DNA of 9,515 bases from an uncultured archaeon (GTDB taxonomy: Archaea > Iainarchaeota > Iainarchaeia > Iainarchaeales > 0-14-0-20-30-16), in NCBI GenBank assembly GCA_964565125.1, contig CAZMCX010000027.1, positions 1 through 9,515 of the forward strand. The letters are read 5' to 3'. The position numbers were made by a program, and so were the translations under genes. How positions within the stretch are numbered: position 1 is the first letter of the stretch; the number at the start of each line of letters is the position of its first letter. The notes beneath the pieces were generated by a model. That model was given only the letters and a program-made list of their open reading frames with translations. It did no database searches and had not been told where the DNA came from. Positions 1 through 9,515 of the stretch are shown here, one piece after another.

Positions 1-1220
1 TTGTAAATCTCTTCTGCAAGCTTCTTGGAATCATGCCTTATTGCTACCCGATCGTTTATCAAGTCTTTAACTACATACTTTGGGTCTTTTGTAATCAAAG
101 GCTCAACAAAGAATTTCCTTTCAGTTGCATAATTCTTCAACTTATCATCAGAAACTTTTGTGCTATTCATTAAAATATAATCTGGGTTGAAATAGTTTTT
201 TATTGTATTAATAAAATCAATTGCCTTAAACCCATGTGTCTCTGGGTATTGAGTCATCACATTCATAACATAAACTTTCTTTGCTTTTGATTTCTTTATC
301 TCTTTTACAATATCATTAACTAGCATATTTGGAATTATGCTTGAATATAAACTTCCGGGGCCAACCACAATTACATCTGCATCTTTTATTGCTGCTTTTA
401 CTCTTGGATTTAGTTTTGCTTCTTGGTTAAGGAAAATATTTTTTATATTCATTCCTTTTGTGTCAATTTCATGTTCCCCAAAGTATTTCGTTCCATCTTT
501 TGAAATTGCGATCACTTCTGCGGGATCAAGAGTTACAGGCAATACCCGCCCCCTACACCTTAACAAAGTTTGCAGGGTCTCTATTGCGGATTCAAAATCA
601 CTATCTTGTGCTAACCTTGTTAAAAGTAAATTCCCTATAGTATGCCCTTGCAGAGAGGTATTTTTTCCAAAACGTTTATTAAAAACCATCCTTAATTCAT
701 CTTTAAATGGGCTTAATGCAATAATACAATTCCTTAAATCCCCGGGGGGTAATACTCCAAATTCTGTTTTTAACAATTGACTAGATCCACCAGAATCCAT
801 TGTAGTAACAACAGCAGTAATATTTGAGGTATGTTCTTTTAAACCATTAAGCAAAGTATATTGTCCCGTACCACCGCCAATAGTAACGATCTTTTTTCCT
901 TTTTCTAATTTTGAATCTAAATATACATTCTCAAACAAATCCTGATTTGCATCTGAAAAAAATCTATAAATTTTAAAAGCAGAAAATAAAATTACAATTA
1001 CAGCAAGTAGCAATAAAATCAGTGCAAAAATTGCCCTTAAAGACATATCAAGACCAATAAGAATACTTAGTTTGTTCAAGATAAAATCAGATAATCTATT
1101 GAAATAAGTCAAAAAGCCAATAAAAAATGCAAAAAAGACAAGAACCAAACTTGCTGCTATTGCAATTATCCACAGCTTTAGATTAGAAGTTAAAAATAAT
1201 GCCTTATTTATCCGGTTCAT
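1..1220 (-). CDS. YvcK/CofD-family (UPF0052, gluconeogenesis-factor-like) protein with an N-terminal two-helix membrane anchor; partial, C-terminus runs off the window
   Basis: Absent from the supplied ORF track because it is truncated by the window edge. The reverse-strand ATG at 1218-1220 opens a stop-free frame down to base 3 (406 codons, hand-translated). The N-terminus is MNRINKALFLTSNLKLWIIAIAASLVLVFFAFFIGFL...AIFALILLLLAVIVILFSAF, which gives two hydrophobic helices. These are followed by KKIVTIGGGTGQYTLLNGLK, AVVTTMDSGGSSQLLKTEFGVLPPGDLRNCIIALS and DADVIVVGPGSLYSSIIPN. Those three segments match the GGGTG / GGSS..PPGD(I/L)RN / GPGS signature I know from YvcK/CofD proteins. Confidence 0.8.
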   Translation of the reverse strand, partial: MNRINKALFLTSNLKLWIIAIAASLVLVFFAFFIGFLTYFNRLSDFILNKLSILIGLDMSLRAIFALILLLLAVIVILFSAFKIYRFFSDANQDLFENVYLDSKLEKGKKIVTIGGGTGQYTLLNGLKEHTSNITAVVTTMDSGGSSQLLKTEFGVLPPGDLRNCIIALSPFKDELRMVFNKRFGKNTSLQGHTIGNLLLTRLAQDSDFESAIETLQTLLRCRGRVLPVTLDPAEVIAISKDGTKYFGEHEIDTKGMNIKNIFLNQEAKLNPRVKAAIKDADVIVVGPGSLYSSIIPNMLVNDIVKEIKKSKAKKVYVMNVMTQYPETHGFKAIDFINTIKNYFNPDYILMNSTKVSDDKLKNYATERKFFVEPLITKDPKYVVKDLINDRVAIRHDSKKLAEEIY

Positions 1221-1270
1221 AATAGTCACTAAAAATATTACAAAAGACAGTAAATAAAGTACCTTTAAGG

Positions 1271-1308
1271 TTATAAATTATTCCCTTTTAACTATATTAT
1301 ATAAATTA
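1271..1308 (+). promoter_or_regulatory. TATA-like elements in the divergent intergenic region upstream of thrS
   Basis: TTATAAATTA lies at 1271-1280, preceded by AAGG, and ACTATATTATATAAATTA lies at 1291-1308. The first fits an archaeal TATA about 25 nt upstream of a transcription start that would leave a short SD-containing leader. The second would fit a leaderless start. I cannot decide between them from sequence. Confidence 0.3.
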
Positions 1309-1309
1309 T

Positions 1310-1314
1310 GGAGG
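1310..1314 (+). promoter_or_regulatory. Shine-Dalgarno-like GGAGG for thrS
   Basis: GGAGG at 1310-1314 is only 1 nt from the ATG at 1316 but 7 nt from the in-frame ATG at 1322. The real start is therefore probably 1322 (MDVLEK...). Confidence 0.5.
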
Positions 1315-1315
1315 A

Positions 1316-3091
1316 ATGACTATGGATGTACTAGAAAAAGTCAATTTTGAAAAAGACAAAGAGGTATACTGGCACACAACATCACACATATTAGCTGCTG
1401 CAGTAAAGAGAATGTACCCAACCACAACCATAGCTATAGGTCCAGCAATAGAAAATGGATTTTATTATGATTTTGATAATCTAAAAATAACTGACGAAGA
1501 TTTGCAGAAAATAGAAAAAGAAATGCAAAAAATAATTTCAGAAAAGCTTCCAATGAAAAAAGAGGTTGTTTCCAAAAAAAAAGCATTAGAAATATTTAGA
1601 AAAGAACCATACAAAGCAGAGCTAATTAACGACTTACCTACTGGAGAAGAAATATCATTTTATCATTTAGGCAAAGAGTTTACAGACCTTTGTAGAGGCC
1701 CGCATTTAGCACATACTGGAATGGTTGGAGAAGTAAAACTTCTAAGTATTGCAGGAGCATATTGGAGAGGAGACGAAAAAAACAAAATGTTAACAAGAAT
1801 CTACGGAATAAGTTTCCCAGATAGAAAACAACTAAGGGTATACTTAGAATTATTAGAAGAAGTAAAGAGAAGAGACCACAGAAAAATAGGAAAAAAACTA
1901 GATTTCTTTGTGTTCTCTGAATTAGTTGGCCCTGGTTTACCATTATGGACTCCAACAGGAAATATTTTCAGAACTGAAATAATTAATTTTTCAAGAGAAC
2001 TACAAAGCACAATTGGATATCAGGAAGTTCACACACCACAAATTACAAGAGCAGAATTATTTAAGATTTCTGGGCACTATGATAAATACAAAGATAGTAT
2101 GTTCAAAGTAATTTCAAATTACACAAAAGAGGAATATTTTTTAAAGCCAATGAACTGCCCAAATCACATACAAATCTATGCTTCTTTGCCAAGAAGCTAC
2201 AGGGATCTACCTCTAAGATATGCAGATTTTGCAATGCTTTATAGAGATGAAAAACCAGGTGAGCTTTCAGGCCTAGCAAGAGTAAGAGCATTCTCTCAAG
2301 ATGATGGACACTGCTTCTGTACTCCCGAACAGATGAAAGACGAATTCCTGAATGTTTTGAAATGTGTCAACGCTGCTTTGAAAGTCTACGGATTAGAATA
2401 TTATGTAAGGCTTTCATTAAGGGATGAAAATGCAAAAGAAAAATATTTAGGAAATGACGAGATCTGGAACAAAGCACAAAAAGCACTAAAAGAATTATTA
2501 AAATCAGAAAAAATCTCTTTTGTTGAAGCTCTAGGGGAAGCAGCATTCTACGGCCCAAAAATGGATGTAATGGCAAAAGATGCTTTAAACAGAGAATGGC
2601 AAATCTCAACAATCCAATTAGACCTAAACTTGCCTGAAAGATTTGAACTTAAATACACTGACAAAGATAACACTGAAAAAAGGCCAATAATGATCCACAG
2701 AGCATTAATCGGAAGCCCTGAAAGATTTGGTGCTATTCTTATAGAGCACTTCGCAGGAAAGTTCCCTCTTTGGCTAAACCCAAGACAAATTCTAGTTGTT
2801 CCTGTTGCAGAGAACTTCAACAAATATGCACAAGAAGTTTGTGATTCTCTAAAAGCTTATGGCTTACGGACAGATATTGATCTTAGAGAAATAACAATGA
2901 ATAAAAAGATCAGGGACGGAGAAATACTTTACTATAACTACATTTTAGTTGTTGGAGAAAAAGAATCAACTTCCAAGAGCGTAAATGTGAGAATCAGAGA
3001 TACAAAAGCACAGAAAACTCTAATTACACAAAACTTTAAAGAAAAAGCATTAGTAGAATACAAGAAGAGAGAACTAAAGAGTTCTCTTTAA
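1316..3091 (+). CDS. thrS: Threonyl-tRNA synthetase, bacterial-type (N2 editing domain, class II core and anticodon-binding domain), lacking the N-terminal TGS domain; likely true start at 1322
   Basis: The 591-aa ORF is colinear by eye with E. coli ThrRS from about residue 60 onward. Editing-site motifs are HTTSHILAAAV (HxxxH) and DLCRGPH. AGAYWRGD and RDHRKIGK are also present. Zinc and catalytic motifs are KPMNCPNHIQIY, FSQDDGHCFC and IMIHRALIGSPERF. The C-terminal part (FPLWLNPRQILVVPV...) looks like the anticodon-binding domain. Confidence 0.95.
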   Translation: MTMDVLEKVNFEKDKEVYWHTTSHILAAAVKRMYPTTTIAIGPAIENGFYYDFDNLKITDEDLQKIEKEMQKIISEKLPMKKEVVSKKKALEIFRKEPYKAELINDLPTGEEISFYHLGKEFTDLCRGPHLAHTGMVGEVKLLSIAGAYWRGDEKNKMLTRIYGISFPDRKQLRVYLELLEEVKRRDHRKIGKKLDFFVFSELVGPGLPLWTPTGNIFRTEIINFSRELQSTIGYQEVHTPQITRAELFKISGHYDKYKDSMFKVISNYTKEEYFLKPMNCPNHIQIYASLPRSYRDLPLRYADFAMLYRDEKPGELSGLARVRAFSQDDGHCFCTPEQMKDEFLNVLKCVNAALKVYGLEYYVRLSLRDENAKEKYLGNDEIWNKAQKALKELLKSEKISFVEALGEAAFYGPKMDVMAKDALNREWQISTIQLDLNLPERFELKYTDKDNTEKRPIMIHRALIGSPERFGAILIEHFAGKFPLWLNPRQILVVPVAENFNKYAQEVCDSLKAYGLRTDIDLREITMNKKIRDGEILYYNYILVVGEKESTSKSVNVRIRDTKAQKTLITQNFKEKALVEYKKRELKSSL

Positions 3092-3099
3092 TTTTTTTT
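3066..3099 (+). terminator. Hairpin plus T8 run at the thrS stop codon (intrinsic-terminator-like)
   Basis: A perfect 8-bp stem pairs AGAGAACT (3068-3075) with AGTTCTCT (3080-3087) around the loop AAAG. It is followed by TTAA and then T8 at 3092-3099. The stop codon TAA is at 3089-3091. Confidence 0.5.
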
Positions 3100-3298
3100 A
3101 TTCTTTTTCAGGTTCTAATTTTTTGTTAATAAAATACAATACAACATACAAAATTATTGCAGAAACTATTGGAACAATAATATAATACCAAATAGGTAAG
3201 AACTCTTTGCCTTTCCAAAGGTTATCAACTAATATCTGCACATAAGATCCAATTAATGCCAAATAACAGGCCAAATACACAACTTCGTTTTTATTCAT
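3098..3298 (-). CDS. Small (66 aa) two-TM membrane protein, unknown function
   Basis: The ORF has two clear hydrophobic helices (VVYLACYLALIGSYVQILV and IWYYIIVPIVSAIILYVVLYFI). AGGTG (reverse complement of 3307-3311) lies 8 nt upstream of the ATG. I recognise no family. Confidence 0.5.
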   Translation of the reverse strand: MNKNEVVYLACYLALIGSYVQILVDNLWKGKEFLPIWYYIIVPIVSAIILYVVLYFINKKLEPEKE

Positions 3299-3311
3299 AT
3301 TTTATACACCT

Positions 3312-3346
3312 AAAACAAATAATACAAACTGATATTTATTTGTTTT
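3312..3346. repeat. Perfect 11-bp inverted repeat with a 13-nt spacer, between the upstream terminator and the SD of the 66-aa ORF
   Basis: AAAACAAATAA (3312-3322) is the exact reverse complement of TTATTTGTTTT (3336-3346). Confidence 0.6.
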
Positions 3347-3370
3347 GTTACCTATACAAAGAAAAAATAT

Positions 3371-3398
3371 AAAAAAAGAGAGTAGACATCTCTACTCT
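3371..3398 (-). terminator. Hairpin plus T7 run ending the 311-aa/73-aa transcription unit
   Basis: The minus strand reads AGAGTAGA-GATG-TCTACTCT, an 8-bp perfect stem at 3379-3398, followed by C and T7 (A7 on the plus strand, 3371-3377). The 5' arm contains the TAG stop of the 73-aa ORF. Confidence 0.55.
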
Positions 3399-3613
3399 AT
3401 AAGCTCACCCAATTCTACTGTGTCATCTTGATCATTGGCGATAAATATATCATCCACCATAGACAAAGCTTCGGCCTCATTGTAATCCGCCTGTCCGCTT
3501 AGAGTATCTGATGTATCTTTTGTTGTGCTATCTTTACTTAAAGTAACTCCAAGCACCACTCCAATTACTACTAACACTATTAGCACTAATAATATTGCAA
3601 GCCAAGCTTTCAT
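3392..3613 (-). CDS. Small (73 aa) signal-anchor protein with an acidic C-terminal ectodomain, unknown function
   Basis: The N-terminal helix is strongly hydrophobic (AWLAILLVLIVLVVIGVVLGVTL). The tail is D/E-rich. Its ATG (3611-3613) overlaps the TGA (3610-3612) of the upstream gene as ATGA, which suggests translational coupling. A terminator hairpin sits at its stop codon. Confidence 0.6.
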   Translation of the reverse strand: MKAWLAILLVLIVLVVIGVVLGVTLSKDSTTKDTSDTLSGQADYNEAEALSMVDDIFIANDQDDTVELGELIE

Positions 3614-4545
3614 TCGGAATCACCTTCTACATTCAAATCTACTGAAACAGCTACTTCTGCATTTGAATCTTCGCTGTTGCCATCTTCTTCTCCAAACCAG
3701 TCATCTAATTTATCTTCTACTTTATTTTTTATTTTATCTTTTATTTTACCTTTAAGTTCTTGCTTTTTTTCTGAAATTTTCTTTTTTAATTCTTGTTTTA
3801 TTTCTTCTTTATTTTCTTCTATTTTCTGCTTTATTTCTGCTTTCTTTTCAGCAACCTTTGCTTTTACTTCTTTCTTTACTTTTCCATTGTAAGTTTGGGT
3901 TTTAACTTTTACTTCTTTTATTTTCCACATTAATTCTTTCTTTAATTCTTTTTGAAGACCGCCAAACATCTTTGCAATCTCGCTTCTCATTTCACCATAT
4001 GTTGCAGTACCCGCAGCAATTTTATCTAAAAGGCTTTGATTTTTTACTTCTAAATCTTCAAACAACTTTGCAGCCACTTCATAATTATATTTATTTTTGT
4101 TTTCTTTTATTTCTGCATCCAATTTTTCTACTGATGCTTTTTCCATTGCTTTATATTCATCCTTAATTGTGTTCTTTTCATCTGAGTTCAAATCTTTTGC
4201 GTAAGTCTTAAACTCTTGTGCTAAATCCATTGCTTTTTCTTTGTATGCAAGGAAGTCTTTAACCAAAAATTCTGGCTCTTTTCCAGTTACATCATACCCT
4301 GATACTTCCTCTTTTAGAGCTTTATATTCTGCAATTACTGTTGTTGCATTTTCATCCAAATATGGCAAAGCTAATTCACCAATCATAATATGTTTTTCCA
4401 TTGCTTTTTCCAGTTGTAACATTCTTACTTCTGCACCATTTGTATTTGTAAAATTAGTATATATTTTATCTTCATTAAATGCAAATGATGGTATTGCTAA
4501 TGCTACTACAAAAACCATTGCCAATAACAAATTCTTATAGTTCAT
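3610..4545 (-). CDS. Secreted 311-aa Lys/Glu-rich helical protein with an acidic C-terminal tail, unknown function
   Basis: The N-terminus is signal-peptide-like (MNYKNLLLAMVFVVALAIPSFAF). The body is long and helical, and its C-terminal third is low-complexity K/E (KKEVKAKVAEKKAEIKQKIEENKEEIKQELKKKISEKKQELKGKIKDKIKNKVEDK). It ends in an acidic tail (DDWFGEEDGNSEDSNAE...EGDSE). SD-like GGGGGTG (reverse complement of 4553-4559) lies 7 nt upstream of the ATG. Confidence 0.8.
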   Translation of the reverse strand: MNYKNLLLAMVFVVALAIPSFAFNEDKIYTNFTNTNGAEVRMLQLEKAMEKHIMIGELALPYLDENATTVIAEYKALKEEVSGYDVTGKEPEFLVKDFLAYKEKAMDLAQEFKTYAKDLNSDEKNTIKDEYKAMEKASVEKLDAEIKENKNKYNYEVAAKLFEDLEVKNQSLLDKIAAGTATYGEMRSEIAKMFGGLQKELKKELMWKIKEVKVKTQTYNGKVKKEVKAKVAEKKAEIKQKIEENKEEIKQELKKKISEKKQELKGKIKDKIKNKVEDKLDDWFGEEDGNSEDSNAEVAVSVDLNVEGDSE

Positions 4546-4573
4546 AATCTAACACCCCCATGATATACCTGCT

Positions 4574-4625
4574 GCGGAACTAAATATATACCTTTTCCGG
4601 AATTATCCGGAACAAGGCGGAACTA
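4574..4625. promoter_or_regulatory. Array of four same-orientation SCGGAAY motifs bracketing the TATA-like element (candidate operator)
   Basis: CGGAA begins at 4575, 4598, 4608 and 4618, so the last three are exactly 10 bp apart. The outermost copies are identical 9-mers, GCGGAACTA, at 4574-4582 and 4617-4625. One middle copy is embedded in the palindrome TTCCGGAA (4595-4602). Confidence 0.5.
4581..4598 (-). promoter_or_regulatory. Archaeal-type BRE/TATA-like promoter element for the 311-aa gene
   Basis: The minus strand reads GGAAAAGG-TATATATTTA, a purine-rich BRE-like stretch followed by a TATA-like stretch. Its 3' end is 35 nt upstream of the ATG at 4545. That spacing would place a transcription start just upstream of the GGGGGTG SD. 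Confidence 0.45.
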
Positions 4626-4662
4626 GAGGGACTTATAGGCCTAAGACAGCATTAGTTAGGTT

Positions 4663-4704
4663 ACAAAGAGGCAATACATAAAGGCAAATTAAACAAAGGC
4701 AAAA
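4663..4704. repeat. Three direct repeats AAAG(A)GGCAA(A/T) spaced 13-15 bp apart
   Basis: The copies are ACAAAGAGGCAAT (4663-4675), TAAAGGCAAAT (4679-4689) and ACAAAGGCAAAA (4693-4704). GGCAA starts at 4670, 4683 and 4698. Confidence 0.5.
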
Positions 4705-4732
4705 GGTCACAGGTTTATTTTACCCTACTTAT

Positions 4733-5437
4733 CTAGTCTAATAGAACAATAACATTAGACAACCCTTTACTTATTTTCTTAATAAGCCCTTTTTTTTCTA
4801 AACTTAAAAGGTTCCGTGATAATGAGGATTTAGGCAAGTTAAGTTCTTGCAGGATTTTATTCTGAGTTATTTGGCCTTTATTTTTCTTTACTAGATCCAA
4901 GATTTGTTTTTCCCTATCTGTTAAAAAAACCTCTTGCTTTACTTCTTTTTGCACAGACTTAGAAAAATATTTCTTATATCCAATATAACCCACGATGGAC
5001 AAAATAACTAATGCTCCAACAAGATATGCCCACCAATATGATTTCAATAAGGGATTTAAAAAAGAGTATTGCAATTTCAGGTTTAATTTCGAGTTCTCTC
5101 CAAATCCATTAATTATTATTTTATCCTCTTGTTTTATTTTCTGGAAACCAGAGATGTTTAGATAATTTATTTCAGTATTTTTTGGCATCCTTAATTCAAA
5201 AACATAGGACGAAAATATTTCATTAGAATCAAAATTAAAAACCCAAAGCCCATTATTTTTTGAGGTCAAATTTGAATTAAGCCCACTTTGTAAATCGGGG
5301 TAATCAGAATATCCACTTATCAAAACGTCTCCATTAGTTTGTACATCAAACACAACATCAGCATAATAAGAGAAAGAAATTCCCGCCAATAACAAAACAA
5401 ACAATGCTAATAGCCCAGTTTTATTCATAAAAATCAT
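4733..5437 (-). CDS. Membrane-tethered transcriptional regulator: signal/TM helix, ~110-aa ectodomain, TM helix, C-terminal winged helix-turn-helix
   Basis: The N-terminus has a hydrophobic segment (GLLALFVLLLAGISFSYYA). The middle domain looks beta-rich. A second TM helix, WWAYLVGALVILSIVGYIGY, covers residues 134-153. The cytoplasmic tail is LTDREKQILDLVKKNKGQITQNKILQELNLPKSSLSRNLLSLEKKGLIKKISKG, which looks MarR/TrmB-like wHTH. This architecture recalls the archaeal membrane-associated regulators I remember as COG2512. The start is either ATG 5437, which overlaps the upstream TGA as ATGA, or ATG 5428. Confidence 0.75.
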   Translation of the reverse strand: MIFMNKTGLLALFVLLLAGISFSYYADVVFDVQTNGDVLISGYSDYPDLQSGLNSNLTSKNNGLWVFNFDSNEIFSSYVFELRMPKNTEINYLNISGFQKIKQEDKIIINGFGENSKLNLKLQYSFLNPLLKSYWWAYLVGALVILSIVGYIGYKKYFSKSVQKEVKQEVFLTDREKQILDLVKKNKGQITQNKILQELNLPKSSLSRNLLSLEKKGLIKKISKGLSNVIVLLD

Positions 5438-6573
5438 TTTTGTTTTTCTAATATAGAATCTATTTCTTGCTCTAAAGTTATAAACTTATCATAAATAGAT
5501 TCATACCCTTTCCAACTGTTCTGATAAAGATAATAGTCATTATCTGTTATTACTTGTTTTATGTAGGATACACTTTCAGGCAGATATTCCCCATTTACAT
5601 AATATTCCACATCAAAAGTTGTGGGACCATATTTCATTCTACCCAAATATTGACCGGTTTGTGGTTCAACTAGCTCTGCCAAATCTAATTTGTTCAGATC
5701 TGACAAGTAATTTATTTTTTCTTTGGAAAACGCAATAACACAATGTCCCCCAAAAACATCTGCTTTGTTTGGATCTTTTAATACCCCGCATACAATATTA
5801 GGATAAATATACCCAACTTCAAGATTATGTTTTTTTGCGTTTGCATAATACCAAGAATTTGAATTATCTAAAAAGTAGTTCCCAGAATCAGAAATTACAA
5901 ATGCCTCAATACTTATTTCTTTATCAGAACATTTTTCAAGCAGATAATTTATTTCTGCTTTAAATAAAAGGGAAAAGTCTTCACAATCACCACCTTTGTT
6001 CTCCAAAAATTCATTAATAGAAATAAACTTGTCTGTTTTTCCTAAAGTTGTATCATCTTTGTATTCCAAGTTCATAAATTGTTCGTTCACTAAATTAAGG
6101 CAAGCTTCGGCAATATAACAAGAACCTGATTTTTCAGAATAACATTTAGAATCTAGCTTAGATTTTATTGATTTACTTTTTAAGGTTGCATTTTCTTTAA
6201 ACCAATCCAAAGAACTTTGCACCTCGATCTTGTAGCCATTTAATTCTTCTTTTGCGGAGTAAAGCTTAGAAGTTAGTTCCGCAGAGATATCTAGAGCTTT
6301 GTTGTATTCTAGGTTCAGGCCTTTATATTCTTCTACTAATTCATAGTACTTTGTTTGCAGTTCAGCATATTGTTTAGAAAGTTCTAAGTATTGCCCAGAA
6401 AGTAGGTTATAATCATCTAAAAGAGAACCATACTTAAAATTCAATAATTCATAATCACTAGTTAGCTTGTCATAATCAGATGATTTAACAAGATATAAAG
6501 CCACAACTAAGGCAATTACCAATATAGCAATAGAAAACAGAACAAAAATTATTACTTCAAGATATTTTTTCAT
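5434..6573 (-). CDS. Membrane-anchored extracellular transglutaminase-like / papain-fold cysteine enzyme with an N-terminal Tyr/Leu heptad coiled coil
   Basis: The N-terminal TM anchor is VIIFVLFSIAILVIALVVALYLV. Nine consecutive heptads follow, with Tyr at residues 34, 41, 48, 55, 62, 69, 76, 83 and 90. KGGDCEDFSLLF contains Cys197 (codon 5983-5985). FGGHCVIAF contains His277 (codon 5743-5745). LVEPQTG contains Glu303. This Cys..His..acid order and context matches the GDCEDY / H / D-P-T pattern I recall for transglutaminase-like cysteine proteinases (BTLCP / Transglut_core). Confidence 0.8.
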   Translation of the reverse strand: MKKYLEVIIFVLFSIAILVIALVVALYLVKSSDYDKLTSDYELLNFKYGSLLDDYNLLSGQYLELSKQYAELQTKYYELVEEYKGLNLEYNKALDISAELTSKLYSAKEELNGYKIEVQSSLDWFKENATLKSKSIKSKLDSKCYSEKSGSCYIAEACLNLVNEQFMNLEYKDDTTLGKTDKFISINEFLENKGGDCEDFSLLFKAEINYLLEKCSDKEISIEAFVISDSGNYFLDNSNSWYYANAKKHNLEVGYIYPNIVCGVLKDPNKADVFGGHCVIAFSKEKINYLSDLNKLDLAELVEPQTGQYLGRMKYGPTTFDVEYYVNGEYLPESVSYIKQVITDNDYYLYQNSWKGYESIYDKFITLEQEIDSILEKQK

Positions 6574-6591
6574 AATATACTTTGGTCGGCG

Positions 6592-6606
6592 AAATATTTA
6601 AATTTT
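6592..6606 (-). promoter_or_regulatory. TATA-like element upstream of the 379-aa gene; possibly a leaderless transcript
   Basis: The minus strand reads AAAATTTAAATATTT, centred about 26 nt upstream of the ATG at 6573. No SD-like motif occurs in the intervening CGCCGACCAAAGTATATT. Confidence 0.3.
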
Positions 6607-6644
6607 AGCACTTTTGTGTTTTTTCGCAGTTTTTGTCAAAATAA

Positions 6645-7835
6645 TCATTTTTTAAAAGCAAGTAACCTTTTTGTTTCTTCAATATTAGTTTTTATTTTTT
6701 CTGCAAACTCTTTTGTTTTAGATTGTGTTTTTAAATACAAAGAAAACAGATGTTGCATCTGCTTTGAAAGGTATTTTAAGAATTCTTTCCTCATCTCTTC
6801 TATTGGTTTTTTTGACAAGATAACAATTCCAAATCCGACGATAAGATATAACCAAAAAGAAAATAATCTATCGATAATTACAACAGACAAAGCCAAAGTG
6901 CTGTTTATTCCTAAGATCGACGCAAGATAAACAAAGGATAGTTCATATGCACCCAAACCGCCTGGGAGCATACTTACATTACCTATTATTTCACACAAAG
7001 ACCATAATCCAAGAACTATAAAGAAATTTACTTCAACCCCAAACATCAAAAATACAAAGTAGATTCTTAGTGTACAGATAAATATTTTTAAAACAGATAA
7101 AAAAAGACTAAAAAATATTGTTTTAAAAGACAACATTTTCAAGTTTTTAAGTTCTTTGTAAAATAATGAAAGAATATTTTTTAAAAAATTAAACGCTATA
7201 GAATCAAAAAGTCTAATTTTTATATTAAATACTTTTATAAAATAATAAACTATTATTATTGAAAATATAAACAACAAAATCGCAAATACAATTAATACGA
7301 TTCTATCCATTACCGACGGGAATGGTAAAAGAGCTGAAGAAATCAGGCCAATAGTTAATACAGTCACAACATCAAAGATGTTTTCCATTGCTATAGACAA
7401 AATCACTTGTGAATACTGAATTTTGTAATAGTATTTTAGAATAATTATTCTAAATGCCTCTCCTAATGGTTTAGGTGGAATTCCTAAAGTTACCGCCAAA
7501 CCACAAAGATAATAATACATCTGTTTTAAAGAATACTTTTTTCCATTGTATAGTGAATATCTCAAAGACAATACAAAAAGTTGAACCGCCGACAATATAA
7601 AAAATAAAAGCAAATAATAAACATTAATTTTCCCGTAATTAAATATTTCAAAAAAGCCAAATTTAGAAAACAAATACAAAAAGATTGCAATTACAACTAA
7701 ATACAAAAAAACATATTTTCTAAAGTTAGTAAGAGAATCTACTTTTTTTGCAAAAGTAAAAAGTTTACTATTGAAGTTTTCAAGTATGTTTTCAAGTGAT
7801 CTTTTTGTTTGGGGCTTGCGAACCATAAAAATCAA
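6645..7835 (-). CDS. UPF0104 / LPG-synthase-TM-like (flippase-like) polytopic membrane protein; likely true start is ATG at 7826
   Basis: There are roughly 8 hydrophobic helices. The near-C-terminal segment NVSMLPGGLGAYELSFVYLASILGINSTLALSVVIIDRLFSFWLYLIVG matches the PGG(L/I)GxxE...R signature I recall for the UPF0104 family (PF03706). The track start at 7835 is a TTG directly abutting the upstream stop. An ATG follows 3 codons later (MVRKPQ...). Confidence 0.8.
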   Translation of the reverse strand: MIFMVRKPQTKRSLENILENFNSKLFTFAKKVDSLTNFRKYVFLYLVVIAIFLYLFSKFGFFEIFNYGKINVYYLLLFFILSAVQLFVLSLRYSLYNGKKYSLKQMYYYLCGLAVTLGIPPKPLGEAFRIIILKYYYKIQYSQVILSIAMENIFDVVTVLTIGLISSALLPFPSVMDRIVLIVFAILLFIFSIIIVYYFIKVFNIKIRLFDSIAFNFLKNILSLFYKELKNLKMLSFKTIFFSLFLSVLKIFICTLRIYFVFLMFGVEVNFFIVLGLWSLCEIIGNVSMLPGGLGAYELSFVYLASILGINSTLALSVVIIDRLFSFWLYLIVGFGIVILSKKPIEEMRKEFLKYLSKQMQHLFSLYLKTQSKTKEFAEKIKTNIEETKRLLAFKK

Positions 7836-8930
7836 TTAGAAAAACAAAAACTTCTTTTTAATTCCGCGTTCAATCATTTCAAAAGGATACGGTGTTACAC
7901 CATTGGTTTTTTTCTTATTCAACCTAGCAACAAGTTTGTCTAACTTATGTTCAGATAATGATTCCAAATCATATCTCTTCTTTGCTTTTACATCCAAATT
8001 ATTAAACAAAGAATCAAATAAAAAATTTTGCCTATTAAAATTAAATTTGTCTTTTAAGCCATACTTTGTTTTCTTTATTGTGTTTCTTACTATTTCATAT
8101 CCAATATCAACACTTTTCAAAGATTCAAAGAAGTTCTCTCCAGAAAGGTTATTAAATATTCCACCCGCACTGCCCAATAATAAAGCTTGATCTCCAACTA
8201 ATGTTTTCTTTCCATTATAATTTCCTATTTCTTTGTATTTTATTTCCCCATTAATATCGTAATTATTTTTCAAAACAAAATTATCTATACTGTCTTTAGA
8301 CATTTCAGAAGAAACGAAATACCCGGTTTTACTATCTATTGGACAAACAAACCTGTAAAGGCTCTTACACTCATTAGAAATAAAATAATCTATCACTTTG
8401 GGGTCAAACTTACCTTTTAACTGACAGTAAACCATTTTCTTTTTTGCCAAAGGATAATTGAAAAGTTTATCCCGCACATTTGAATAAAGACCATCACAAC
8501 CAATTATAACATCTGCTTTTCTTAAAGTTCCTTTTCCTTTTTCTTCAAAAAACACATTATTATTAGTTTTATTATAATCAAAAAATCTTGCGGAGTGAAC
8601 TACTTCTTTTCCTTTATGCTGAAGTTTTTTGTAAAGCAAGTATTCAAATGTAGACTTATCATAAATAGAATACATTCCACGTGTCTCTATTTCTGCAATT
8701 TTTCCATAAGGAGAATGGAACCTAACTAAGTCAACGTCATTAATTAAAGCAGAATTACCAATTTTTTTAAGGTCATATTTTTCTAAAAAAGAGTTATTCA
8801 ATACAACATAATCTCCTTGCTCGCCTAAGATCTCCGGTTTTCTATCAAAAATGTGGTAATCCAAAGAGAACTCTGAAAGATAATTAGCTAATCTTAACCC
8901 AACAACATTGGCCCCGATTATGTATATCAT
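7836..8930 (-). CDS. FAD/NAD(P)-binding oxidoreductase, geranylgeranyl-reductase-family-like, with divergent cofactor motifs
   Basis: The N-terminal Rossmann-like segment is IYIIGANVVGLRLANYL...YHIFD, where GxNxxG replaces GxGxxG but the terminal acidic residue is retained. VIIGCDGLYSNVR resembles the GADGxxSxxR motif. LVGDQALLLGSAGGIFNNLSGEN resembles GDAAG...P..GEG. AGGTG (reverse complement of 8937-8941) lies 6 nt upstream of the ATG. Confidence 0.6.
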   Translation of the reverse strand: MIYIIGANVVGLRLANYLSEFSLDYHIFDRKPEILGEQGDYVVLNNSFLEKYDLKKIGNSALINDVDLVRFHSPYGKIAEIETRGMYSIYDKSTFEYLLYKKLQHKGKEVVHSARFFDYNKTNNNVFFEEKGKGTLRKADVIIGCDGLYSNVRDKLFNYPLAKKKMVYCQLKGKFDPKVIDYFISNECKSLYRFVCPIDSKTGYFVSSEMSKDSIDNFVLKNNYDINGEIKYKEIGNYNGKKTLVGDQALLLGSAGGIFNNLSGENFFESLKSVDIGYEIVRNTIKKTKYGLKDKFNFNRQNFLFDSLFNNLDVKAKKRYDLESLSEHKLDKLVARLNKKKTNGVTPYPFEMIERGIKKKFLFF

Positions 8931-9170
8931 TACTTACACCTTGCTATCTGTCCTAATATCTATAAGGATATAGTTATTAAAATAGTTTTGGTTCCCATTT
9001 AAACGAGACCAGTAATAATCACAAAAGTCTTTTTTTCTTTATCTCCAAGTTTAAGAATGAGATCCCCACTAACATACCACCCAAAAATGTTGAAAAACTA
9101 CTTTTCTAAAAAAGAAAAGTTGTTTAGCCCTAAAGTAATTTTATTTTTTACAAAATTAACTTTTTGGACG

Positions 9171-9210
9171 AAAAAATAGAACCCTATTAGGGTTTGGGGC
9201 ATAAAGCCCC
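9171..9210 (-). terminator. tRNA 3' trailer: two short GC-clamped hairpins followed by a T6 run
   Basis: After the discriminator base, the minus strand reads TATT-GGGGC-TTTAT-GCCCC (9196-9210), then AA-ACCCTAATAGGGT (9181-9193), then TCTATTTTTT (T6 is A6 on the plus strand, 9171-9176). Oligo-T is the usual archaeal termination signal. Confidence 0.4.
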
Positions 9211-9215
9211 CAATA

Positions 9216-9359
9216 TGCCAAGGGGGAGACTTGAACTCCCGGCCTCCAGATTTCTCTCTGAAATCTGGTTTGTCTAATCATCGCTCGTAAAACAAGTTCA
9301 TAATTCATAACCACAAATAGTTATGAGTCTGGCGCTCCAACCAACTGAGCTACCTTGGC
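9216..9359 (-). tRNA. Elongator-type tRNA with anticodon CAU (Met, or Ile2 if C34 is modified), interrupted by a 70-nt intron at 37/38; no encoded CCA
   Basis: Hand-folded on the minus strand. The acceptor stem pairs GCCAAGG with CCTTGGC, followed by discriminator A. The D arm is GCTC-AGTTGGTTG-GAGC. The anticodon stem pairs CCAGA with TCTGG, with loop CTCATA|A (CAT at 9323-9325). The variable region is AGGCC. The T arm is GGGAG-TTCAAGT-CTCCC. Exon 1 is 9322-9359, the intron is 9252-9321 and exon 2 is 9216-9251. The boundary is ambiguous by 1 nt because an A flanks both junctions. It lacks the initiator hallmarks (A1:U72, and GGG/CCC in the anticodon stem). Confidence 0.85.
9252..9321 (-). 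other. tRNA intron (70 nt), canonical position, presumably spliced by an archaeal-type endonuclease
   Basis: The sequence is ACTATTTGTGGTTATGAATTATGAACTTGTTTTACGAGCGATGATTAGACAAACCAGATTTCAGAGAGAA. Removing it restores a standard 74-nt cloverleaf. C32-U33-C34 can pair with the GAG near the intron 3' end, flanked by A-rich unpaired bases. This approximates a relaxed bulge-helix-bulge, but I could not draw a perfect 3-4-3 BHB. Confidence 0.7.
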
Positions 9360-9363
9360 TCTG

Positions 9364-9380
9364 CCCTTTTACAAAAAGGG
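9364..9380 (-). other. 7-bp hairpin located 4 nt upstream of the tRNA 5' end (leader structure)
   Basis: CCCTTTT (9364-9370) pairs with AAAAGGG (9374-9380) around a 3-nt loop. The minus strand reads CCCTTTT-TGT-AAAAGGG-CAGA and then G+1 of the tRNA. Confidence 0.5.
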
Positions 9381-9515
9381 TAAGTTGCCCAAAAAAGACA
9401 TATCTTCGCGACAAAAAGTCGCTTGATATTCGTGCCTACTATTTTCTTTCTTTTGCAAGACCTTAATTTTTTATCCCTCCAAAAGGTTTTCTTTGGGAGA
9501 CCAACAAAGCTTTTT

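Follow-up and report, generated by a model that had tools for sequence, protein, structure and literature searches.

Proteases of the LapG type cleave within [T/A/P]AAG and carry a D-C-E motif at their calcium site (PMC13090378). According to PMC13286277, EarA binds upstream of the archaellum promoter and helps to recruit the transcription machinery. The locus analyzed here, from an uncultured archaeon, combines a gene for a LapG-like protease with a cassette of three genes, of which no published description was found: a membrane-tethered winged helix-turn-helix (wHTH) protein of 234 aa, followed by proteins of 311 and 73 aa. The reading that we consider probable is that the tethered wHTH protein is a one-component regulator controlling the adjacent two-gene surface operon, the 379-aa protease being separate. 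The whole stretch of DNA analyzed, 9,515 nt long, is referred to below as the window.

Gene order and synteny of the cassette

Four open reading frames lie on the minus strand of the window, encoding products of 379 aa (5434-6573), 234 aa (4733-5437), 311 aa (3610-4545), and 73 aa (3392-3613). A preliminary description had joined them into one self-regulated cell-surface unit, and its structural elements, namely the four co-oriented frames, the ATGA overlap of each pair, the repeats in the intergenic region, and a hairpin with a run of seven T, were all found in the sequence. Inspection located ATGA at 3610-3613, where the coupling of the 311-aa and 73-aa genes stands as described, and at 5434-5437, where the 379-aa and 234-aa genes meet. 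At the latter junction the overlap is visible but may not be a true one, because a second in-frame ATG of the 234-aa frame at 5428 is the start point of its closest homolog, P0048; the alternative is a stop, 5 nt, and a start, and the two genes are tightly coupled in both cases. The sequence reads GGTGA 6 nt 5' of the 73-aa ATG, and a Shine-Dalgarno-like GGGGGTG (4553-4559, minus strand) 7 nt upstream of the 311-aa ATG; the latter is kept as GGRGGTG in two related loci, L004 and L086. Kyte-Doolittle scans gave hydrophobic segments in all four products, at residues 1-34 of the 379-aa protein, 1-22 and 134-155 of the 234-aa protein, 1-19 of the 311-aa protein (N-terminal, with a borderline score), and 1-30 of the 73-aa protein, in agreement with the earlier view that every product is exported or membrane-anchored.

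Synteny was followed in 76 loci that carry a gene for a relative of the 234-aa protein. Of the 50 with at least 1.2 kb downstream, 44 have a co-oriented 311-aa homolog at position +1 (a recognizable gene of this family is absent in the other six), and a 73-aa homolog occupies position +2 in 40 of the 46 with enough DNA, the gap between the two genes ranging from -4 to +38 nt. The loci span 24-59% GC and are taken to be of archaeal origin because they contain archaeal RNase P and intron-bearing tRNAs and because the closest named genome is a DPANN MAG. The cassette of 234-aa, 311-aa, and 73-aa genes, in that order, is thus conserved across many uncultured archaea. The earlier idea of a surface or membrane gene module, with a regulator, then an operator, then two exported proteins, is upheld by this family-wide synteny, and it is the extent of the module that changes from four genes to three: the 379-aa gene adjoins the others only in the genus-level clade of the window.

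The probable tethered regulator and its putative operator

The AF2 model of the 234-aa protein consists of a signal peptide or first transmembrane segment (1-22), a beta-sandwich ectodomain (24-126), a transmembrane helix (135-158), a basic disordered linker of about 15 residues, and a MarR-type winged helix (174-232). The protein matches the Pfam families DUF7343 (50 bits against a cut-off of 27.6, E 2.6e-13) and MarR_2 (E 1.8e-8), both above thresholds, and its wHTH matches MarR/ArsR structures, including DNA-bound ones, with a Foldseek probability of 1.0. The ectodomain has no family match and no significant structural match in Foldseek. The preliminary statement that none of the products belongs to a characterized family therefore holds for this ectodomain and for the 311-aa and 73-aa proteins, but not for the 234-aa protein as a whole or for the 379-aa protein, a homolog of LapG/BTLCP proteases. 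An exhaustive search returned 293 cluster representatives of the 234-aa family at E <= 1e-10, and among the best 150 of these nearly all are full-length (220-260 aa). In alignment A6 of the family, the recognition helix carries a near-invariant P-K-[SA]-S-x-S-R-N. The protein is best read, from its model, as a bitopic one-component regulator with a cytoplasmic, presumably DNA-binding wHTH, although this 60-aa domain, which is without the MarR dimerization helices, might instead be a protein-protein module. Recognition helix and DNA motif are both invariant, so there is no covariation to exploit.

The putative operator (4573-4626, minus strand) comprises four direct RTTCCG repeats at 4618-4623, 4608-4613, 4598-4603, and 4575-4580, with start-to-start steps of 10, 10, and 23 nt. 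The third and fourth enclose a BRE/TATA-like element, GAAAAGGTATATATTTA (4581-4597, minus strand), which would be the archaeal promoter of the 311-aa/73-aa operon. RTTCCG occurs nine times in the window against 2.68 expected, a count reached in none of 200 shuffles, and four of the nine cluster at 4575-4623. The layout is conserved family-wide: three TGTTCCG repeats phased at 10 bp come first, then the BRE/TATA-like box and, after a step of 23 nt, the fourth repeat, with the consensus TGTtcCGg.tTGTTCCGct.TgTTCCGG..AAaaTa.ATAtGcTGTTtCatCc drawn from 59 of 70 unique loci; the motif is absent in 5 of 71 loci. The density of TTCCG is 15.6 per kb in the operator position and 0.68 per kb elsewhere (23-fold), and the step from one copy to the next is 10 nt in 77 cases and 23 nt in 16. 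Phased pairs number 110 in 592 kb, all at the 3' end of the wHTH gene, compared with 0 in 855 kb of control loci. The repeats begin 10-40 nt past the wHTH stop codon and are always on the sense strand.

The A/T-rich box keeps a fixed position in all aligned loci and is invariant in the window, L004, and L086; across these three the proximal 85 nt are conserved, and the operator was kept in L004 and L086 while the encoded proteins diverged by 16-38%. The preliminary description had taken the whole repeat-rich region (4546-4732) as regulatory. Conservation bears this out for the TGTTCCG-type repeats but not for the more conspicuous distal TTGCCTYT (TTGCCTT) direct repeats D2 and D3 (4662-4703, minus strand), which were found in a repeat scan of the intergenic region: these are degenerate in L004, the stretch is missing in L086, where the intergenic region is only 83 nt long, and they probably lie outside the conserved element. 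The label "self-regulated" is not supported either, as at least two copies of the operator motif were found upstream of the wHTH gene itself in 0 of 61 loci, and a motif scan of the 71-nt spacer upstream of the 379-aa gene (6574-6644, minus strand) found no RTTCCG repeat.

In the proposed mechanism, a cleaved signal peptide or the first transmembrane segment would place the beta-sandwich of about 100 aa outside the cell, while the single transmembrane helix and the short basic linker would keep the minimal winged helix close to the membrane on its cytoplasmic side. Several tethered copies would bind head-to-tail on the three phased repeats abutting the BRE/TATA box and also on the fourth, which lies past the TATA box but short of the start site; this occupancy would set transcription of the operon, the output being a secreted helical protein and a small membrane- or lipid-anchored acidic protein. 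Having the target immediately next to the regulator's own gene is consistent with a DNA-binding protein confined to the membrane. The sign favored here is repression relieved by a signal at the ectodomain, because one site lies over the edge of the BRE and a second falls in the interval from the TATA box to the start site. The latter is a typical position for archaeal repressors, while sites upstream of BRE/TATA are the usual place for archaeal activators.

Activation is an alternative that we regard as possible, if less probable than repression. The tethered wHTH protein would then use the three phased repeats as an upstream activating site and recruit TBP/TFB in the manner of EarA or Ptr2, the fourth site being secondary. 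Three of the four sites are indeed upstream of the box, which in many loci is a weak TATA (for example, AAATAGATAT), as expected of an activator-dependent promoter. Such a role is less readily reconciled with a third repeat that abuts or overlaps the BRE position and with a fourth, equally well conserved, that sits after the TATA box and ahead of the expected start site.

The LapG-like protease beside the cassette

Sequence and structure comparisons identify the 379-aa protein as a homolog of the LapG/BTLCP proteases of bacteria. A PDB profile search matched it to LapG (4fgo, E 1.4e-6), Foldseek to LapG 4u65_E with a probability of 0.96 and also to arylamine N-acetyltransferases, and hhalign aligned it with bacterial LapG-like ORFs at 98.1% probability (E 8.7e-14). 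Its AF2 model (pLDDT 91.7) has a helix at 2-127 followed by an alpha/beta domain. Read from the N-terminus, the protein comprises a transmembrane anchor, one helix of about 125 residues as a stalk, a LapG/BTLCP-like cysteine-protease domain outside the cell, and a final C-terminal helix. Residues G195-D196-C197, D199, G276-H277-C278, E303, and D346 are invariant in a 42-sequence alignment (A1), and the D-C-E of the LapG-type calcium site (PMC13090378) is conserved here as D196-C197-E198. The best reading is a membrane-anchored, long-stalked extracellular cysteine protease, predicted to be separate from the cassette unit.

The protease family occurs in DPANN genomes of several phyla. In 61 DPANN loci encoding its relatives the neighbors are heterogeneous, with no family of neighbors shared by more than 3 of about 60 loci. 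The gene adjoins a wHTH gene only in L001/L002 and L093/L094 (the species of the window), L004/L005 (84% identity), and L086 (68% identity), for which the best reading is local recruitment to the cassette in this lineage. In the 71-nt spacer of the window, a AAATTTAAATATTT box lying about 20-33 nt ahead of the ATG may serve as promoter of the 379-aa gene, whose transcript would be leaderless or have a short leader. The corresponding spacer in L004 is only 3 nt, so that the homolog there continues an upstream operon of GGR-like and flippase-like genes.

A module of all four genes, in which the stalked enzyme acts together with the membrane-bound regulator and both exported proteins and could, for example, cleave a partner protein for signaling or envelope remodeling, is unlikely on this distribution. 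In its favor, three species with 62-84% protein identity keep the 4-nt overlap (or 5-nt gap) of the protease and wHTH genes, each of the four products is an extracytoplasmic or membrane protein, and in one distant locus, L053, a wHTH-family gene lies 550 nt downstream of a protease homolog. Against these stand the other 74 wHTH-family loci, with no protease homolog within 7 kb, and the protease loci from named DPANN genomes, 59 of 61 with no wHTH-family gene nearby and none with a 311-family match; matches to the 73-aa family at L030, L050, and L065 are marginal (E 3e-4 to 8e-4) and do not fall on 73-like proteins. Within the clade itself, the protease gene is joined to the lipid-gene operon in L004, and a radical-SAM gene is inserted before it in L086. 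IAAG is confined to the 311-aa homologs from the protease-linked clade; at its position the remaining members of the family carry xNG or xSG. It can be set beside the LapG-type cleavage sequence [T/A/P]AAG (PMC13090378), but it is seen in one clade only, and the residue preceding AA is not T, A, or P. Some functional link between protease and cassette may exist in the clade of the window, since the 4-nt overlap is kept in three species.

Transcript ends and the exported proteins

Folding of the 4546-4732 region as RNA was not significant (z -1.33, 24 of 200 shuffles folding equally well), and Rfam gave no match there. That the TGTTCCG repeats are an RNA-level element at the 3' end of the wHTH transcript, for protein binding or for termination or processing, or the target of another DNA-binding factor whose gene is unlinked, is very doubtful: their sense-strand position just after the wHTH stop codon would suit the former, but they are phased at exactly 10 nt, one turn of the DNA helix, their 23-nt step encloses the A/T box at a constant position, the region has neither significant structure nor an Rfam match, and the element occurs only beside this regulator family.

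The 311-aa/73-aa transcript likely ends at the hairpin and T7 run at 3371-3398 (minus strand), where an 8-bp stem with a 4-nt loop, AGAGTAGA-gatg-TCTACTCT, overlaps the TAG stop codon and is followed by C and T7. Seven terminator-like sites were observed in 3000-7000 against 1.6 expected from shuffles. The position of this terminator is specific to the genome of the window, because L004 and L091 have an extra 277-279-aa gene downstream in its place.

About 200 aa at the N-terminus of the 311-aa protein, which is predicted to be secreted and all-helical, form a conserved domain (GAEVRMLQLEKAM...); beyond it come a K/E-rich tail that is specific to the lineage (206-280, pI 9.9) and an acidic end. 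Searches of Pfam and the PDB brought up no family and no relative, respectively, and a word-indexed search gave close homologs in only five clusters. The 73-aa protein, also with no family match, has an N-terminal membrane anchor and then an acidic tail with VELGELIE as its last residues. A contact between the basic region of the former and the acidic ectodomain of the latter, as once proposed, is without support from conservation, the tail being lineage-specific; what is conserved instead is, in the 311-aa protein, the N-terminal helical domain and, in the 73-aa family, the C-terminal heptapeptide, a near-invariant [VI]E[IL]GE[MIL][IV]. In 15 of 35 members of the 73-aa family, the plain anchor is replaced by a lipobox-like Cys.

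The cassette and its predicted membrane-tethered regulator

The conserved unit of this part of the window is a cassette of three minus-strand genes, which encode a 234-aa membrane-bound winged-helix–turn–helix (wHTH) protein (4733–5437), a 311-aa protein (3610–4545), and a 73-aa protein (3392–3613). The 379-aa protease-like gene upstream of them (5434–6573) is only a lineage-specific neighbor. The preliminary description had combined all four genes into one self-regulated surface module. Its four ORFs, both ATGA junctions, the repeat-rich 187-nt spacer, and the hairpin followed by seven T residues are all present in the sequence, and the proposal that all four products are exported or membrane-anchored is backed by hydropathy. 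The 234-aa ORF may start at its second ATG (5428), which is also the start of its nearest homolog, and the protease–wHTH junction may then be a 5-nt gap instead of an overlap. Where synteny across relatives is concerned, the order of the 234-, 311-, and 73-aa genes is kept, whereas the 379-aa gene is adjacent only in the close relatives of the window. The finding is real, but its scope narrows to three genes, with the fourth as a lineage-specific neighbor.

A metagenome scan with the 234-aa family alignment gave 80 loci, whose partners were counted by clustering of the neighbors and then by HMM search with two cluster alignments. Of the 50 loci whose sequence extends far enough, 44 have a 311-aa homolog downstream, which the clustering places at +1 in the same orientation, and a 73-aa homolog occupies +2 in 40 of 46, the gap between the two genes ranging from −4 to +38 nt. 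The order is identical in the relative with 84% identity (L004/L005), in that with 68% (L086), and in a further cassette locus (L091). This partner synteny identifies the three-gene cassette as the conserved unit. Protease homologs occur among these loci only in L093/L094, which belong to the window's own species. The G+C content of the cassette loci ranges from 24% to 59%, and their markers, where existing, are archaeal (RNase P and intron-bearing tRNAs). Further conserved neighbors were rejected, as NCBIfam on 110 flanking proteins pointed to no more than local synteny (E2 acyltransferase-like, PurF, and methyltransferases). A defense or phage origin was likewise dismissed, since the 234-aa protein matched no more than generic wHTH models (Csa3/CasR-type) in PADLOC and PHROGs, and the other ORFs had no match in either.

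Searched exhaustively with HMMER, 1.84 billion cluster representatives contain 293 proteins of the 234-aa family at E ≤ 1e-10. Among the best 150 of these 293, nearly all align end to end with lengths of 220–260 aa; hence, the whole architecture is one family, composed of a signal peptide, an ectodomain beginning with YYADV, a TM helix, a basic linker, and the wHTH. The AlphaFold2 model has a ten-strand beta domain (residues 24–126), a TM helix (135–158), a disordered linker, and the wHTH (174–232). The wHTH passes the curated thresholds of DUF7343 (PF24034; 50.0 bits, cut-off 27.6) and MarR_2 (PF12802; 34.8 bits, cut-off 27.0), and at E ≤ 0.001, DUF7343 matches 67 and MarR_2 all 68 of the 68 aligned members. 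The PDB neighbors of the model cover the wHTH only and are MarR/ArsR proteins, including DNA complexes. For the ectodomain, Foldseek gave no significant match in the PDB, the best being an OST subunit (E 1.6e-3) with poor superposition. The recognition helix, P-K-[SA]-S-x-S-R-N, is near-invariant, to a degree comparable to the operator motif.

The C-terminal 60 residues thus resemble MarR/DUF7343 regulators, passing the Pfam thresholds and superposing on DNA-bound MarR/ArsR structures. A canonical MarR repressor is a soluble homodimer with N- and C-terminal dimerization helices and a palindromic operator. The 234-aa protein, in contrast, is membrane-tethered and lacks the flanking dimerization helices, its modeled wHTH consisting of only three helices and a wing right after the TM helix, and its putative sites are direct repeats phased by 10 bp, not a palindrome. 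No mention of DUF7343 and no description of a membrane-tethered wHTH cassette in DPANN were found in the literature.

In the 311-aa family, conservation covers a helical N-terminal domain of approximately 200 aa, whereas the tails vary. Neither Pfam, tried on 38 members, nor a profile search of the PDB returned anything beyond weak, compositional apolipoprotein-like matches. The K/E-rich tail of the window's 311-aa protein, once suggested to pair with the acidic tail of the 73-aa protein, is specific to the window's lineage, and the pairing is not backed by conservation. Members of the 73-aa family start with an anchor or a lipobox, continue through an acidic linker, and end in a near-invariant C-terminal [VI]E[IL]GE[MIL][IV], which looks like a docking peptide. 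A lipobox-like [LVI][AST][GAS]C follows the hydrophobic segment in approximately 15 of 35 members, such as those of the cassette loci L097 (8881–9072) and L100 (2280–2501), while the window's protein is among those without it; anchoring thus appears to be by lipid or by TM helix depending on the lineage.

Putative operator layout and comparison with known regulators

The putative operator consists of TGTTCCG-type repeats (4573–4626) in the spacer before the 311-aa gene. When the spacers of the window, L004, and L086 are aligned, hardly any position varies in the 85 nt preceding the 311-aa start, whereas the distal part, which holds the conspicuous TTGCCTT repeats, is unconserved. The conserved part contains four RTTCCG repeats, spaced 10, 10, and 23 nt, around a GAAAAGGTATATATTTA box. 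The layout is family-wide, 59 of 70 unique loci sharing the consensus TGTtcCGg.tTGTTCCGct.TgTTCCGG..AAaaTa.ATAtGcTGTTtCatCc. TTCCG is 23-fold enriched within 160 nt after the wHTH stop codon, and the step from one copy to the next is exactly 10 nt in 77 cases and 23 nt in 16. Phased pairs number 110 in 592 kb of cassette loci, all at this spacer position, and zero in 855 kb of control loci. The wHTH gene had been thought to regulate itself, a reading abandoned because the repeats are absent upstream of this gene in 61 loci; they are also absent upstream of the 379-aa gene. An RNA element in the spacer was rejected, as Rfam, even with a permissive cut-off, had no hit in it and the RNA fold is insignificant (z −1.33).

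A wHTH tethered approximately 15 residues from the membrane would reach only membrane-located DNA, and a target beside the regulator's own gene fits such confinement. By analogy with ToxR-type regulators, several protomers may bind head-to-tail on the phased direct repeats along one face of the DNA. Repression would be favored by a site at the BRE edge and another lying between TATA box and start site, while activation could still proceed from the three upstream sites. The signal would be received by the 234-aa ectodomain.

ToxR, TcpP, and CadC are bacterial bitopic membrane one-component regulators, with ToxS and TcpH as small partners. The ToxR type has a wHTH at the cytoplasmic face, a sensor outside, phased direct repeats near the promoter, and targets beside or close to the regulator gene. 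The 234-aa protein is similar in being, as modeled, single-pass with a cytoplasmic-face wHTH and an outside sensor domain, in the phased direct repeats near a promoter, and in its adjoining target genes. The cassette also encodes a small membrane protein (73 aa), as with ToxS and TcpH, but this one is a predicted regulated target, not a co-transcribed partner. ToxR and CadC carry an N-terminal OmpR/PhoB wHTH, one TM helix, and a C-terminal periplasmic sensor, whereas in the 234-aa protein the order is reversed, the sensor being N-terminal and the wHTH C-terminal. Its wHTH is of the MarR/DUF7343 type with no Trans_reg_C match, its ectodomain is related to no known family, and the predicted cassette promoter is an archaeal BRE/TATA promoter. 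The likeness is functional only.

To our knowledge, environmental sensing and the control of surface proteins have been described very little for DPANN or other uncultured archaea, and an operator has been defined for few archaeal transcription factors; the membrane-bound ones that we know of are ArnR and ArnR1. A published summary presents these two from Sulfolobus acidocaldarius as membrane-bound HTH regulators of surface-structure genes (PMC13286277), a kind to which the 234-aa protein is similar as an archaeal membrane-anchored HTH regulator with surface-protein genes as predicted targets. It differs in that ArnR has an N-terminal HTH, C-terminal TM segments, and no large ectodomain, shows no sequence relationship past the generic HTH, and belongs to another phylum with other targets (archaellum). 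EarA, described as a euryarchaeal wHTH regulator binding upstream of an archaellum promoter (PMC13286277), shares with the 234-aa protein the archaeal wHTH and a region upstream of a surface promoter, at which the 234-aa protein is predicted to bind. EarA is, unlike it, a soluble activator with an unrelated motif and no site downstream of the TATA box.

The membrane-tethered one-component regulator as a kind is thus already known, from bacteria (ToxR, CadC) and Sulfolobus (ArnR), while the 234-aa architecture, the partner proteins, and the operator are new. The cassette provides a large regulator family (293 cluster representatives), a putative regulon of two genes for exported proteins, a new extracellular domain, and a precisely defined operator and promoter layout that is kept family-wide. 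With the layout and regulon defined, short synthetic DNA together with a domain of 70 residues would allow binding, polarity, and signal to be tested without cultivation.

The LapG-like neighbor

The 379-aa protein has 46 relatives in a search of 5.8 billion proteins, the named ones being from DPANN. In an alignment of 42 sequences, G195-D196-C197, D199, G276-H277-C278, E303, and D346 are invariant, several other cysteines come close to invariance, and conservation of E198 is at least 90%. In the confident AlphaFold2 model (pLDDT 91.7), one uninterrupted helix, hydrophobic at its N-terminal end, extends to residue 127 and is followed by an alpha/beta domain and a C-terminal helix. Foldseek placed LapG (probability 0.96) and arylamine N-acetyltransferases, which have the same Cys–His–Asp fold, at the top. 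The family profile matched Legionella LapG (4fgo) at E 1.4e-6 across the Cys motif. A scan with a degenerate Cys motif also caught four bacterial LapG-like genes (L071, L073, L075, and L078), which served as the LapG-like comparison set, and the profile of such ORFs from the genome scan aligned with that of the 379-aa family at an hhalign probability of 98.1%. This alignment ends before the His because of an insertion; H277, invariant and on a strand, is the candidate His, and E303 and D346, both invariant, are candidates for the third residue of the triad.

The family carries the G-D-C-E-D-F catalytic Cys motif with flanking acidic calcium ligands that characterizes LapG and the other bacterial transglutaminase-like cysteine proteinases (BTLCP). 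The D-C-E arrangement, which binds calcium in LapG and DvhG (PMC13090378), is kept. From its sequence and model, the 379-aa protein is predicted to be an extracellular homolog of BTLCP proteases, anchored in the membrane and carried on a long stalk. It shares with LapG/BTLCP enzymes, including DvhG, the GGDCEDF catalytic-Cys/calcium motif with its preceding helix, the fold common to LapG and other Cys–His–Asp enzymes, and a predicted place outside the cytoplasmic membrane, where, as with DvhG, it appears to be retained rather than freely soluble. It differs in being archaeal, in its N-terminal TM segment, stalk helix of approximately 125 residues, and C-terminal helix, and in a large insertion that widens the distance between Cys and His to 80 residues, compared with 35 in the bacterial ORFs. 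Its gene also lacks a nearby LapD/DvhD-like receptor, T1SS, or giant adhesin, and no Lap partner (LapD/DvhD c-di-GMP receptor, or T1SS adhesin with [T/A/P]AAG) was found in the window or in 61 archaeal loci. These missing partners, together with scores far under the curated cut-offs (13.5 bits against 320 for the NCBIfam LapG equivalog, 13.9 against 23 for Pfam Transglut_core), argue that it is not a LapG ortholog. Each of the four bacterial genes is followed on its 3′ side by a two-TM protein of 636–651 aa, whose size and layout would fit LapD.

The 61 archaeal protease loci, from a scan of one genome per species, belong to Iainarchaeota, Micrarchaeota, Woesearchaeota/Nanoarchaeota, and Aenigmatarchaeota. 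Their neighbors vary from locus to locus, with no Pfam family in more than three of approximately 60 upstream or downstream neighbors. The commonest (UDG, VWA/DUF58, class III signal peptide, and CarS) occur in two to three loci each, and a conserved protease operon was rejected on these counts. A gene of the wHTH family lies near the protease only in L053 and L044 among the surveyed DPANN loci, adjacent in neither, and only close relatives of the window retain the protease–wHTH junction. The L004/L005 protease gene directly adjoins the lipid genes upstream as well, and the one in L086 has a radical-SAM gene inserted ahead of it. Lipid-related neighbors are the geranylgeranyl-reductase-like (GGR-like) FAD protein (7836–8930, minus strand) and the flippase-like LPG_synthase_TM protein (6645–7835, minus strand) in the window's clade, and a CDP-archaeol synthase (CarS) beside the protease in two distant loci (L007, 5216–5740; L036, 5272–5796). 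A protease–lipid link was set aside, the cases being too few.

LapG-type enzymes cleave within [T/A/P]AAG (PMC13090378). The 311-aa protein has IAAG at residues 176–179 (window 4015–4026), which resembles this site but falls outside the consensus; it occurs only in the homologs of three protease-linked species, all other family members having xNG or xSG there. With a single clade and an imperfect match, a link between IAAG and the protease can only be hypothesized. We consider it improbable, though worth stating, that the cassette is an archaeal surface signaling circuit in which the 73-aa C-terminal [VI]EIGEM[IV] would act as a tethered ligand for the regulator ectodomain or the 311-aa protein, relaying the surface state to transcription, and to which the window's clade would have added the stalked ectoprotease to cut one component, for example the 311-aa protein at IAAG. 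If true, the addition would make a protease-gated contact or envelope sensor for a DPANN archaeon.

No description of an archaeal BTLCP was found in the literature. LapG-type ectoproteases, hitherto a theme of bacterial biofilms, are now placed in DPANN of several phyla as long-stalked membrane enzymes, which bears on how episymbionts handle surface or host-contact proteins.

Genomic setting

The window, with a G+C content of approximately 30%, comes from a DPANN archaeon, and the nearest genome is GCA_028710695.1 (labeled 'Candidatus ainarchaeum sp.' in its record), with proteins 76–84% identical to those of the window. The minus strand carries, in order, the GGR-like and flippase-like genes, the four ORFs (379, 234, 311, and 73 aa), and a 66-aa ORF with two hydrophobic segments (3098–3298), the last being kept in L004/L005 (E 7.6e-30), absent from L091, and without a family match. 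A bacterial-type ThrRS gene on the plus strand is convergent with them, and a hairpin between it and the 66-aa ORF (3066–3089, both strands), with a 10-bp stem and T-runs on either side, looks like a bidirectional terminator.

A 277–279-aa gene lies directly 3′ of the 73-aa gene in L004 (11329–12162) and L091 (1745–2584), its product being cytoplasmic-looking and R/H-rich with no Pfam family, and L004 has a further 241-aa gene ahead of ThrRS. The window has neither gene, with 93 nt (3299–3391) between the 73-aa gene and the 66-aa ORF, which reflects either a deletion in the window or insertions in the relatives.

An open minus-strand frame of 425 codons (1 to approximately 1275) runs off the left end of the window; its L004 counterpart is a 408-aa CofD-family (PF01933) gene, and the 147-aa plus-strand ORF at 337–780 is probably its antisense shadow. 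An Rfam tRNA match (9216–9359, minus strand; 57.4 bits) covers model positions 1–71 over a span of 144 nt, which points to an intron-sized insertion of approximately 70 nt. ARAGORN reported zero tRNAs in the whole window, and this is a typical archaeal intron-bearing tRNA overlooked by a standard tool. In the cassette locus L108, on an archaeal contig, an RT-16 RNA match above the Rfam gathering score (81.7 bits; 1797–1929, minus strand) lies approximately 5 kb from the cassette.

Follow-up and report, generated by a model that had tools for sequence, protein, structure and literature searches.

The question raised by this locus is whether a short array of repeated words, placed around a TATA-like element in the intergenic region of an uncultured archaeon, constitutes an operator and, if so, which gene it serves and which protein reads it. 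The window (the whole stretch of 9,515 nucleotides analyzed here) had originally been examined from its letters and open reading frames, and that original prediction described four copies of CGGAA in the same orientation, directly downstream of a gene for a membrane-tethered wHTH protein, as having the geometry of an operator for a multimeric DNA-binding protein. Here we follow up this prediction by comparative genomics, structural modeling of the encoded proteins and comparison with known regulatory systems.

The array and its genomic setting

The gene content of the window is archaeal in type and includes genes for a geranylgeranyl-reductase-like protein and for a protein with an LPG_synthase_TM domain; the intron of a tRNA gene that was missed by ARAGORN (Table 1) supports an archaeal origin. 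The closest named relative of the 234-aa wHTH protein belongs to a Candidatus Iainarchaeum MAG (83% identity), a member of the phylum Iainarchaeota in the DPANN group (kingdom Nanobdellati in the NCBI taxonomy), while an exact-protein look-up of the 234-aa and 311-aa products returned no record of either. Since the host is an archaeon, it is appropriate to read the promoter in terms of TATA and BRE elements. The GC content of the window is ~31%, and that of the intergenic DNA around the array ~30%. The minus strand carries every gene around the array, in the order wHTH gene, 187-bp intergenic region, 311-aa gene and 73-aa ORF. The 379-aa product of the gene preceding the wHTH gene combines a TM segment at its N terminus with a coiled coil, and a GGDCEDF stretch in it resembles, by eye, a transglutaminase-like Cys motif; no significant family was found for it in Pfam and NCBIfam.

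The four CGGAA copies start at positions 4575, 4598, 4608 and 4618 of the plus strand, exactly where they had been placed and with the 10-bp steps that had been claimed for them, and the outer 9-mers of the array (GCGGAACTA) are indeed identical. The TATA-like TATATATTTA (minus strand, 4590-4581) does sit between the first copy and the remaining three. Read on the minus (coding) strand, the module takes the form GTTCCG-N4-GTTCCG-N4-ATTCCG-N8-ATATATTTA-GTTCCG and lies ~35 nt upstream of the 311-aa gene (in full, tagGTTCCGccttGTTCCGgataATTCCGgaaaaggtATATATTTAGTTCCGcagcagGTATATCATGGGGGTGttagattATG); its conserved core is the hexamer GTTCCG, from which site 3 departs in its initial base.

The extended word SCGGAAY occurs 6 times on both strands of the 9515 bp, against 0.90 +/- 0.95 occurrences expected from 200 dinucleotide shuffles, none of which reached 6, and four of the six copies fall in 4574-4623, within 52 bp. 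The array is far from a chance occurrence. CGGAA alone is only mildly enriched (12 occurrences versus 5.9 expected, with 8 of 200 shuffles reaching 12), and the signal must therefore be sought in the cluster and its geometry rather than in the word count.

Table 1. Features of the window around the array, listed along the direction of the minus strand; sites and promoter elements are given as read on that strand.
Feature	Position	Strand	Remarks
Intron-containing tRNA gene	9216-9359	(-)	Rfam, 57.4 bits; intron ~73 nt
379-aa protein gene	5434-6573	(-)	co-oriented, upstream of the wHTH gene; 4-nt overlap with the wHTH gene
Candidate regulator gene, 234-aa single-pass membrane protein	4733-5437	(-)	predicted extracellular beta-sandwich and C-terminal cytoplasmic wHTH
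Intergenic region	4546-4732		187 bp
T-rich spacer	4624-4732	(-)	not part of the module; non-conserved; missing in L003 and L009
Second repeat set, AAAGGCAA x3 (TTGCCTTT on the coding strand)	4662-4703		13-15 bp spacing; just past the wHTH stop codon
Site 1, GTTCCG	4618-4623	(-)	distal upstream; GTTCCG in 5/6 aligned lineages, GTTCCA in L001
Site 2, GTTCCG	4608-4613	(-)	10 bp from site 1; invariant in 6/6 aligned lineages
Site 3, ATTCCG	4598-4603	(-)	10 bp from site 2 and adjoining the BRE-like stretch; TTCCG invariant
BRE-like purine-rich 8 nt, GAAAAGGT	4590-4597	(-)	between site 3 and the TATA box; putative BRE function
TATA box, ATATATTTA	4581-4589	(-)	preceded by GAAAAGGT; conserved octamer 4589-4582
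Site 4, GTTCCG	4575-4580	(-)	23-bp step from site 3; flanked by the TATA box and the predicted start
Predicted initiator block, GTATATCATGG (GTATGTTATGG in relatives)	4558-4568	(-)	conserved as GTATRTYATGG
Shine-Dalgarno-like GGGGGTG	4553-4559	(-)	7 nt before the ATG; GGAGGTG or GGGGGTG in orthologs
Target gene, 311-aa protein	3610-4545	(-)	signal or anchor helix, helical bundle, long helix, acidic tail
Small membrane protein gene, 73 aa	3392-3613	(-)	start overlaps the target stop by 4 nt

Conservation of the array across lineages

The original prediction had proposed an alignment of orthologous intergenic regions, and this comparison reveals a conserved array. Homologs of the wHTH protein and the 311-aa product led to the loci of seven further lineages, and the module is present in all eight independent lineages with a readable flank, including one with a wHTH protein only 35% identical to that of the window. 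The start-to-start spacings of the TTCC cores, which are 10, 10 and 23 bp in the window, are repeated to the base in L001 (wHTH protein 83% identical), L003 (62%), L009/L010 (target protein 78% identical) and L132/L133 (wHTH protein 35% identical, on the 681-kb contig ERZ25039512 contig_99960, of 39% GC), so that the same spacing is found in five lineages. The array reads 20, 10, 10 and 23 bp in L007 (61%), 21, 11, 9 and 23 bp in L008 (35%) and 10 and 23 bp in L006 (53%), where the contig ends inside the array. A further locus, L002 (99%), has an identical array with spacings of 10, 10 and 23 bp, but it represents the same lineage as the window and was left out of the independent count. The orientation of the array is the same at every locus, with the TATA box spanned by a 23-bp step in 8/8 lineages. 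A fifth, more distal site (TTTCCA or GTTCCG) can be seen in L007 (~1152) and L008 (~845), in both cases 20-21 bp upstream of the canonical first site.

In an ungapped alignment of six lineages, the 24 site columns have a pairwise identity of 0.96, compared with 0.77 for the TATA columns and 0.56 for the spacers, and none of 100,000 random sets of 24 columns was as conserved as the site columns. TTCC is invariant in 24/24 sites of this alignment. The base preceding TTCCG in site 3 is an A in the Iainarchaeum clade and a C in L132, and site 4 appears as GTTCCG, GTTCCA or GTTCCT across lineages. By chance alone, the four-site pattern would be expected ~4e-7 times in the 20.7-kb L132 locus. A word repeated in fixed orientation and at fixed spacing among variable spacers is the hallmark of an operator array, and this is the pattern observed here: eight lineages have retained the sites, their orientation and their spacing, whereas the spacers have diverged, in good agreement with the operator-like geometry first proposed. 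Such a pattern is a classical phylogenetic footprint, as left by a sequence-specific DNA reader that works under constrained geometry.

The array as part of the target promoter

The position of the array directly downstream of the wHTH gene, on which the original prediction had laid stress, holds in the window but does not indicate ownership. In L132, a 112-aa gene sits between the wHTH gene and the array, and the array directly precedes a 294-aa gene, the product of which is 25% identical over 201 aa to the 311-aa protein of the window (E 4e-15). As the array stays with the homologous target in spite of this gene insertion, it should be regarded as part of the target's promoter rather than as something belonging to the wHTH gene's 3' end. 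In L003 and L009, moreover, the intergenic region spans 83 bp and contains little beyond the module. The TTGCCTTT x3 repeat of the T-rich spacer shows no conservation in L001 and is missing from L003 and L009; the spacer, including this second repeat set, probably serves as a terminator zone for the upstream operon.

The target protein is modeled with a helical bundle at residues 35-165 (pLDDT about 85), and no meaningful fold-search match and no Pfam or NCBIfam family could be found for this protein. The 73-aa ORF is likely to be co-transcribed with the target gene, given the overlap of their ends, and an ORF of 62-73 aa is found in the same arrangement in L001, L009, L132 and the P0012 contig. 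In L132 this ORF (12083-12280, 65 aa) also overlaps the target stop by 4 nt. No sequence similarity is detectable between the 73-aa and 65-aa products, which share a layout: both have a TM or lipobox-like segment at the N terminus, an acidic polar tail and, at the C terminus, the motif V-(E/D)-(L/I)-G.

Predicted promoter elements

Archaeal BRE/TATA promoters can be recognized by an AT-rich box of ~8 bp, preceded by a purine-rich BRE and conserved at orthologous loci, and these features coincide in the array. The BRE-like stretch has a fixed length of 8 nt in all lineages and is purine-rich in the Iainarchaeum clade, within which the column identity of the TATA box rises to 0.92. TATA-like octamers occupy the same place in the distant lineages L132 (TTTAATAT) and L008 (TTTTAAAC). 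Transcription in archaea usually starts about 23-27 bp downstream of the TATA box and, with the TATA box at 4589-4582, this usual distance would place the start near 4559-4561, within the conserved block GTATRTYATGG. A distance of ~28 nt between the archaeal TATA box and the start has also been described (PMC8553660). The GTATRTYATGG block keeps its position in L007 despite 18 extra nt between block and start codon. The leader that follows from the predicted start would be only ~14 nt long and, numbered from that start, sites 1-3 fall at about -63 to -39, up to one base before the BRE-like 8 nt, and site 4 at about -20 to -16.

In archaea, a factor bound upstream of the BRE usually aids recruitment of TBP or TFB, while a factor bound at or downstream of the TATA box blocks TBP/TFB or RNA polymerase (PMC5512572, PMC4706686). 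Since the promoter analyzed here has sites of both kinds, their positions would be congruent with either sign of regulation. The unit TTCCG-N6-G(T/C)AT(A/G)T can also be discerned in two copies, 23 bp apart, within 4563-4605, the first formed by site 3 and the TATA box and the second by site 4 and the predicted initiator block. The pair is conserved in five lineages of the Iainarchaeum clade and is weaker in L132, and the promoter has the appearance of a site-plus-TATA unit duplicated in tandem.

Distribution of the motif

In the window and in 20.7 kb of L001 and in L003, there is no second TTCCG cluster and no other pair at 10-bp spacing, and no other array was identified in the window, L001, L003 or L132, nor any further array in the ~57 kb of DPANN DNA searched. 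An isolated TTCCR-N5-TTCCR pair is found in L132 (13649-13663), inside the 5' end of ftsZ and on the opposite strand, but a single such pair against 0.35 expected is within chance. As judged from these searches, the motif is not a general feature of promoters or of coding sequences.

Wider searches were less informative. A scan of the genome collection for GTTCCG-N4-GTTCCG-N5-TTCCG was discarded, as the pattern is too loose and was swamped by chance matches; the matches listed came almost entirely from unrelated genomes, mostly high-GC bacterial ones, with no DPANN among them. Patterns derived from the wHTH alignment proved too degenerate for a metagenome scan, which returned only L004 and L005, both of them distant relatives from which the array is absent. 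In viral contigs, the four-site pattern retrieved only unrelated arrays, mostly perfect 10-bp tandem repeats from one phage-contig group. The IMG/VR contigs with tandem arrays (L134, L136, L138, L140-L141, L143-L155 and L158-L160) derive mostly from metagenome 3300045988; they are phage-like, 26-45 kb long, and in their perfect tandem arrays of 10-bp units GATTCCGATT xN is followed by CATTCCTTTT xN. These arrays look like iterons and are unrelated to the archaeal module.

The candidate regulator

The claim that the gene upstream of the array encodes a membrane-tethered wHTH protein is well borne out. Residues 172-232 of the 234-aa product match the Pfam families DUF7343 (50.0 bits, cut-off 27.6) and MarR_2 (34.8 bits, cut-off 27). 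In the AlphaFold2 model, computed from a 64-sequence alignment (pLDDT 92.8), a hydrophobic helix at the N terminus (6-18) is followed by a beta-sandwich (24-126) and then by a TM helix (129-158), which a linker of ~15 residues connects to a compact wHTH (174-232). The initial hydrophobic helix, together with a KK motif after the TM helix, suggests a topology in which the sandwich would face the outside and the wHTH the cytoplasm. No MarR-type dimerisation helices are present in the model. The wHTH fold matches those of ArsR/HlyU, MarR members, AspA and ribosomal S25e. For the whole chain, the best PDB fold matches are ribophorin I/Ost1 of the eukaryotic oligosaccharyltransferase (8b6l_O, 6s7o_E and 6ezn_A), although the match is weak (E 1.6e-3, TM 0.29).

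The family of the 234-aa protein comprises at least 286 clusters (50% identity) at E <= 1e-30. Full-length members occur in Altiarchaeota, Woesearchaeota, Nanoarchaeia and a Thermoplasmatales MAG, and a Pacearchaeota protein gives a partial match only, over 55% of the query. A literature search for DUF7343 found no papers. The recognition helix, with the consensus LPKSS(V/L)SRN, is the most conserved part of the family and holds five of the 12 columns that are invariant among 64 homologs (P202, K203, S207, R208 and N209); a helix reading PKAAVSRNI occurs among its members.

The original prediction had linked this protein to the array by inference. The gene order wHTH, array and target is kept from 99% down to 35% wHTH identity, even across a gene insertion, and the invariant recognition helix parallels the invariant GTTCCG word across the lineages examined. 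Conserved gene order and a near-invariant recognition helix strengthen the proposed link, which we nonetheless still infer rather than observe; as the wHTH and target genes are adjacent, or nearly so, at every locus, synteny cannot prove the pairing of regulator and target. With both motif and helix invariant, L004 offers the one hint of covariation (n=1). This locus encodes a distant and shorter membrane wHTH relative (171 aa) with a different recognition helix, and the promoter downstream of it (987-1099) carries other repeats, of the TTTCAG type, with T(T/C)TGG(C/T)ATTTCAG present twice and TAT(T/A)TCAGTT found at 24-bp spacing across a ATATATAT box. This promoter may represent, as a single case, the same design implemented with a different word.

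Proposed mechanism and alternative explanations

That the array is a sequence-specific operator in the target promoter is, in our judgment, highly probable. The complete reading that we favor, to which we assign a probability of about 0.6, is that this operator is read by the neighboring membrane wHTH protein, acting as a ToxR-like switch. The operator (4575-4623) would be built into the BRE/TATA promoter of an operon (3392-4545) coding for the 311-aa secreted helical protein and the 73-aa membrane protein, and each GTTCCG hexamer would provide one major-groove site for one wHTH monomer. Three of the sites, one helical turn apart, end just upstream of the BRE, and the fourth lies 2-3 bp past the TATA box. 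The candidate reader, encoded just upstream, would hold its cytoplasmic wHTH on a linker of ~15 residues, so that tethered monomers would share the same polarity and approach the DNA from the membrane side. DNA-binding domains that are tethered in parallel and reach the DNA from one side would be well matched to repeats arranged head to tail along a single face of the helix. Cooperative occupancy could then be set by the extracellular or TM parts associating with one another, as in a one-component switch of the ToxR type, and regulated proteolysis releasing the wHTH may be a variant of the same scheme.

How occupancy might translate into transcription is more speculative. Our guess is a dual logic, in which occupied upstream sites would help recruit TBP/TFB and an occupied site 4 would limit entry of RNA polymerase; a speculative alternative is that sites 3 and 4 clamp the TBP-bent TATA box. 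TBP unwinds the TATA box by about one-third of a turn (~100 degrees, close to three bp). The distance of 23 bp corresponds to two turns plus 3 bp, and the 3 bp in excess of 20 might conceivably match this unwinding. Site 4 would then share the face of sites 1-3 only on TBP-bound DNA, which predicts co-occupancy rather than competition. In its broadest form, the hypothesis would be that a large, uncharacterised archaeal family of tethered wHTH regulators with a ribophorin-I-like sandwich reads TATA-bracketing direct repeats, that the geometry is frozen across phylum-level DPANN distances, and that the 23-bp bracket offsets TBP unwinding, with the oligomer and TBP co-occupying the promoter at the membrane. 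We consider this broad form doubtful; if true, joint occupancy by TBP and a membrane-bound oligomer would amount to a form of promoter control that is not known to have been described for archaea.

Among the other explanations, an unlikely one of some substance is that the operator is genuine but read by a different, unlinked transcription factor, with the membrane wHTH protein doing something else. Conservation argues for a sequence-specific reader and is silent on its identity. Furthermore, MarR/ArsR-type wHTH proteins usually bind palindromes as dimers, so that the direct-repeat layout of the array is atypical for proteins of this kind. Against an unlinked reader speak the neighborhood, kept at 35% wHTH identity and across the insertion in L132, the lack of any other DNA-binding gene recurring at the loci, and a recognition helix that is as invariant as the motif. 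Far less probable is the idea that binding of the wHTH protein to the array mainly tethers the chromosome to the membrane, in a centromere-like segregation role as in AspA, or couples transcription to secretion of the target, with no classical on/off function. The membrane anchor and short linker of the modeled DNA binder, the presence of AspA among the wHTH fold matches and the fact that both downstream products are secreted or membrane proteins would be congruent with such a role, but the invariant 23-bp TATA bracket points to the initiation machinery and only one array was seen per locus.

Readings without a dedicated protein fare worse still. G+C-rich pentamers with a 10-bp period in intergenic DNA of such low GC might act as a bendability or archaeal histone-positioning signal shaping promoter accessibility, yet it is the exact word and its polarity that have been selected, rather than composition, as seen in the invariant TTCC amid variable spacers, and the fourth site is out of the 10-bp register; we deem this explanation quite improbable. 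We attach hardly any weight to an RNA element, that is, a leader or small-RNA hairpin formed by TTCCGGAUAAUUCCGGAA. An inverted repeat is present, and the window folds at -27.4 kcal/mol (z = -1.96), but L003 and L007 retain the direct repeats without the palindrome, and the sites lie upstream of the TATA box. We rejected this reading, as the hairpin lacks conservation and has no match in Rfam. A chance cluster of a short word, which the mild enrichment of CGGAA alone might have suggested, is refuted by the comparative data, given that a pattern with so minute a chance expectation in L132 is present in all eight lineages; its probability is close to nil. The reading we retain is thus that of an operator in the target promoter, with the neighboring membrane wHTH protein as its candidate reader.

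Comparison with known systems

By function, the closest systems appear to be the bacterial ToxR-like receptors, to which the archaeal one would be analogous and not homologous. ToxR, TcpP and CadC are one-component proteins with an extracytoplasmic sensor, a single TM helix and a cytoplasmic wHTH, and this three-part layout is also seen in the model of the 234-aa protein. The tox-box of ToxR consists of direct repeats one helical turn apart, TNAAA-N5-TNAAA (PMC8517210), and it shares both properties with the TTCCG-N5-TTCCG of the array. In contrast, the domain order is inverted, the 234-aa protein having an N-terminal sensor and a C-terminal wHTH, and the wHTH of the ToxR-like proteins is of the OmpR type, whereas that of the 234-aa protein is a MarR/ArsR-like DUF7343 domain, with no match to the OmpR-type domain (Trans_reg_C). 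Also unlike the ToxR-like systems, the promoter is an archaeal BRE/TATA promoter with one array site downstream of the TATA box.

Among archaea, ArnR/ArnR1 of Sulfolobus acidocaldarius are membrane-bound, oligomer-forming regulators that bind upstream of the BRE/TATA of surface-structure genes; ArnR has an N-terminal HTH, a cytoplasmic HAMP-like and sensor region and two C-terminal TM helices, and reads boxes in the form of inverted repeats (TCGAC-N5-GTCGA) between -43 and -84 (PMC6396743). The 234-aa protein resembles ArnR in being an archaeal, membrane-bound candidate one-component regulator, and differs from it in its extracellular beta-sandwich, its single TM helix with a signal/anchor helix and its C-terminal wHTH. 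Instead of inverted boxes, moreover, the array presents direct repeats bracketing the TATA box, and the defining traits of ArnR are therefore missing.

EarA, a wHTH activator of Methanococcus and the Thermococcales that recognizes TACATA, binds four 6-bp sites immediately upstream of the BRE (PMC5512572). The array sites upstream of the BRE are likewise several 6-bp sites abutting that element, but EarA is soluble, reads a different word and has no site described past the TATA box, while the candidate proposed here is membrane-bound. TrmBL1 activates from upstream of BRE/TATA and blocks RNA polymerase recruitment from downstream of the TATA box (PMC4706686), and the array promoter has sites in both of these positions. 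TrmBL1, however, is a soluble protein with a sugar-binding domain that binds one palindrome per promoter, TATCAC-N5-GTGATA, from which the array differs. Nor can the 234-aa protein be assigned to the classical MarR regulators, in which dimerisation helices lie on the N- and C-terminal sides of the wHTH and the operator is palindromic, as only a wHTH of ~60 residues follows the TM helix in the model and the sites are direct repeats. On these comparisons, the array system lacks the defining features of the ToxR-like and ArnR/ArnR1 families, and probably those of EarA, and yet would seem to work like them.

Implications for gene regulation in DPANN archaea

The results presented here put forward a previously undescribed candidate regulator-operator cassette, with an unusually rigid TATA-bracketing geometry conserved across deep DPANN divergence. 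Spacing that is exact to the base between lineages with a regulator only 35% identical is rare among cis-regulatory modules. To our knowledge, next to nothing has been learned about how DPANN archaea, which cannot be cultivated on their own, regulate their genes. The locus provides a candidate regulator-operator pair that is ready for testing, with a 70-bp DNA module, four defined sites and a soluble domain of ~75 residues. If the link between the wHTH protein and the array is true, a DNA word would become defined for the widespread DUF7343 membrane-protein family of unknown function, and an archaeal counterpart, with inverted domain order, would join the membrane-bound class of ToxR and CadC. 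The cassette would then also offer a clean system in which to learn how a TATA-bracketing factor works with or against TBP/TFB.

Follow-up and report, generated by a model that had tools for sequence, protein, structure and literature searches.

We propose that a 234-aa protein encoded by an uncultured member of the Iainarchaeota is a membrane-tethered regulator that acts on an array of TTCCG boxes belonging to the operon downstream of its gene, and we place the probability of this reading at roughly 70%. The gene, here called c0 (4733..5437), was identified from the ORF listing together with a profile-based family, and like all the features described below it lies on the minus strand. The window analyzed is the whole stretch of 9,515 nucleotides, which is one entire 9.5-kb contig with a GC content of 31%; it comes from a genome assembly of 838 kb that is 82% complete, and its nearest public relative is a MAG labeled 'Candidatus ainarchaeum sp.'. 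The proteins of the relatives begin at the methionine that is residue 4 of c0 (M4, nt 5428), so that the protein may equally well start there.

In a preliminary description of this DNA, the ORF was said to encode an N-terminal signal or TM segment, a beta-rich ectodomain, a second TM helix and a C-terminal winged helix-turn-helix (wHTH) domain, and our analysis confirmed all four parts. A Kyte-Doolittle scan of hydropathy detected two hydrophobic stretches, at residues ~8-30 and 134-156. The first of these showed a Sec-type layout of n-, h- and c-regions in 64 aligned family members, with K or R in the n-region and a short h-region. In c0, the predicted signal peptide spans residues 1-23 (5369..5437) and, judging from hydropathy, consists of an n-region containing K6, the h-region and an SFS c-region, directly followed by the residues YYAD. 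Small residues occupy positions -3 and -1 of the family signal peptides (A or S at -3 in 48 of the 64 members), and the near-invariant YYAD motif starts 0-2 residues after the predicted end of the signal peptide. The first segment is therefore most likely a cleaved signal peptide, so that one half of the initial proposal of a 'signal or TM segment' is retained and the TM anchor is abandoned as the less likely option. If the signal peptide is indeed cleaved, then the mature protein would be a type I single-pass membrane protein.

The second stretch is a transmembrane helix at residues 134-156 (4970..5038), with a Kyte-Doolittle score of 1.83 and a family mean of 2.5, and it is followed by a basic, disordered cytoplasmic linker of low pLDDT at residues 157-171 (4925..4969). 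When K and R were counted in the 15 residues on each side of the TM helix, the mean over the 64 family members was 1.5 before the helix versus 5.3 after it. According to the positive-inside rule, this skew places the ectodomain outside the cell and the C-terminus with its wHTH domain in the cytoplasm, which is the orientation that a membrane-bound DNA-binding protein had been expected to adopt. The AF2 model of full-length c0 (pLDDT 78.5) agreed with this division of the chain, showing strands across residues 24-126, a helix at 135-158, disorder at 159-173 (with pLDDT values below 50 at residues 159-169) and then an H-beta-H-H-wing arrangement. Within the family, the distance between the end of the TM helix and the recognition helix ranges from 39 to 64 aa with a variable linker length, and the wHTH domain is held 15-35 residues from the membrane.

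The domain outside the membrane, residues 24-133 (5039..5368), had been guessed to be beta-rich, and AF2 turned this guess into a 110-aa beta-sandwich with a pLDDT of 95 and a pTM of 0.87 when the domain was modeled alone from 49 sequences translated from c0 loci. The fold could not be assigned to any known family, and this line was dropped. Pfam contained no family for the ectodomain and gave no consistent match even at E-values up to 1, the PDB gave no match by sequence or by profile, and Foldseek retrieved nothing at E-values up to 0.001 for the domain, while the full-length model retrieved mostly wHTH proteins. The best shape matches were the luminal beta-sandwich of ribophorin I/Ost1, which ranked top (E 0.07-0.9, TM-score 0.50-0.57 on the query), and the Mycobacterium tuberculosis lipoprotein LppM (E 0.11). 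Ribophorin I also resembles c0 in its layout, with an outer beta-sandwich, one TM helix and a cytosolic domain. However, these proteins share only 6-12% identity with the ectodomain, with E-values between 0.07 and 0.9 and no sequence or profile support, and the Pfam family Ribophorin_I gave no match to it even at E-values up to 1. We treat the likeness as one of shape only. A one-component system, in the sense attributed to Ulrich, Koonin and Zhulin (2005), is said to be a sensor input domain that binds or responds to a signal and is fused to an output domain. That the ectodomain of c0 serves as such a sensor is our inference, made for a folded, conserved domain that shows no recognizable ligand site and that we could not place in a known sensor family.

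The output domain is more readily identified. Both Pfam and the predicted fold place a wHTH domain at residues 172-232 (4742..4924), with the recognition helix PKSSLSRN. The Pfam family DUF7343 (PF24034), a domain of unknown function, matched residues 174-232 with 50 bits against a cut-off of 27.6 (E 2.6e-13), MarR_2 matched with 34.8 bits against a cut-off of 27 (E 1.8e-8), and HTH_24 also scored above its curated cut-off. MarR itself (PF01047; 20.3 bits, cut-off 24.6) and TrmB (20.5 bits, cut-off 25.6) remained below their cut-offs, and no domain follows the wHTH. Thus, the original description of the domain as 'MarR/TrmB-like' holds with respect to MarR_2 and fails for TrmB and for MarR proper; membership of the TrmB family was rejected on account of the score and the missing C-terminal sugar-binding domain. 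In Foldseek, the AF2 model of the domain superposed on MarR, ArsR/HlyU and AspA at 1.1-1.6 A over ~60 residues, and several of these templates are DNA-bound. Profile and fold therefore both identify a bona fide wHTH, that is, a DNA-binding fold. DUF7343 is matched by 69 of 70 family members, and the recognition-helix motif PKSS[LV]SRN[ILV] is invariant in all c0 loci. A genome-wide profile search showed that c0 is the sole DUF7343 match in the 838-kb genome. Our literature search found no mention of DUF7343 and no relevant paper on COG2512.

MarR/TrmB-type wHTH proteins normally bind palindromes as dimers, and a canonical MarR protein is a soluble dimer of ~140 aa subunits with N- and C-terminal dimerization helices that recognizes palindromic sites. 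In contrast, c0 is membrane-anchored, has no dimerization helices or other cytoplasmic dimerization element, and is associated with direct-repeat sites. It was rejected as a canonical MarR dimer because the protein ends at the wing, only ~60 residues past the linker, and because the candidate operator consists of direct repeats.

A word-indexed search recovered only six relatives of c0. A profile search against 1.84 billion representatives recovered at least 230 full-length 50%-identity cluster representatives at E<1e-30, nearly all of them 220-300 aa long and aligned end to end. The four-part architecture is therefore kept in at least 230 representatives, which is far beyond chance. A scan of one genome per species yielded 54 c0 loci in MAGs labeled as Woesearchaeota, Nanoarchaeota/Nanobdellota, Aenigmatarchaeota, Iainarchaeota/Diapherotrites and Altiarchaeota, and in some labeled 'uncultured Methanosarcinales'. 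Among 200 sampled genomes of the phylum to which the window belongs, the ectodomain was found in 32 (~16%), distributed patchily across families and present as one copy in nearly all of the 32 carrier genomes.

We also examined the gene neighborhood by calling ORFs in all c0 loci and clustering their products by BLAST (53 loci). A conserved neighborhood exists, but its members are the two genes downstream of c0. The first, c1 (3610..4545), encodes a 311-aa secreted helical protein, our putative target, and lies directly 3' of c0, in the same orientation, in 37 of the 53 loci; it is displaced in three further loci, and four loci stop at a contig edge. Members of the c1 family have about 330 aa and combine a signal peptide of the AxA type with an acidic stretch that varies, the conserved motif GAxVRLLQLEKxIxxNI and a highly charged helical part of ~250 residues (35% charged residues; in the copy in the window, K makes up 18% and E 15%), often with a GG near the C-terminus. 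A Shine-Dalgarno-like GGGGGTG (4559-4553) precedes the gene. No relative of c1 was found in Pfam or the PDB, and the source annotations read 'hypothetical protein'; assignment to a known family was given up because the only matches were scattered coiled-coil/apolipoprotein-type noise. The second gene (3392..3613) joins c1 by an ATGA overlap and encodes a 73-aa membrane-anchored acidic protein. Its homologues, 63-77 aa in length, show the same 4-bp overlap with c1 in most loci. They share a signal or anchor segment, which has a lipobox-like Cys in 16 of 23, an invariant Gly, a very acidic middle part (mature pI ~4) and the invariant C-terminal motif (V/I)E(I/L)G(E/D)(M/L)(I/V), which reads VELGELIE in the window and VEIGEMI in most other loci.

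Several loci missed by the BLAST clustering still contain a diverged version of this pair; in L052, for example, a gene for a 518-aa secreted protein is followed by one for a 68-aa protein ending in VEVGELI. In the 200-genome sample of the phylum, c1 accompanies c0 in all 32 genomes that carry the regulator; c1 without c0 was found in five genomes, and about 160 lack both. There are also a few members of the c0 family, such as L030, that have neither c1 nor the array of boxes described below. From these observations, c0, c1 and the gene for the small acidic protein form a conserved three-gene module.

The preliminary description had instead paired c0 with the gene upstream of it, and this pairing did not recur. 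The upstream gene (5434..6573) overlaps c0 by ATGA and encodes a membrane-anchored protein of 379 aa that resembles transglutaminases and LapG through weak matches (Transglut_core, E 0.07; LapG, E 0.03; PDB 4fgo, E 0.028). It adjoins c0 in only 3 of the 53 loci, namely the window and its two closest relatives, so that we discarded it as a lineage-specific neighbor. Genes for a flippase-like protein (LPG_synthase_TM) and a geranylgeranyl-reductase-like protein accompany c0 in the same three loci only.

The intergenic region between c0 and c1 contains the candidate operator (4575..4622), an array of TTCCG boxes with conserved geometry. Boxes 1-3 (4622-4618, 4612-4608 and 4602-4598) follow one another with an exact 10-bp period, box 3 abuts an A-rich BRE and TATA box, TATATATTTA (4590-4581), and box 4 (4579-4575) follows the TATA box and precedes the expected start site. 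On the coding strand, the layout from the c0 stop codon to c1 reads TTCCG-cctTG-TTCCG-gataa-TTCCGG-aaaagg-TATATATTTA-g-TTCCG ... GGGGGTG ... ATG. The array comprises three GTTCCG direct repeats and a TGTTCC(G/A) that starts 23 nt after box 3, and box 3 forms part of the palindrome TTCCGGAA. Five of the 12 CGGAA/TTCCG matches of the window are found within these 48 bp, for which the Poisson probability at the genome-wide rate is ~4e-9. We searched the same intergenic region for an RNA element as well, and no Rfam family matched.

The recurrence of CGGAA sites at homologous loci, which had been proposed as a check, was borne out by a conserved array at the adjacent promoter; in almost every locus the arrangement could be recognized by eye. 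In 50 loci, the density of TTCCG in the 250 nt past the c0 stop codon was 8.9/kb, versus 0.56/kb per strand elsewhere. A TTCCG-N4-6-TTCCG array was detected within 250 nt past the stop codon in 33 of the 50 loci, compared with a handful in the remaining ~630 kb, and in most loci the distance from the stop codon to the operator is 0-150 nt. In three loci where c1 has been displaced (L022, L026 and L056), the array is still in front of c1, and in L050 and L053 it heads an operon containing the regulator itself. When 36 promoters were anchored, they gave the consensus ttgTTCCg..ttgTTCCG.tt..TTCCGG..AAaaTttATAt.tTGTTCCa, and the 10/10/23-nt spacing was fixed in all of them across five DPANN phyla and GC contents from 24 to 56%. 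Box 3 reads TTCCG in 32 of the 36 promoters, and box 4 is divided between the degenerate form TTCCA (21) and TTCCG (15).

A wider regulon was considered and rejected, since the array occurs once in the 838-kb genome and no second TTCCG-N4-6-TTCCG array was found in the assembly; isolated TTCCGGAA palindromes elsewhere in the genome are intragenic and lack the array form. The best reading is that c0 provides dedicated local control of the surface cassette. We also looked at c1 homologues that have no regulator beside them. In the fetched stretches around those of four regulator-less genomes, no TTCC(G/A) array was found, nor was there one in the fetched stretch around a second c1 copy in a regulator-bearing genome; the upstream regions of these homologues are plain A/T-rich promoters. 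This indicates that the array co-varies with the regulator gene and not with c1. We also compared the recognition helix with the boxes for covariation, and both are invariant across loci.

These observations bear on the idea that some other factor binds the array and that the wHTH of c0 has a non-regulatory role, as a DNA tether or a protein contact, in a surface complex of the three proteins. Some wHTH domains do mediate protein contacts, the binding of the array by c0 is itself a prediction from sequence, and the three proteins, each of them a membrane or surface protein, always co-occur. However, the array was seen only together with the regulator gene, c1 homologues in genomes that lack the regulator have no array upstream, and the recognition helix and the boxes are both invariant across phyla. 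In addition, there is one array per genome and it surrounds the TATA box, as would suit a switch at a promoter but not a structural tether. We therefore regard this idea as very improbable.

In the mechanism that we propose for the tethered regulator, the ectodomain would be exported, and the single TM helix and the short basic linker would hold the wHTH at the inner face of the membrane. The wHTH, through its invariant helix PKSS(L/V)SRN, would bind the (T)GTTCC(G/A) boxes, and boxes arranged head to tail one helical turn apart would present the same DNA face to several copies of the domain hanging from the membrane. With the start site predicted near 4560, box 4 would fall at about -19 to -15. 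A BRE/TATA of consensus quality is flanked by boxes 3 and 4, and for this reason the likeliest outcome is that the occupied array blocks the recruitment of TFB/TBP or RNA polymerase, resulting in repression, although this is a guess from the box positions; the good match to the BRE/TATA consensus is likewise in keeping with a promoter that is strong when no repressor acts on it. We consider repression slightly better than an even bet. Activation through the upstream boxes, in the manner of factors that bind just upstream of the BRE, is a clearly less probable second choice, and a dual or dose-dependent effect through the weaker box 4 has only a small chance of being correct. Our confidence in the sign of regulation, as in the nature of the signal, is much lower than that in the tethered regulator itself.

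The order of the domains may also be meaningful. Since the wHTH is synthesized last and the operator in most loci begins 0-150 nt past the stop codon, co-translational insertion into the membrane could deliver the DNA-binding domain beside its single target. Such delivery would account for the strict cis arrangement as well as for the reversed order of the domains.

It is also conceivable that c0 is controlled by proteolysis. According to this scheme, the protein would be stored inactive in the membrane until a signal acting on the ectodomain led to site-1 and site-2 cleavage, and the freed wHTH would bind TTCCG, so that c0 would be likened to membrane transcription factors under RIP control more than to ToxR. 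We found three homologues of Peptidase_M50 (site-2 protease) in the genome, the TM helix of c0 contains Gly residues and the linker between this helix and the wHTH is disordered. However, M50 is near-universal, the control search having matched 14 of 14 reference genomes, and c0 has no conserved cleavage motif. Moreover, the 10-bp phasing on one DNA face and an operator close behind the stop codon are more natural with a tethered protein. Release by proteolysis thus appears quite improbable to us.

If c0 is a tethered regulator, then it raises the question of what the ectodomain responds to, as the ectodomain would set the occupancy of the operator in response to something outside the cell. 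One candidate is an external or host cue, such as a lipid, a glycan or contact with the host surface, that switches on a surface protein used in episymbiosis. DPANN archaea depend on hosts, which is in line with the idea. It also agrees with the nearest folds of the ectodomain, Ost1/ribophorin I and LppM, which are membrane-proximal beta-sandwiches, with the position of c0 behind lipid-related genes (geranylgeranyl-reductase-like and LPG_synthase_TM flippase-like) in the lineage of the window, and with the weak apolipoprotein-like matches of c1. However, none of the fold matches reaches significance (E 0.07 or above), only three close relatives have the lipid-related genes nearby, and the only family-wide partners of c0 are c1 and the small protein. 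A host cue therefore seems possible but unlikely.

Because c1 and the small anchor protein are the only family-wide partners, the simplest idea is that the signal comes from the products of the module itself, either the secreted c1 protein or the C-terminal peptide of the small protein, so that a surface structure would be under feedback control. Extending this idea, we may imagine an ancient three-gene feedback circuit of DPANN archaea in which the ectodomain binds the (V/I)E(I/L)GE(M/L)I peptide or the GAxVRLLQLEK motif of c1, gauges what share of the surface assembly is engaged (by contact with a host cell, for instance) or free, and signals through the TM helix to the wHTH array over the TATA box, with co-translational delivery of the regulator to its only target. 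This full version is speculative, and we rate it a little lower still than the host cue.

How does c0 relate to known membrane-bound regulators? In function, the proposed regulator resembles both the ToxR/CadC type and ArnR/ArnR1 of Sulfolobus. ToxR, TcpP and CadC are bacterial membrane-bound one-component activators that control few promoters with no kinase, and ToxR and CadC have an N-terminal cytoplasmic wHTH of the OmpR type (Trans_reg_C), one TM helix and a C-terminal periplasmic domain. ToxR reportedly recognizes tandem direct repeats with helical phasing, a result ascribed to Goss et al. in 2013. Like c0, these proteins are single-pass and have an extracytoplasmic domain joined directly to a winged helix. 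The view that c0 is like ToxR/CadC with the domain order reversed is upheld by hydropathy and the AF2 model, which place the ectodomain N-terminally and the wHTH C-terminally. However, c0 is a signal-peptide-dependent type I protein with a MarR/DUF7343-type wHTH at its C-terminus, an unrelated ectodomain and an archaeal TBP/TFB promoter as its putative target, and there is no homology between them. Membership of the ToxR/CadC type was rejected because the domain order is reversed and Trans_reg_C is absent from the 17 Pfam matches of c0.

Among archaea, the membrane-bound one-component HTH regulators ArnR and ArnR1 of Sulfolobus acidocaldarius have been studied experimentally (PMC6396743). ArnR has an N-terminal HTH, cytoplasmic HAMP-like and sensor domains and two C-terminal TM helices, with no ectodomain, and it is an activator that recognizes inverted repeats (TCGAC-N5-GTCGA) located between -43 and -84, upstream of the core promoter (PMC6396743). 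ArnR/ArnR1 bind paired boxes in the promoter of an adjoining surface-structure gene, flaB, and in this respect resemble what we propose for c0. By comparison, c0 does have an ectodomain, carries its wHTH at the C-terminus and is associated with direct repeats on both sides of the TATA box. Its order of signal peptide, ectodomain, TM helix and wHTH led us to reject an ArnR-like membership. The earlier statement that archaeal membrane regulators are essentially uncharacterized must therefore be corrected with regard to ArnR/ArnR1 (PMC6396743), and holds for the c0 family and its topology, for which we found no experimental or literature record.

A census by Demey et al. in 2023 reported transmembrane transcription regulators (TTRs), defined by a predicted DNA-binding domain and at least one TM region in the same polypeptide, in 367 of 404 archaeal species, with ~4 per archaeal genome and mostly single-pass (PMC10269533). 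c0 falls under this definition, with a wHTH above the Pfam cut-offs and the TM helix at residues 134-156. The census makes no mention of DPANN, MarR or TrmB, and describes no family with the ectodomain, operator or cassette of c0 (PMC10269533). Likewise, we found no paper on DPANN archaea that describes the c0 module. We conclude that the novelty of c0 lies in how its features are combined: the protein has a type I topology and a new ectodomain, its putative operator boxes are direct repeats that clamp the TATA box, and it comes with a dedicated cassette of genes for secreted proteins.

DPANN archaea have small repertoires of regulators and, to our knowledge, very little is known about their gene regulation. 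The module presented here provides a testable regulatory unit, comprising a regulator, an operator, a core promoter and two putative target genes, that occurs with unchanged geometry in at least five DPANN phyla, and it may serve as a minimal model for the membrane-tethered control of an archaeal TBP/TFB promoter. The operator motif can be used for the annotation of DPANN genomes, and a subset of DUF7343 proteins obtains a first concrete, predicted function and DNA target. The module also points to an uncharacterized pair of a secreted and an anchored protein, likely at the cell surface, where these archaea meet their hosts. If the surface feedback circuit is true, then it would represent a new signaling logic for archaea and possibly a handle on how episymbionts sense their hosts.

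For the window and the two relatives nearest to it (L001 and L002), we examined the genes around the regulator. In all three, genes for a geranylgeranyl-reductase-like flavoprotein and a flippase-like membrane protein of the LPG_synthase_TM type (window 6645-8930, minus strand; L001 2537-4852; L002 689-2986) are followed by the transglutaminase-like gene and the regulator gene, and in L002 the run formed by these four genes is interrupted by a radical-SAM/UPF0004 gene. Downstream of the cassette, on the minus strand, lies a small ORF of 66 aa with two TM segments (window 3098-3298), and a 66-aa gene is called at the matching position in L001, which is 83% identical. Both ends of the window carry further minus-strand features. 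The protein encoded at 3-1229 belongs to the CofD/YvcK family (TIGR01826, E 1e-86) and has an additional N-terminal region of about 110 aa containing hydrophobic segments, which suggests a membrane-anchored form. At 9216-9359, a 144-nt Rfam tRNA match of 57 bits probably represents an archaeal tRNA with an intron; ARAGORN called no tRNAs over the window.

We also considered loci in which parts of the cassette occur in other arrangements. In L050 (1843-4314) and L053 (6249-8726), the regulator gene stands last, after a TTCC(G/A) array and genes for a lipoprotein of 279 aa and then for proteins of 70 and 171 aa; with this order, the operon that contains the regulator gene would be under the regulator's own control. 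The ectodomain profile also gave weak matches (E 1e-7 to 1e-8) within ORFs of 311-317 aa in three genomes without the module (G003:C2:109324-109482, G022:C13:2597-2848 and G117:C3:19003-19263), and these may correspond to a sequence distantly related to the beta-sandwich, set in a different protein context.

In 16 of the 31 aligned sequences of the secreted helical protein, a GG dipeptide lies among the final eight residues (for example, IGGGRPE, GRGGRE and QKGGSK), where it may serve as a signal for processing or attachment. Homologues without a regulator were found at six loci, L058-L063 (in G010, G048, G177, G194 and G170, and as a second copy in G119), none of which has a TTCCG array at the homologue; their promoters are of the ordinary A/T-rich kind. 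Judging from these sequences, this type of protein is deployed both with the predicted control by the regulator and array and without it.

Follow-up and report, generated by a model that had tools for sequence, protein, structure and literature searches.

A DPANN family of predicted stalked cysteine enzymes distantly related to bacterial LapG

The window analysed here, a stretch of 9,515 nucleotides (contig CAZMCX010000027.1, positions 1 to 9,515), comes from a DPANN archaeon, in line with the small-genome episymbiont that the earlier note had considered as its source. On the minus strand lies an open reading frame whose product has an orthologue with 84% identity in a Ca. Iainarchaeum MAG. 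The earlier note had placed the gene at 5434..6303; this span does fall within the reading frame but is too short, as it covers residues 91-379 only. Upstream of the ATG, the position of a TATA-like element suggests, by analogy with general archaeal promoter architecture, that the gene may be transcribed from a promoter of its own, into a leaderless mRNA. It lies downstream of, and on the same strand as, an LPG_synthase_TM flippase-like gene and a geranylgeranyl-reductase-family (GG-reductase) gene, both in the window and in its closest relative. The features of the locus are as follows:

5434..6573, minus strand: open reading frame of 379 amino acids plus stop, from the list of reading frames; predicted stalked BTLCP-like cysteine enzyme
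6595..6602, minus strand: TATA-like element TTTAAATA of archaeal type, read from the sequence, its centre some 25 nt before the ATG
6487..6555, minus strand: N-terminal signal anchor, residues ~7-29, from a hydropathy scan; MKK on its N side, predicted N-in/C-out
6223..6486, minus strand: stalk formed by an alpha-helix, residues 30-117, that is predicted to continue as far as residue 127
6304-6474, minus strand: nine consecutive Y-x-x-L-x-x-x heptads inside the stalk, Tyr34 to Tyr90
5437..6222, minus strand: predicted extracytoplasmic catalytic domain, residues 118-379, transglutaminase/BTLCP-like by AF2, Foldseek and PDB profile search
5977..6063, minus strand: N-lobe segment homologous to the calcium loop plus nucleophile box of BTLCPs, from hhalign and conservation
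5983..5985, minus strand: codon of Cys197, predicted nucleophile and first residue of helix 197-214
5743..5745, minus strand: codon of His277, predicted general base, in strand 274-283 and followed by the invariant Cys278
5665..5667, minus strand: codon of Glu303, predicted third triad residue, in an invariant E-P-Q motif, in place of the BTLCP Asp
5440..5505, minus strand: amphipathic helix at the C-terminus, residues 357-378, with the invariant Trp354 ahead of it, from AF2 and conservation

An N-terminal anchor and stalk displaying the catalytic domain outside the cell had been predicted from the first reading of the sequence, and our analysis bears out the anchor and the stalk. The anchor segment reaches a Kyte-Doolittle mean of up to 3.4, and AF2 predicts a single continuous helix over residues 2-127 (pLDDT 83-97). 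A hydrophobic 19-mer at the N-terminus with no second such segment later in the chain is common to 154 of the 164 family members that could be scored, and from this arrangement we infer an extracytoplasmic ectodomain. The stalk has a median length of 93.5 residues across the family. A search for a DNA tandem repeat beneath the Tyr heptads of the window gene found none.

All three motifs on which the enzyme assignment was originally based are present in the protein: KGGDCEDFSLLF begins at residue 193 and contains Cys197, FGGHCVIAF begins at residue 274 and contains His277, and LVEPQTG begins at residue 301 and contains Glu303. The proposed Cys-His-Glu triad is invariant among 178 relatives (Cys197 in 178/178, His277 in 177/177 and Glu303 in 177/177). 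The acids that flank the nucleophile are nearly so, with Asp196 kept in 177/178, Asp199 in 176/178 and Glu198 in 169/178. Two further acids in an upstream loop, Asp174 and Asp181, are retained in 157/174 and 164/175 sequences respectively. The relatives otherwise share only about 29-35% mean column identity, yet the triad and its flanking acids do not vary, and we judge the motif set to lie far beyond chance. The likeness to the nucleophile box of BTLCPs that the earlier note had pointed out is also borne out, as GGDCEDF at residues 194-200 matches the GGDCED[FY] box found in both groups, with Cys197 opening the central helix and aligned with the LapG Cys. We take the BTLCP/LapG proteins to be Pfam PF06035 (DUF920; structures 4FGO and 4U65), COG3672 and MEROPS C93. 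Two other candidates for the third triad residue were rejected. Asp346 belongs to an ITDxD motif present in 174/177 sequences, yet compact members of the family lack that motif while retaining EPQ; the 'YFLDN' stretch at residues 233-237, which a BLASTP alignment offered as the BTLCP Asp motif, has a non-conserved Asp236 and no preceding His.

Profile searches connect the family specifically to LapG. LapG of L. pneumophila is the sole significant PDB sequence match of the family profile (E 2.1e-6), and a profile of the domain only has two LapG structures as its significant matches at E < 0.01 (E 2.6e-6 and 5.6e-3). One PF06035 protein is also recovered by the profile search (E 2.2e-4), and one family member has been labelled 'predicted transglutaminase-like cysteine proteinase' by JGI. 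Against BTLCPs gathered from plasmids and genomes, mainly of Pseudomonadota, hhalign gave a probability of 95.9% (E 5.7e-9) with 8 sequences and 97.3% (E 2.3e-11, residues 157-209) with 21. For the main family, significance is limited to the N-lobe (~50 residues) and stops after the Cys helix, and neither a forced alignment (mact 0.01) nor a C-lobe-only alignment with BTLCPs was significant. A compact subfamily, on the other hand, aligns with BTLCPs over 118 columns that cover the entire core (probability 97.1%, E 6.9e-11), placing its His on the BTLCP/LapG His with high posterior confidence and the Glu of FEPQ on the Asp of LDN. It is through this subfamily only that His277 and Glu303 map to the LapG His and Asp. 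The spacing between His and acid is 15-16 residues in compact members and 15-17 in BTLCPs, versus 26-27 in most family members, while Cys and His are about 80 residues apart in the family versus 35 in BTLCPs. In place of the Asp of the C-H-D pattern, expected 15-17 residues after the His, the family has the invariant Glu of E-P-Q. The family is a distant, previously unclassified relative of LapG, a calcium-dependent protease of bacteria.

Curated models give a fainter picture, and no Pfam or NCBIfam model reached its cut-off in the window protein or the family members. The profile check proposed in the earlier note, for a transglutaminase- or papain-fold match, returned LapG, with PF01841 below threshold and PF06035 and Pei absent. 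On the window protein Transglut_core (PF01841) scores 13.9-14.1 bits against a cut-off of 23, over residues 159-205 only, and the NCBIfam model CystProtLapG (NF045674) reaches 13.5 bits where 320 are required. Sub-threshold matches to Transglut_core occur in 4/44 whole proteins and 5/30 domain-only members, and those to the 'transglutaminase-like' DUF553 (PF04473) in 5/30 members. For this superfamily the best sub-threshold E-value among whole proteins is 2.7e-4, and the matches are confined to the Cys-helix region, with none over the His/acid region. PF06035 gave no match at E ≤ 1, either in the window protein or in the 30 domain-only members, and a 44-residue LapG fragment gave no match in a large protein database.

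The structure predictions are confident, though their resemblance to LapG is weak. AF2 modelled the full-length protein with a pLDDT of 92.4 and the domain with a pLDDT of 93.9 and pTM of 0.91, placing His277 in a strand and Glu303 just after strand 300-302; Cys at a helix N-terminus and His in a strand, with the acid 15-17 residues later in compact members, is also the arrangement in BTLCPs. The top Foldseek match of the domain-only model is LapG 4fgo (probability 0.99, E 5e-3); LapG is the best PDB match in both sequence and structure. Its TM-score is 0.28 when query-normalised and 0.38-0.41 when target-normalised, for a head that is about 80 residues larger than LapG. LapG (probability 0.95-0.99) shares the best matches with arylamine N-acetyltransferases and further transglutaminase-fold proteins, among which 3isr, 3kd4 and TglA point to the transglutaminase-like fold class. 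Neither the full-length nor the domain model has a match at E ≤ 1e-3. The fold proposed at the outset is thus supported, if weakly, by a Foldseek list headed by LapG and Cys-His-Asp transglutaminase-fold proteins (E ~5e-3, TM 0.3-0.4).

The acids around the nucleophile resemble a known calcium site; LapG itself is characterised by Ca2+-dependent cleavage of a surface adhesin at a di-alanine site. The N-lobe segment comprises Tyr171, Asp174, Asp181 and Gly195-Asp196-Cys197-Glu198-Asp199, and its five acids (Asp174, Asp181, Asp196, Glu198 and Asp199) align with BTLCP acids in hhalign and are conserved in the family. The upstream Y..D......D loop and the acids next to Cys occur in both groups and make up the Ca2+ site of LapG and DvhG. 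In P. fluorescens LapG, a Ca ion is bound by Asp111 of the 'calcium binding loop' (PMC4359373), 24 residues before Cys135 (PMC4359373, PMC3032545); the mapping of Asp111 to Asp174 presumes that P. fluorescens LapG has the spacing of the aligned P. aeruginosa LapG. In DvhG, residues beside the nucleophile make the Ca site, and the D316A/E318A and C317A variants are both inactive (PMC13090378), as is LapG C135A (PMC3032545). By analogy, the acidic cluster around Cys197 probably binds Ca2+.

In addition to Cys197, the ectodomain has six other cysteines. Four of these (144, 152, 158 and 215) had been pointed out before as possible disulfide partners; that list was correct but incomplete, having missed 262 and 278, the two that are invariant across the family. 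Exactly seven ectodomain Cys are found in 156/172 members, and C152 and C215 are lost jointly (Fisher p = 1.6e-14, with no correction for phylogeny). Such pairwise loss suggests an ectodomain with three disulfides and a free nucleophile Cys.

The family comprises 352 cluster representatives; at E ≤ 1e-10, no fewer than 244 clusters at 50% identity are represented. Every full-length genomic match is labelled as DPANN or as unresolved archaeal, at least five phyla being represented (Iainarchaeota, Micrarchaeota, Woesearchaeota, Aenigmatarchaeota and Nanoarchaeota), and nearly all of the database records are without annotation. We found no description of the family in the literature on DPANN transglutaminases, transglutaminase-like enzymes or cysteine proteases; CPR-C4 belongs to a different, vasohibin-like family (PMC9108980). 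Distant homologues lie in unrelated gene contexts. Clustering of reading frames around 70 family loci found no conserved neighbour (a maximum of 6 loci per neighbour family) and no LapD-like partner, type I secretion system (T1SS) or adhesin linkage, so gene context gives no hint of the substrate.

Compared with its bacterial relatives, the family shares a predicted extracytoplasmic location with LapG and differs from it in several respects. It is archaeal rather than bacterial, has Glu where BTLCPs have the catalytic Asp, and falls below the curated model thresholds. In the DPANN proteins a beta-rich insertion (~45 residues) separates the Cys helix from the His strand, and His and acid lie about 10 residues further apart; an extra beta-sheet and C-terminal helix (~308-379) and six conserved structural Cys are present as well. 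Instead of a cleaved signal peptide they have a transmembrane anchor and a probable coiled-coil stalk, and their 70 loci are without a LapD, T1SS or adhesin operon. DvhG of Desulfovibrio vulgaris is itself a BTLCP tethered to the membrane through an N-terminal helix and long linker, with a Ca-binding D-C-E motif that is needed for activity (PMC13090378). Its spacer of about 180 residues is predicted to be disordered, however, unlike the rigid heptad helix of about 95 residues in the DPANN family, and it retains Cys-His-Asp and sits in an operon with an adhesin, T1SS and c-di-GMP receptor, whereas the DPANN family has no conserved partner.

Taken together, we consider it somewhat better than an even chance (roughly 55%) that we are dealing with a cysteine peptidase of the transglutaminase-like superfamily, anchored in the membrane in type-II orientation with its head outside the cytoplasm, and belonging to a DPANN-wide sister family of BTLCP/LapG. 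Against this reading stand the sub-threshold curated models, the weak Foldseek scores, the restriction of the main family's alignment to the N-lobe, the Glu in place of Asp, the wider Cys-to-His spacing and the lack of a conserved neighbour. The lone N-terminal helix would fix the protein in the membrane, and the stalk, a helix of about 95 residues that is probably a coiled coil, would place the head about 14 nm away, where it is probably held together by three disulfides. Cys197 would act as the nucleophile, His277 as the general base and Glu303 as the orienting acid, with the acidic cluster beside the nucleophile probably taking up Ca2+, as its counterparts do in LapG and DvhG. Judging from these two proteases, the most likely task would be site-specific cutting of the cell's own surface proteins, in the maturation or release of adhesins or the S-layer; such trimming is a reasonable candidate role. 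The transglutaminase-like fold also serves transamidation, deamidation and acyl transfer, and because it is common to several chemistries, peptidase activity is something that we infer.

This breadth leaves an outside chance that the protein is a true transglutaminase, or an isopeptide-forming or -breaking enzyme, that cross-links or un-cross-links the cell's own S-layer or envelope proteins instead of acting as an endopeptidase. Transglut_core and DUF553 are the only Pfam families touched, and they share with the DPANN proteins weak Cys-helix matches in 5/30 members each and the fold class seen by Foldseek, all of these matches being under the gathering threshold. A Cys-His-acid triad would fit both chemistries, and the stalk would set the head at the level of the S-layer. 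However, bona fide transglutaminase has no significant Foldseek match (TglA E ~0.7-1.2), and the significant, specific sequence links are to BTLCP/LapG, a hydrolase (PMC3032545). Very unlikely, in our estimation, is a host-directed factor of the kind on which the earlier note speculated, here a surface isopeptidase or protease that breaches the envelope of the host much as phage pseudomurein endoisopeptidases do. An enzyme on a stalk of about 14 nm, in a family found only in DPANN lineages, which live as ectosymbionts where they have been cultivated (PMC11291902), would suit such a role, but the Pfam matches include no pseudomurein-binding repeats or Pei-type domains, and hosts of five phyla would be unlikely to have one envelope polymer in common. 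PeiW and PeiP, which we take to be MEROPS C71, resemble the DPANN protein only in the general Cys-His-Asp transglutaminase-like fold class and in having an archaeal envelope as target; there is no sequence or profile match. No match at E ≤ 1e-3, and none named as a Pei, came from the viral structure library (BFVD, which may not contain PeiW/PeiP). Pseudomurein itself is found only in Methanobacteriales and Methanopyrales (PMC10117817). The proposed link finds no support in Pfam or in the viral structures.

A non-protein substrate, for instance a lipid head-group or a glycan that the enzyme would modify as an amidase or acyltransferase in step with the adjoining flippase-like and geranylgeranyl-reductase-family genes, appears highly improbable. 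These genes precede it on the same strand in the window and its closest relative, and arylamine N-acetyltransferases, which are acyl-transfer enzymes, stand high among the Foldseek matches; against this, the neighbourhood is not conserved (at most 6 of 70 loci per neighbour family), the sequence link is to BTLCPs and not to N-acetyltransferases, and acetyl-CoA-type donors are not known to be available outside cells. Scarcely credible is a chance resemblance of motifs, or a catalytically dead structural stalk protein. Curated models and Foldseek do score only below threshold, but a triad and flanking acids invariant in about 178 sequences, with profile-profile E-values of 1e-9 to 1e-11, effectively refute this reading already.

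A more ambitious form of the peptidase reading, which we regard as unlikely, is a 'stalked scissor': a Ca-gated, LapG-like protease on a rigid coiled coil, found DPANN-wide at the S-layer or the symbiont-host interface, that would cut the cell's own adhesins or host surface proteins and so control attachment and release. If true, archaea would have an equivalent of the Lap adhesion switch of bacteria, one that works without c-di-GMP.

DPANN archaea need physical contact with their hosts, yet an activity has been predicted for few of the surface proteins that they conserve. The predicted active site of this family (C197, H277, E303 and the putative D-C-E-D calcium box) is clear and testable, and expression of the soluble ectodomain may be feasible. 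If it proves to be merely a housekeeping envelope protease, the result would be a useful annotation and no surprise. If it is a protease that processes surface proteins, it would give a handle on how DPANN cells build and remodel their envelopes and attachments, and would add an archaeal branch to the LapG-type proteases of bacteria, one that has a Cys-His-Glu triad and sits, in a new architecture, on a stalk.

The target open reading frame encodes 379 aa, and the span to which the earlier note had attached its reading (5434..6303) corresponds to residues 91-379. The three motifs proposed there as catalytic lie where the note placed them, with KGGDCEDFSLLF starting at residue 193 (Cys197), FGGHCVIAF at residue 274 (His277) and LVEPQTG at residue 301 (Glu303). 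The gene is part of a same-strand run, with the following features.

7836..8930, minus strand: geranylgeranyl-reductase-family flavoprotein gene, upstream of the target
6645..7835, minus strand: LPG_synthase_TM / flippase-like membrane protein gene, upstream of the target
6595..6602, minus strand: TTTAAATA element, ~25 nt upstream of the target ATG
5434..6573, minus strand: target open reading frame
6304..6474, minus strand: Tyr/Leu heptads of the target stalk (residues 34-90), nine consecutive Y-x-x-L-x-x-x from Tyr34 to Tyr90
4733..5437, minus strand: DUF7343 membrane-bound winged-helix protein gene, its start overlapping the target stop (ATGA)

A word-indexed search found 46 relatives. When 1.84 billion cluster representatives were scanned exhaustively with HMMER, 352 passed E <= 1e-3 and 244 passed E <= 1e-10, almost all with lengths of 340-420 aa. 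The nearest named relative (84% identity, syntenic) is from a 'Candidatus ainarchaeum sp.' MAG, which belongs to Iainarchaeota, a lineage of the DPANN kingdom Nanobdellati. Of the 80 loci listed by a scan of GTDB species genomes, 67 are archaeal, span the greater part of the target or at least a large portion of it, and are labelled Iainarchaeota, Micrarchaeota, Woesearchaeota, Aenigmatarchaeota, Nanoarchaeota, plain 'archaeon' or, for a few third-party MAGs, 'uncultured Methanosarcinales'. The other 13 are bacterial, match only part of the head (the catalytic domain, residues 118-379), mostly residues ~159-202, and are genes for BTLCPs, the transglutaminase-like cysteine proteinases of bacteria (PF06035). 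Several of the contigs labelled 'uncultured Methanosarcinales archaeon' carry full-length members (loci L013, L017, L041, L052, L064 and L065); either the family reaches past DPANN, or these contigs are mislabelled or misbinned. Automated annotation calls almost every member 'hypothetical', and our literature search on the family found no paper.

The earlier note would have abandoned its reading had the catalytic residues varied among homologues; Cys197 and His277 are kept in every comparable sequence, in a family whose mean column identity is otherwise only ~29%. From the alignment we regard chance resemblance of the target motifs as excluded, and we give almost no credence to the joint alternative of a chance resemblance or a dead enzyme.

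Conservation of target residues in the 178-sequence alignment of the family (denominators are comparable sequences).
Cys197: 178/178
His277: 177/177
Glu303: 177/177
Asp196: 177/178
Asp199: 176/178
Cys262 and Cys278: 177/177 each
Cys158: 173/174
Cys144: 172/173
Trp354: 176/176
Asp346: 174/177

The family escapes the curated libraries. Transglut_core, a model to which the earlier note had pointed, was the only Pfam entry touched by the target, but it stayed below threshold (13.9 bits where the cut-off is 23, residues 159-205); NCBIfam gave only its model for LapG, the Ca2+-dependent archetype of the BTLCPs (13.5 bits where the cut-off is 320). Across 30 domain-only members just two Pfam families recurred, Transglut_core and DUF553 'transglutaminase-like'; each touched 5 members, always below threshold. 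Profile comparisons supported the transglutaminase-like, BTLCP-type reading. Against all PDB sequences the family profile matched Legionella LapG (4FGO) at E 2.1e-6, and a stalk-less profile gave significant matches (E < 0.01) only to two LapG structures (E 2.6e-6 and 5.6e-3). Alignment of the family head by hhalign to 21 BTLCPs gathered from plasmids and genomes reached 97.3% probability (E 2.3e-11), spanning only residues 157-209, the loop and nucleophile helix. Profile matches in a 5.8-billion-protein database lay within the family, with a 167-aa protein carrying PF06035 at the tail (E 2.2e-4); one member's JGI name is 'predicted transglutaminase-like cysteine proteinase'.

The C-lobe of the main family gave no significant alignment to BTLCPs because of insertions, the Cys-to-His spacing being ~80 residues versus 34-35 in BTLCPs and the His-to-acid spacing 26-27 versus 15-17. 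A compact subfamily from the 5.8-billion-protein search (P0225-P0230, 288-341 aa) is the bridge between the two; it retains the TM anchor, coiled coil, GDCED, HC and [FI]EPQTGE, with a His-to-Glu spacing of 15-16. Against the BTLCP profile the compact group aligned at 97.1% probability (E 6.9e-11, 118 columns), placing its His on the BTLCP His and its EPQ Glu on the Asp of BTLCP LDN, both with high posterior confidence. Since the main family has the very same GHC and EPQTG motifs, the predicted triad Cys197-His277-Glu303 maps onto the LapG Cys-His-Asp. Compact members are without most of the C-terminal beta elaboration and without the ITDxD motif. Asp346 was rejected as the third triad acid, its motif being missing from compact members. 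The family thus misses the curated BTLCP and Transglut_core thresholds and, with Glu as the acid, departs from the literal C-H-D definition, but the nucleophile box and the calcium acids are retained, as are the positions of His and the acid, and we therefore regard it as a variant of the BTLCP kind.

AlphaFold2 modelled the target (44-sequence alignment, mean pLDDT 92.4) with residues 2-127 as one unbroken helix and, after it, a compact alpha/beta head, and a domain-only model of the head reached pLDDT 93.9 and pTM 0.91. A helix begins at Cys197, His277 lies within a strand and Glu303 falls just beyond a later strand (300-302), a predicted placement that fits the canonical fold. With the domain-only model, Foldseek ranked LapG first in the PDB (probability 0.99), followed by arylamine N-acetyltransferases, axonemal proteins, the putative proteases 3isr and 3kd4, and TglA, but no match reached E <= 1e-3 and TM-scores were 0.28-0.41, which indicates that the head elaborates substantially on the fold and does not copy it closely. 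We take these matches, the axonemal chains excepted, to be Cys-His-Asp proteins of the same fold class.

In DvhG, a membrane-tethered BTLCP of Desulfovibrio vulgaris, the D316A/E318A double mutant, flanking nucleophile C317, abolished activity (PMC13090378); the target counterparts are Asp196 and Glu198, plus Asp199. In P. fluorescens LapG, the 'calcium binding loop' supplies Asp111 as a ligand for a second calcium ion (PMC4359373), and the nucleophile is Cys135, 24 residues later (PMC3032545). Asp174 precedes Cys197 by 23 residues. In an alignment with one gap it pairs with the corresponding loop Asp of P. aeruginosa LapG, and it is the Asp111 counterpart only if the two LapG proteins have equal spacing; Asp181 pairs with the Asp in the 'DYWATP' motif of BTLCPs. 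All five acids are conserved in the 178-sequence alignment, making calcium dependence of the enzyme a reasonable inference.

The signal anchor and stalk proposed earlier agree with the predicted helix, with a strongly hydrophobic stretch at residues ~7-29 preceded by MKK, and with an N-terminal hydrophobic 19-mer in 154 of 164 scorable members, none of which has a later one. From the anchor to the WFxxN motif at the start of the head the median distance is 93.5 residues (interquartile range 83-102); a continuous helix rises 0.15 nm per residue, and the stalk would be about 14 nm long. Its Tyr and Leu positions probably form the a/d core of an unusual 'tyrosine zipper', common to close relatives, distant ones mostly using Leu; no DNA tandem repeat was found beneath the heptads. 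A bacterial precedent, DvhG, has its own TM helix and a ~180-residue linker (PMC13090378). Besides Cys197, the predicted nucleophile, the target contains the cysteines listed earlier (144, 152, 158 and 215) and two that were overlooked (262 and 278), seven in all, and exactly seven head cysteines occur in 156/172 members. Cys152 and Cys215 are both present in 141 members and both absent in 17, and 14 have one without the other (Fisher p = 1.6e-14, with no correction for phylogeny); in one member Cys144 and Cys158 are both missing. An odd number with paired loss is expected if six cysteines form three disulfides and the nucleophile stays free, which argues for an extracytoplasmic head.

Gene context offers no hint of a conserved partner or substrate. 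The 7836..8930 and 6645..7835 genes abut without an intergenic gap, and their pairing suggests a membrane-lipid module. The TTTAAATA element is consistent with an archaeal TATA box that would give a leaderless transcript; the target may thus be transcribed independently of these lipid genes. Downstream, the 4733..5437 product carries two hydrophobic segments, one N-terminal and one after a presumably extracellular region, with a winged helix (DUF7343/MarR_2) at its C-terminus, and looks like a one-component transmembrane regulator; its gene adjoins the target only in the closest relatives (3/70 loci), to which the whole arrangement is confined. Distant homologues are flanked by unrelated genes, and clustering all open reading frames at 70 family loci gave no neighbour family in more than six. 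Elsewhere in the window, 3392..4545 (minus strand) holds a 311-aa Lys/Glu-rich helical, probably secreted protein (3610..4545) and a 73-aa single-pass membrane protein (3392..3613) whose start overlaps its stop, neither with a significant family match. A tRNA at 9216..9359 (minus strand; Rfam, 57.4 bits), unreported by ARAGORN in bacterial mode, spans 144 nt for a 71-position model and so probably carries a long intron or insert.

We favor, at a probability of roughly 0.55, a DPANN sister family of BTLCP/LapG. Its type-II membrane anchor and stalk would display a cysteine peptidase with a Cys-His-Glu triad, probably Ca2+-dependent, that would act on surface proteins. That the protein is instead a genuine transglutaminase or isopeptidase working on the cell's own envelope seems unlikely. 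The earlier speculation of an action on a host envelope like that of the phage pseudomurein endoisopeptidase (Pei) found no support, and such a host-directed weapon is quite improbable: no Pei or pseudomurein-binding signal appeared in the target, 30 domain-only members or the viral structure library, and a single wall polymer is hardly likely to be common to the hosts of all the phyla in which the family occurs. The neighbouring lipid genes might point to a non-protein substrate, a reading we find hardly plausible given that the context is not conserved across the 70 loci. For the favored surface peptidase the chemistry is not surprising, but the family offers work on DPANN surface biology a useful lead.
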